The notes beneath the pieces are model-generated. The model was not told the DNA's origin. It made no database searches and saw nothing but the letters and a program-made list of their open reading frames with translations. This document shows positions 1 to 64,000 of a stretch of 64,000 nt of DNA, piece by piece (within the stretch, counting starts at the first letter, position 1; each line of letters begins with the position of its first letter). Origin of the DNA: Peribolospora baueri (taxonomy: Eukaryota); the NCBI GenBank assembly GCA_029717555.1, contig JAMDHS010000011.1:1-64000 (forward strand). Direction: 5' to 3'. The position numbers were made by a program, and so were the translations under genes.

Positions 1-987
1 TTTTTCTTTTTTTTTTTTTCGCATTCTTTCCGCTTCCTTCCTTCGTTTCACCCCACACTTTGGGATCTTGACCACGCCCCCCTCTCCCTGCCCTCCCTTT
101 GGGCATCTGTCTACCTACGTTCATGCCACCCGCGCACCCAAACTCACCCACGTACCTGATCCCACCCCCCGCCCGCCGCCCCGCCCTAAGTCGTCTCTGC
201 TCGGTTCGGTTCGGTTCGGGCCCGTCCGTAAACCCCGCGCTCGCTCGAGCGACAGACGCTCTTTTCCTTTCTCATATCCGATTCGGATTTTGGATCCCCC
301 GGCCCGGCGCCAACTCGCGCAGGAATTTTTGTATGTACAATATTATATCGAAACCATGCACTGAAGAAGAAGAAATGATGGGCTGTCAAGTCAAATGAAG
401 TCGAGTCAAGTCAAGTCGAGTCTGTTGTTGCGGGTCCCGGAACAGAAAGGCGGAGACGGAAGGAAGGAAGACAGATGGAGGAAACGTCTCTGTTTGTCAA
501 AGACGTCCCCAAGTCCAAGTCCAATCATCCATCGCCCATCCACCTGTCCCGGGAGATACGGCAGACGTGGGTGCCATCAGGGGGCGGTCACCGACCGACC
601 GGCCTACCCGGCGGGGCGAGCGAGCGAGCGAGCACTGTAGTAGGGCAGGATTAGGAAGAATCACTTGGACCGCCCTTTTCCCGTGTCGTAGGCGTCGCTG
701 GTGGTGGGATGGGAACAGGACGATGGAGATGGGAGATGAGCGACGGACGATGGACAGCAGCCGACAGGGTGGGTGGGTGGCATGGGGTGTTGTTGTTGTT
801 ATCAAAGGCGCGCGCGAGCTGACTGGCTGCCTATGCCTTTTGCGCCACTGCCCCACACGCCTATCTGCATGCAGTTCCACCTCGACCAGAAGAAATTCCA
901 CTGCTTTACCGAGTATGCCTGCCACGAGAACGCACGCCCGTTTCGCAGACTCGACTCATATGACTTTTTTTTTCGTTGCAATTCGAG

Positions 988-1024
988 AATGTATGACTAC
1001 AGACAATGTATGACTACAGACAAT
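988..1024. repeat. Perfect 17-bp tandem duplication (AATGTATGACTACAGAC x2) in the CTK1 3' UTR
   Basis: Read directly from the sequence. Confidence 0.85.
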
Positions 1025-1059
1025 AGAGCAACCGAGACGCTGGGCAGGTCGATGGCGCT

Positions 1060-4000
1060 TTAGGCGTGTGTGGCCGAGACGTCGACGGCGACGGCGGACG
1101 GGTCGGGGGCGTCCTGTGATGGCGGCACGGTGCTGTGCTTGGACCGTCTCTTCTCCTTGGCCTTCTTGCTCTCGTACTCGTGCCAGTCGCCTTGCACTGC
1201 TGAGAGGAGACTGCGATGGGATGAGGGTTCGAGAAGGGGGCAAGACGGCGTCAGCTCCGCTCTCGTAAAAAGACAGGCCTCTGAAGAAGGAAGAACGAAG
1301 GCCAGACGGGCGAAGGGCCCGAACATGTTTCCTTACTCACCCCGCAGGCCTCTCCGGCAACGGCTCCTCACAAAAATAGGCGTGCCGCAAAGCGCGCTCT
1401 GCCGAGGGACGCTTGGCCGGATTGTGAGCGAGGAGAGCCTGAGCGAGGTTAATGCCACTCGGAGGAAGAAATCTGAACCCAGACGGAGGAGGTTGAGGAA
1501 CAAAGACCGACCAACCGGGAGGTCAGTACGCTCCTTATCTTCAGCCTTCCCATCTCAGCGACCACAAGAAAGGAAGGACCGGAAAACAAATTCATGTGTC
1601 TCCTTTGAAAGGCGGATCGGATGAACGAGAAAGTCGGATCTCCCGCTAGCCAGCACGACCGAGGGCAAATCGATCGCGCCTCACAAACTCACCTAGAGAA
1701 GGAGTGTTCGAACCGGTTCGGCTTCTGCTCCTTGGGCTTGACTAGTTCGTACCATGGCAGATCAGTCACGCCAGGCCAGTAAGTCGGGTCCTCATCCTCC
1801 CGCTCCCGACCCTGCTGAGCCTCGCCCTCGTCTCCGATCGCGTTCGCACGCGGAGTGCCCAGGATGTTGAAAAGCGCCTCTAGCTGGTGGATCTCATCGT
1901 TGCCTTGGAAGATGGGTCGGCGGGTGAAGAGCTCGAGGAAGATGCACCTGCGGAGGGAGTGGAGCGCAAGAGGACAGGAGAGGGTGAGAGGAGGAACATT
2001 ATCCGGAACGACATACCGATAAACGGCCCTAGATCACGTTGTGACCAAGCCAAGACCAAGGCCGATGATAAACTCACCCTGCTCCCCACATGTCCACCTC
2101 TGGCCCGTAGACCGTAGCACCGAGCAGAAGCTCGGGAGGGCGATACCAGAGGGTGATCACCCGATTGGTGTAGTCACTTTCCCTGCGCTTGTAATAAAAC
2201 CGGGCAAGGCCAAAGTCGGCGAGCTTGAGCACACCCTGGTTGTTGAGCAGGATGTTGGAAGTCTTGATGTCGCGGTGGAGGACAGCTTTCTTGTGAAGAT
2301 AGGCAAGACCTTCCAAGAGCTGGGCGATGAGGGACTTGAGGTGGGCGGAAGAAAAGTTGATGTGCGGGTGGGTGAGGACGCCGGTGAGGTCGTGATCCAT
2401 ATACTCAAAGACCATGTACACGGAACCTGCAGGACGAGGAACAGAAGGAAAAGGTGGAGGGCGGGCTCAGCGCCATCAAAAGCCATCATGATTGAATGGG
2501 CCGTCCACTCCTATCTGACGGACAAGCGAACACTCACCTTTCGATACCATCATCTCATGCAGCCTGACAACGTTCTCGTGCCTGAGCGTCTGCAACAGCT
2601 TGATCTCCCTCATGGCAGTCACAGGGAACCCGTCCTTCTCCGCCTCGACCTTGATGCGCTTGAGCGCTACGAGCCCCCCCGTGGCGTTGTCGCGCGCCTT
2701 GTACACTTTCCCGTACGTGCCTTCGCCTACTTGGACTAGACGCTCGTACACTTCACCAGGCGGCGGCGGAGGCGCGACCGTCGGCAAGGGCGCGACAGCG
2801 GCCTCGTCCGTCGTCTGCGCAGGGGCCGGAGAAACCGCTTGACCGTCCATTCTGGACGCGTCTCGACCTCCTCTTTCGCTTGGCACCTTCCGGAGATCAG
2901 ACGGTCCTGGGGCGGGCTCGCGAACAGGAGGAGGGGAAGGCGACCGCATGCAGACGTCCTTGTTGGATGGTGGACGCCTGGGCTGGGGGGAAAGCGAGCG
3001 AGAAAGGAACCGCGGAGAGCGGGAAAGGGCGGAGCGCGGGGACCGCGAGTCGAACGAAGACGGCGACGTGCGCAAGGAATCATACGAGGTGTTTCTCCTT
3101 ATTCTTCGAGGAGGCGGAGATGGAGGAGGACCTCTACGGTCCCTTGTTCTCCGCTCCCGGTTGACAGGATGGCGCGACCAACGATCTCCCATGTCGTCCG
3201 CAAAGTCCTCGTCCATGTCGGCGTCCATCGGCGACGGAGGTGGCCTCCTCGCTCGAGTGCCCCAACCGTGATCCGAGCGAACACCCTTAGCGGAAGGAGG
3301 GAGCGGACTCCGACTGCGAGGTCGAGCTCGAGTCGGGCCGTGACCGGGGCCCCACTGACGCATTTTCGGCGGCGGATGGGGTATGTCATCTTTGCCGTGC
3401 CTGTCGTCCAAATAGGGATCTCTTCGATCTCCCGTCGGAGCGCCGCGAGGAGGCGGCGCCCTCCGCGTGCTCCACCCGCCCCCGCCCCGCTGCCCATCGC
3501 GAGGAAGCGGGAGAGGCGATAGTTCTCGTCTCCGACGAGGGGGGGACTGTTTGCTCCTAACACTCGTGTAGCTCTCCACGCTCGGACTACGTCTCCTGCG
3601 CTCATCGACTGGCCGACCGCGAGAAAGCGAAGGACGGTGGTAGCGGTCGACCGGCGGAGAGAATGAGTCGCGGGGGCGTTTGCGACTCGAGATGCCCTCA
3701 GCGCCGGGACCTCTCCGGGAGGATGATGACGGTGGCGGAGGTGGCGAGGGTGGAGAGCGAGAGAGGACGGACTCGAGGCCTGAGAAGGGCGAAGGGGATC
3801 GTGAAGAGAAGCGAGAATAAGCAGGCGAAGGCGAACGCCTGCGTCCGGCTCGTCGACCACGCTGTGGTCGATCAGCGTCGATGTCTCTCCAAGGGCCCCT
3901 ACGATCGTCCCCATATCTTCCCGTCAGAGGTCCCCTCCGCGGAGGCTCATCGTCCCTCCAGCTGCGAGAGACGCCCTCGTCCCGTCGATCGAACCGACCC

Positions 4001-5784
4001 CTCGGTCCCCTCATAGGAGGACGATGATTCCCCCAATCGTCTATGCTGTCCACGTCCTTCCCCTTCCTCGGTGGCGGTGGAGGAGGAGGAGGGGAGGGGT
4101 CGCGCCTGTGCGTTCCCGGTCGGTCCCTATCATCCCATCGCCCTTCGCGTCTATCCGCACCTCGTCGGCCATCACCTCGGAAACTCGTATCCCTTCTCCT
4201 CCTCCAACCGGCGCCGTTCGACGGGTTGCGTCGAGACCTGCCGCTGCGGCCGTCGTTTTCGTCGCCACCATCGTCGTCGTCGTCATCGAGCCGCCGACGG
4301 GGGCGAGCGTCATCGTCAAAACGTCTCCTCCGTTTGTCCTCAACCGGCTCATCTATGACGTCCATCCGCCTCCTCACGTCCGGATCCGGACCCCTCCCAC
4401 GGTCGTCCCGGCGATGCGCCCGACCGTTGGTGTCTCTGTCCGATGGTGGTGGCGGGCTGGCGTAGCGCGCGTGCGGATGTCGCTCGTGCTCTGCGTTGGT
4501 ACGCATTCGCGAAGGAGGGACGGGCGGAGGACCAGGCTGTGGCAAAGGGGGGGCATGTGCGCCGCTCCTCTCTCGATGTTCGTGGTCGTGAGCATGAGCG
4601 TGTCCGTAGCTGTGATCGGGCGCTAACGCAGGACGTGCAGCGGACTTGGACAGTAACGACGAAGGGGGAGGCGGCGGGGGACCGGGCGGAGGGGGACGTT
4701 GAGAGTGATGAAAAGGGCCAGAGGATCGTCGACGGTCGACGGGACCGAGGGGGGAAGGGTGCTCGGTGCGGTCGACGGCGACGCGTTCGTAAGGGTCGGA
4801 TGTAGAAGCGACGAGGGATGAAGGCGGCGGCGGAGGAGGAGGAAGAGGAGGGGGAGGCCGCGAAGCTGCATTCGGAGTTTGGTAGGCGTAAGAATCTTGC
4901 GGAGGGAGGGGTTGGCGTTGTCGACCCCAGGCCACGGAGGGTGCGGAAGGGTCTTCAGAGCGAAGGCGATCCATATCGCGCCCGTCCTCGACAGGGTAGG
5001 GCATCTCAGTCGGATGGCTGCGCGACTGATGGAGAGCGGGCGGTGGCTGGGGAAGGGGCTCGCGGATGTAATTGACTGGTTGTCTCTGTGACTCAAACAC
5101 CCAGAGCGCCTCCGACCCGGAATCCGACGATGTGGTCTTGGTGTGGTCGCGAGGAGGAGAGGAACGGTACTCAGACGACACGTAATTGGCGAGAGCAGGG
5201 CGAGGAGGAGGCGGTGGCGGCACGCGGTCGACAGAGGGGCGAGGAAGATCCCACGGAGGAGAAGCGGCAGGCTCCCTCGACTGGTCTTCGTCGTAGTAAG
5301 CGCCTCTCCGCGCCGGCTGGCCACCGTAGGATGACGACTGCTGCTGCTGCTGCTGCTGCTCTCGGTGAGAGTGGGAAACGCTTTCGGGAAAGGGCGGAGG
5401 ATGGGGAGGAGGGCCGGGAGGAATGCGAGACGAAAAACGGCCGTCTGTGGGCGACATCCGTCGCTCGCCGCGGGCGTAGACGGACGAAGATGGCGGGGAA
5501 GGCAATGACGCCTCTGCAAGTCGACCCTCAAGTGTGTCGGGAGAAGATGGACGTCGTCTGTCCGACGCCGGTGGTCGTTGGACCGGCGTATTGCTCCAGT
5601 GAGTAGGACGATCGGCAGGCGGTGGTGACACGGTGTCGCGGGGACAGCCAGAGTAGGCGACGGCGGCGTTGGATGACTCTGAGGGGGTTATGGCCGGCGG
5701 CGGTTGCGGTGGCCAGGCGGAAGGGGGCGAGCGGGTGTGTTGGTGGTGCCATCGACTTTGCAAATGGCCGCTCGAATCGTCCAT
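1060..5784 (-). CDS. CTK1: CTD kinase subunit alpha (CTK1/Lsk1/CDK12-13 family) with very long low-complexity N-terminus; exons ~5784-2538, 2426-2078, 1947-1693, 1472-1341, 1210-1060
   Basis: Spliced translation gives [70 protein letters not shown] and C-terminal [13 protein letters not shown] introns join in frame. Confidence 0.92.
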
Positions 5785-6605
5785 GGCGAGTGTGGGCCAC
5801 CAAAGACGAATGGCTGGCGCGCACGCTGAAGAAGCGGACCAGCGTGCTCGTCGGCGGACTCAAGCGAGCGAGCCTTGGCAGGCGAAGAAAAGGAAGGGGA
5901 GATGGGAGGATGGTCAGTGGAGAGGACACAAACAGACGCAGAGGAGGACGCCAGAGGCCAGGCCAGACGACGTATGTGGAAGGGGAGAATGATCGGGGAG
6001 GAAGAATTGGGCTAGAGATGCTCACAAAGACGTGTGACCTAACCTAGCAAAGCGGCGGGCCGGGCATGGAACGCAGAGCGGACGGGAGACGGCGCGGACT
6101 GCGGGTTGGTGGACGGGGTCGAGGAAAGTGGTCGGAGGGGAAGAAGGGGATGGAGGGAGATGGATGGAACGGATGATGGCTTCCCAGCAATTCTCAACAG
6201 CCGCGGTAAGAGGAGGCGATAAAAATTTCTTGACGTAGGTAACCGACCGGACGCGCCGTTGGTCCCAAACATCGTCTCTCCATCATCCGCCTCGAGCCGA
6301 CTTGAAGCGAGGAAAAACAAGAGCGGACGTCCACATCGAAGCGAACGAACGCTCTAGACTGCATTCAAGTGTGTACTGTATGTACTTTTTCTGCGATGCT
6401 TCTCAACGACGTACGGTACTCTTACACGACTGGAAAGATAAACGGGACGCAGATGGAGATATCAAGGGCGCGCCGAGCATGCGTGCATCCAAGCCAGTCG
6501 TCAAACCCCCCAGCTTCTCCACACACGAGCCGCCCTGGTTCGAGCCATCGCCAACTTCCATCTCAAACGCCTGACGCAGGATCATGCTTCCCGCCCACTG
6601 TCGAC

Positions 6606-8263
6606 CTACTCCTGGTCCGACTCCTCGTCGCCAGACACCTCCGCGTTCTCCTTCTCCACCCGCGCCATGAGCTGGGCCAACTCCTGGTCCTCGCTCTCGC
6701 TGACCGCTTTCGGCTGTTGGTATGTCGTTTAGAGCAGAGAAAAAAGAACCGTCAGTATTCACGCCACGACGGAAGACGAGACAAGAGCACACGTGAACCG
6801 CCCGACACTATCGATGCGCACCATCATCTTGATGACGATGTTACCGCCAGCCTTTTTGATAGTTTCTCCAATCGTCTCGACCGCCTTCTCCAAGAGTTCC
6901 AGACCTCCCTGCTTGTCTGTCGAGTTGGTGAGGAGCACATAGAGCGGCGGCGCGACGAGTTTGACCTTGATGGGGATTGTGGGCGTCTCGAGCGCCTCTC
7001 CGGCCTTCAGCGCCGTCTTGACGGCGTCGACGCCCTCATAACCGAAGCAGGTAACCTCAATGTCCGCGCGGATCTTCACAGGCTGTGGCGTCAGACGCCG
7101 AGCGATGATCGACCTGAGTTCAGACAGCACGATCGGGTCGACCTGCAGGCCTTCGAACACCTGGTCAGGCTCGCTGGGAGGTAGAATAGAACGAAACAGG
7201 AAAAGGACGACATGAGGCAAGACTAGTAAGACGGATGAACGCAAGCTATGCTCGCCACCCGCTCGGGTGACTCACGAAATGGAAAGCTTGAAGCCATCGT
7301 AGGAGTGACCGAATTTCCTGTCGAGCGGCCACACGACCGCCTCGTAGAGCTTCTCGAGATCCATGGACGTCTTCTCGGCGACATGTCGGGCAATCGAATG
7401 CACCGCCTTGGACTTATTGTATCGCTCCTCGCACTTGATCACGTCCTCTGGAGAGACTCTGCGCTTTGACAAGTCGATGTAACCTGTCGAATGGCAAGTG
7501 ACGTGGAGGTCAATGAGAATCGTTAAGTGTCTTCTTTGCTGAAAGGGAGCCGAATCTCTGTCCATCGTCTACTCTCAATCTTCCCTTTTCACCAAATTGC
7601 TACCAACTGTACGACGGGCCCGCCGTCTCGTTCCCAGACCAGCCCTTGACTCTGCGCGTCTCCCAAGCTCGACTCACCTTTCTCTTTGTCAACCCTGAGC
7701 ACGACAACCACCTCGTTCCTTCCAACCCTGATGAGCTTCTGGATGGAGCGGATGCGTCTCCGAGAAAGCTCGCTAAGCAGGATCATACCCTCCGCGCCGT
7801 CATACTCGAGCTACAAGGTGATGAACCGACGATGTCAGGGCCCGGGGATGTGGGAAGTGTGCAATGAGTAAATTGAAAGCAAAGCGAGAGCGAAGTCTTC
7901 AGAAAAAGTCCTTATCGGGTCACGGAGGAGGAAAGAACTCGCAAGAAGGGGGCTGCGACTCACCAGCTTGACGTAGGCGCCCATCTCTGCGATCTGCCTG
8001 ACCTGGACCATGACAATCTCGTCCGTGTCCGGATACCTGGTACAAAGTCAACGCCAACGCCGCCATCACCGCCACCATACGAGCAGACAGGAAGGGAGAA
8101 ACAGGGCCATCGGTCAGTCCGGCTTCAGCTTCCGAAGCCGGCATGAGCAGACTTGCTCAACCGCGAACCAAAAAAACGCAGTGCAGGGCTTCCCCCCCTC
8201 CTTCCCAGCAAACGCTCCTCACACCAAGGACGCACGCACGTACTTTCTTTCGTAAAACCGCAT
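6606..8263 (-). CDS. SUI2: Translation initiation factor eIF2 alpha subunit (multi-exon)
   Basis: [62 protein letters not shown] (Ser51 loop), [30 protein letters not shown], acidic C-terminus ending SGDEESDQE*. Confidence 0.97.
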
Positions 8264-8858
8264 CTTGGGCAAAGAGTAACTTGGCTGCTGGGATCAACGC
8301 AAGGGGTTGGGACAGGCTTGATAACGGTCTTCCCTCTCTTTCGGGTGCGGGGATAGGCAGTCGGTTGGTCGGGAGACAAGATAACGAAAGTGACCGTATG
8401 CGGATGAGCAAAGACAAGCTGAGAGCGCTTCGAAAGTAGGGAAAAGGGCGGGAAACTGAGCGATAGGAGAAGATGGCGAGGAGGAAGACGTGTGTGAGCG
8501 AGCGAGAAGAATCGTCACCGACTCGACGCAGACGAGGAGGAGGCACAAGCTGCTTGTTAAACCCGCTTAGGGCCGACCAGCCCCGTCCATGCTGCCGCAG
8601 CAAGGGGAAGCGCTCGGCCCAGCTGGCTATATGTACTTCTCGCTGCCTCCCGACGAACTGTTCTCGACCGTTTGTGTTTAAAGCCTGTGCCTTGTTCCCT
8701 ATCTGCGACAGCCCGCCAAAGCCCTCCCTTCCTCAATTACCAGCCAACGAGCGGGGACAGACCCGCCTTGCCCACGCTCTGCGTCCGGACCGAGCGCATC
8801 AGCCTCCTTAGGCGACGTAAAGAACCGAGCAACGGAAGAGGGACGACGACGTCGAAAG

Positions 8859-9386
8859 ATGGTACGGACTCGGTCTCTTCGCTCACGAATTGGCATCCCC
8901 TTCATTGACCGTCCGACACATATGCTGATCCATTTATCGTCTCTTTTCTTTGACCGACCAGGCCGTGTCAGACCGAGCGGTGGGGGGCCTGATGCTCCTC
9001 GTGGCGGGCTTCGTGTTCACTTATTACACCATTTGGGCCCTCCTCACCGTGAGTTCTAGTTAGAGATGCAGACAAAGGCCATGCATGGAGCGAGCTCGGT
9101 TTCTGTGCTCTGGGGCGCTTCAGTGACCCTGATAGAAGAGGCGCACGAGCTGACCAAATGGCTTTTCGCGTTCTCTCGGTCGCGCCCTCCCTTCGTCCTA
9201 CCCCGGCAGCCCTTCCTCCCGCCCTCGTCCCCCCTTCTCGACTACTTCCCCCCGCGCGAATGGGCAGTCCGACTACCGCTCTTGGTGCTCATCGCAGGCC
9301 TTTCCGTCGTGGGAGCCTTTGTGGGCATGGTAATGGTGCAGTCTGCGCGGAAGAAGCAAGAGAAGGAAAAAGCTAGGAAAGTCTGA
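8859..9386 (+). CDS. DPM2: Dolichol-phosphate mannose synthase regulatory subunit DPM2 (3 exons; the first carries only the ATG)
   Basis: ATG|gtacgg...cag|AVSDRAVGGLMLLVAGFVFTYYTIWALLT|PFLPPSSPLLDYFPPREWAVRLPLLVLIAGLSVVGAFVGMVM. Two TM helices and the FTYYT.W..L.PF / YF.PR..A..LP pattern typical of DPM2. Confidence 0.9.
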
Positions 9387-9956
9387 CGCCGGAGGCATGG
9401 CGGTCGGCGCACTTCGAAGCAGCGCTGAGGCAACGGAATGAGATGAAGGGCTTCCCGGCACGATCTCCGTCTTTGTACTTTATTTCCCCTCGTTTTTGGT
9501 GATGCGACGACGTTCAAGACAATTTTTCCAGGCGCTGCTCCAGGTTTGCCAGAAATATTGCCCGATACCACTACGAGCACACCATTGACTTCTGTGCAAA
9601 CTAATTTCAAACAAAGCAAACAGGTGTGGATGTACGGCAGAATAAAAAAAAAGCGACCGGGGGAGCACAGGGCGTTAAGAAGCAACGTGAGAAGGATGTG
9701 TATGCGCGGCCCGGGTGGGTCGGGTTGGAGAGGTCGGGACAGATGTCTTTCTATTCAGTCGCTTCGAAACGTCGCAGCTGACCACCATCAACCGCCTCAT
9801 ACGTCTCGCACGTCTCCTCATCGGCACCGCCATTCACCGCGTCCCGTCCTTCGCCAACCGTCACCACCGCCAAGATTTCATTTAGACTTGCTTTCCTAGT
9901 TAAGATGCTTGTGCTCGTCCTTCTGTCTCGTTCGTGTCCCGTCGTCGTGCGCCACC

Positions 9957-12485
9957 TTAGAGGCTCGTCTTCGGCCACTGGTAGCCGGCTGAGCTGCGTT
10001 TGCTGTTACGGACAAAATACAAGAGGATTAGAGCGTCGGTGACCGTCAACGACCATATTTCCCCCTTCACGGCTCGAATTGCACTCACTAGCCATAGCGA
10101 ATGATGAATTCGTCCAGTTTCTCAGGACCGCGAGAGCCATACTGTCGGCAAGGGGAAGACAAGACGTACAAAGTCAATCGACTGTGCGGAAGCGAACGCT
10201 CCCGACGGGCCAAAAATGGTAGCAAAACTCACAGGGTACGGAAGCGGCTTGAGCTTGCCATCGTCGATCTTGTGGAGGAGCGGGGTGAAGATCTTCCATG
10301 CCACATCGAGCTGTTTGACGTGTAAGGCATACGGGAAATACGAAGGATGACAGGGGCGGGAAATTTGTCACTCTGTCCGCGTCACTGGTCGCGCCCGAGC
10401 AGTAGTGAAGGAAGGGAAGCCGTTGGCTCACCTCATCGTCACGGACAAAGTTGGAGTGATCACCCTGAAAGTGCGGGCGAGACAATTTCATTTCAGTATC
10501 CATTCCGAACCAGGGCGGCGCCCGGGCACGTCCCCCACGCCTGTTTGCACCTCGGAAAGATATTTCAAAAACCATGACAAAACGTTCTTCAAAGTCACGC
10601 CACACCACGCACCTTGAAGGCGTCCAGCAAGAGAGCCTCATACGCTTCGGGAATCTGCGCGTTCTGAAACCTGTCCTTGTAAGTGAGGTCAAGGTCGGTC
10701 GTGATGGTACGCATCTCCAGGCCCGGCTTCTTCCCGTTCATCTTGATGTACACTGCCTCGGAGGGCTGGATCCTGAAGACGAGCTCGTTGCGCGGGATGT
10801 CCTTGAAGATGCCGGAGGTGACATCCTTGTATTGTACTCGGATCTCCACCTTGCCTTCGTCCATGGCTATTCGGACGCCAGAAATCAGAACTTCTAGCGA
10901 TGTGCGGGAGAGGCGACGGCTAGCAAATGAAGGCAGTTCCGCTTGGTGTACGTACCTTTACCAGCCTTCATGATGAAAGGAACGCCTTCCCACCTCGGGT
11001 TGTTGACCCAGAGAGTCAGCGCGGCAAAAGTGGGACAGTTCGAGTCCTTGGGCACGGTGTCATCGTCCTTGTAGCCCGGCTTCTCCCCGTTGCTGACGTA
11101 TTGACCCAGCAAGGTGTCCTCTTCACGCACGGGAGGAATGAACCGCAAGAGCTTGACCTGCGAAGGACATTAATTGGAACAGAAGTTAGGACGCCCGTCA
11201 GAAGACACACAAAACTTGCGGGATCAATCCGTGCTTGCGAAGGTGAATTGATGGAGACGAACCTTTTCGTCTCGGATATCCTCGGCAGAGAACGAGACCG
11301 GACGCTCCATGGCCAAGAGGGAGAGAACTTGGAGAAGGTCTACCGGATCGTCGACAAGCAAACGGGAGCAGCTTGAGCCCAGATCGCACGACGTCGCGCG
11401 TCTCGACGGTTGCAAACACTCACGGTTCTGCTCAATGTCTCTGATGATGCCGAATTCATCAAAGTAACCTCCCCTACCCTCGGTGCCGAAAGGTTCCTTG
11501 AAAGTAATCTGGACGTTGGCGACAAGGTGCTTGTTGAGTCCAGCATCGAGGAAGTTGTTGGCAAAGCGCATGACGAGGAGGTTCTTGACCATCTCCTTGC
11601 CGAGGTAGTGGTCGATGCGGAAGGTCTCCTCCTCCTTCCACATGCTTTTGAGTGCGCCCATCATCTGCCTCGAGCTCTCGAGGTCCTTGCCGAACGGCTT
11701 CTCGACAATCAGCCGGTTAATGCCTCCGTCGACGTAGTTGTTCCTGCGGAGGCAACGCGCGACGTCGATGAAGACCGAAGGGGGGAGAGCCATGTAGAAA
11801 AAGCGGCTCTTTGGTTTGTCGGCGTAAGATTTCTCGAGCTCCTTGATGTGCTTCTCGAGTACCTGGAACGCTGCGTCCTCGTTGTACTGGCCTGGGACGT
11901 AGGTGCAGAACGAGAGGAACCGGTCGAGCTTCTTCTTCACCTCGGGGTCATCCTTGTTCTTGATGTAAGAAGAAGCCTTCTCGTGGAAGGTCTTGTCGTC
12001 CATCTTCGTGCGCGCATAGCCGACGATGTGTGTGTTCTTGGGCAACAGGCCGATTTTGTACAGCCCAAACAGGGCGGGCAAGGTCTGCAAAGCACGGATC
12101 GAGGCAGTGTCATGACGGATGGCCGGTCAATCCGAAAAGCGTCGCTGCTCGGCGCACGAGATGAGACTCATGAGCGCTTACCTTCTTCTTGGCCAGGTCG
12201 CCCGAAGCGCCCAAAACTGGTTCGTAGCGAAGGCGATGATTCCAGCGCAAAAGTCAGTTTTCCTTCCATCCAATGTCGCGACATCATCTCCTAAATCCAT
12301 CGACCATTCTCGGTTCTGAACGCCTCCGTACGCCCCGAGATCACGCCCTGAGACCCATCCACCTCGGCTGCGCTTTCGCCTGACGACCGTGGGACGCGAA
12401 GCGCAAACGACGACTCACCGACGATGATGCAGTTTTCCTTGACCACCTGGTTGGACGACGCCATGGAAGGGATTTCGCCGCCCAT
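9957..12485 (-). CDS. ZWF1: Glucose-6-phosphate 1-dehydrogenase (multi-exon)
   Basis: VLGASGDLAKKK, EKPFGKDLESS, FRIDHYLGKEMVKN, EPFGTEGRGGYFDEFGIIRD, PRWEGVPFIMKAGK, RNELVFRIQP, PEAYEALLLD; ends GYQWPKTSL*. Confidence 0.98.
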
Positions 12486-15400
12486 GGTTATGATTATGGG
12501 ATGGGATGGGATGGAGATGGATCTCCTACTCAAGAAGAAGTGCGGAGGGAAAACCGAGATGGTGAAGCGGCGAAGCGGACGAAATTATCGCGGCGATGAG
12601 ATGGATGGAGACAGATCGGCGATCGGCGGTCCGGAGATAGCGATGCGATTTGGTGGCTGACGTGACGACAGGAACCTGTCGTGCAAACGCGAGGCGACGT
12701 GTTTGGGGACCGGCGGTGGAGGTATCGGTGATGGAGCTGGTGGTGATGGTGGTGAGAAAGTCGAACGGAGGGGGAAGGGAGGCGAAGGCCGTTTGCGACA
12801 GTCGGGTTGCGGTCCGGGACTGTGAGCCACATTCCCGAGGAAAGCGATCGAAAGCCGATCGGCCGGGCAAGTCAGCGATGGAGCGGCAAAGGCCCGTCGG
12901 AGAACGATCGGGGAACAGGACGTACGTCGGTTACGTCGTGTATAAAAAGCAGGTATGCGCGACGAGTGGAAGAGGGATCAACGCGAGGAAGGAGGATGGC
13001 GAGGGCAAAGGAAAAGTAAAAAAGAGACGGGAAAGGGATTGGAACGAGTCCGGTAAGCATGGACGAGAGCCAAGTGGCGTCGTCCCCGCCGGCCAGCCGA
13101 AACCCAGTGGACGGAGTGATCGAGCGCGTCCGGGCCTCTCCTCTGGCTTTCCTCCACAGCTCCGAGCGAGGTGAGCCTCCCAGATCATCTATACTCACCG
13201 AATCGCAGCCGTGCTCGTTGAGAAGGTGACAGAGGGGTGGGTCGGAGGGAGGTGAATGCGAATCAGCGGCCTGCTCAGCGGCCGAAGCCGGTGACGTCTT
13301 GCGTTGGGCAGCGATGACCAACTCCATCCGCTTATATCCGGCTTAGCCCCGATCGCCCGGAAGAAGAGACGAATTGGGACGTGTCAGTGCAAGTCGAGCC
13401 TGAGGATAAGGTTTTTCATTGTTCCGTAGATTTTGAGTTTCTGCACGGTGCAGGCTGTTCGTGTCGCTCCTAGGATGACATCCAGATCGACTACTACGAG
13501 AGTAAACGGAAAGCAGTCATACATCGCCAAACAACAGCGAACGCAACAGGTACATGGGATCTCAAGCGACGACGAAGAAGGAGGCTGACGACCCGTCGTA
13601 TTTCTTCAGAAAAAAAAGAGCAGAAAAAAAAAGGAATGAGATCCTGAGCCGCAGGGGAACCTAAGGCTACCACGCCCGTCCGCATCTATCATATAGCGAC
13701 AACGTATCCGGGAGCGTCGCGCTTTCGCGGGTCGGTGACTGCACTGCCGGCAGCTCCGGGCGAGGATGCCCATCCTCCTTGGGTTCAATCCTTGGGTGAC
13801 GAAGAGGCGGCAAAGGTGGAGACGTAGCGGGACTGGGACTGTCCGTTCCGTCCTGCCTCCAGACGGATGGGAAATGAACGCCCTTGATCGCCCTTGCCTG
13901 CACCATCGGGCGAACCGAGAGAAGGTCCACCAAGCACTCACGCTGGACGGAGACGGTCAAGCAGACGTCCAGTTCCCGAGGCGAGGGTGAAGGCCAGGAT
14001 GCGAAAGCTCGCCAGGCGAGAGGGACGTAGTGCCGGTCGCGAAGAGGAAGAGGAGGAAGAAGGCCTGCGGCTCTTCTGCGAGCGGGCACAGCGAGGCCCC
14101 GCCCGGTGCAGTGCACCTGATGGTTGGCCAAGACGATGAGGTCCAGTCAAGGTCAAACACGACGGACAGCCGAGGGGCCCAATTGGGCGTCTGCGCCGGG
14201 CTTGCTGAACGCGGCAAGGCGCCTGAGTTAACCGTCTCTTGGCTCCTCCCTTGCTGCGACATCCCCGGTCTCCACCGGGCGCGATCGAACAGCTGCTCGC
14301 GTCGTGCCCGGTGACCCCCGCCATGTCGGCCACGCACCACCAGCCCCGATCCCAGTAGAGCCGCCATGTTGCGCGCTATTGGTATCGATGGGGTTACAAG
14401 CGAGCTGACGGGAGAGGCAAGGCTGGATGAAAGGTTCTGCAAAAGGAAGGGAAGAAGGAAAGACGGACGAACGAACGGCGAGGCCAGAGTGTAACACTTG
14501 AGGAACCCGAGAACGGGAAGAGCGGTGCAATGGACCGGAGGCGGAGAAAAACCGTTCGACGGGTCCGTCGCTGGTCGACTCAACAGCCGCCGAATCCAGC
14601 CTAGCTAGCAAACCGTGTGACCGATCTTGCAAGCAAGCGACCCTCGAGCACATCAGAATCCACCATGTTGAAGAGATTGGACGGACGGCAAGTGCGAACG
14701 AGATATGAATCCGAAGGAAAGCGTACGACGGTCAGGATTTGTAGCAGCGTCGCCCAAACGGCAAGAAGCTCCAAATCTTGATAGACATGCATGGTACGCT
14801 CTTCCAAAACTCTGCGTTCCAGTCCCTAAGGCCCACGGAGACCTTTCCGGGTATGAGAGCAAATCGTCGAGCGCGGTCGCAAACCTGGGCGCGGGTGCGC
14901 TCCTTTAGAAACCGAGTGTCGTGAACAAAATGTAAGTCCTCACGCTTGGTGGTGATCTGGAGCAGTGTCAATTCAGGGATGTGCTCTCCAAGCGTCGAGT
15001 TGGCGCGTCGACATCAGAAAAAAAGGGCTCCTAACCGTCGCCAAATTATAGACTTGGCCACGGCGCGTCTGGCAAAAAGAGGGTGAGAAAAGGGAGAAAA
15101 AAAGACGGGAAAGGACATTGGTTGAATTCGGAACGTCTGACAGAGAGCGTCGAAAGCGGAGTGTCCGTATGGAGGGTCGGAAAAGCGTCGCCTCATGTCA
15201 TGTCCATGTACGGCGCACCAGTCATGGAAGAAGAAAGACCCAAGCCGAGGAGCTGAACCTCAGGGACGAAGAGAAGCGCGTAGAGGGGAGAGGAGAGGGG
15301 ATAGGTGATGACCCTGGAGGCTGTCGGGGTCGGTCGATCGCCGTCAGGGCACCCGCGTTGGTCGGCGTCGATCATGGGGTAGTCTCGTGACCGCTTATCA

Positions 15401-15697
15401 CGGCGCGCGGTGCCGCCAAGAGTTTGTGCCGAGTGATGGTTGATTGTGGTTCGTGTCGGATAAGGGTAGGAAGAGGGACGGAGGAAGGTGGAAGGGGGTG
15501 ACGGTGGTAAATGTTGTTGGCGCTGGGGGAGGCGCGGAGACAGGGAATCAAATAGGCCCTTTATCGTCTTCTCATGACTCGTCCGCCTCCTCCTCCTCCT
15601 CCTCCTCGCTTTGCGCCCACTCCTCGCAAGCCCGTCGTTTCCTCGTCGTCGACATCCGCCTTCGTTCTTTCAGACGTCCCTCCCTACCTTTACAACC

Positions 15698-16333
15698 ATG
15701 TCCACCCACGTCGACACGACCCTCCAATCGACCACAGTACCCATCACACTCCGCGTCCCCAACATCTCAGACGCGCCAGCGCTCCTCACCGTGCTCTCGG
15801 ACCCAAGGAACACCGAATTCGATCCGAACGCCGGCAAGGGGGATAAGCCGCCCACGCTGGCCGGCATCGAGTCGGCGATCGTCAAGATGCGATCCTCCGC
15901 CTCGGTACCCCAACCAGACCGCGTCAATCTCGTCGTCGTCGACACCTCTGACCCGCTCGACCACCGGGTTGTCGGACTTGGCGGGTTCGGGCACATCGGG
16001 ACGGAAGACGGAGGAGGAGACGGAGAAGGAGAAGGAGAAGGGAAGAGGAGGAAGAGAGTAGGCGACGTAGGAGTCATGCTAAACCCCGACGCGAGGGGAA
16101 AAAGCTATGCAGTGGAGGCGATGAAGCTGAGCATCGAGTTTGGCTTTGGGTCCTTGGCGTTGGACGAGGTGACGGCGACGATGTTGGAAAGGAACGAGGC
16201 GATGAGGGGTCTCATGGACAACAAGTTGGGATGGAAGGGCCTGAGGAGGGAGGGTGAGTTTGGCGGCGAGTATTTTTATTCGATGAAGAGGGACGACTGG
16301 TTACGGAGGGAACCGGAGGAGCGTATTAGATAG
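15698..16333 (+). CDS. GNAT N-acetyltransferase, RimL/Acetyltransf_3-like, intronless (~211 aa)
   Basis: ITLRVPNISDAPAL..., VVGLGGFGHI, DVGVMLNPDARGKSYAVEAMKLSIEFGF (motif A), LDEVTATMLERNEAMRGLM. Confidence 0.85.
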   Translation: MSTHVDTTLQSTTVPITLRVPNISDAPALLTVLSDPRNTEFDPNAGKGDKPPTLAGIESAIVKMRSSASVPQPDRVNLVVVDTSDPLDHRVVGLGGFGHIGTEDGGGDGEGEGEGKRRKRVGDVGVMLNPDARGKSYAVEAMKLSIEFGFGSLALDEVTATMLERNEAMRGLMDNKLGWKGLRREGEFGGEYFYSMKRDDWLRREPEERIR

Positions 16334-16904
16334 GACTTTAGAGGAGGAACGTATTAGGTAGGACATTGGAGGCCTGGCTTGCATGTATACTCTTCTCTTC
16401 CGTCCACACGATCCCTTTAATATCAAGAAAATTAGCGAATCCTATGACCCTGGACGGGACGGGACGGCCAAAATGAAACGACGACGACAAGGCATCATCG
16501 CTCGACGGATCATGCGTTATGCTTAAATCAAGCTCGCTCGCCGCCCAGGCACGCAGGCACGCGACGCGGTCCCATTTCAGGCGGGCAATGCACAAACAAA
16601 CAACAAACAATACGCCGCTCCGCTGTTGGGATCTTTCGGTCGGCACTCTTTCTTCGTCTCCGCGCTCGGACGCACGGATGCACAGCGTCCGTGGAGGAGA
16701 GACGTACGAGGAAGGAATGCGCGTGTAGTGTTCCTTGCGCCAAGCCACTTATGTAGATACATTTGCCAGATATGAACCGCAGCCGGGGGTGTGGGGGAGG
16801 GCGGGGAAGGAGGACAGAGATTCAAAAAAAAGACGAAAAAAAAAAAAAGGATCGCGGAAACAAGCTCGACGGCGATAAGGGTAGGTACAGATAAAAGTGA
16901 GAGG

Positions 16905-16905
<1 letters not shown>

Positions 16906-16937
<32 letters not shown>
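16906..16937. repeat. 32-nt poly-G tract
   Basis: Read directly; lies between the convergent GNAT and homeobox genes. Confidence 0.9.
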
Positions 16938-16940
<3 letters not shown>

Positions 16941-17513
16941 GGGCGAGATGCAGATGTCCGCCGAGTGCGAGGAAGTCGAAGGTGTGTGAAATTCGAGACA
17001 AACGAAGGGGATGCGGAACCGTCGCCCGGCGGTATGCGAGAAAAACGCTGGCACTGAAAGGGCCGTCTGGCGGCGGGCTGGCCAGGCTGAACGAGAAGGA
17101 GAACGAGGAAAAAGCCCGGAGCTGGAGAAGACCGGCGGATGGCGGGGGCTGGCTGGCGAGGGTGAAGGAGGGAGATGAGTGGGGAAAGATGGATCACGAC
17201 GAAAGCGGACGAACGGACGAGGGGGAAGGCCGGGTCGGGTCAGGTCGAAAAGCGAAAGGAAAACGAGTCGATCGAGTATCTCCAGATCTCCGAGAAGGAA
17301 GGAAGAGGAGGGTAGCAATACGGGAGACTGGGCGCGAGAAAAACGAAAAAAAAAAATTCAAAGAGTGTGGTCCGGCAAGGAACGTGGGGCGCCAGCGCAA
17401 GAGGAGGGGGGGAGGGGAAAGCCGGCCCAACAGGGAGTGGCGGTGGCGTTGGCGGTGGTGGTGGTGTACCACTTTTACCGGGCGGTCCATCGAGAGTTTT
17501 GACGTCGAGTCAA

Positions 17514-20500
17514 TCAATAGCTGCCCGGCAGCTTTGGGGAAACGAGATGAACCGAACCGCCGTCACGGGTGGTCGTCTGAGGCGACGTCGACGTCGAAAA
17601 AGACCCACCCACGCTCGTCCGTCCGTCCGTCTCACTGAGCTCCGGCCCAGACTGGCCGCCTTCGGCGCCGAGAGGGGCGGTATCCGCCGGGCTGGCGGAA
17701 GCCTTGGCAAGCATTGGAGAGCCGCCGCCGGAAGACGGCGTCTTGACGACGACGGCCCCTGCGGCGGCGGCATACGGCGGGCCCGCAAGCGTGTCCAAGC
17801 GGGACACGTGTGGTTGGGTGAACGTCGCGTCGAATTGCATATGTGTCGAATCGTCAGACCCAGCGATGCCGATGCGGTGTCCAGCGCCGAGCGGGGGTGC
17901 CGCGGACGGATACGAGGACGCGTCTGGTTGGTGCTCATACGACGATGGCCATGGCTGTGAGCCGGCGAGGCTCTGAAGCGCCGCCGGGCTGGAGCCGAAG
18001 CCAGGGCGGGGAACGGCGCTGGTGGGGGTGAGTGGAGAGAAGCTGTCGATCATCTGATCAAAATGCATCTCCTGCGTCTCGCCGTGGAGATTGAGAGCGG
18101 GAGGGAGGACGTGACCGCCCTGCTGGATATGCTCGCCAAACGAGTGCCCAGATGACAACGAGTGCCCAGATGAACTACCGCCGGCGCCGCCGCCACCGCC
18201 AAAGGTAGGTAAAGAGGCCGAGGTGGTCGTGCCGGCAAGACTCTCCGAGGCGCTCGTACCGATGACGGGCGACTCGAGCCGGAGTCCAGCCATGGAGCTC
18301 TCGGCCAGACCAGCGACCTCGGGGTTCATGGAAGTGTAGGGGACGGTCTGCTGTCCAACAAAGGAGGAGTGCAAGGAGGACAGACTGGACGTGCTGGCCG
18401 CCGAGCTGAGAGAGCCATAGAAGGAGTGCGACGAGGCGATCGAGTCACCGCCGATGCTGCCGGCGCTCGTTCGACTGCGCGGCACGTTGCTGAAGTGGTA
18501 AGAGCTGGGCGGAAAGTCGGCGAGGCTGGCGGATGCGAGGCCGGAGAGGGACGCCGACCGAGTCGGGTACGCGAGCGTGGAGTGCTCGGTGGCCATGGCG
18601 GGGGCCGAAGTGGGGGGCACGGAGAAGTACATGGAAGGCTCCATGGGGAGGGGCAAGACGGCAGTGCTGGAGCCGAAATGGATGAGGTCCCGAAGCGGGC
18701 CCTCCGTCTCCGCCAGCCTGAGCAGCGCGTCTCTGAGCCTAACCGCGGGGCCGGTGAGAACGTGCCGGAGGACGTGGGACGCCTGTCGGTTTTCGGTAAA
18801 GTCGGCACACTGCCTCCAGAAGGCGCGCCCGTCTTCCTCCGTGGCGGCGGCGGCGGGAGCGGCGGGGGTGTTGGTGGTGGTCGTGGTGGCATGGCCTTCG
18901 CGGACGACCTGCATGAAAAAAGTGGGCGGGCGCTCGAGGTCGACGATGAGCATGCCCTCTTCCTGCCCTTCGCTGCTCGTCGCGCTTCCCTCGGGACCAA
19001 GGTACCACCCGCCACTGGACTGTCCGGGACCACAGAGCTCAAAGGTGATGGAGCGAACGACGCTGAACGGGGTCTCGAGCTTGAAGCCGACCGAGTCGGA
19101 GGAGAGGTACCAAGTAAGCGTCTGAAGGCGTCGGGAAAAGAAGCAGACCAACGGCGAGACGCGTCGCCAGGTGCCGATGGTGAGCTGGGTGACGGGGAAG
19201 GGCGGTACAGACTCTCGCTCGAGGCCGCCGAGCACGCCTCCTCCGCCTTCCGTCATCGTTCTCGGGCGGCCGGCCAGACCGGCTCTGGTGCCGAACCGAC
19301 TGAACATGCCGCCTGCGGCGGCGGCGGATCCCATGGCCGTCACGGGCATCTTGGGCGGGAAGTTCATCAGAGCCGGGTTGAGATTGAGGCTGAGCGAGCC
19401 GGAGCCGGAGCGCATGGTCCGGGTGGCGGCGAGTGGCTTGCCGGGCAAGCCTGAGCCGGTGGGAGGAGTGGACGTGGACGTCGGACCGGCGGCGGCCGCT
19501 TTCTTTTCGTTGGCTTTGACCTTTGCGCGGCTGTAGGCGCCGTAGGGGCGGAGGGGAGGGAGCAAAGTGATGATGATCTGAGTTCAGTCCTGGGCGTACC
19601 TTGGTGCCTGCGCGCATTTTGGGCCCCACGCGTTCCTTGCATCTCATCTCCCACGCTTGCAGACAGGCAGGCGGGACGCGCGCGGGCGCGCACGCACCGC
19701 GTACATCTACGGCACTCACCGGTTCTGGAACCAGACCTGAACGCTGCGCTCGGGCATGTCGAGGGTGATGCTCAGCTCCTCGCGCAGTTTGGCCGTCGGG
19801 TTACGGTTTCGAGCGAAAAAGGCCTCGAGCGCGGCGAGCTGCTCTGTGGTCGTCTTGTTCCGTTTGCGTTTCACCGGCGGCGCATTAACGTCCTGAGGCT
19901 GAGACGACGAAAAGCTAGGTCCGGCTCCGGGGCCAGCGCCTGACCCCGTGACAGTGGCTTTGCCCTTGCCGCTTCCGCCGCTACTTCCTACCCCTGCTCC
20001 TGCTCCGCTGTCGTCGTCGCCAGCGGGAGAGGCGGTCCTAGAAGACGAACGGCGGCGAGTGGAGGGAGGACTACCAAGCGGAGGGCCGGGATTCATGGCG
20101 GCAATGCGGGAGGAGAGCTGACCGTGGCCATAGTCGTAGATGACCTGGGCGCCCTGAGCAAGGCCGTAGGGCGCTGGCGGCGGCGCGCCGGACACGGGCG
20201 CCGTCGCGGGGCCCATGTGGGCGGTCAAAGGGGTCATGCCGAAGGGAGCGCTGAGGGTGGGCAGCGTCGCCGTCTGGGGTCGAACGGCCAAGGCGGCGGG
20301 GATGGCGAAGGGCATGCTTGCGCTGGTACCCTCGATGGGCGAGGCCATGAAGCTGGACGTGTCGGAGGCGGAGGCGAGGAAGCTGGACGTGTCGGAAGGG
20401 GTGTCATGGGCGGCGTGGTGGCCGGCGTCGGCCTCGATGGAGCGGGCATCGTCGTCGACGACAATGCCAACGCCGGCGCGGAGGCCAGCGAGCAAGTCAG

Positions 20501-21052
20501 AGTGGCCGACGCTGTCGAGGTCGAGGCTGAGATCGAAGGTGGACGTCGGCGCGGACAGGCGACGGCCTACGACGCGGTTCGAGGACGGCACCGCCGGATG
20601 CTCGGCTATAGGTCCGGTCGTTTCGGCTCCGACACCGGGTTCGTGGTGTGGTGTGTGGTGGTGCGCCTGTCGCTGTCCGCGGGGGTCTGCTGCGCTCGAC
20701 GGCGGCTGTTGCCACATGGATCCGGCGCTGGGGTGGACGACGAAGGTGGCGTCGGCGGCGGAGGAGCAAAAGGGCAACTCGTGGTCGTATCCGTATCTGG
20801 CGTCCAGAGGGGGGATGAAATCAACGTCGAGCGCAGGCGGCTTGGTGGTGACGAAGGGGAAGAGGGTGTCTAAGGGGCGGGGACGGGGGCGGGGAAAGAA
20901 AGTGAGCAGGGAGACCTTTCCGGGCATCGCATGTAGATCGTGGAGCGGTCGCGAGAGAGGGAGGGAGAAGGAGGAGGAGGAGGTGGGCGCTGGTCGCGTC
21001 GGCTGGACGCTCGCTCGCTCGCTCGCTCACCTGAAGAGAGAGAGGCCGACAT
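17514..21052 (-). CDS. Homeodomain transcription factor, Phx1/Pah1/HbxA-like; exons ~21052-21031, 20869-19720, 19530-17514
   Basis: Homeodomain KRKRNKTTTEQLAALEAFFARNRNPT..REELSITLDMPERSVQVWFQNR|RAKVK. It is followed by the family's companion domain (LTIGTWRRV...FKLETPFS...LERPPTFFM...WRQCADFTENRQAS.VLRH.LTG). A 22-nt first exon (MSASLSS) splices in frame. Confidence 0.88.
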
Positions 21053-24000
21053 AAGACACGTTGAGCACGCACACGACGGGCGGGCGGCGAAGGCGAAGGC
21101 GAACAGGCTGGTGCACTGCTAGCCGGATTGGCTCGCTTGCTCTAGACTCGAACTCGGTCGTGCGCTCGCCCAGAGAGCGGGGTCAGCGACGGGCGAGAGG
21201 TGCGGGTGCAGGGGAGTGAAAAGAAGAAGTACGGACGGACGGGATATCGGTCTAGCCGCCGCCCGGAGAAGGGGGGGGGGGAAGCCCCGAAATGCGATCG
21301 AGTGCAGAGGCGGAATCGCTGAACAGGGTCGGCGGTGAGAGGAGAGGAGGGGGCGACGGGGAAGAGGAATCGAAGAAACAAAACAAAGCAAACGTGTGGA
21401 CGGAGGAAAGAAAAGAGAGGGGCGAGCAAGCCTGGAAGAAAGGGCAGGCCAAACGAAGGCGAAAGGAGCGTGAAGGGGAGGGGGGGTTGGCGGGCGGGGC
21501 AAGTGGGAAAGGAAAGCTTGGTGCACCCGGGAAGTCTGTGGTTCGACGAGGTCGAGCGAATCGAACGAACGACGAATGAACGAACGGACGGACGAGCGAA
21601 CGCGGAGGACGGTCGGTCGGAGCGGAGAGGCGGGCGGTGTGATGAGATTGATGCACGCGTCAAGGTTGAGGTGATGCGCGGGCAGGAAGAAGAGCCAATG
21701 TACCACGGTCAACGTGGAGTGTAGGGGTTGGGGGTGGGGGGAAGGGTGAAGGGGGGGAAGGGGGGTTGCAGACGCAGGTGGGTGGGGCTCGAGAAGGGAG
21801 TGTGACAAGGCGGCGAGGCTTGTGGGATTGCAAACGAGGGACGAGGAGGGGGGGGTAGAAAAGAGGGGAGATCGAGAGAGAGAGAGAGAGAGACAAAAAG
21901 ACGGAAAGACGGACGGAGGGAGGGCGAGGAGACGAATGAGGAGGAGGTTAGAGAGAGAGAGAGAGAAGAAGGAAGAAGGGGAGGCCGGCCGGTGAGTTTT
22001 GTCCGTCGTCTGTCCGTGACCACCGACGACGGGTGCAGTAGACGGACGGACGAACGACTGAGAAGCGGCGGTCGGTCGACAAGCTTCGAGGAGGAAGCGA
22101 GGAAGCCTGGCTCGGCTACGAGGAAGAAGAAGAAGGAAGGGACGGAGGCGGGCGGGTAACGGGTCGGGATTGGAGACGTCCGTCTGTGTGTGTGTGTCCG
22201 TCTCTCCGTCCGTCTGTCAGTCTGTCAATCTGTCCATTTGTCTGTTGATCGCTTGGACGGTCAGGTGTGGCTAGCCTGGCTGACTGGCTAGCTGGCTGGC
22301 TCACGGACGGTTTGCTCGCTCCCTTTCGCTCGCTGTAAGCGGCAACGCGACCGACGGCGAGGCTACGGCGACGGCGATGGAGGGAGGAGCGAACGAGCGT
22401 GGCAGTAAGCGAACCAGGCCGGTCGGTGCTTGTGCAGCAAGGTGCGATGCGATGCGGTGAGCGCAGCCAGCAGCCAAGCAGCAGGCGCACCGGTCGGCGG
22501 CAGGCTTAGAAGGACTCTCTTTCTAGCGTCGGCCATCTGCGATCATCCCATTCGGGCGTTTCTGCGCCTGCTTCTATCTAGCGTCGACGGTGTCGTGAGT
22601 GTGAGTGTGACTTTGGCGGCGACTGCGACAGCCGTCCGTGGTGACATGTAATGTAGCTTACATGTAGGTGCGGTAGGCACCGGTATCTAAGAAGGGGGAG
22701 GGAGGGTGTGCTGCGTCGAGAAGGGAAAGGGGCGGGCCAACGGGATACGAGACACGAGATACGGGCGGGATACGGGATGGGGATAGGCCGAAGGGGGCGG
22801 ATGGAAGGAAGGAGGGAAGCAAGGAAGTAAGGAAAGAAAGAAGGAAAGGAAGGAAAGGAGGAAAGAGTCTGTCACATAAACGGCCAAGGCGGGCGAACGC
22901 CGCACCGGGTGCCCATGGTGTGTCTGCCCGTCTGTCTGTTGTCTATCTGTCTGATCGTCGCCGGCGAGCCCGGCTGAACATTCGAGTCGGCCTGCCAAAT
23001 TGAACGGGGTGAGGCGAGAGGAGACCAGAGCCGAGTCCATCGGCGCTGCCTTTCAGGGACAAGGTACGGAGGGACGAGGGACCGACTGTGGCCAAGGCAC
23101 GGACGTGCGCGCGCGTCGTTCGTTGGCCTACCGGCTCGCCTGCTTTTTTCGCTCGCTCGCTGCGGCTGCCGCATGCAGGTGGGCGCACACCCGACGCCCA
23201 CCACTCCCACTCCCGCTGAGTTGAGTGACCCCCTTTTGCCCCCGCCACGCTCGCGCCCGCCCCGATCCCTCGCACGCCGTCACGCCGTCACCCGTCACGC
23301 CCGTCCGTCACGCGCTTCCCTTTCCTCGCCGCGTCACGTCAGGGGCAACTCGTCGCGGTGCGGTGCGGCGCGGCCACGCGTGCGCCCGGCTGCCCATCCC
23401 TCCCGACCCGACCGACCGAGGGCCGAGCGCACGCTGTATTTACGTTTGTACGTATGTACGACGACATGCACGCACGGAAGCACGGCGGGGTATGAAAAAG
23501 AATTGAACCACGAACGAACGGACGAACGAACGAACGAGAAGAGTGAGAAACACGAGGCCCGTCCTCTCCTCTCTCCACCCCGGCTGCCCGCTCGGGCCGC
23601 GCGCTATTCCATTCAATCGAAGCCGCAAGAGACAGAGAGACAGAGCAAGAGAGAGCATAGTGCGTGCAGTTGCAGGTGCACCAGTCGCAGTAGCAGTCGT
23701 AGTCGTAGTCGTAGTCGCACTCGTACTCGCTCGACTCGGCCGGCTCTGGCGCGCCGACGACGCCTTGTCAGCGCCCACCTCGGCCCGGCTCGAGCTGGGA
23801 GGAGCGCCATGCTTGAAATATGTAGGTAGGTAGGTAGGTAGGTAGTGGTCGACGCGAGATGAGATGAGACGACACGACACGACACGAGTCTTCGCCCGCC
23901 TCCAACCGACGAGCCTCGAGGCTGATCCGATGGCAGTGGCAGCGATGCGACGCGACGCCGGAAGCCCGCTCGGAATACTCCAAGAGGCACGTTTCGACAG

Positions 24001-24448
24001 ACGACCGACGACCGACGGCGGTCCTCTTCCTCTCGTCTCCCAAACATCGCGACGTCTCCCTCCCAGCGCCGCCCTATCTATCGCTCTCCGTCCCGGTCTC
24101 GGTCTGTCGACAGACTTGCGCTCAATGCCGAGCGTCGGCGTCGTGAACCTGACGAAATCATACACACAAAACACACATACATACACGGACCAGCTCGACC
24201 GTCGGGTGTACGTGTACAAACGAAACGGTGATGAAGACGACGCGATGCGATGCGAGCGAATGATGGACAACGGGTGGAAAACGACTTTGACCGACGGCCG
24301 ACGATGACTGCGACTGTTTCGGATCGGTTCAACCCTAGCTGCCAGCACACCTTTTTCTCTCGTCTCTCCTTCCACTGACCGTGCAACCCAGCCAGGCCAT
24401 CTCTTTTCTCCCATCCCTTTTTTTCCTCTCCCCGCATCCTCCCCCCCT

Positions 24449-25939
24449 TCAAGGAGGCGCCTCCTCCGCCTCCGTCGACTCGGTCGCTAAGACAGTTTCG
24501 ATGGCCACCGGGTCGGCCTGGACAGGCACTGGCCCGTACGCTCCTCCCGAAATCGATCCAGAGGGGATGATCCAGTACTCGGGCAGGAGGACGAGAGCTT
24601 CTTCGACGCGGGCGTGGGTGACCAGGAGGAAGAGGCCAAATATGGGTTTGGTAAAGAGATCCTGTGCAAACAGCACCGATCCCGTTTCAGCTTAGGCCAG
24701 ACGAGAAGAACATGGCCCCCAAAAAAAGGGACCGACAAACGACAAAAACGCTCACGAGGATAGCGTAGACCGTCACTTCCGCGTCGACGTTGATCACCGC
24801 CGCGCCTTCGCCGAGGGCAAAGCAGATCGGGTAGAGCGTCCAGAGGCTGGACAGGTAAAAGGCCAGACCGGTGTACACGCCTCCTACTCGGGGCGAGCGG
24901 CGGTGGGCGGCTACTCATGGCAGACACGATTGAGCTTACGTTTCGGAAAACACGGTGGCGAAGAACGCTGACTGAAGCAAGGGCCAACTCACACTTCCTG
25001 CCGTTCGTAAGCAGCGTCCAGACGATGGCGACGAAAAAGACGCAAGAGAACGCGTAGAAGCCCCACGCGTACCTGTCACGTCGGGTCAAGGAAGGCGAGA
25101 GCAAGGAAGAGCCTCAGTTCCATTCTTGTGCGTCGGCGGTGTGCTCGAAAACAACAGCGAGTTTACCTGCGGATCGGGTGGATGGCAGCCAGCAAGGCCG
25201 TGATCTCCATGCCTTCGCCCATCGCCAGCAGGACGATGATCTGTCCAAACGGGACACGTCAACGGACCGAAATGTGAGTGCCCCTCACTTTCGACACTCG
25301 CTTCCGGTTCGTTTTCGAATCTCACCTCTCCGATGGACATGCCTGCGACGAGGGCAAGGTCCAGCAGTCTGTGAAGGAAGAGGAGGAAACAATATAACTT
25401 TGTCGAACCACCTCTTTCACCCCCCACTCGGCATAACCAGCCGCAGACGCACAGCATGGGCATGGTAATCGCGTAGTCGACATAGCGGGCCACTTGAATC
25501 TCGCGTATGTAGATGAGCTCTGGCTCCACGTCCATCCTGACGCGCTCTAAGACGTAATGGACGCCAAGCCTACGAGCGGAAAAGGCGGGTCGAATCATAA
25601 ATGAGCCCCCTCTGCCGTCGAAACAAAGGTATGGGAACGGATTGGATGGGAAAGAGAGGTCTCACTTTGTCGCCATGGCGTAATAGGACAGCTGGGGGCG
25701 TACGCGCATCAACAGCAGAAACATCGCGAGTCACCGATAATTAGCCGACCTCGCCAGCGAAGGGGAGGGCACGCGTCATCTTCACTCACAGCAGCAACGA
25801 TGCTAATGACGGCCGTGGTGAAATGCAAGAGCCTCATGCGGAATGGTGCCCTTCTGGTGAGAAAGATGAAGACGAGAGAGAAGAAGGCAAAGAGGGCAAA
25901 GCCGGTCCAGAACACGTCCAAGCCCACGAAGGAGGCCAT
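24449..25939 (-). CDS. Type-1 (microbial) rhodopsin/opsin; 8 exons: 25939-25790, 25691-25666, 25569-25453, 25368-25326, 25240-25167, 25072-24993, 24910-24756, 24661-24449
   Basis: Spliced 7-TM protein: helix B LSYYAMATKLG, helix C ARYVDYAITMPMLLLDL, helix F LWTLYPICFALGEG, helix G EVTVYAILDLFTKPIFG with the retinal Lys. All introns are GT-AG and phase-compatible. Confidence 0.93.
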
Positions 25940-26325
25940 CTCCACAACAATCACGCTGTATTGGAGGTCAACACGCGAGGAAGCCCGCAAGGAAGAAGAC
26001 GTCCGCGCCCGCGCACGAGGTTTAGTGACGATAAGAGTGAGAGTAATTGGAAAAACAGAAATGGGTCGAGGGGTAGGTAGGCAACATTCAGTCAAGCTGG
26101 GTGGTCAGCGATGGCCACACCCCCGCATGCCGATTCAGGCTGGGACACCCACGCATGCTCGGGTAACCTCCCTGGCGGCCTAGGCTTGGGGGATCCTACA
26201 CGATCGCCATCGTCCCCGCTGCCCGCGTACCCGGCCAAGGCGCCGAGAACGAGTTGGTTGGTTTGGTCGAGGAGTGTGTCCATTTTTGACGGTGGTCAAG
26301 CCTCCTCGCCAGTTTTGGAACGTCG

Positions 26326-26333
26326 TTATATAG
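26326..26333 (-). promoter_or_regulatory. Candidate TATA box upstream of the opsin
   Basis: CTATATAA on the minus strand, ~390 bp upstream of the opsin ATG, in GC-rich DNA. Confidence 0.35.
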
Positions 26334-27409
26334 GAGCGCAAGAAAGAGGTGAGGCAGTGGAGCTGGAAGGCGGATAGCTCGTGGACGGTCAGGCTGTGAG
26401 AGGAACCAGGCGATCGTCTGCGCGCTCAAGTCTCTCGCTGACGAGTCCTTTTTTGTCCCCAAGTTCTGTCTCTCCACACCGTGGCCCCACTATCGTCCTG
26501 TCTTCGTCCAGGTGACGATGACAAAGACATGTCCCACCACCACGTGAGCGGCCGTAGTTGCCCCAACTCTCATAGATCCCCTCCAAGCGTCACCGTCGCC
26601 TTATCGTCCATGCTTCGACGGAACGACATGGGCCTTGGACCCGCTCTCCGGGCTGCCCGGCGGAAAAGGAAGCCATGGAAACCCTGAGCGACGTGGCGAA
26701 CGAGCGGGGAAACAGGCTTCGACTTGAGACTCGTTCAGCGGCTCGTGGATCGGTGCGCATCGACGTATTATGATTGGAAATCCGAGACGAGACTGCCCAT
26801 ACATGATCAAACGAGCGACGTCGAAGCGTCCCACCGTCTTCTTCGTCGCTGATGCTCATCATGACTGCCTGTGTCCACTCTGGAGAGGGAGGATCATCGG
26901 CAAACCGGTCCATCGAGCCTCGTCCGTGCTCGGGCCATAGCTGCGGCGACAATTTTGACAACTCAATCGTCGTCCGTAGTTACACAACCTTTTCCACAGC
27001 ACAGCTCGGGTCGCAGAAGACAAGGGGCGGATACGTTGTGCGAGATGAGAGGGTCGTCTAAACGAGATTGAACAGGGAGCACCACGATGCTCACAGCACC
27101 TCTCTGAAACGCTCGGCCCAGCTCGTTCTCAGCGAGCTTGCGCGATTTCCGCGCGGGGATCATGACAAAGTTTGCGCCCTTTTCGCGTCGTCCTCGTCGT
27201 CGTTGCCGTCGATGTCTGTTCGCAATTGTCTGTCGTTGCTGGCCAGGTCGTGCTCACGTTTGCTTACGAAGCTGAGAAAAGGCGTCTCCTTTGTACTTGC
27301 CATTCGGGGCACATATAAGTCGGCCAGCCACCAGCAGGAAGACAGCGCCTGGGTTCGGATTGTGAAAGGCTGTCCTGGGCGACGAAGGAGAGAGCTCACG
27401 TCAACCAAT

Positions 27410-28725
27410 ATGTACTCATCCTCCTCCTATACGCCACCTCTCTCCCTCACCATCCTCGGCGCCATATTCCTACTCCTTGGCGTCATCTGCGTCGTCCCCA
27501 TCGCCGTGGATATCCTTCTCCGTCGAGGATGGAAGTCGATGATGGGTATCATGTGAGTGTGCCCACTTACCAGCGAAGAACACCGTCCGCGACGTGGCGC
27601 CCCCTCGCTCCGTCTCTCTCTGCGCCGACCATGGAATTGGCGGCTCCATTGACTCTTTTCTCCATCGCACGCAGGATCCCCGTCTATCTCCTCACACCGC
27701 TCTACCTTGGCCCCATCGGCACGTTCTTCTACTTCCGCTACGGCAGGGCCGCACCACCGGGGCAAAAGTCAGAGGTCATGAACTGCCAGGCGCACGACAT
27801 GAGGGCAGGTCAGGACTCGGAGAACCAGGCTGACTGTTGTGAGGTGCAGCCGGAATGGACGGGTCCAAGAGGTGAGTGAATGCGCCCGGAGGGTCGTTGG
27901 TCGTAAACATCCCTGCTCGCGTGTACCACTGCACGCTTCGGTTCAACTTCCAGCCTCTGTTCGGCCCTTGACGCCGTGTCGTTTTTTCTCCATTATCGTG
28001 CCGCCTCATAAAGACATAAAGCGTCAGACGTCGGAAGACGAATCGGGACAGCGACACGCTAGCGATGATAAACATCACGCGCACCGTGCTCACTGCGCCC
28101 ATCACGCCGACCTTGACGAGACTCCAGACGCTTCCTCCCCCCGCACCCCGTCCTGGGTCACTGTCTTCGCCGGCGTGCTCCACTGCGGCGCGGGCTGCGC
28201 GCTGGGAGACGTCGTGGGCGAATGGCTGGTCTACGGCACGAACGCCACCATCTCCGGACGCACCATCTGGCCTGAGGTGCTGATCGACTATGCCTTTGCT
28301 CTACTCTTCGGCATCGTGTTCCAGTACTTTTCCATAGCGCCCATGTCGGGCCAATGGGGCCCCATGACGTTCATGAGGGCGGCCAAGGCGGATATCGTGA
28401 GCTTGACGGCGTTCCAGGTCGGTCTGTTCGGCTGGATGGTGATCTATGAGGTCGCCATCTGGGACTACAAGCTGGGCATGGTCACGACAACATATTGGTG
28501 GATGATGTGAGTACCCTCGCCCGGTGCCGTCCGAGCTCGAGGAAGCGTCCGACCGTTAAAATAATTGCACGTTGTCGTGATCGTCATGGTTCTGCAACCA
28601 ACCTCGGCGCTCTGCTTCCTCCTCTGTACTCGCCCAGGCAAATCGGCATGATCCTCGGCTTTGCGACATCCTACCCGGTCAACGTGTTTCTCATTCGTAA
28701 AGGCATCAAGGAGCCGTGCGTCTGA
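27410..28725 (+). CDS. DUF4396-like integral membrane protein (multi-exon; intron 2 boundaries uncertain)
   Basis: N-terminal TMs (..IAVDILLRRGWKSMMGIM|IPVYLLTPLYLGPIG.FFYFRYGR), then W..VFAGVLHCGAGCALGDVVGEW, DYAFALLFGIVFQYFSIAPM, AAKAD..SLTAFQVGLFGWM, YWWMM|QIGMILGFATSYPVNVFLIRKGIKE. Confidence 0.82.
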
Positions 28726-29036
28726 AAGGGCGAGCAAGAGCATGGCACGCGACCAGCTGGAACTCACCGGTCTGGGCATGGACGATAGGAAGGGCGACGG
28801 ACTGGAGTGATTATCCAAGCTCTTGTGATTTCTTCAGTTAGGTCACATTCATGAAGCATACCCGTCCATTAGCGCGTGAGCGGGTGGTGTGAGGACCTAC
28901 GGACGATTGGCCTAGAGCCCACTTCCAATCTCACGGTTTGCGAGTAACCTCACAAGAGTACATTGTCCAAAGACTGAAGAAGAAAACCTCCGATAACGTA
29001 CATGAGTCATTCGAGGTCCGACCAGTTTACTGCGAC

Positions 29037-29925
29037 CTACTTCTGCCTGCGTCCCCGAGCCTTGCCGCCACCACTGCGTGCAAAGCCAGCGTGAGCTGCT
29101 CCCTTGGGCTTGAGGCCTTTGGCCTTGCGCCATTCTTCTCGTCGCGAGCCGCGTGGCGCCGAGGTGGAGATTTTGCCGGCGCCGACGGTGGATGGTGTAC
29201 CGCTGGGCCCATCCACATCCATCGAGGCTGAGAAGGCGTCGCGTGTATATGAAGACGGCAAGGCGATGATCCGGATGGGATCAAAAGTAGAGTTGAGCCG
29301 TTGGCATGTCGGTCAAATGGAGAATGACGGAGTTAGAAGGATAAGAAAGGTAAAGTGGAAAAAAGGCAGGGACGGTCAGCGGGAGCGCACTAGGTCTGGG
29401 CGAACGAGACGCCGTCTTCTGCTCCATCTGCGACTCCTACTGCGTGCCTCCGTGTTGTCCACTGCAAACAAGTGTACCGTTCCCCTCGGACCTCGTTTGT
29501 CCGCAGTGGAAACCATCACAAGCGGCCGACATCTCTTCCTCGAGGCATCCCAACCAGGACAGCGCAAAACCGTCTCCACCGCCCACCTCCTCCCCGCCAC
29601 ACTCCATCCCGATCCCCTCTGGATCTACGAGGCCGAAGACCTCGTACTCGTTGAAACACCAACCTTGAGCATTTCCTTCCTTGTCCGCGTTCGTCGTTGT
29701 CGCCTCCTCTCCTCTTCGCTCCCGCTCCTGCTCGTCTACCTCATCCGCCTCCGTCATTCCGCCCAGCTCCTCCACTCCTGCCGACCCCTTCACCAGCTTC
29801 GCGCTCTGGGTGAGTCGTGTGGCAACTTTTTGAAGTCGAGCGGCGGCGGTGACGGCGAAAACGCCAGACTCGCGCTTCTTTCGCCGGTGGGCGACCTTGG
29901 ACTTGGAGCGAAGAGACTTGGCCAT
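29037..29925 (-). CDS. DUF2423 / YBL028C-like basic nucleolar 60S-biogenesis protein; exons 29925-29664 and 29227-29037
   Basis: MAKSLRSKSKVAHRRKKRESGVFAVTAAARLQKVATRL, then ...MDVD...KISTSAPRGSRREEWRKAKG after an in-frame splice. Confidence 0.82.
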
Positions 29926-30708
29926 CCTGGCGAGGATCCGTGCAGTTTTTAGAAGTTAGGGGTGCGGAGAGGCAGAGGGCGCCGGAGGGAGGGGGGAAAG
30001 GTGGAGGAGGCGACTTTTATGACGTCCTACGCTGTGCCGACGCCAAGTTGCAATGCGATGCAATTCGGTGCGTTATGCGATAGGCAATAGGCGATAGGCA
30101 ATATAGCCTCTTTGCGTCGATGGGCTGGCGACAATGTCGTTCGCCACAGTGGGTGGAGATGCTTGGCAAGAGAGAGAGGACGAAGACGAAGGCAAAGGCG
30201 AAAAGAACGGCGAGTCAAGTTTTGAGTCCGCGAAAATGCTGCGGCACCGTCCACGACGCCTGCAGGGCACGGGCCAGCCGCTCGCTCCCAGCCGGAGCCG
30301 AGGTAGGTCACTTCGGTTCGCTCACTGTCGGTTGGCATGCTCCTCCTGCAAAAGACATCGATCGCCAATGTTGGCCGGCATGGCTGCAGCAACTCCCAGC
30401 GTGGCCCTGAAAAATGCACACACAAGGAGCTATAACACTCGCTCGCCGCTCAGGCAATTTAAACACGCCTGCTCGCCTACGGCGCCAAGGCCATAGGGGA
30501 TTTTCCAGTGGGGCGAGCAAAATTTCCAGCGGCAGTCTGGGAGAGACCGGAAATAAGGGCGATGCTCATCATATCCTGTGAGCCGAAGATCGGCCCGTAG
30601 GCGCCTTAAGGTGGTGCCTCACGATGTCTTGGCGGGCGCGTTTCAGAAGTGTTTTACTATCCGTCAAATCTGTTATTGACGGAGTCATGAGGAAAGAGGG
30701 AGACTGCT

Positions 30709-33618
30709 CTAGTAGTAGTAGTAGTACACTCCCGGTTCCGGGGTTGCTTCGCCTCGCCGCCCGCCCTGTCTGTGGTCCGTCGGTGGCCGGTTGTGTGGTG
30801 TCGTCTGATAACGAGCCCGGTCCCTGCGTTGGAGTCCGCCTCGACCGCGGCCTGGTCCCCTCACCCGTCCTCCTCCCCTCGGATGTTGAGGACCATCCGA
30901 CGCCGTCCGCGCACCACGGCGACGCCGTCTCGGCGGATAGCCTTGTGGGCCCCACATTAGCTGCTCTTGTCCTGTCCAAGGCGACGTCGGAAAAGCGACG
31001 GCAGCGTAGGCAGCTTCGGCAGGGGTAAGCTCTGCTCCAGGCAAATTCTGCTGGAACGTTCTCCCAGGAGAGAAGCCGCTCGTGGGCACGCGAACGGTGC
31101 CGAAACTGATACTCTGCATGGGCTCTTCGGGCTCATTGGCGAGACCGAAAGGCGAGCCCGAGGGTTGGCTGAGGAAACGCTCGATGTTCGCGATCTCCTC
31201 CCTTCCCATCCAATTGAACCTTCGTGTCCACTGAGGCGAAGGCGTCGTCAGCGTCCTCCAGTCCCCATACCCCTTCGTGAATCGCGTCGGCGATCGAATC
31301 CTCCCGGCGCTGCTAGTTAAGCTCGGGTCCGAGTGGGCATAAGGACTGCTACTGTCATCGAAGAAGATTAGAGGAGTCTGCCAGGTCGCCGGCGTACTAG
31401 GAGGGGCTTTTGCAGAGGCGGGCGGAGACGTCAGTTCATGGTGAGAATGGCTCTGAGGAGCGTCGGCGCACATTGGTTTGGAAGGTGAAACGGTAGGCTC
31501 GAGGTGGGGCAGACAATCGAGCGCTAGCGAGTTGAGGAACCTGACACGGATCATATCCTCTTCCTGAACGTTTTGCGCCGCCTCAACCTGGCCCCACGAG
31601 AGCGTCTCCAGGCCGACGGACTCAAGGAGACGGAGTCGCCGCTGCGACGACGCTCTTTCCTCCTCCTGGGAGCCGAAGTCGGAAAACATCCACATCCTGG
31701 CCACCTCCTCGCTCATTGTCCGCGAGCGCACGCGCGGAGAAGGTGCGAACGTCGGATGATGGAGAAGGACGCGAGGCATCGCTTTTCGCTGAATGTTTGG
31801 AGCGACGTTGACATCAGCTTTGGGCTTCGCTGTAGGCGACTCCGGCTGATGCATCGCCGTCGTTTGTGACTGACGGTCGCGGCAATGCGGGCCAGCGAAG
31901 AACACCACGTCAGCGTTAGAAGGTTGAGGAACAAGCGAGAAACGAGAGTATATGCGCACCTGGCTTTGGTTGAGAGGTTGACTGGCAGCCTGGGCATAGG
32001 ATCTGCTTCTGACGTGCGCTCGCCCAGGACTGGATGACAGGGAATCCGGTGGTGGTATGGAGGATGGTTTCGACTTGACCGGACTTGCAGCCTGTGCGTA
32101 AGATAACCTCTTCTCACCCATGGACGCCATCACCGCAGGTGGTGTGCGTTGGGCGTCCGTCGTTATTTTAAGGGGCGGATTTCGGGTCACCATCGGCTTG
32201 GGAGACGGGGTCGCAGGCGCAGCATCAAAAATGGTATCGTTTCCACCGCTCTCTCCGATCCGACGTTCGCCATCTTCGGCGCGGCTCGCGCTCCTTTCAG
32301 TGGACCGCCCATCCTTGTCATTTGCCCAGTCCTCGTCCTTACGCGCCTTGGCTTTCTTCTTCGACCTTCCCTTTCCTCGCCTGCTGATGACCTTGAAGTC
32401 CGTTGGGGTCATAACGGCGGACGATGGGCTCCGCATGTCATGGGCCGGGAGTTGGTCTTTCATCAATAGTTCTGGGGAGGGGTTTCGCGTCGCCGTCGGC
32501 TCGGGAGATGGGGACGCAGGTGCGGCATCTGAAACGGAGTTATTGCCGTCGCTCTCCCTCATCCCACCCTCGCTTTCATCGTCGCGGCCCGTGCCAGTTT
32601 CAGCGGGTTCCCTGCTCTTGGCCCCATCCTTGGCCTTCCGCGTCTTGGTCCTCCTCTTAACCTTCTTTTTCGACTTGCCCTTGCCTCTCCGGCTGATGGA
32701 CTTGGGGGTCCTGGGTGACATGTCAGGTAAAGATAGTCCCCCTACGTCATCGCCGTCGGCAGTATTTGCTTTAGCATCATCGGATGGAGGGCGGCGGGCA
32801 GAAGGAGGCGTAACGGGCGGTGAAAGGGGATGAATGGTGATTGGATGAGAGAACGATTCGCTTCGTTCCCCCCTGGAGGTGCAGGACCTGAGACGGTGCA
32901 GCATGCTGCCGTGCCCAGGGTTGGGCCAGACAGATGAGGAGGCGTCCTCAGCGGAGGGGGAGTGGGAGGGATAGCACTGCTCGCCCGGTCCATCGCTGAC
33001 CGTATCGGGCGAATCAGGCCTGGCCTTCGCATCGAGTCGAGCGGGGTCGTTGAGCTCGGGCGATGCGCCCGTGGCGAGCAGGGAGGCGCGGGCTTCAGCA
33101 TTGGTGCGAGCGAAGAGGGCACGGGCGCATTCCACACGCTGCCACATTTCCTTGGAACGGTGGAGGTAGAGGACCTCGTCGAGGTCTGCCTGTGAGATGA
33201 TGACGGACAGGCCTCCTTCGCGACCGGCCTGGCACGGCGCGGAATGTTGCTGGTAAAACAAGTCTCTGGTGTGAGGCCCGGCAGAAGAAGAGACCGCCTG
33301 CTCTGAAGGTGGAGGCGGTCGGCTAGAGTGGAAAGATCCAAGGGCAGCGGCAGCCTCACTCGCCCACGCGGTGAGCGAGAAGAACGAGTCTTGATCGGCG
33401 CCCCTGTTGGTATCCTTATTGACGGGGGGAGCACCTTTGGTTCGGGCGTGAACCAGCTGCTGGAGCTGGAGGGTCTCAGCAGCAGTCTGCGCTGGCTGAG
33501 GCCGGGCCTGGTCGGTAAAGTGTCTTCCTCCAACGTCTTCGGCTTGCATCGTGCTAGAGACGTGTCCAGAGGCGACGGCAAGGACGACGGCGTCCCAGGG
33601 CTTTGCGGACTTGGCCAT
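30709..33618 (-). CDS. Hypothetical ~940-970 aa low-complexity protein with an internal duplication; probable 90-nt in-frame intron at 31870-31959
   Basis: Stop-free 2.9-kb ORF with first ATG at 33618. GTGCGC donor, CTAAC branch and CAG acceptor define an in-frame intron. No recognisable domain. Confidence 0.65.
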   Translation of the reverse strand: MAKSAKPWDAVVLAVASGHVSSTMQAEDVGGRHFTDQARPQPAQTAAETLQLQQLVHARTKGAPPVNKDTNRGADQDSFFSLTAWASEAAAALGSFHSSRPPPPSEQAVSSSAGPHTRDLFYQQHSAPCQAGREGGLSVIISQADLDEVLYLHRSKEMWQRVECARALFARTNAEARASLLATGASPELNDPARLDAKARPDSPDTVSDGPGEQCYPSHSPSAEDASSSVWPNPGHGSMLHRLRSCTSRGERSESFSHPITIHPLSPPVTPPSARRPPSDDAKANTADGDDVGGLSLPDMSPRTPKSISRRGKGKSKKKVKRRTKTRKAKDGAKSREPAETGTGRDDESEGGMRESDGNNSVSDAAPASPSPEPTATRNPSPELLMKDQLPAHDMRSPSSAVMTPTDFKVISRRGKGRSKKKAKARKDEDWANDKDGRSTERSASRAEDGERRIGESGGNDTIFDAAPATPSPKPMVTRNPPLKITTDAQRTPPAVMASMGEKRLSYAQAASPVKSKPSSIPPPDSLSSSPGRAHVRSRSYAQAASQPLNQSQVRIYSRFSLVPQPSNADVVFFAGPHCRDRQSQTTAMHQPESPTAKPKADVNVAPNIQRKAMPRVLLHHPTFAPSPRVRSRTMSEEVARMWMFSDFGSQEEERASSQRRLRLLESVGLETLSWGQVEAAQNVQEEDMIRVRFLNSLALDCLPHLEPTVSPSKPMCADAPQSHSHHELTSPPASAKAPPSTPATWQTPLIFFDDSSSPYAHSDPSLTSSAGRIRSPTRFTKGYGDWRTLTTPSPQWTRRFNWMGREEIANIERFLSQPSGSPFGLANEPEEPMQSISFGTVRVPTSGFSPGRTFQQNLPGAELTPAEAAYAAVAFPTSPWTGQEQLMWGPQGYPPRRRRRGARTASDGPQHPRGGGRVRGPGRGRGGLQRRDRARYQTTPHNRPPTDHRQGGRRGEATPEPGVYYYYY

Positions 33619-33703
33619 ACTGTGTATAAATGCGCCGTTGAGGGGCAAAAACGGCTTGTGGAAGAGACAAACGTGGGAGAAGAAGCAGTAGAGATCAAGG
33701 GAG

Positions 33704-33746
33704 AGAAGAAGAAGAAGAAGGAGAAGAAGAAGAAGGAGAAGAAGAG
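33704..33746. repeat. Imperfect (GAA)n microsatellite upstream of the orphan ORF
   Basis: Read directly from the sequence. Confidence 0.8.
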
Positions 33747-34543
33747 ATGAGAGGAGGGAGGAGGAGGAAGTTGCGAGAGACGACCGACAGCCGCCCGTCC
33801 TTCGTCCCGCCTCCATCCCTTCTTAACCAGGCCGCCAACCCGATGCCCTTCCTCCTCCCCCGCCCCAACCACAGCCAACCAATCACCCGCCTTTCCTTCC
33901 TCCAGGCTCGGCCCTCGTATGAGCCGTCGCGTGGAGCACTTTACGCGCTCGCGTCGCTCCCAACTTGCTCCGAAGCAAGCGCAACACCAAGCTTGGCCGC
34001 CCTTCCGTCTTCCCACTTCCTCTGTAGATATATCGTGTCTTCGCTGTTCCCCGTTCCCCCTCTCCTTCTATATGTTTGTCTCCAACTTTCCCCACACATC
34101 TTCAATGCGACACGACAACAAACAATGAAGGCGTGGGACGCACTGGCTCCGGAGGACACGATCGGCGGGCTGGCGGGCAGGAGGGTACGACGGCAGCTGT
34201 GACAGAAAGAAGCTGGAAGGTCAAAAGCCGTCGCCACCCAGACTCGAACCCGTGCGTTCCTCGCCACGGACGAAGGAAATACGGGTTCATAAGTGGACGC
34301 CGTTGTGGCCAGGTCAAGATGCTTTGGGTGAAGCGCACCTCAAACCTATTTCACCTGGCTATTCTGGCCGCAGTCAGAATCAAGACAAGTGTGGACCATC
34401 ACGTGGAGGCTATGTGGCCACGCTTAGTTAGGCGTTTCGTGACGACGTGATTGGCATTCGCATTCAAAAGATCATGAGCAAGGACCAGACATGAAACGGG
34501 ACAGAGAAGAGGTATAGACCGGCCCCTCGCCAGCAAGCCGCAC

Positions 34544-37500
34544 TTAGTCAGCGCTCGTGAAGGGGTTCAAGCAGATGATCTGACGGTAGCGAGAAGCAAA
34601 CGGTGAGCGTCAATAACCCAGTTCATTGCATCGGTTCCAGGAGCTCGACGACAGACTAACCTTGATCACCGGAGGGCTCTTGAGCATGTCTGCGTACAGC
34701 GCGTCCAAGGAGAGGTAGGAGATAAAGAATCGGTGAGCGAGGGGGGACACGAGCACTTCTGACCAGTCACCGAACGCACCCGCAGTGACGACAACAGGCA
34801 CTTCCGCCAGCTCCTTGATGGTCTGAATGTTGTGGTTGGGCGTGACGGTGAGGTGATCGAACTTGGGCTCCTCCCTAGCGGACGACTTGGAGCGTTGCGC
34901 AGAGCCAGCGGCGGCCTTTTCGTCTTCCTCCTTCTTGGCAGCGGATGTCTTGACCATGATCCTCTCCTCGTCCTCGTCATCGAACAGGGCGCTCTCATCC
35001 TGGTGAGAATAGGAGGATACTTCCATCATGGCGTGCTGCTCTGCGAGCTCCTTCATCTTCTTGATGTGGACGTCGTCGCTTGTCTCGGCCAGCCACTTGA
35101 TCACGTCCACACCCCTCTTCCAGTAAATGGACAGCGTGTTCGTGTGTTCATCGTGGACGTGGTTCTAGGTGGAAGGAAGACGAAGGCAAGGAGGGCAATG
35201 TCGCGTGAGAAGAGCCGAGCCGGCTTGGACAGAAAGGCACATATGTGAATATCATCATGCAAACTCACCTCAATAGGCATCTGATCGACGTGGCATCTCT
35301 TCTCGATGCCGAACTCGGGAATGAGCACGTCAAAGGCCGAGTCAAGAACGCCGATGACCTTCGCCTGACGGATGACAGGACCATACCGAACGGTGAGGTC
35401 GGAGACGAGCAGGCAGAGGAACAGGTGGGCCGACTGCTCCTGTGCCGTCTTCGCCGCGTCTTTCTTGACGTTGCACTGTTGGGCCACCTTGGCCATCGCC
35501 TCACGGTCGAGAGTGAACTTGGTCTCGTCGTTCTGGAGCACAGCGTCGAGCTGCCTGTGAACGATGACGTCGGCGTACCGCCGGATAGGCGATGTGAAGT
35601 GGGTGTACAGAGGAGAACTGAGCGCGTAATGCGAGTATTTGGAAATGTCGAGCATGCCGCTGCAAAAGTATTGCGCCCGGTGCATGGCCTTGGTGCAAAG
35701 CACTTCGAGCACCTTCCGGTCCGTTTCGTCGCTGATCGTGTCGAGAGACTTCATCAGCGCTCCGGCGCTCGATACGTCCATTTCATAACCAAGGCGCTTG
35801 GCACGAGCGGCGAAGGCCTGGAGGCGGCGGTCGATGGGCTTTTCATGGCGACGGAGGAGCGCAACGTCGGGCATATTGGCCGCGATCTTCTGCGCGACGG
35901 TCGTGTTGGCCAGAAGCATGAACTGGCGAACGGGCCGCGGGAAAAAAAGACACAAAATCAGATGGAAAATCAGCATTTATTCAAACGGGCGGCGCCACCG
36001 ACGACGACCCACTTCTTCAATGAGGCGGTTGGCCTCGGCAGTCTGTAGCGGAGCGCAGTCAGTAGGAATGCCATCGTCGTCGAGATCGAATCCGAGCCTG
36101 ACGGTGTTAATCTTGAGGGCACCATTCTCGAAGCGCCTCTCGCGAAGCTTTTTGGACAGCTCGAAAAGGCTCCTGATGTCTTCCTCGACCTCGGCTACGG
36201 GAAGGCCAGAGACCTTAGACTCGTCAAAGTGGCCACCTTCGATGACGGACTGGGCATCCGAGTAGGCCAGCTTGCCACAGGACTTGATGATGGTGCGACC
36301 GAACCAAGTGCCGATGACGCGGGCGTCGCGGTTCATGGTGAAGACAACGCTGAAGGCGAGCCTCTCGACGTTGGGGATCAGAGAGCAGAGCTCCTCGCTA
36401 AGCGCCGGCGGGAGCATGGGCACGGCCCTTTGCACGAGATATACGCTCGTGCCGCGCTTGCGGGCGTCGCGGTCGAGCGCGTTGCCGCTCTTGATGAAGA
36501 AGGAGACGTCAGCAATGTGTACGCCCACTTCGAACAGCCCGCCCTCGAGCTTGGTGATCGAGACGGCGTCATCGAGGTCTTTGGCGGTCAGAGGATCGAT
36601 GGTGAACACTCTGGTGGAGCGGAAGTCGCGCCTGACCTGGTACTCGCGCTCGGGGATGGTGTAGGGAAGAGGCGGGAGACACTTGAGCACGTTCTCCGAG
36701 AACTCCTCGGTAGCGGAGGCGAGGTTGTCCTTAAGCAACGCCTGCGTCTCGGCCTCCACATCGCCGATCTTGCCGAGCTCCTCGACGAGCGTACCGAAGG
36801 GGTGGAGAGAGGTGATGGGCCACCTCTTGATCGAAGCGGTGTACAAGACGTTGGCGTACGCCTCTGGGTTCTCCACAAAGTCTTCGGGCGCCTGGTCAGT
36901 CGGAATTGCGATCAAAGGCACGCGCTTGTCCGTGGGCGTGAACCACACAATCTTGGGGCGGATCATGGGCTCGGGCTCCTCGGCGGCGCCGCGAGCGCGC
37001 CTCTCTGCAGACTGCTTCTCTTTAGTGGCAGCCGAAGAAGGGCGAAGCACGGCGAGACGGCCAGAGTAAAGCTGGCCAGGGGTGCGCTCCACGACGGCGA
37101 CGACGTGACCGGCGTACTTGGGTTTCTGCTCGTCAGTCACCTCCTCGTCCTCGAAGAGCATGAGGCCTTGGCCCTCCACTTCCACGTCGTCCTTCTTCTT
37201 GTCTTGCTTCCGGTCCAACGAGACGTTCTGGGCCGAGCGCATGTCCAGAGCCTGGTTCTCCTCCTTCTTGCGCTTCTTCTCCTCCTTCTCCTTCTTCGTG
37301 CTCCAAACCTCGTCGACGTCAAGCAGCTCAACAGCGACCAAGTCGCCTTCGAGAGCGCGGTTCCGGTCCTTGCTGCCGCAAATGAAAATGTCGGCGTCCA
37401 GGACGCCAGAAGTGACGAACGCGTCGGAGCGGTTGCGCTTGTTGATGCGGAGCAGACCAGTGACGAGTTTGCCAGCGGCGATGAGAGGTGGAAGGCTGGC

Positions 37501-39550
37501 TGCGGGCAGGTAGCTGCCAAAGAGCGCTTTCCTCTGGGCCTGCAACTGACCCTGTTGACCAAAGCTGGGGACGGTGCCGAGAGGGCCATTGAAGCCGGGT
37601 ACGATGGAGGCCATAGGGTTGAAGCCTCCGCCGAGGCTGCTCTGATTGCGCCCGTGCCCTCCCCCACTGGGCGCGCCCTGGCCTCCCACGACCTGCCTGA
37701 AGTGATGCAAAGAGGCGAGTTGGGCCTGCGCCTGGGCGAGGTCGGTCATGGGCTGGTTAGGACCGCCGTCTGAAAAAACGAAATGACCGACCGGGATTCG
37801 GTCAGCGCTTCTCAATACTTGAAACGGTCTCAGGAGTCTCAATGCGCTACTACTCACTGATGCGGAAACCGTCCAAGCTGCGACTACCACTCCTCGAGTG
37901 ACCGCCGCGGACCTGGCTGAAACCATCGGCAAGCTCACCGAAACCGGCGGCGTTACCCAACAAGCTGAGCGTCGCATAGTCGTTAGCAGGCATCGACTGT
38001 GTCATCGGGGCGTGTTGGTGCTGGGGAGGCGAACCGGGAAAGGTGAAGTTGTTCATGTTGACGCCTGAATTGCTGCCGCCCTGGGCCTTGTTGACGACGT
38101 TGACCGAGTGCCTCCTTCCGTGGCCGTGAGGAACGTTCTGCTGCTGGTGCTGCGGCTGTCCAAACAGCGGAGAGGAGCTGAGGTCGTTGGCGCCGCCGTA
38201 CGGACCTTGCTGAGGGATGGAGAAGGAGCCCATAGGCCCACCGAAAGGGCCGCTGTTGGGAACGTGGGACTGAATGCGGCGGTGGCCAGCGCCACCGTTG
38301 CGCTGCCCGAGAGCGCCCTGAGAGAGATGCATCTGTTGGTGAAGGAGGGCCTGTTGCTGGGCGCGAAGAGCCTCGATCTGACGCTGAATTTCGAGTTGTT
38401 CGGCCATGATGCTCGGGCTCATTTCGCTTCCCGTCCTCCTGTGGGCCACATGGATCCGAGGCTGCTGCGGATTGGTGCTGGCGACGGTGTGAGGCTCGCC
38501 TTGTTGCTGTTGCGGCTGAGGAGGGGGGAACTGGAAATTGGGGTTGCGGTGGACGTAGCCGTTGTCGTTATCCTGACCGCGCAAGCCGCCGACGAAGGCG
38601 CCGGCGTCATCCTCGTAATCGTCCAATTCGCCGACGCTGACGCCGCCACCGCCAGCATTTAGGTTATAGCCGAGATCGCTGAAGCGGGAGAGCAAACTGG
38701 CATTCCTGTTGTGTCCGTTCCCGCCGGCGTTGCGAGCGAGCGCGCTCTGGTAGGCGGCGGTGCCTGCGAAGCGTGGACCTTGTGAGGGGCTGACGGCCTG
38801 CATGGGCACGGGCGGCATGCCGAGCGAGGTATCCTCCTCGTCTTCTCCCAGGCTGGCGAGCCCACCGCGACCGAGACGCATGCCGGACGGGTTGGCTTGC
38901 CCAGAGACCACAGCCCGACCGGCCGCAGCGGCAGTGTTGAGGTTGAGCTGCTGCTGAAGCTGTGCCTGGAGGGCTTCCTCCTGGGCGGCGAGGCGCGATC
39001 CGACGGCGGCGAGCTCGGCAGCGACGTCCTGCTCCTGGCCCGCGGGGACGGCGCCGGCGCCGGAGTTCTGAACAGAAGGCGACAGCGACTTGAGGTCGCT
39101 AATGACTTGCTGGAGGTTAGACATGGCATCGGAGCTGCTCTGGGCGCCCTTGCCGGCGGCCTGAGCGGCACCGGAGCCGGACTTGCTCGCGGCGCCGTCT
39201 TTGGGCGAGGAGCGCGAATCTTCGGCGGCTGGAGAGCCGTCCTTCTTGCCAGACTTTTTGTCGCCCCCGCCGCCGCTTCGGCCACCACCTCCAGACCGCC
39301 TCTGGGAGCCGCCTCCACCGCCACCGCCACTGGCGCGCTTTTCGGAAGCGGGCGCATCAGCATTCTTGGTGGCGCCACCGCCGACGCTCGACTTGCGGCG
39401 ATCGCTCTGGCCGCCAGCAGCACCGGGACGGCCCTTGTTGGTCGAGTTGGATCGCGCAGGGCCACCTACGCCACCGCCACCGCTTCCGCCACTGCTCTTC
39501 TTCTGACCCTGGCTCTGGGCCTCGGGCTTAGTATCCTTTGTGTCCGCCAT
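34544..39550 (-). CDS. SSD1: Ssd1/Dis3L2 RNase II/RNB-family RNA-binding protein (multi-exon)
   Basis: Disordered N-terminus with HxRxxS sites; RKALFGSYLP; cold-shock domain GLLRINKRNRSDAFV..DIFICGSKDRNRALEGDLVAVELLDVDEVW; KIVWFTPTDKRVPLIAIP; RNB domain FTIDPLTAKDLDDA, YTHFTSPIRRYADVIVHRQL; ends IICLNPFTSAD*. Confidence 0.93.
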
Positions 39551-39606
39551 GGCGCGACTTTTGAAGGTCGTTGCTCACGGGTCGACTGACGATAATGAAG
39601 GTGTTA

Positions 39607-39738
39607 CTGAAAGAAGAACCAAAGGAGATGCGCATGGATGAGCGTCAGGCGAGAGGTGGGTGTAAGCAGGTGGGGGTGATTCTCCCGATCGGAGGAGGCC
39701 GGATGAAGTGGCGGTGGGCGAAGGGCACGTCTACCTAC
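39607..39738 (-). other. Probable 5'-UTR intron of SSD1
   Basis: AAG|GTAGGT donor and pyrimidine-rich TTCTTCTTTCAG acceptor 56 nt upstream of the ATG. Confidence 0.5.
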
Positions 39739-40814
39739 CTTATTTGCGGTCCTCGAAGGACTGAACCGTGCCGGTGACGATATATCACCCCCTTTGAGAG
39801 CTGAGATTGAGAACGGAGACGAGAACGCCGACCGCGTCTGAGCGGGTTCTACAAAAATGTGGGTAGCCGCGTTGTCCCCGCGCGGACGCTTGAGACGCAC
39901 GAACGAAGGAACGAGATGGGGGAAAGGGAGAGGTTGAGGGAAGCGAAGACGATGGAAACGTTGGAAAAGGACGACGACGGTGATGGTGGTGTAGAACCCC
40001 TGTTTGAAACGACCGTGAGAGGGATTGGATGGATGAGGTGGGAGAAGGGGGGAGGGCGATCGCAGACCGGGCGTGGGCGTGTCGGGTCGTGAAGGAGGGA
40101 ACTAAACGAGAGAAAGGCAATGAGATGGAAGGCTAAAAGAGAGAGATGGAAGAGAGGGGCGTGCGTGTTCGACGACGACGGCGACGACAGCGACGACGAC
40201 AAGGACGACGGGAGGAAGGTGAAGGTCGGAGAGTGTCATCTGTCTCACCCCTCCGTCGCTGGCTGAAGGCGGTGTCCGAGACGGCCGCGTGCTCGGCTCG
40301 GCGTTACGCGGCGTTTTCCCTCTCCCGTCCGTTGCCGCTCGCCCCGCGCACGCGACTCCGTCTGGAAAAAAGGTTCGGGATGACACGGACGGCGGCTGGG
40401 CAACTTGTTAAATATTATAACTACACGCGAACGTACCCATCCGTTTCCGATCGGTGGCGGCGGCGGCGGCGGCGGCGGAAGAGCAAAGTGGGGAGGGAAC
40501 AAAAAACAGCAGCGCCGGGCCTGGAAAGAGCGAGCCTGCTATGACAAGATCAACGACTGGTGCGGTGCAAAACGAGCAAAAACAGGGGGCGAATCGACAA
40601 ACGAGGACCCCGACACCAGATAACAAACAACCGCATGGAGGATCGGAGAACGGCGGTCGAGAGGGAAGCGGCCGAGCAGGGTGGAGCGGTAAGGACGACT
40701 GAGATCATACAGGAAGGACGAGGGAAGCAGCGGGGACGAACATATGACGAAGCGAGTCGTCGAAGAAAAGGAGCCGTGTTCCAGCCTTGAGACAGTCTGT
40801 GCCATAGTTAACGT

Positions 40815-43800
40815 TCAGGGATCATCAATCTCGTCCGTCGCTCGGCGTTGAATTTGTGGAAAGAAATATCCGGCGGCTCTGCCGACGCAGCCAGTGCGGG
40901 GGTAGGGGAGGGGAAGAGTAGATAAGCGGGGTAGGGTAGGGAGGAAGTAGATAAGCCAAGACGACCTTGACTGAGCGGAGCCGTCAGGGAAATGAGGAAA
41001 ACCCACCGGCGCCCATTGCTCGAGGTAGAGGCTAAAGCTGCGAACGTGTTCGCGGAGCTCGTTGTGCAAAGCACCGGCGGCGGCAGTAGTACAGCCGCCA
41101 ACGCGGGCAGCTTCCTCTTCCTCCTTGGCCATCACGAGACACTCCCTCGCGGCGAGCTCGACGACGTCGGAGAAGGCGCAGGAGAACCAGAGGACGGAGC
41201 GGAGGTGGCACAGTTTGGACCTGTCCCGGAGGCGCGTAGCGAGACCGGAGAGCGCGCGCACGGCGTCCAGGACGGTGACCTTGGGCTTGAGCAGAAAGTC
41301 CGGGTTCAGCTCCGCCGTCGGAGGCAGGCCGGCTCCTTCCGCTCCCGCTCCTTGGCCGCCTCCGCCTTGGCGCAACGTCCTAGCACGAGCCTGCACGCGT
41401 TCAAGTCCGCGATAGAGTTTAAAACGGATAAAATTGAAGTTGCGAAACAATTGAAGCTGGCTGATGGTCACCTCGCGAGGGTCGTCGGCCAACGAAGTGC
41501 TACCGACGCCGAGGGCCATCGTGTCCATCTCGACGTCGGCCACGGCATCGGCGTACGAGCGAGCCTCGCCCGGGGCAGGGAAATGGAAGTAGGTGAGAAA
41601 GTGCGGCAAAGGGATGCTGAGGATCTGTTTGATCCGCGTGAGGAAGACCTGCTGCTGAATTGCCTGCTGGAGGGAGTAGTTGGTCGACGTGCGGAGGTTC
41701 ATCGGCGTCTCTCCGTCCGGGAGGAAGAACTCCTAGAAAAGCGGTTCGAATAAAACGTCGACTCGAGTCAGCGACAACGCGGGCGGGTAACCTAAATCGA
41801 CCGGTGCAATGCAATCGGACGCGCTAGCCTCACCCTTTCCCTTCGAGTCGGGAGGACAAAGACAGAGTCGTCGGATGGAAAGTCGATCTTGCAATCGGCC
41901 AAATTCACGATAGGCTTTTCCCTGAAAGGGTCGCGGGCGAGACAGACGATTATGAAGAACCAAACCAGGCGACCTGGAAGGGAGGGCCCGGCGAACGAGA
42001 AAAAAATAAAGGCACGGGGGCTCGGCCACCCGTCAGCCAGCGGATCCTACCAAAAAAATCCCGGGGGAAGGAAGGAAAGGCACGACAAACTCACGACACA
42101 TCTCGATCTCGAACGCATTCAAGTCCGCGCGGTTGACGGCCCCGGGACGCTGTTCGTTGGCGGGAGCGTCGATGCGGTGGAGTTGCCACTCGAGGCATAT
42201 GCCAAAGAGCCAGTCGTCAAAGTCGGTCACCTTCCTCACGTCAAAAGCTGACGATGGGTAATAGTCGAAGGAAGGTATTGACGATGGGAACAAAACCGTC
42301 AGCAGTCCGAAGTGAAGTGAGGCATCCTACCATCCTACCTACCGCCGATCGACCCATCGGGGCCCAGACTCAACTCATCCTCGCTGAGGCCGATGAGGTG
42401 CCTGAGCAAATAGCCCGTGGCGATGAGGTAAGGATCCCTTCTACCAGCCTTGAGACTCGTTACAAGCCCTTCCTCCGCTTTGCGCGCGCACCGCTGCACG
42501 AACGCCTCCATACCCTCGACGCTGAACCTGCCTCCGCCTCCGCCGTCGATACCGTCCGCATCTGCAGCCTTTAGGCCGTGCGCGTCCGTCGCGGCGGAAG
42601 AGGAGGAAGAAGAGGAAGAAGTAAAACCGCCGGCGGCACGATCGAGTCCCTCGTCTTCGGGCGACTTTCGTTTCGTCGACGACGACGACGTGACCGTATC
42701 CGCAGAGGACGCCTTTGGTTGTCGAAACAGTTTTTTCGTCTTGGAGTTGGAGTGAACGAGGGTCACCTTGGCGAGGTAAGCGGCGAGAGCGAGGCGGACG
42801 TGTTTCGGCGGCTTGAAGAACTTGCGCCGCGAGTTTGCCGCCGGCTTGGCGCCGACGCCGTCGAGGTGGGTGGTGGAAGAGGAGACGTGCTCGTCCATGA
42901 GGACGGACTGTTGGGCGAACGATTCCCACGGGAGAATCTTGAAAGCGTGGTCGAGCAGGTTGGTGGAGGCGAGCGCAAAGATGAGGTACCGGAGATCGCT
43001 AGGGGTGAGGTAGTCGTCCTCCGGCGATGTCGAACCCGACCTGTCCGTAAGCGCCCCGTTCGTCGCCGCAAAGCTGAACGGCCGCGGCGCGCCCGTCCCA
43101 CCGCGATCCGCAACGTGCTTGGCGAGGAGGTCAGACGTGTCGACGACCGTTCCGTACGACCGAGGCAATATCGATGTATTTCTCGAACCCTGCGCGCCGC
43201 CGCCGCCGCCGCCGCCGCCATCATTCACGTCGCCTTCCTCATCCTCTTGGAGCAAGTCGGGCACCTTGCTCATCTCATACCCCCAGTCGATGCCGGCCGT
43301 CGCCGCAAAGTCGCCCCTCGCCAGTGCCGGCGCCGTGTTCGGCCGCGTCTCCGGGCTCCACTGGAGGCCCTGGGCGACGGTTGCGCCCTCGCCCGTGATA
43401 TCAACGGGAGGAGCGGAGGACAAGTCGGCTGGAACGTGGCCGACGGATTGGACGGAAGGAGAGTGGGACGGTTTGGATAAAGGGGCGGCGGAGAGGGGGT
43501 TGAGAACGTCGGGGGCCGGAGGTGGAGGGAAGAGAAAGGGTGCGCTTTGGACGGAGAACAAATGCATGGCGCCAGCCGCGAGTCCAAGGAGGGGCTGCGA
43601 GCGATGGCTAGTGAGTGTGGGATGCGGTCTGTTGGGGCCGTGAGCGTCGAGCCCAGAGCTGGCCTGCATGGCAAAGGCACGCGCGGCGACTTCGGCGCGG
43701 AAGGGGAGGAACGCATTCCACGACCTGCCGGCGCCGACTTGGTCTGGCGTGGTGGGGCTGTTGATGTGCGCGGAGAGGGGACCGACGAAGCTACTGTCCA

Positions 43801-45240
43801 TGCTGAACGAGGGAGAGCTCACGATGCTTTCCGTGCCGCCCAACGAGTGGACCGACGGCGAAACCATCTGATCGGACGCACCGTCAAAGCCGGTGGAGAG
43901 GGTGCGGAGGACGGAAGGCTCAGAGGCGGCGAAGGACGGTTCGAAAAGAGCTCGGTCCACGGCCTTGCCCTTCGAGTCGATCATCAGCGTGCCATCCGCG
44001 TTCGTCGGATGACCAGCGCCAACGATGCCCTCTACCGTTGTCTCTGCCCATGTCCCTGGCCCTGGCCCTGTCCCCACTCCAGTTCCAACACCAGCTCCCG
44101 CCCCGCCTTCTATCACGGAGCTCTGGGGAAGACCGACCTTGCGCAAAGGCGGACCTCTCTTCTTCCTCACGAAATCGTAGAGGCACAGCTCCCTCGCCAG
44201 CTCTTCGATCTTCTCTTCTCGCGAGAGGTGGTCCGGCAGCGCGGCCACCTTGGCGGCCTCGGCAGGTGTCGCGCCGGGGGGGATGGGGAAGGATGTGGGG
44301 AGATTGGGAGGAACGGAGGAAGAGGGGGCGAAAGAGTCGCCGAAGGAAGGGCGTCGCTTCGTGGCTGGGGGGGAACCGTTGCGTGGGCGAGGGAGCGTCG
44401 AGGCCACAGCGGCCGAGGCCGAGTCGGTGGGGAGCATGTTCGTGGCCGCCGTCACACAGCGCCCACAAGGCCACTGAGAGTCGCAGCCCACTTTTCGCCT
44501 TCGACAGCGCTGACTGGAAAGAGGGCCGGAGGGGGAGAGGGTCGACGAAGGAAATCAGTCACCACGATTCGAGAAAGGGTTGTGCCACGGCCCAAAGGCC
44601 ATCGACACGATACTACGCTGTGGACGTACCAAGCAGTGGTGACCTTGGGTCGTCTCCTCGCATTACTAGCCGCCCTGTCCGCCGCCGCGACAGCGGCGTC
44701 ATTGTCGGAGGGAGCGAAGGGGAAGGACATAGGAAGACCGAAATTGAGATTGCTTGGCCCGGCAGACGAGCTGGGAACCGTCGGTTGGAGCAGCCGGGGT
44801 TCGCCGCCGGAGGGGAGCATTTCGGAGGCATGGCCGGCGGAGACTAGGTGGAAGAGAGGCGAGACGTTCGCGCTCATCCCGGGCAGATTGGGTGCCGTGT
44901 GAGAGAAGGAGGGATGGAATGGGGACAGCGGTTGACCTTGCACCAAGATGCACTGCGGGGGGAGTGCAGAGGAGACGGTCGAAAGCGAGGATCCGGAAGG
45001 CGTGGGATGGAGACCGGCGGAGGACAGGCCTTGGTGGATTTGCGGGGGAGCCGTCCCGAAAGACGGGTTGGGGTGCGCGTCTGGGCGAAACGGTGGATGA
45101 GCAAAGCCAGGTTGGAGGAGGGGGGGTGGAGCGGGACGATGAGAGAAAGACAGGGTGGGATCGCCGTCGGCGGTGGAGGACGAGTTGAGCATGGCGGTCG
45201 TGCCGTTGGGGACGCTCACGATACCGGGGCCGGTCGCCAT
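40815..45240 (-). CDS. Zn(II)2Cys6 binuclear cluster transcription factor (multi-exon; 5' and 3' ends approximate)
   Basis: RRRPKVTTAC|QRCRRRKVGCDSQWPCGRC...CLYDFVRKKRGPP, split by intron 44629-44514. Long downstream ORFs in the same orientation. Confidence 0.8.
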
Positions 45241-48200
45241 CGTCAGCGGGCGGCCGGGGGACGTTGTCCGTCCGAGGGCCGCTTGCGTTCCCGGCGTCGT
45301 ACGCAGGTCGAGCGCGAGCGCCGAAGCTGGTGCGGATCAAGGCCAGCAGGGGTGGAGGTGGAGGAAGGAGAAGAGCAAGACGGGGAGATCGGAGCAGAGA
45401 CGGGAGAGGTGGTTGAGCTCCCCTTCATTATGTGTGCGACGGGTCGGTTCTCATTCGCCCACCCTCCTCCTCATCGCCATCGCCCCCTTCCTTCATCCAA
45501 CCCATCCATCTTCCTCCCTCCCTAACTCCCGACTAGCCGAGCGCAACCGTGACCGCACTCACCCGAGGTTTGTGTGCTTTCGACGTGTTGATCGGCTATT
45601 TGGGGCCCCAATGGCAGTGGCAGTGGCAGTGGCAGTGGCAGCTGGCGCGATGAGGTGGTCGGTCGTCGGCCTCGTATATGCGTCGCTCGTATATGCGTGC
45701 GTCGTTGTCGCCAAGCCGCGACCCAAGCCAGCGGATCGTCGATCGGATCGCACCAAGCAGCGGCGAGACGAGACGACGAGACAAGCGGGACGGACGTCTG
45801 GGCGATCGCGTGCGGGAGAAGATAGAGATGGCTGGGAGACGGAGACGGAATAGGGAGGCGGTGGTGGTTGTGGGTGGATGAGACGTAGGACGATGCCGGG
45901 AGGATGCCGGGTGTCTGACGTGTGAGACAAGGAGAAAGAGCGCGGTGGCCAATGCGGGCGGGCGCTAGGTGGGCGAGATGGACGGCGCTGACTTGGTTTA
46001 TCGGTTGACTACGACTACGATTACGACTACGACTACGGTCGTGCTTGGTGGTGTGCCGTGTGCGAGGCAGGCGCCGTACTCTACTCTACTCTACTCTACG
46101 ATGGATGGCGTTCCGCTGGCGCCGGCGCCAATCTACTCCGCTCGCTCTTCTCGGCAGTCGACGACGACGCGGGGAAGCCACGCGAGCCGTGCGGCGAGTC
46201 GCAGTCCGCGTCGGCCTCGTGACCCGTCCGTATCGTCTTCCCCCACAGGCCCTTACCCTCTTTCTCTCCTTCCTTCCTTCTTTCCTTGGAAAAAGAGAAG
46301 AGACGAGACGAGACGCTTCCGGATTCTCTTTGGCGAGGCCGGGACGCCGGCGCAAGCCAGCAGGCAAGCGAGCGAGCGAGGCGCAGACGGGCTCACGTCA
46401 TCGCATCGGGCTGGCGGTCCGGAGCGCATACATACATACATGCGTACACACATCCGAGACGACGATCGTCTCGCCGCCCGCCCCGGCTGAGCGGCCCAGG
46501 CGGCGGTGGTGGAGAGAGAAAGAGAGCTCGCGCCGACGATAGGACGAACGAGCAGTGATCTACAGGAGGGGAGGAGCATGCATGAGCTCGAGCGCGACGA
46601 CGACGCGGCTTAGCCAGTCCAAAGCCCCACACCAGCTCAGCTCCGCTCGATTTGCTCGTGATACGGCTCCCCGTCGGTCAAGGTAACCACGCCCCCACGG
46701 CAAATCCATAGACCCAACCCCTCGGCGGCCCCCTATGTAAGGACGACGTGCAATGGTGTGAGCACGCTAAATACAACACAACACGCCTCATAGCGTCCTC
46801 GTCTTCCTGCGACCAGAAGCAGAGGAGCATCGCCAGCTCGCTCGCTGTCTCCAGTTGGCCGCTCGCTGTAACTGCGACGCGAGGCGAGGGGAGTGGAGTG
46901 TGCGTAGCTCTATGGGCTGCATTGCATCATGATCCGGTACCAAAACCGTTCATGTACGACGCCGATTGAATCGATTCGATCGGCGGCGCCCTTGTCCGAC
47001 TTCTTTCACACTGCTTCCTTTCCCTCCCTCCGAACGGAGTACCGGAACGGACCGACCTGGGCGATGGCGGCGAGCATGTTCCTCCCTCCTCTGCTTTCAC
47101 CGATCGACGATGCTCGTATCCACGCATGAACTGCGCCGTCTGCAAGGTTGAAGGAAGGAAGGGGGGCGATGACGAAGAAGACAGGGGGACAGTCGGCCGT
47201 ACAGAAGACGACGTGCCCTCATCGTCATCGAGGTCGAGGTCGGATCAGCAAAGGGAAGGGGACGGAAAAGGAGAAAGAAGAAAGGAGGGTTAGACGCTCC
47301 ACCGTCACCTTACCATTCCCACCATTCTTATTCGTCCCGCCGCTCCTTCCCCTCCCCTTCTCGAATCCTACAATCTTGCTGCTCACCGGCTTCGTCTGGA
47401 TCGAATCCCACAGACATTTTATTAGCGTCATTTCCGTCTTTTCTTCGGTCCGGCACCGGAGCGAGATAGAGGCATTCTCGCTTGGCTCGTAGGTCAGGGG
47501 GAAAAAAAATAGAATGCGAAGAAAGCAATACCAGAATCGCCCTCAGCACGTTTGGACCTTTATACCATCGTACCTACCACGGATCGTCCTCCATACCAGC
47601 CGCATTCAAAGGTTTGGCATAGGGAGCACAGACGGCAGGCCCTCCATCTCCTCCTTTTCTTTCTTCTGAATGATCATAACCGCGAACTACGATATCACCA
47701 GCTCATTGACCGCGATTCGGACCCCCCAACTCCAACTCCAAACGTACTCGTACTCATAGCGAGCCGGCTACAAAACGGGGAAAAAAAGGTGGGACTGGGA
47801 AGCATGGGAACCTAGGCACGAATGAGGCGTCCGGGTCTGGGCTCAAGGGGGTGGGGGGGGGGTGGAAAAGAGGCGCGCAGATGTCTGTCCGAGTGGGATC
47901 ATAGGGTGGATCATCTGCAAGTTAAGGCGTTGCGTGGACATGGACGGTCTGACGTCGGCTTGAATACAATCCTCGAAAGGTCGGATGGTCAAATGTTCAA
48001 AGTCCGGAAGGGGGAGGGGGGCAAAAAGAAGGGAGCCGCGGAGTAGGAAGGGCTGGGAGAGCCGCGGACTAGGAACGGCTGGGACAAGGCCAGGACGAGC
48101 GTGGAAACAGAAGGCGGAAAAAAGGTCCGTGTTCATGGTGCGGAGGAAGGAAGACGTCCAAAAATACGCACGATCGCGAGGAAAGGGTGGCAAGGGAAGG

Positions 48201-48464
48201 ACGATCGCTGTCGTAAAAGACCAAAGAAAAATTAAAAAGAGAAGAGAATATCTCGAGCGTTGGTAGGGTATATCGATTGGCCGGCGGCGACCAAGAGGAA
48301 AGGAGCAGCTGCCGGTGTCGGTTCGTCCGTGTAAACACAACACATCGGCGGCTAGTCCTTTCTTTCGTCTCCAACTTCGCTGCCAGCCATCCGCTCCAAG
48401 CCGAGTCGAATCTACTGATCGTCCGTACGTCGCCGTTCCTCGTCCTGCACCTCGTACCGCTCGC

Positions 48465-49623
48465 TCACAGCAGAACCGCCGCAGCCAAGCCCAGCGAGGC
48501 AGCTGCGCCCGTGAAAACGAGTACTTTCTTCGAGTCTCCTCCAAAGCTGGGAGCCGCGGCACCGGGCTTGCGGATCTTGAAGAGATCGGTAGTGTTAATC
48601 AGCGGTTGGGTGGCCAGCATGTTGGGCGGTCTCGCGACGAGGTACATGGGCGCGAGCTTGGAGCCGTCGAACTGATACAACTGCAAGGCATAGTTGCCCG
48701 CCTTGGCATCGTTGTAGATCCACCAGCCCTGCATGAGCATAGTCTGGTTGTACGTCGTGATCACCGTCGTCTCCGCCGCGCACGGGTCTTGCACTTGGAT
48801 CCTGCCATCGGCGCCGAAGGGGGTCATGACGATGCTGTTGTTCGGCATTAGCTCGTAGTTTCCGTGCTGCCAGATGATGACTGCTTGGATGCAATGCGGC
48901 TTGGTGCCTGGGAACGCGAGCGAGGGCGACGGGTCAGTCTCCGGAGGACGAAGAGAAGTTTGAACTTAGCGGGCAACGTGCCGCATACTCCTGTCCAACT
49001 AGCTTTGACAATTCCAAAGAGCCACCGCACTCCAAGGCGTATCCCTCCGCGCCCCGCCCCGCCCTCCACTTCGCTCTTCCCGTGTGCTCACGACCAAGTC
49101 CAAAAAGAGGCGCGAATTCGTAAAATTCGGCACTCACCGTTAGAGTTGTAGAAGTATTGTGCCATCTCCCAATAGCCGTCATCGGTAAAGCTGTGAGAGA
49201 CGCCGGTGTTCGAAGGGTAGTTGAAGGTGTAGTTCAGCGGATTGCAGAAGCCCTGAAGGTTGGTGAGTGAAGCAAGGGAGTAAAGGGAACGTGTGGGTGT
49301 GAGCGCCGACGAGAAGAGAGTGAACAGCGCAAACAAAAGACAGCACAGTGCGCAACGCTAGAACGGCCTCTCTCGGAGAGCGCAACCTGCACTTCGACGC
49401 TGCATGATATATTTCACGCCGTCTCCCACGATCCAAACAGCCTTGCTGTGCTATCCCGCCGTTGATCCGAAAAGAAACTCACGTAACCGGTCTTCACCGC
49501 GCCGGACCCAGAGCTCCAAGTCCCGGTCAAGCTCGTGACATTGGTCGCTTGCGCCCACGTTGTCCGGGAGAGCACGAAGAGCGACGACACGAGGAAAAGG
49601 AGGGAGGAGAGACGGGGGACCAT
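48465..49623 (-). CDS. ROT1: ER chaperone Rot1 (multi-exon)
   Basis: Signal peptide, SLTGTWSSGSGAVKTG, FCNP..TFNYPSNTGVSHSFTDDGYWEMAQY, WQHGNYEL..NNSIVMTPFGADGRIQVQDPC, LQLYQFDGSKLAPMYLVARPPNMLATQ, C-terminal hydrophobic tail. Confidence 0.92.
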
Positions 49624-50949
49624 TTTTGCAAGGGGGGAGGGGGAGACAGAGGGAGCGTGGACACGGGGGCTGAAGGGAGAAGGGGACAAGTGGGGCCCAA
49701 GGGCGGTTAGGAGGCGGAAGGGCGGAGGATGACACAAAAGGACGTCGAGAAGGATGAGCGGACAGGTTGGATGATGGACGGGACAAGGTGGTTGTGTTTC
49801 TGTGATGATGGAGGGGCTCGTTCGACGAGGCGCGGACGGCACGGCGACGGCAACGCGGGCTAGCGAGCTCGTTAATGCCTCATTAGCATTTCATTAGCCG
49901 AGCCTATAACAAACATTTATTCAAATGCCGCGTGGTGCAAGGACGTCTGACCGTCACGAGTCGCACTCCCAAGAGCCGCAGTAAAACGTGTCGTTCTCAA
50001 ATCTATCCTCGTCCATCTCGCGATCACGGTAAATGGATCGTCGACTTCGTTGGGTTCGTGATCTTATGACTCTTTCTTCTCCTTCTTCTCTCCTCCCGTC
50101 TCCTTGTCTTGTACTATCTTACCTTGTCATGTGTTCTCTCTTCTGTGTTATGAGTGGCACTCGTTTTTCAGGTGCCGGACGAAGCGCTACTCTGAGAGAA
50201 GGGGAAGGAAGGTGGAAGGGCGAGAGAATGGGAGGAAATGGGGAAAGAAGGCCGAGAGGCGGGTGAGAGCACGGCTCACGGTCATCAAGGATCGGGACTT
50301 CGCTAGAGAGCAACGGAAAGGAAAGAAAAGACATTGACACCGGTGCACGGCTGGAAGGGGATCTCGGACGTCGCGCCTGAACACCTCGTGAGCTTAAGCG
50401 GCAGCAGTAGCAGCGAGCCTCCTGCGGTAGCACCAACAGCAGCGGAAGTTTGCAGGGGATGTCATGTCGCCTTAGAGGACGACGGACCTACGTGCTTCAA
50501 GGTGCCGACGAACAACCTAGCTGTAACAAAAAAGGAGGCTCTGCCCGGGAATGTGCGCGCTTTGCAGTTTTATTCACACAAACGTCGAATAGTCGACGCT
50601 GTTAGTCAGAGTCACCTCTGAACCGGGAATCGGAGATCATACCTGCCCGGAGCGAGACGACATGAAGAACAGCAGGTCAGCGGGTGGGGGCGAGAATTGT
50701 CGCACGCATCTCGCAGATCAATGCGCCTCCCGAGCCCGCCCCCGTAGGCTTCGTCACGTGCTGCCAGCGGCGCGTGCGAGCAGGCGCTTCAAGGACGGCC
50801 GCCGCGTAAGCCCCGACTGAAGGTGATCGAGCGGCTGGCCGGTGAAGTCGTCATCGTCATCGGCCCGCCGTCCACCGTCCACCATCCACCCATCTCTACC
50901 GGGAACCCGTTTGTTCTCCTTCATCGCATCCTCTGCAAACATCTCCAAC

Positions 50950-52204
50950 ATGTCTATCCATTCTCCCTTCGCACCCTCTCACTCCCCTTCCCTCGCCCAC
51001 GGCCCCACCGGACACCAGTTCTCCCCTTATACGTCCAACGGAGGAACCATCCTCGCCATCGCCGGCAAAAACTTTTGCGTCATCGCCGGCGACACCCGGC
51101 AATCCGAGGGGTATAACATTCAGACCAGGTACAAGCCCAAGGTTCATCGGCTGTGAGTCCTCGTCTCGGGGGACACGCCCAGGAAGTAGGTGCTTGCGTG
51201 TCCTTTATATTGAGCTCACTCGTCCGCCGACGTACCACTGCGCACTTCCTTCGCATCGCAGGACGGACAAGGCCGTCCTTGCGACGAATGGATTCGCAGC
51301 CGACGCAGATGCGCTTGTCAGGCGCATTCGGCAACGCATTATTGTAAGCATATAGCTTCCAAGCTCAGCATTCCCGCTGGCGATGCTGACCATCCGGTCG
51401 GTCGTACCCTTTCCTATGTTCACGCTGGTTCTCTTCTAGTGGTACCGCCACACCCACGGAAAGGACATGGCCATCCACGCCATTGCCCGCATGATCCAGA
51501 CGCTCCTCTACGGCAAGCGCTTCTTCCCCTATTACGTGTACAATATCCTGGGCGGCGTGGACGAGGAAGGTGAGCCGGCGTACACGCGCACTGTTTCCTC
51601 TGGCCCGCACATGCGTTCGTTTGGAGACGAGACCGGCGTGCTGAACCCGTCTCCTAATACTTGGTTCCATGGCTTGTAGGCGTTGGCGCCGTATACTCAT
51701 TTGACCCTGTGGGCTCGTACGAGCGTGAGTTCTGCCGTGCCGCTGGCAGCGCGCAGAGCTTGGTTCAGCCCTTCCTCGACTCGATGGTGAGTGTCAGCCG
51801 GCCTCGCTGAACATATTTTTCGTTTGTATGTGCCGGTCCGCGGATGCTCACTTGTCTGCTTTTCCCACTATCTCGCACACTAGATCATGCACAAGAACCA
51901 ACAACCTCTCCCAGGCTCCCCCCTCCCCACACCGGGCGAGATGCCCCTCTCTGAAGTCCTCTCCATTGTAACGGACAGCTTTACTTCGGCCACGGAGCGA
52001 CACATCGAGGTGGGCGACGGTTTGGAGATGTACGTCGTCCGTGATGTCAAGACTTTGAAGGGCGCTGGACCCGTTGGGGTGGTTGATGCGGGCTTGCACG
52101 TGGAGGGCGCAGAGACGTTGGCTGTTGGTGGGGAGGGGAAGGACGACGAAGAGGGCGACCCTGAGGCGGTTGTTGTCATTAGGAGAGAGCTCAAGAAAGA
52201 TTGA
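50950..52204 (+). CDS. PRE7: 20S proteasome subunit beta-6 (multi-exon)
   Basis: [96 protein letters not shown]. Confidence 0.96.
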
Positions 52205-54443
52205 GCGCGTATTGGTCAAAGAGACCAACGAAGACACGTATCCCCTACCATGTATTCTCAACATCGTACCTGGCAGGTGTCTTTTGCGGCTCACGCATAG
52301 AGCCTTTGCTGCAGCTCTTTACCAGAGATGGCCGCCTCATTTCTCGGCCAGTCCGTCGTTCTAAAGGCGTGTCCGGTTGAGTTGACTAAGATCGTTTGCT
52401 CTCCGCTAAGGAACGATATTTATATCCTGACCTAAGGCTCCAGCAACGAGCCTTCCTATTTTTACTCTACGCTGTCGACGAACCTAAATGGCGTCACCGT
52501 GCTCGTCCGATCCCACATCCACTTTCATTTACTGTCCGCCGCCGCCTTCCGCGCTGCCTCATCCGTCGCCCTGTCCTTATTGTCGCCTGATCGTCTGTCC
52601 GTCCGACTCGCTGCCTTCTGTCCTGCCTGCCGCATGTTCGGACGGTGGCCGCAACGGTAATGGCCAGTCTCTCGGTGCCGCAAAGCGTTCGGAAGAAGAG
52701 ACTGCGGAAGAGGCGGAGACGTCTTGGGCGAGGATGAGGACGAGAACGAGAACGGATCAGTGGGGGTGCGCGCTCCCGTTCGGCGAGAATCAGCTCTTCT
52801 GGTATCTGTGCTGTCTCGTCTTACTCGCACTCACCGTGAGCGCTTCGTAGCGTTCGTCCACTTGTCGTCTGTCTTTCTTGCGCGGACACCTTTGTCCATT
52901 CGCCTTCAGGTCTGGTCTGACTGACTGACGGGAGGGCTCGTCTTCCTTAATAGCTTCGGACCGCCCGGTTCTTGTACAGGCGCATTTACATACGCCCACG
53001 GACGTGATCGTTTCGATCCCCGGCAGCAGATCCTCTCAATCCGCAACGGTGACATTCGCTCTTGCGCCTTCACCGCATGCTCTCTTGTTCTCCTTGCCGA
53101 GGGTACGCTCGTTCGTGACCGCTTCCTGACTGTGGCCGTCGACCGCTCGGCCCGGTCCTTTCCGGCATCTTGGGTGGAACGATATGTCATTCGTGCAGAT
53201 CATCCTCCGCGAGCGAGAAGAAGGGGTAAATAATGAGAGAGCAAGGCAATCAGAACGTGAAAGCGAACGAGGAAAGAGCAAGCAAGAAGTAGGCATGAGA
53301 CTGGGTAGGCGTCGCCAAAGGGCGAGGACACGTGCGAAAGAAGTAATGCGCGCAGCGGAGGGGAAGGGAGCGGAAGTCGAGCAAAAGACGTGGTCGGATA
53401 AGCCTGCACGCTGAGGATGGTAAGATTCGACCACTAGGCGATATTGGCCTGCCCAATTTATCTTGATCCTGTCCCCTTGCGAAAGCATCTCGAAAGATGT
53501 CCAGGCTGGACTGCTCGACGGAGGGGTGGACTCCGAATACGCGCGCGGCGTGGTCTCATCTAGGAGGCCGGGAGGGTCGAGGAGGCAGATTTGAGCCTGT
53601 GCGAGCTAGAAGAGGCCCCTCTTGCAAAGATCTCCAGCGTCAAGCTGGAGAATTATGTGGCCGGGACACGGGTAAAGGAGCCGCCTTGGCCGTCTTCGTC
53701 AGCTCCAAAGTAAGAATGGAGTGGCACAGACGTTGCGGAAGGAGACACTCCTATGCCCGCTCGGGTTCAAAGACTTGGTCAGAGCCGATGAATGGACGAG
53801 AAGCCCCGTCATTGGTGTCAGGCACGGCAAGGTAAGTTGAGGATTTATGCTGAAGAGCTGAGCACTCGCGTAGAGACTGGCTGCGTGGCGCACATACAAT
53901 GCAATTTTTGACCGTCGGCTAAATCCAGTTTCGCTGCTGCCTGGTCTCATGCTGACCCGTCATGACGGCCTGAAGCGCGAAAAGTCAGATGCGAAAGGAC
54001 AGTATTTTGAAGGCGCGCCGCCAGCGTGCCTGGGACACGGAAGGAGCGCAGGCATTGTCAGTCGTTCAAAAAGGGCATAAGACGGACAGGGACGATTTAA
54101 CGAGCCAGGGCAAGAGCGAAGCAGGTTAGAGGAGATCTGGAAATGCGCCCACATGGGCCACAGGGGGGTCAGCGGGTATAAACGGGAATAAACGGGGGCG
54201 GGGTGTGAGTGATCGGGCGGGTCCTTTTTGTCCGAGCTGAGGGGACGACGGTCGTATAAATGGACCAGTGAGGCCAATCGTCCACACATTGTCGTCGTCG
54301 GTGACCGACCTTCTCATGCTCGGCTGACAGACAACTCTTCTTAACTGCGCTTGCTACTCTAGCAGCTGATTAGCATTTCACGCCGGTAACCTCACGACAA
54401 GGCAACGAAGGCGCCGAGCGCAGTGCAGCGCAGCGTCGCCATA

Positions 54444-57400
54444 ATGTCCGCCCTCCTCCCGCCCACCCACCCGCTCTCGCACCTTTTCCCCACCCCCCTA
54501 TCCGCTTTTTCCCTGCACATTCAACCCGCAAACTACCAAACTTTAACATCTTACCGTCGCTCCGAACAGTTCCCCATCTCTATTGTGCGCAGACTTGATC
54601 GGGTGGAGGAGCTCGGCTCTAGCGATGGTCTCGCAGAATCTATCGGACATACGGGGTGCGTGAACGCGCTCTCCTGGAGTCAGGACGGACGGTGGCTAGT
54701 AAGCGGAAGCGACGATAAGAGGTGGGTAGATTACGGCGTCTTTTTTGATGTGGCCCGTCCCCAGGTCGACTACCTTTTTCCGATCACTCGCACGAATCCC
54801 ACCCGCCCACCCCTCCCCGTCCTCCGCAACCCCTCCCCTAATTGTCTCCTTTCCATCCTTCTTATTTTCCAGACTCTGTCTCTGGCGTCTCGGTGAAGAC
54901 TACGGCCTTCCACCCTCATCACCGCACTCCTCCAGGAGATCCTCTGCTCGTCGTCGCCGCCGGCCCGGGTCCTCCATGCGCATGGACGATGATGAGGAAA
55001 ACGAGGACGACGAAGCGGGGGCAAGGTTTGGGGAAGACAGTTGGGGCAGCGGGACGCCGAGGTTGGCGTTTGGGCTGAGCGATGTTATTGAAACGGGTCA
55101 TAGGGCCAATATCTTCAGCGCCAAGTGGGCGCCTGCAAGCGACAGGAGGATCTTTAGCTGTGCGGGGGACAGACAGGTAAGAGATTAGCGATCGTTTTTG
55201 TCACGATTTAGGCTATGGGTGGGAGCGTGTCACTGAAGTGCATTTTCATTTTATCATCTTCATTTTATATTTCATATTTTGTTTTGCCTAGGTGCGAGTG
55301 TTTGACCTCTCAAGGGCCACCCCCGGAGGCACCCTGCGTAGGTCCGCGAGCGGCAAGGAATGGACCGAATGGGACGAAGGGAGCGGGGCATGCATTCGCG
55401 TCTTGAGATGTCATTCTGGAAGGTAAGATGCATATCGCGATTGTACGTCTCGCTGGTGCGCAGGCTTGTTTGGTTGTATCGGTCGGCGTGGACGCGAGTC
55501 CATCTTTTCCAGTCGCTCCGTTCCTACTGCAAGGATTTCCTGACCTCTATTGACATCCTGTTCCTCCTCTCCAGGGTCAAGCGCATCTCGACCGAAAATT
55601 CACCTGATGTGTTTCTGACATGTTCCGAAGACGGCGATGTGCGACAGCATGATCTTCGCGTGCCGGTGAGTTAACTTCATGTGTTGACATTTAATTGTCC
55701 CATGCCTATTCAAGGTCGGATGGGGCTCATTCCTTCCTCCATATTCTTGTTTTTCTCCCCCATCTCAGCACGTCTGCACTTCCTTCACAAACTCCACGTC
55801 AGTCTTCTCCGCACCTGCCTTCCGGTCCCCGCCCAGCATTATCAGTCCATCCTCTCCAACTCTCATCTCTTCCACATCTGGCGGGAGTGGCGGACTGTCT
55901 TTCAACGCCCCTTATCACTCCCAAGCTAGCGGCGGCGCAGGAGGACCTATCGGGTGTCCCCCGCCATTGCTCCGCTATCCTATCAGCTTGTATAGTCTTA
56001 GCGTTAGCAAGCTGGAGCCTTGGCTGTTTTGCGTCGCCGGTACGAGCGAGTATGCATATCTGTGAGTTTTTCTTATTTTTTCCCTAATACGCCCTGGCGT
56101 GATATCCGTCTTTGGACGCGCCGATAGGAAGGGAAGAGCTCTACTCCGTTGATATTCGTTTACTTCACGTTGACTGACAGGCTTCCTTTCGTTTGGCACT
56201 ATCGGACAATAGCCACGACCGTCGCATGATTCCTCGGCTTATGGAATCCGAATGGGGTCAGCCGTGCAACGCTTCTCAGCCGACACAGTGCGTCCGGCGC
56301 TTCGGCCTCCCTCCTCGTAGCCAAAACCCTCGGTCGCCCACCTCTCCAGTACATGGCCACGGAGTGAGCCATGAAAGGAGGAGCACGAGGAGTGGGAGAA
56401 GCGGAGGGACGGGATGGAGCGCGGTGAGCGAGGAGGAGGAGGAGAAGCATATCACGGCTGTAAAGATGAGCGAGGCGAATGGGAAAGAGGTGGGCTGTTT
56501 CTCTGCGCGTCACCGTCTCTTCGTATTCATCATATTGTCGCGACTGTCCGTATTGACTTATGTATGCCTCCCTGGACGGTGCATCATTCTTTCAGCTCCT
56601 CGCGTCCTACTCAGGAGAGGCAATTTATCTTTTCAACATCCACGACAACCCGGGCGTGTCCCACATGGCCGCCCCGCATCTACGCGAACCCGCTGTCCTC
56701 TCTCCCAGCTCACGTATGTCAGAGTTGAGAGGTGGCGGTGGCCTAGGCAGCGGGGGCAGGCTTGCGGAGAGGAGAAGGAGGGAAAGGGAAAGGGGAAGGG
56801 AACGGGACAGAAGAAGGCACACGCACATTATGGAGGATGGAGACGAAGGGATGCTCGAAGAGGGTCGAGTCCTCACGGCCAGGGATGCTGTGCTGGAAGG
56901 TGAGAGGGAACCAGACGACAGGGAAGAACAAGAGGAAAATGAAACCGAGGCCGTAAGACCTTCACGGCAGCCCATGTCAGCTTCCACGGGGCTCGCTTCG
57001 CAAGCTTCTTCCAGCAGGGCAGTTGCAGGCGTTGGATTGGGAGACGAAGACCCGCCCCGGATCACGCTCACGGACCCGCAGCGGGCAAAAAAGAGAGTAT
57101 CCTACGACGATTCGGCCCAGAACCAAAGTCAAGGAGCGGCTGGACAGCCTCGTCGAAGAAGCTGGGCGAACCTCCGAGTTGCAGAGGCACCAGCACCTCA
57201 ATCTGGAACCGCTCCGTCCACTCCAACGTCCAATGACTGGCTCAGCCGGTCACTGCCTTCGTCCTCAGCTTCCTCTCCCGTAGAGGAACGAGAAGAGCAG
57301 GCCCGCCTCCGGCACAGGGTGTGCCGCGTCCTTTTCCCTTCCGCGACGGCTTTTGCCGAGACGGCCTCCACCTCCACGGGCGGCACGAACACGTCAGCAG

Positions 57401-59544
57401 AGTGGAGTTCCGCCCCTTCACCTCTGCAGCGCCGCTCGGCTATGACGTCAGATGCCTCGGATGCATGGGACAGTGAAATTGCGGATTCCGGGGAGACCGG
57501 CTTCCGTCGAGGAAGTAGGCCGAGAGGCCGTAGGAACGTGTTGGATTTGCTGGAAAGGTTGAGAGAGCTCGATGCTCGCACCGCTGCTGTGGAGCAGCCC
57601 GGCGAAGATGTAGATGTGGACGTCGCAGATAGAGCCCCTGGGGAGAGCACATCCAGCGCTTCTAGGAATGAGGAGCGGGCTGGCGGAGAGACCACCACCG
57701 ATCCGGCCACGACAGCTTGTTTCGTACTCGCTCGTCTGGAGACGGCCAATCGTGGAGGCACACACCTCGAGCCTGCCTCTGGTGTTTGCGCGGTGGCGCA
57801 TCTCATTCTGCGTGACCGGTCCGACCCTGCTCACCCTGGAGTGGTCTCCTCACCTGCCTTATCGGCTCTGCGCGAGGCGCTGCTCGAACTCGAGGGCGCG
57901 GGAGAAGCACGATCCAAGGGCGAAGGAGAGGTGGACGGACGGGGCGAAGTGGAGGAGGTCGAGGAGGAGGCGATGACGGAGGCTCGTAGGGTAGCGAAAG
58001 AGGTGGTCAAGGCGACTTGGGGCGATCGGTACATCAATGCCGAAGGGACACAGCAGCTCCATCTGCCCAATATTGGCCTGGATCTTGGATACGGTCAACA
58101 GGAGTTCACCAGGCAGTTCGTACTAGTCCGGCCTGGAGCACCAGCGTTGGACGGCGAACAAGAGGCTGAAGAAGAGAACGTGGATAGGAGTGCACTTAAT
58201 CTCTCAACGGAAAGAAGGCCGGCTTCATCGCTCGGCTCGCATCGCAAGGGTTCGAGCGTGGCTGGGCAAAGGTCCGCAGGTGCGGATATGGAAGTGGACG
58301 GGGAGGGAGAAGAGGGACGAAGCTTGGGTCGAAGTCAAGGCCAAGGTGCATCATCAGCTGCAGCGGCAGTCCATGCCTCTGGGGTACTGGAGGAAGACTC
58401 ACCTAGCTCTAGCGAGCAGGAAGAACCCATGCAGTCTGACTCCGATGATGAGGAAGAGGACAATGGGGATGAGGATGCGACGATGATGGGTTCCTCCTCG
58501 AACGACGAGGATGGGCACGAGAGCCCCGAAGGCGGGTCCGGGAGCGAGGATTCGCCCGAAAGCGAGGATGTCGAAGGGGAAGAGGAAGGCTTTCCCGCTG
58601 GTTTACTCGGCAGCGCGGCGGGCAATAGGCCTGTTGAGCCGGATGTCCCTGTGGTATACCCGAGAAGGGCGTTTAGGGGACATGTCAATGTCGACACGGT
58701 GAGTACCCTTATGCCGTTCACGGTGGGCTCAGCTTGAAGCTCGCAGACGGACTAATTGGCTGATCAATGTTGGGATTACGTGCTCGCTCCATGGATGTTA
58801 TTCTGTGGCACAGGTCAAGGATGTCAACTTTTGCGGGCCATACGATCAATTCGTTGTGAGCGGATCGGACGACGGCAACTGGTTTATGTGGGACAAGCAT
58901 ACGGGCAAGCTCGAGGGAATTTGGGAGGGCGACGATAGTGTGAGCGCTTATCTTCTCACCTTTCACTAACCTTCCTCTCCTAGCCCGCTCATTCCTTCCC
59001 CTCACCCTCTCTCTGGCCTCTCACTTGGTTTACCAGGTCGTTAATGTTCTCCAACCGCACCCCCTCCTTCCTGTGATGGCTATCTCGGGCATTGACAACA
59101 CCATTAAAGTCTTCGCGCCCGTGTCGGATCCTTTGAAGAAGCATTTTGACAAGTCTCATGAGATGGAGAGGATCTTGGAACGCAGTCGCACTTCGCTGAG
59201 GTCAGTCTCTTTTGCTGGTAGCTTGCCGGGCTCGTCCAGCCTTCGTTCTTTTGTGTCTTCCGACATCACGCGGTCTTCGTGTCAACTGACCGATTTTGGG
59301 TCGCATCCTTGCCTTTTTTTCGCTTGCGCTTCGACTTCATCTCTGCACCTTGTACGGACTCCTTCTCAGCCGGAGTGCCCGCTCGCCATTGATCTCTCGA
59401 GCCGTGCTGGCCCTGTTTCAACGACACATGGAGCCAATGGACGAGGCCGAGGACGTGGGCGGGCCGAGCCGAGTCGTCATCAGGACGAGGCCGGCTGGGG
59501 AAGGAGGAGAGGAGGAAGAACAGGAAGTGTGCTCGGTCATGTAA
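54444..59544 (+). CDS. WD40-repeat DCAF8/DCAF6/WDTC1-like CUL4-DDB1 substrate receptor (multi-exon)
   Basis: GHTGCVNALSWSQDGRWLVSGSDD, TGHRANIFSAKW, VKRISTENSPDVFLTCSEDGDVRQHDLR, HDRRM, LLASYSGEAIYLF, FRGHVNVDTVKDVNF, VVSGSDDGNWFMWDK, VVNVLQPHP..PVMAISGIDNTIKVFAP; ends CSVM*. Confidence 0.88.
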
Positions 59545-60205
59545 AACGAGAGTATTGGTGGGTGGAACGGCGTAGGTTGGGAGGAAGGAGGGGGGGGTGT
59601 ACGGAAAAGTTGAAAGTAAAATCAAGCTGCTGGTTTTCGCGCATCGAATCGCTCCAGTCTACCTTCTCATCTACGAGTTCTTAGCCCTGGTCGCGCGCGT
59701 TACGCAATTGCATAGACCGACGTACACCTCACATCTGTCCGTCCACCTTCTCGTACGGCAATTTTACTGTGATTGCTCTGTCTTGGCCTGCAACCGTTTG
59801 TATCCCGTTCATGACAAGGAGCTCCGCGTGCCCTCTCTTGTCGTTCCACCATTTCTTTCCAGTACCCGAAGCATTTTTGACCACGAGGCCGCGGGAATAA
59901 CGGCTGATGCGACGGTCGTCCGCCTTCGGGGCTCTACAATATGCTCTATAAGGGCTCTTAAACGAGGTCATGGAGCAGAAAGAGGGGAGAAATCCGTCAA
60001 ACTTGGGTGTCTTTGAGCAACGACGAGTTTCTTCTTCCGCTCACACCTTCAGGCCCCGGGGTTTTTGATCTTGCCCGGAGGGATATAGAGGTTAAAGTGT
60101 GGTAGCACATTCGGATCCTTCTTGGGCGCAGGGCTCGGACCACTAGGTCGACCTTGGGCTCCACTAGACTCCAGTTGCTGAAGTAGTCGTCCTTTCTGCC
60201 TGCCG

Positions 60206-60743
60206 CTATCTTGCAAATCTGGCCCACGGGAGTTTCGGGCTTGTTGTTTCCAACAGGATATAGGGCCTGGAAGGGAGGGTTAAGGTCAGCTATGGACGGT
60301 TCCCTTCAGTTGCTGCCTAGCGGACTTACCTTGATGCTGGGCGGACGGCTGTGAGGTCTGGGTTAGAGAACAGGCCACCTCTGGCGCCCAGCTCTGGGTA
60401 GGAGGGGTCATGCCTTTCCTCAAAAGAGGGCAGTTCCTCAGGCTCTAATCCAGCTCGTTTCCAGGTCGAAAGGTAACTCCTCTTCCCGTTGTCAACGACA
60501 GGAGCTGCGATCTATTGTAGCGATCGATGACACGGATTCGTGAACACATTATAAGCCCATGTTCAACCGGAGACGGACACAGCATGGACTCACGTTGGTC
60601 CACGGTTCGAAGTCGTCGATCGAGTTGGTGTTGCTGGATCGTATGATGAGATGAGGTCCCAGCGGCACAGGAGCCCCAAAGACGGAGGAGGTAGCGCCGA
60701 GCAGAGCGGCCGTCAACGGCAGAGCGGCAAGCGAGGTCATCAT
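60206..60743 (-). CDS. Possible small secreted protein (~130 aa; exons 60743-60594, 60511-60330, 60266-60206)
   Basis: Signal-peptide-like MMTSLAALPLTAALLGATSSVFGAPVP; canonical GTGAGT/GTAAGT donors; TATA-like element at ~60804-60811; no recognisable domain. Confidence 0.5.
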
Positions 60744-62589
60744 TGTCGATACGCTTGGAAACGAGAGAAAACGACGTAGTTTGAAGCCAAGGAGGACAAA
60801 CAATTATAAATAAGTAGCTGAACCAGCAACTCAGGGCGAAGTCGAAGGTAAAAGGCAGGGAGGTATTTCAGAGAAGGGGGTAAAGAGAGCAAAGGTCTGA
60901 CAGCGCGCCTTCGAGGCCTTTTATGTCTGTTCGAAAGGATTGGGGGGAGGCGGGTCGGGATGTCCCAGGACGGGGCGGGGCGGATCAGCGGACGACTTGG
61001 TTCATGTCCTGTCCCGACTGCTATCATCGGCGTCGCAGTCGCCCGCATGTCGTGGTCCGAGCTCTTTCCTCCGTCGGCGTCCCAGTCGCAGATCGTGTGA
61101 GGGAGCGCCTCGAATCAGAAATGGACAGCTTCCGGCAGTTCCGCGGGCCATGGCGATCGTAGCGAGCCCCAGGCATGCTGCGTCCGGGCTGTCTCGTATG
61201 TTGGGGCTGTTCGGATCAGCGTAGACGGCTTCCTTGCACCTCTGGCCGCCCTCGCGTTTGTCGTATGCCCCCCTGCTCCGTGCAACGACGGCGGATCAAG
61301 ACGACTCGACACGTGCGGAATTGTGCGAATGTGAGCAGAGCTTGTTCCATGACCTCGACGTCGCGTCGGGACGAACATCCGCGCGACGGACGCTAAGATC
61401 GCGCATTTAATTGACAGCCCGCGTCTCTGAATGCTCCGGGTGCCTGCGGTATGTTCGTCTTCTCGAAGGCGTTGTGGGGAGCAAGCGGAGAGGTCAGTCC
61501 GGTTCCACTCTCATCTCTATCGGCCATCTCTCCGCTCACGCAGAGACAGACAGACAGACAGAGCGAACACGCCCAGGGGTCGAGCAAGACGCGTATTGTT
61601 CCTGGGCGTGCTGTACGTAGCTCCATCGCCGGATCGTCCGCAAAGCAAATCGTCTCCTACCCACTTCGGCCTCCTCTCTACCCCCTTTTCATTCATTCCG
61701 GACAAATTACGTCACACTCGATCAACGACATGCCATTTTAGAAGTTCTGGGAGAGGGACGATCCCACGGCAGCGCCCACACTTAACAACGCCAAGAAGCT
61801 GGACAGCGATGAGGCCTTCTTCAATCCAGGCGGAAGTCCAGGGGCCAAGGAGGTAGACAATCCCTACAAATACCATCCGGCAAGGATCATTTCTGGTGCT
61901 GAGGCAATGGCTCGGTATCGTCAAGCGGGCGAATCCGGGGCGCGACAAGAGGGACAACAACGAGGGACCAATACCGAAGAGGCTGAAAAGACGCCATATG
62001 TCCCCGCATCTTGACCTGCGCGAGCTGATTCACCATGGTCGGGTGGTCGCTCCCACAACCTCATTTTTCTAGTCACTACCTTCTCTGCATTTTTCTCGCT
62101 CCCTTCAGCACCACATCTTTTCAGCTCGTCTGCTCTATTTTTTTCCCTTCTTGCTCTGTCGCTGCTTCATCCTCTTCTGTTTTCTCTTCTGCGAGTGCAT
62201 GTCAGTAGCCTCTCTCTCGCTTGTCTCTCAGATGAAAGGAAGGAAGGAAGGAAAGAAGGAGCTATGTTCGGACTTTTTTTTTTTTTTCTTTCTGCCACTT
62301 GCAAGGTCGTCATGCGAAGAGCGCGGCTCACACCTGTTGCACGTCACCACCACGTTACTCAGTGTGCGACTCATGCGAAATACGAATTACATGCGCGGAC
62401 TTGAAAAAAAATAAAATAGAGAAAAGAGGGCACATTGAGAAATCTCATCCGGTTTGTACCTTCCCAGTTGTTAACTTGGACCCTCCAGTCGCGCGTCCAG
62501 TTGTGTCCTCGAGTGGTATCCTCTCCATTCCAACAGATCCAGCAACTCGTCGGGAAAACGCCAACTGGTCGTTCTAAGCAGAACCGACA

Positions 62590-63680
62590 TCAACGGGCCG
62601 CCTTGCCCTCCCTCCTTTCCAGCGCCCTCCGAAGGCCATCGGGCACGGGTGCCTTGCACAGCCGGTCGTAGTCGTAGGTGACGCAGAGTGCCTCGGAGGC
62701 GCACACGACGGCTTGCTGTTTAAGCGAGTAGGCGATCGCCGTGAGCCAGAAGCGGTCTTCGGAGAGCGAGTGCGGGCGGTGACCAACCAGGAGCTGAGAG
62801 GTGGCGGGGCATGATGAGGACAGGAAGGACGGAGACGAGGTCATGAGAGCTCGACCACTTCCGGGATGAGAGCCGTTGGAGCCTTAGACGACTCACGGTG
62901 TCGGGGTAGGTGCAGGGACGGATAAAAGTAACGTTGATCTTGCCGAGGATGAAGCTGACCCCTTTTCCTCTTAGCATGTTCATAGCCACTTCCTCGGAGA
63001 GGTCCGCAGAGAGGGCCTCGGCCCACTTCATACGGCCCGTCTCGAAGAAGCGAATATAGTGAGTGTTGTTGACGTGCTGATTTCAACAAGAGACGAGCCG
63101 AAAGAGAGTGAAAGTAGCGGCCTGGTAAGGCTTGGTATCCAACACGTTGTCCGACATGGGAGCACCGAGGCATCTGCCCTCTTGCACTGATCTGAGCGTC
63201 ACGTCCTCACCTGGAACCTGGTTGACGTGAAAAGTTATGAGGTTGTAAGCGATTCAGTCCGTACTGGCAGCAAAACGAGAAATAACCCTCGTCCCCCCCT
63301 CGGTTGTGCACGAAGAGAGACGCGGCTCACTGGTCATGATGGCCCCAAACGATCATCTGCTCCACGAGGCTTTCCTCGTCGAAGCCCTTCTCGATCATGT
63401 ACGCCTTGGCCTTGGCGAGCGCCTCGGCATATGAAGCTTGACGGGACGCTATGCGTTCGGAGACGGACGGGGACTGGGACAGGGACGGGGACGGGGCGGA
63501 CGAGGCGCCATCCTTGCGCGCAGGAATGGATGCGGTCAGAAAGCCCAAACGCCCCCTGCCATCGCAGCGGCCGAGAGAAATCCGAGGGGCCCCCAACGCC
63601 GCGCGAGGGCCAGCAGCGGAATGGAGTCGGAGAAGGCCCGCGCAGTGTCGTCGACCGGCGGCGATGGGAGATGGTAGCAT
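62590..63680 (-). CDS. Hot-dog fold acyl-CoA thioesterase (4HBT/YbgC-like) with probable mitochondrial presequence; includes a 7-nt microexon at 63211-63217
   Basis: IVWGHHDQ|FQ|HVNNTHYIRFFETGRM, GVSFILGKINVTFIRPCTYPDT|LLVGHR, AYSLKQQAVVCASEALCVTYDYDRLCKAPVP. Confidence 0.88.
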
Positions 63681-64000
63681 CGTTTCGGCTTTGATGTCCG
63701 GCGTCGGCCAAGGATCGTGCGCTGTTGATCTCGCTCACGCGTGCTTGGCCGTTCGTGCCCTAAGCTGATCTCGGCCACCTCGATAAGCGCGGGATCGATG
63801 TCCGCTCTTGAGCGCCCATCTCCGCTCACCGGCGTCCCCGCGTTGGGCGCTTCAGGTTCACCTCCGCTCGTGGAAGAGCGCCATGGGGCCCAACAGGATC
63901 TGTGTCCTAGTGAATCTCATCCGATGGCAGCTGAGGACCAAGCCAGGCTTCTCGCGTCGTGTGTTCACATGAAAATGCAGTCTCCAAATGCGTCTGCTTG

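Follow-up and report, generated by a model that had tools for sequence, protein, structure and literature searches.

Leptosphaeria maculans rhodopsin (LR/Mac, PDB 7bmh) is a green light-driven outward proton pump and one of the closest known counterparts of the gene reported here. Other fungal rhodopsins are known from published descriptions. Glu or Trp at the position of G116 in bacteriorhodopsin (BR) is given as a hallmark of the CarO-like ('auxiliary ORP-like') rhodopsins, e.g., Fusarium CarO (PMC4295100). In Ustilago, UmOps1 and UmOps2 are described as basidiomycete green pumps, UmOps2 being LR-like yet carrying the CarO-type Glu; from UmOps3 no photocurrent was obtained, and a sensory role has been proposed for it (PMC6467936).

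Three further systems bear on individual pocket positions. Thr204 of Natronomonas sensory rhodopsin II (SRII), which corresponds to A215T in BR, has been described as important for colour, kinetics, and signalling (PMC3274258). Heliorhodopsins and schizorhodopsins, both reported to bind retinal and isomerise it, normally have Tyr at the position of BR W86 (PMC10424672). The engineered blue-shifted variants archaerhodopsin-3 M128A/G132V/A225T and C1C2 T198G/G202A are changed at the equivalents of BR G122 and A215, and archaerhodopsin-3 so changed is described as still an active ion transporter (PMC4479019).

Gene structure and family membership

The rhodopsin gene occupies positions 25939-24449 on the minus strand of the window (the whole 64-kb stretch of DNA analysed), with an ATG at 25939 and a TGA stop at 24451-24449, and as predicted from its sequence it is an intact, intron-rich fungal type-1 rhodopsin gene. 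Eight predicted exons, separated by seven GT..AG introns of 82-98 nt, join into a single open frame without stops or frameshifts that would encode 285 amino acids. BR numbering follows two gap-free alignments, to LR 7bmh and to haloarchaeal bacteriorhodopsins in a 145-row alignment, the rows of which are cited by number. Frequencies refer to a set of 144 homologues that is biased in consisting of the top matches from a pair of searches; in the second, scoring was confined to 8000 candidates with shared words. The features are as follows.

25790..25939, minus strand: exon 1 (150 nt), running from the start codon through helix A and into helix B; GTGAGT donor at 25789
25891-25889, minus strand: codon of F17 (BR M20 position) in exon 1; F here is common to sister rows P0016, P0044, P0047, and P0048
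25666..25691, minus strand: exon 2 (26 nt), LSYYAMAT, end of helix B with Y53 (BR Y57); CCCCAG acceptor, GTGAGA donor
25453..25569, minus strand: exon 3 (117 nt), B-C loop and helix C RYVDYAITMPM, aligned to 7bmh; R87 (BR R82), D90 (D85), T94 (T89)
25475-25473 and 25463-25461, minus strand: codons of Y91 (BR W86) and M95 (BR T90) in exon 3
25326..25368, minus strand: exon 4 (43 nt), LLDLALVAGMSIGE, with D101 (BR D96, proton donor); TCACAG acceptor, GTGAGA donor
25167..25240, minus strand: exon 5 (74 nt), helix D, LLAMGEGMEITALLAA, ungapped against AVDEGMIITGL of sister P0048; G120 (BR D115), E121 (G116), M123 (M118), A127 (G122)
25207-25205, minus strand: codon of E124 (BR I119) in exon 5
24993..25072, minus strand: exon 6 (80 nt), helix E, YAWGFYAFSCVFF...NGRK; TGACAG acceptor, GTGAGT donor
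24756..24910, minus strand: exon 7 as revised (155 nt), E-F loop SAHRRSPRVGG, helix F LWTLYPICF, and start of helix G; GAGTAG acceptor at 24911/24910; W187 (BR W182), Y190 (Y185), P191 (P186), F194 (W189), E198 (E194), E208 (E204)
24449..24661, minus strand: exon 8 (213 nt including the stop), helix G DLFTKPIFG, then the C-terminal tail; GCACAG acceptor, TGA stop; D216 (BR D212)
24652-24650 and 24649-24647, minus strand: codons of T219 (BR A215) and K220 (K216) in exon 8

The eight exons and span proposed in the initial annotation stand computationally, with the intron 6 acceptor revised. Joining exon 6 to 24880 left the E-F loop some 10 residues short of its length in every homologue and scored 214.9 bits. 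Moving the acceptor to 24911/24910 (GTGAGT...GAGTAG, 82 nt) added 10 loop residues, gave an ungapped loop alignment, and brought the spliced product to 250.0 bits over its whole length against a profile of 24 full-length homologues. An alternative acceptor at 24914/24913 (244.5 bits) and a longer exon 6 with a GTGTTT donor (227.7 bits) both scored lower than the chosen model. Exon 2 aligns to the SY[YF]AMA conserved in homologues, and the tail motifs PEYW and GGAYG recur in P0010/P0044 and in P0016.

The N-terminus extends only about five residues before helix A, compared with 20-50 in homologues and a long N-terminal segment in LR, and a further exon may lie upstream of exon 1. This short N-terminus, the need to revise one splice acceptor, and a model predicted from sequence alone would fit an unexpressed relic or a wrong gene model, that is, a decaying or mis-spliced gene. 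Such an origin is nevertheless highly improbable given eight exons with canonical splice sites in one uninterrupted frame, a strong coding signal in third-position GC (GC3 of 0.78 in the exons against an intron GC of 0.54), and the 250-bit match to the family profile along the entire length.

Family membership is evident at several levels. The frame of exon 7 alone passes the Pfam PF01036 cut-off (26.9 against 24.6 bits), the match of exon 6 to the same model is weak (13.6 bits), and among the listed matches of the clade profile all carry PF01036. The best solved match of that profile is LR, which is also the best, if weak, solved match of the helix C exon (E 0.11). The Schiff-base Lys and counterion complex are present (K220, D216, D90, and R87, equivalent to BR K216, D212, D85, and R82), and the DTD set of an outward proton pump is complete, with the D85 acceptor, T89, the D96 donor, and the E194/E204 release group. 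The proposal of a Lys-bearing fungal rhodopsin with the D85/T89/D96 triad is thus borne out, and the helix G Lys means that the product is not an opsin-related protein of the ORP-1 or Hsp30 kind.

Relatives are distant in every collection searched. The best full-length identities to homologues are 38-40%, and an exhaustive HMMER comparison of an exon read-through with 1.84 billion representatives returned 38 matches, the best at no more than 42.9 bits, with nothing closer than about 40% identity. Word-index searches gave zero matches for the exon 3-4 frame and, among longer proteins, for the exon 7 frame, single exons being too short for E-values in a database of 5.8 billion proteins. No orthologue was found in the searched collections, so that the changed positions may reflect either adaptation or drift. 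Within the 64-kb window there is no second opsin, tblastn matches being confined to 24401-25951.

Placement among fungal rhodopsins

The gene belongs to the lineage that also holds LR and is sister to a Sistotremastrum-type (agaricomycete) subgroup. In the careful IQ-TREE analysis it groups with P0048, P0044, and P0047 (support 96/93), and this group neighbours a clade of Saitoella and the LR-like row P0007 (90/86), which itself scores 330 bits to 7bmh; quick trees agree with this placement. P0048 is an uncharacterised 'family A GPCR-like' opsin of Sistotremastrum niveocremeum HHB9708, and P0047 and P0044 are metatranscriptome relatives. The highest identity to any row of the tree is 40%, that to the sister group lying well below 50%. 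The end branch of the gene (1.03) falls within the range of its sisters (0.77-1.07), so that its overall divergence is not accelerated.

By the published hallmark the gene would qualify as CarO-like, since E121 lies at the position of BR G116 with the pump residues also present. Such membership is ruled out despite the Glu by the ascomycete CarO clade, a separate branch with the CarO-named row P0054 among its members that excludes the gene at 100/100 in the careful tree and 100 in the quick tree. UmOps2 is described with the same mismatch between class and Glu (PMC6467936). Compared by published description rather than sequence, UmOps2 and UmOps3, like the present gene, lie outside the ascomycete classes, and UmOps3 differs from it in having Ser at D96, which the gene keeps. 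The earlier view that the gene stands apart from Lys-less ORP/Hsp30 proteins is therefore upheld by the Lys, and its separation from the ascomycete CarO clade by the trees. The tree comparison envisaged in the initial annotation bears out this separation from CarO-like rows in a set without named NOP-1 or Ustilago sequences.

Several features that look unusual in isolation are traits of the family or clade rather than peculiarities of the gene. P0048, P0047, and P0044 all have the rare F at BR20 as well as E116 and F189, M92 is common to the gene, P0048, and P0044, and the C-terminal PEYW motif of P0044/P0010 resembles that of the gene. P0047 and P0048 differ from it in keeping W86, T90, D115, I119, G122, and A215. 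P0044 has been remodelled otherwise (R82H, W86A, D96E, D115N, M118W, G122Q, P186T, E194N), and its more disrupted pocket shows that the clade tolerates pocket decay.

A conserved proton path and a replaced retinal cage

All residue calls of the initial annotation were reproduced. Helix C reads RYVDYAITMP followed by MLLLD (R82, D85, Y86, T89, M90, D96), helix D reads MGEGMEITA (G115, E116, M118, E119, A122), helix F reads LWTLYPICF (W182, Y185, P186, F189), the GEG and DAEV motifs supply E194 and E204, and helix G reads DLFTK (D212, T215, K216). The residues kept, in BR numbers, are Y57, R82, D85, T89, D96, M118, W182, Y185, P186, E194, E204, D212, and K216; D at BR96 is present in 118 of the 144 homologues. 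LR shares with the gene its fold and Y57, R82, D85, T89, D96, W182, Y185, P186, D212, and K216. At six positions changed in the gene, and at 189, it is by contrast canonical (ARYIDWAITTP, VADLIMVLTGL, YPIVWGL, DVLAKG).

Thirty-one columns are at least 90% conserved across the 144 homologues; the gene keeps 22, among them R82, Y83, D85, T89, P91, M118, W182, Y185, P186, E204, D212, and K216, and changes nine, all in or beside the retinal pocket. Three of the nine (F20, M92, F189) are common to sister rows. The remaining six (W86Y, T90M, D115G, I119E, G122A, A215T) affect near-invariant residues that touch the chromophore or brace helices C and D and are replaced only in this lineage. Y86, M90, G115, and E119 each occur in none of the 144 homologues, A122 occurs in one of 144, T215 in four of 140, and F189 in eight of 141; BR119 is I or V in 142 of 144. 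Of the canonical cage only M118, W182, and Y185 are retained, the rest being replaced by Y86, M90, G115, E119, A122, F189, and T215.

The claim of a pocket that departs from the norm at near-invariant positions is thus substantiated against the 144 homologues, and several of its particulars need amendment. E116 had been counted as a new acidic residue, and it is a family trait, Glu being present there in 49 of 144 rows (and Trp in seven). The changes W189F and A215T are real; F189 is found in the sister group too, and T215 recurs in four homologues. A count of homologues sharing the DY..TMP and DxxTK signature had been proposed; none of the 144 carries any of the four unique residues, the closest typical relatives, P0047 and P0048, are canonical, and by the refuting condition set in the initial annotation the six key changes count as private. 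The Y86 and M90 pair does recur in RYADYAITMP of L001, an unrelated eukaryotic metagenome rhodopsin. Kinship between the two was rejected, as L001 has an end branch of 2.1, is unplaced, and has its best identity (33%) to another row.

W86, T90, D115, I119, and G122, which rank among the most conserved residues of microbial rhodopsins and are 92-99% conserved in the 144 homologues, set chromophore geometry, colour, and photocycle speed. Their simultaneous natural change with the full proton path kept amounts to a ready-made experiment on how the cage may be rebuilt.

Private changes of this kind would also arise if selection for the chromophore had been lost and the protein were drifting along the path of ORP/Hsp30 toward another membrane role, with the Lys and counterions not yet lost. 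Every private change falls on a chromophore contact, the signature is conserved in no homologue of the 144, P0044 in the sister subgroup has gone further in losing residues of the pocket and of transport with K216 still kept, and Lys-less opsin relatives are described as widespread in fungi (PMC5796164, PMC6467936, PMC4915679). We nonetheless regard retinal-free drift as rather unlikely. The residues that matter only with a protonated Schiff base have all been kept (K216, D85, D212, R82, T89, Y57, Y185, W182, P186, D96, E194, E204), the changes compensate one another in size (W to Y with T to M; D to G) instead of being random, Tyr86 is described as compatible with retinal in two natural families (PMC10424672), and the overall branch length of the gene is normal. 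The gene and P0044 may represent two snapshots of a path to retinal-free opsin-related proteins, and the comparison bears on that conversion as well as on the role of basidiomycete rhodopsins.

Predicted colour and photocycle

The reading that we prefer, to which the sequence lends about an even chance, is that the product remains a retinal protein whose colour and kinetics are altered, with a spectral shift of uncertain direction. It would bind all-trans retinal and be photoactive. T90 is described as hydrogen-bonded to D115 and in contact with the C13 methyl (PMC3411786; bioRxiv 10.1101/2021.09.16.460656), in agreement with the interhelical bond invoked in the initial annotation (PMC3411786), and T90A is reported to leave about 10-20% of transport (PMC3411786; bioRxiv 10.1101/2021.09.16.460656). 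With both residues replaced, this bond would be lost; Met90 probably occupies the space freed by Gly115, and Tyr86 with Glu119, one helical turn nearer the outside, may make a substitute polar contact, both pairings following from helix topology only. I119 is placed 3.7-4.6 A from C7-C10/C19 of retinal (bioRxiv 10.1101/2021.09.16.460656); E119 brings a carboxyl to this position, which contacts retinal directly in the half of the polyene next to the ring (bioRxiv 10.1101/2021.09.16.460656). With this carboxyl at about 4 A from the mid-polyene and with Thr215 adjoining the Schiff base, the changes together would shift the absorption maximum in an uncertain direction and alter or slow the photocycle. 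The expected outcome would be a pump of distinct spectrum and lower efficiency, or else a sensor with a slow cycle, in place of a standard green pump. Several separate observations speak against this reading: Y86, M90, G115, and E119 occur in none of the 144 homologues, chromophore binding could be blocked by burying a Glu where retinal is contacted or by a Met near C13, and pocket decay is seen in P0044 of the sister subgroup.

The blue shift originally suggested is not predictable, because an ionised E119 would push absorption toward the red according to the field rule quoted in PMC4479019. G122A had been read as part of a ring-twisting blue-shift pair; as described, that shift requires a cavity-making change at BR118 in addition to G122A/V, and the gene keeps M118 and so has only half of the pair (PMC4479019). 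The engineered archaerhodopsin-3 and C1C2 variants differ from it further in being without Tyr86, Met90, Gly115, and Glu119. Heliorhodopsins and schizorhodopsins, although they share Tyr86, are distant and carry Y185F, heliorhodopsins having also W182F and an inverted topology, and no kinship with the gene is indicated.

The importance attributed to the A215T equivalent for colour and signalling accords with the published description of SRII Thr204 (PMC3274258). SRII and the gene both have Thr at BR A215 adjoining the conserved Tyr of BR Y185 (Thr219 and Tyr190 in the gene). Thr at BR215 occurs in four of 140 homologues and is therefore not diagnostic of the SRII type. SRII signals via HtrII, a kind of transducer that is not known in fungi. 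The 12-kb flanks of the gene contain no Htr transducer. Genes for carotenoid or retinal synthesis are likewise absent within 12 kb of it, which counts against the preferred reading.

Mutually compensating, nearly neutral substitutions would instead leave an ordinary green outward proton pump behaving like LR or CarO. The DTD triad, the proton-release glutamates, and the counterion complex are all complete, the gene sits in the clade of the proven pump LR, and basidiomycete UmOps1 and UmOps2 are described as green pumps (PMC6467936). Single changes at T90, D115, or A215 are, however, reported to alter transport, photocycle, or colour in BR or SRII (PMC3411786, PMC3274258), a carboxyl has been introduced at the hydrophobic retinal contact BR119 (I/V in 142/144 homologues), and silence of six changes together at columns 92-99% conserved would be surprising; standard green pumping is accordingly unlikely. 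If the preferred reading of a photoactive, retuned retinal protein holds, the gene might provide a scaffold for optogenetics or spectral tuning in which a carboxyl lies next to the polyene; were it an ordinary green pump or unable to bind retinal, its interest would be mainly evolutionary.

A more specific form of the retinal-protein reading, speculative and in our estimate improbable, is that the lock between helices C and D has moved one turn outward, Tyr86-Glu119 replacing T90-D115 and Met90 filling the gap at Gly115. With a titratable carboxyl about 4 A from the mid-polyene, the pigment might then have a colour that is strongly shifted or switchable by pH, and a slow photocycle of the gating type, in the manner of the 'DC-gate' position of channelrhodopsin, and the independent occurrence of Tyr86 with Met90 in the unrelated L001 would represent a convergent functional solution, so far undescribed.

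Elsewhere in the alignment with haloarchaeal rows, BR S141 is kept. A putative W138F change was rejected there, the variable W/Y/F column corresponding to BR W137; the counterpart of BR W138 is Tyr/Phe, which is normal in fungi.

Gene model and surroundings

The rhodopsin gene occupies window positions 25939-24449 on the minus strand, from an ATG at 25939 to a TGA at 24451-24449. It is predicted computationally as a single open frame of eight exons and seven GT..AG introns of 82-98 nt each, encoding 285 residues:

25939-25790, minus strand, exon 1
25691-25666, minus strand, exon 2
25569-25453, minus strand, exon 3
25368-25326, minus strand, exon 4
25240-25167, minus strand, exon 5
25072-24993, minus strand, exon 6
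24910-24756, minus strand, exon 7 (acceptor revised)
24661-24449, minus strand, exon 8

The simplest join, from exon 6 to 24880, left an E-F loop about 10 residues shorter than that of every homologue (214.9 bits). The chosen exon 7 acceptor at 24911/24910 (GAGTAG) yields the loop SAHRRSPRVGG, ungapped against the homologues, and 250.0 bits with a profile of 24 full-length homologues, compared with 244.5 bits for an acceptor 3 bases upstream and 227.7 bits for a longer exon 6 under the same profile. GC content is 0.78 at third codon positions versus 0.54 in the introns. The predicted N-terminus is shorter than in homologues, and a further upstream exon is therefore possible. The fungal rhodopsin with intact pump residues described in the initial annotation was borne out, with this splice site corrected.

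The exon 7 frame alone exceeds the Pfam PF01036 cut-off (26.9 bits vs 24.6), and the top solved-structure match of the helix C exon, albeit weak (E 0.11), is Leptosphaeria rhodopsin (LR; PDB 7bmh). A search query (P0001) comprising exons 2, 3, 4, and 7, which share one frame, read through introns with X at four stops, was scanned against all 1.84 billion cluster representatives, giving 38 matches at E <= 0.001 (top score 42.9 bits) and none at 1e-10. Compared with these matches, the first spliced model, of 275 aa, gave E values as low as 1e-46; the 200-260 aligned residues were 33-39% identical. Named relatives come from Saitoella, Mixia, and Melampsora. A second profile, from 14 homologues and six exon translations, found 179 additional rhodopsins; among the 120 listed are haloarchaeal bacteriorhodopsins, a protein from Sistotremastrum, and a CarO-named one from Fusarium. 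Since this search scored only 8000 word-sharing candidates, the homologue sample is non-exhaustive.

Open reading frames within 12 kb of the gene match G6PD, a GNAT acetyltransferase, a homeodomain protein, DUF4396, a ribosome-biogenesis factor, and a Dis3L2-type exonuclease; no carotenoid or retinal-synthesis gene was found among them, nor a second opsin in the 64-kb window by tblastn. The neighborhood is one of ordinary fungal housekeeping without photobiology genes, and includes:

19719-21026, minus strand, homeodomain frame
27803-28507, plus strand, DUF4396 frame
35104-38001, minus strand, Dis3L2-type RNB exonuclease frame
30712-33822, minus strand, open frame of 1037 residues, no Pfam match at E <= 1e-5
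17517-19583, minus strand, open frame of 689 residues, no Pfam match at E <= 1e-5

The last two could represent genes specific to this lineage or, in DNA rich in GC, frames open by chance.

Transport residues and retinal pocket

The product was aligned with the 144 homologues that are 190 or more residues long, with bacteriorhodopsin (BR) numbering anchored by gap-free helices and haloarchaeal rows; the aligned model used the acceptor 3 bases upstream and differs from the chosen one by a single loop residue. Residues kept, with the homologues sharing them, are Y57 (140/144), R82 (142/144), D85 (143/144), T89 (144/144), L93 (140/144), D96 (118/144), M118 (140/144), W182 (141), Y185 (140), P186 (136), E194 (125), E204 (139), D212 (140), and K216 (140). 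Judged by these residues, the transport chain is intact. By the same alignment, the pocket is exceptional.

Altered pocket positions in the query and the residues of homologues
BR86: query Y; homologues 142 W, 2 A
BR90: query M; homologues 142 T, 1 F, 1 S
BR115: query G; homologues 136 D, 6 N, 1 S, 1 A
BR119: query E; homologues 132 I, 10 V, 2 N
BR122: query A; homologues 141 G, 2 Q, 1 A
BR189: query F; homologues 131 W, 8 F
BR215: query T; homologues 130 A, 4 S, 4 T

Among 31 columns conserved at 90% or more, the query retains 22 and alters 9, a number matched by P0002 and exceeded only in two other homologues, P0044 and P0010 (12 and 11). The neighboring rows P0016, P0044, P0047, and P0048 share three of these altered residues (F at BR20, M92, and F189), leaving six private changes. 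Several of these take at least two base changes (e.g., TGG to TAC, ATH to GAG), which excludes read errors as their source. A suspected W138F change was dropped, the column being BR W137 by alignment. E116 and F189, initially counted among the pocket changes, proved to be family or clade background. BR116 is Glu in 49 homologues and Trp in 7; Glu at this position is the published hallmark of CarO-like rhodopsins (PMC4295100).

Predicted consequences of the pocket changes

In BR, T90 forms hydrogen bonds to D115 and to the backbone of W86, and it touches the C13 methyl; T90A retains about 10% transport and D115A changes the photocycle (PMC3411786). Elsewhere, T90A activity was given as below 20%, and the I119 side chain lies 3.7-4.6 Å from retinal C7-C10/C19 (bioRxiv 10.1101/2021.09.16.460656). 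The T90/D115 pair is the counterpart of the channelrhodopsin DC gate, which sets closing rate, and heliorhodopsins and schizorhodopsins, in which retinal isomerises normally, as a rule carry Tyr in place of W86 (PMC10424672). Helix topology would place positions 86 and 119 one turn outward of the 90-115 pair, such that a Tyr86-Glu119 contact, with Met90 packed on Gly115, could be a reasonable substitute for the lost bond.

Thr204 of sensory rhodopsin II, equivalent to A215T, influences color, kinetics, and signaling (PMC3274258). In the engineered blue shift, G122A/V and A215T accompany a cavity at BR118; by the field rule given in the same work, blue shifts are expected from negative potential near the Schiff base or positive potential near the ring (PMC4479019). 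Ala122, previously read as one of a blue-shifting pair, is indeed present, but the query retains M118, so that this design is present only in part. Thr215 and Ala122 favor a blue shift, whereas Glu119 on the ring half, if ionised, would pull toward the red. Given these opposing pulls the direction is not predictable; of the initial interpretation, the exceptional pocket with an intact transport chain stands, and the effect of the changes, the proposed blue shift included, is not predictable.

Phylogenetic placement and recurrence of Tyr86 and Met90

In a quick tree of 84 rows, an ascomycete CarO-like clade of 46 rows (support 100) lay apart from the query's group. IQ-TREE analysis of 41 rows set the query outside the CarO clade (100/100) as sister to P0048 (Sistotremastrum niveocremeum HHB9708) and the metatranscriptome relatives P0047 and P0044 (96/93); this group adjoins a Saitoella/P0007 clade (90/86). 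CarO-type Glu outside the CarO clade has likewise been reported for Ustilago UmOps2 (PMC6467936). The query's end branch (1.03) is similar to sister path lengths (0.77-1.07), so its overall rate is not raised; despite this, P0047 and P0048 retain the canonical residue at each of the six changed positions. In this sample, the changes are private to the query.

Other rows also depart from the canonical pattern. P0044/P0010, an expressed metatranscriptome opsin of the sister subgroup, is heavily altered in pocket and transport chain (in P0044, R82H, W86A, D96E, D115N, M118W, G122Q, P186T, W189F, and E194N) while retaining D85, D212, and K216, and may represent a second, independent departure within the query's clade. 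P0007/P0046, LR-like (P0007 scores 330 bits to 7bmh), has Asn at BR D96, D115, and I119; the proton donor is absent from an otherwise LR-like protein. P0076, named 'bacteriorhodopsin [Escherichia coli]' at NCBI, falls within the fungal CarO-like clade of the 84-row tree, adjoining a Bipolaris protein; a mislabelled organism or a contaminated record is the probable explanation.

The DY..TMP signature, suggested as a marker to be counted among homologues, was absent from the alignment, none of the 144 having Y86 or M90. A scan of metagenome contigs with a back-translation of R-Y-x-D-Y-A-I-T-M-P, a pattern narrow enough to miss variants, returned one locus, L001:

275-2245 of L001, minus strand, eukaryotic intron-bearing rhodopsin gene, GC 61%

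L001 has RYADYAITMP at the homologous site, with Q96, A118, L122, F182, and S215, and keeps D115 and K216. It is unplaced in the tree (branch 2.1) and not close to the query, its top identity (33%) being to another row; the Tyr86-Met90 pair is therefore convergent, with at least two origins.
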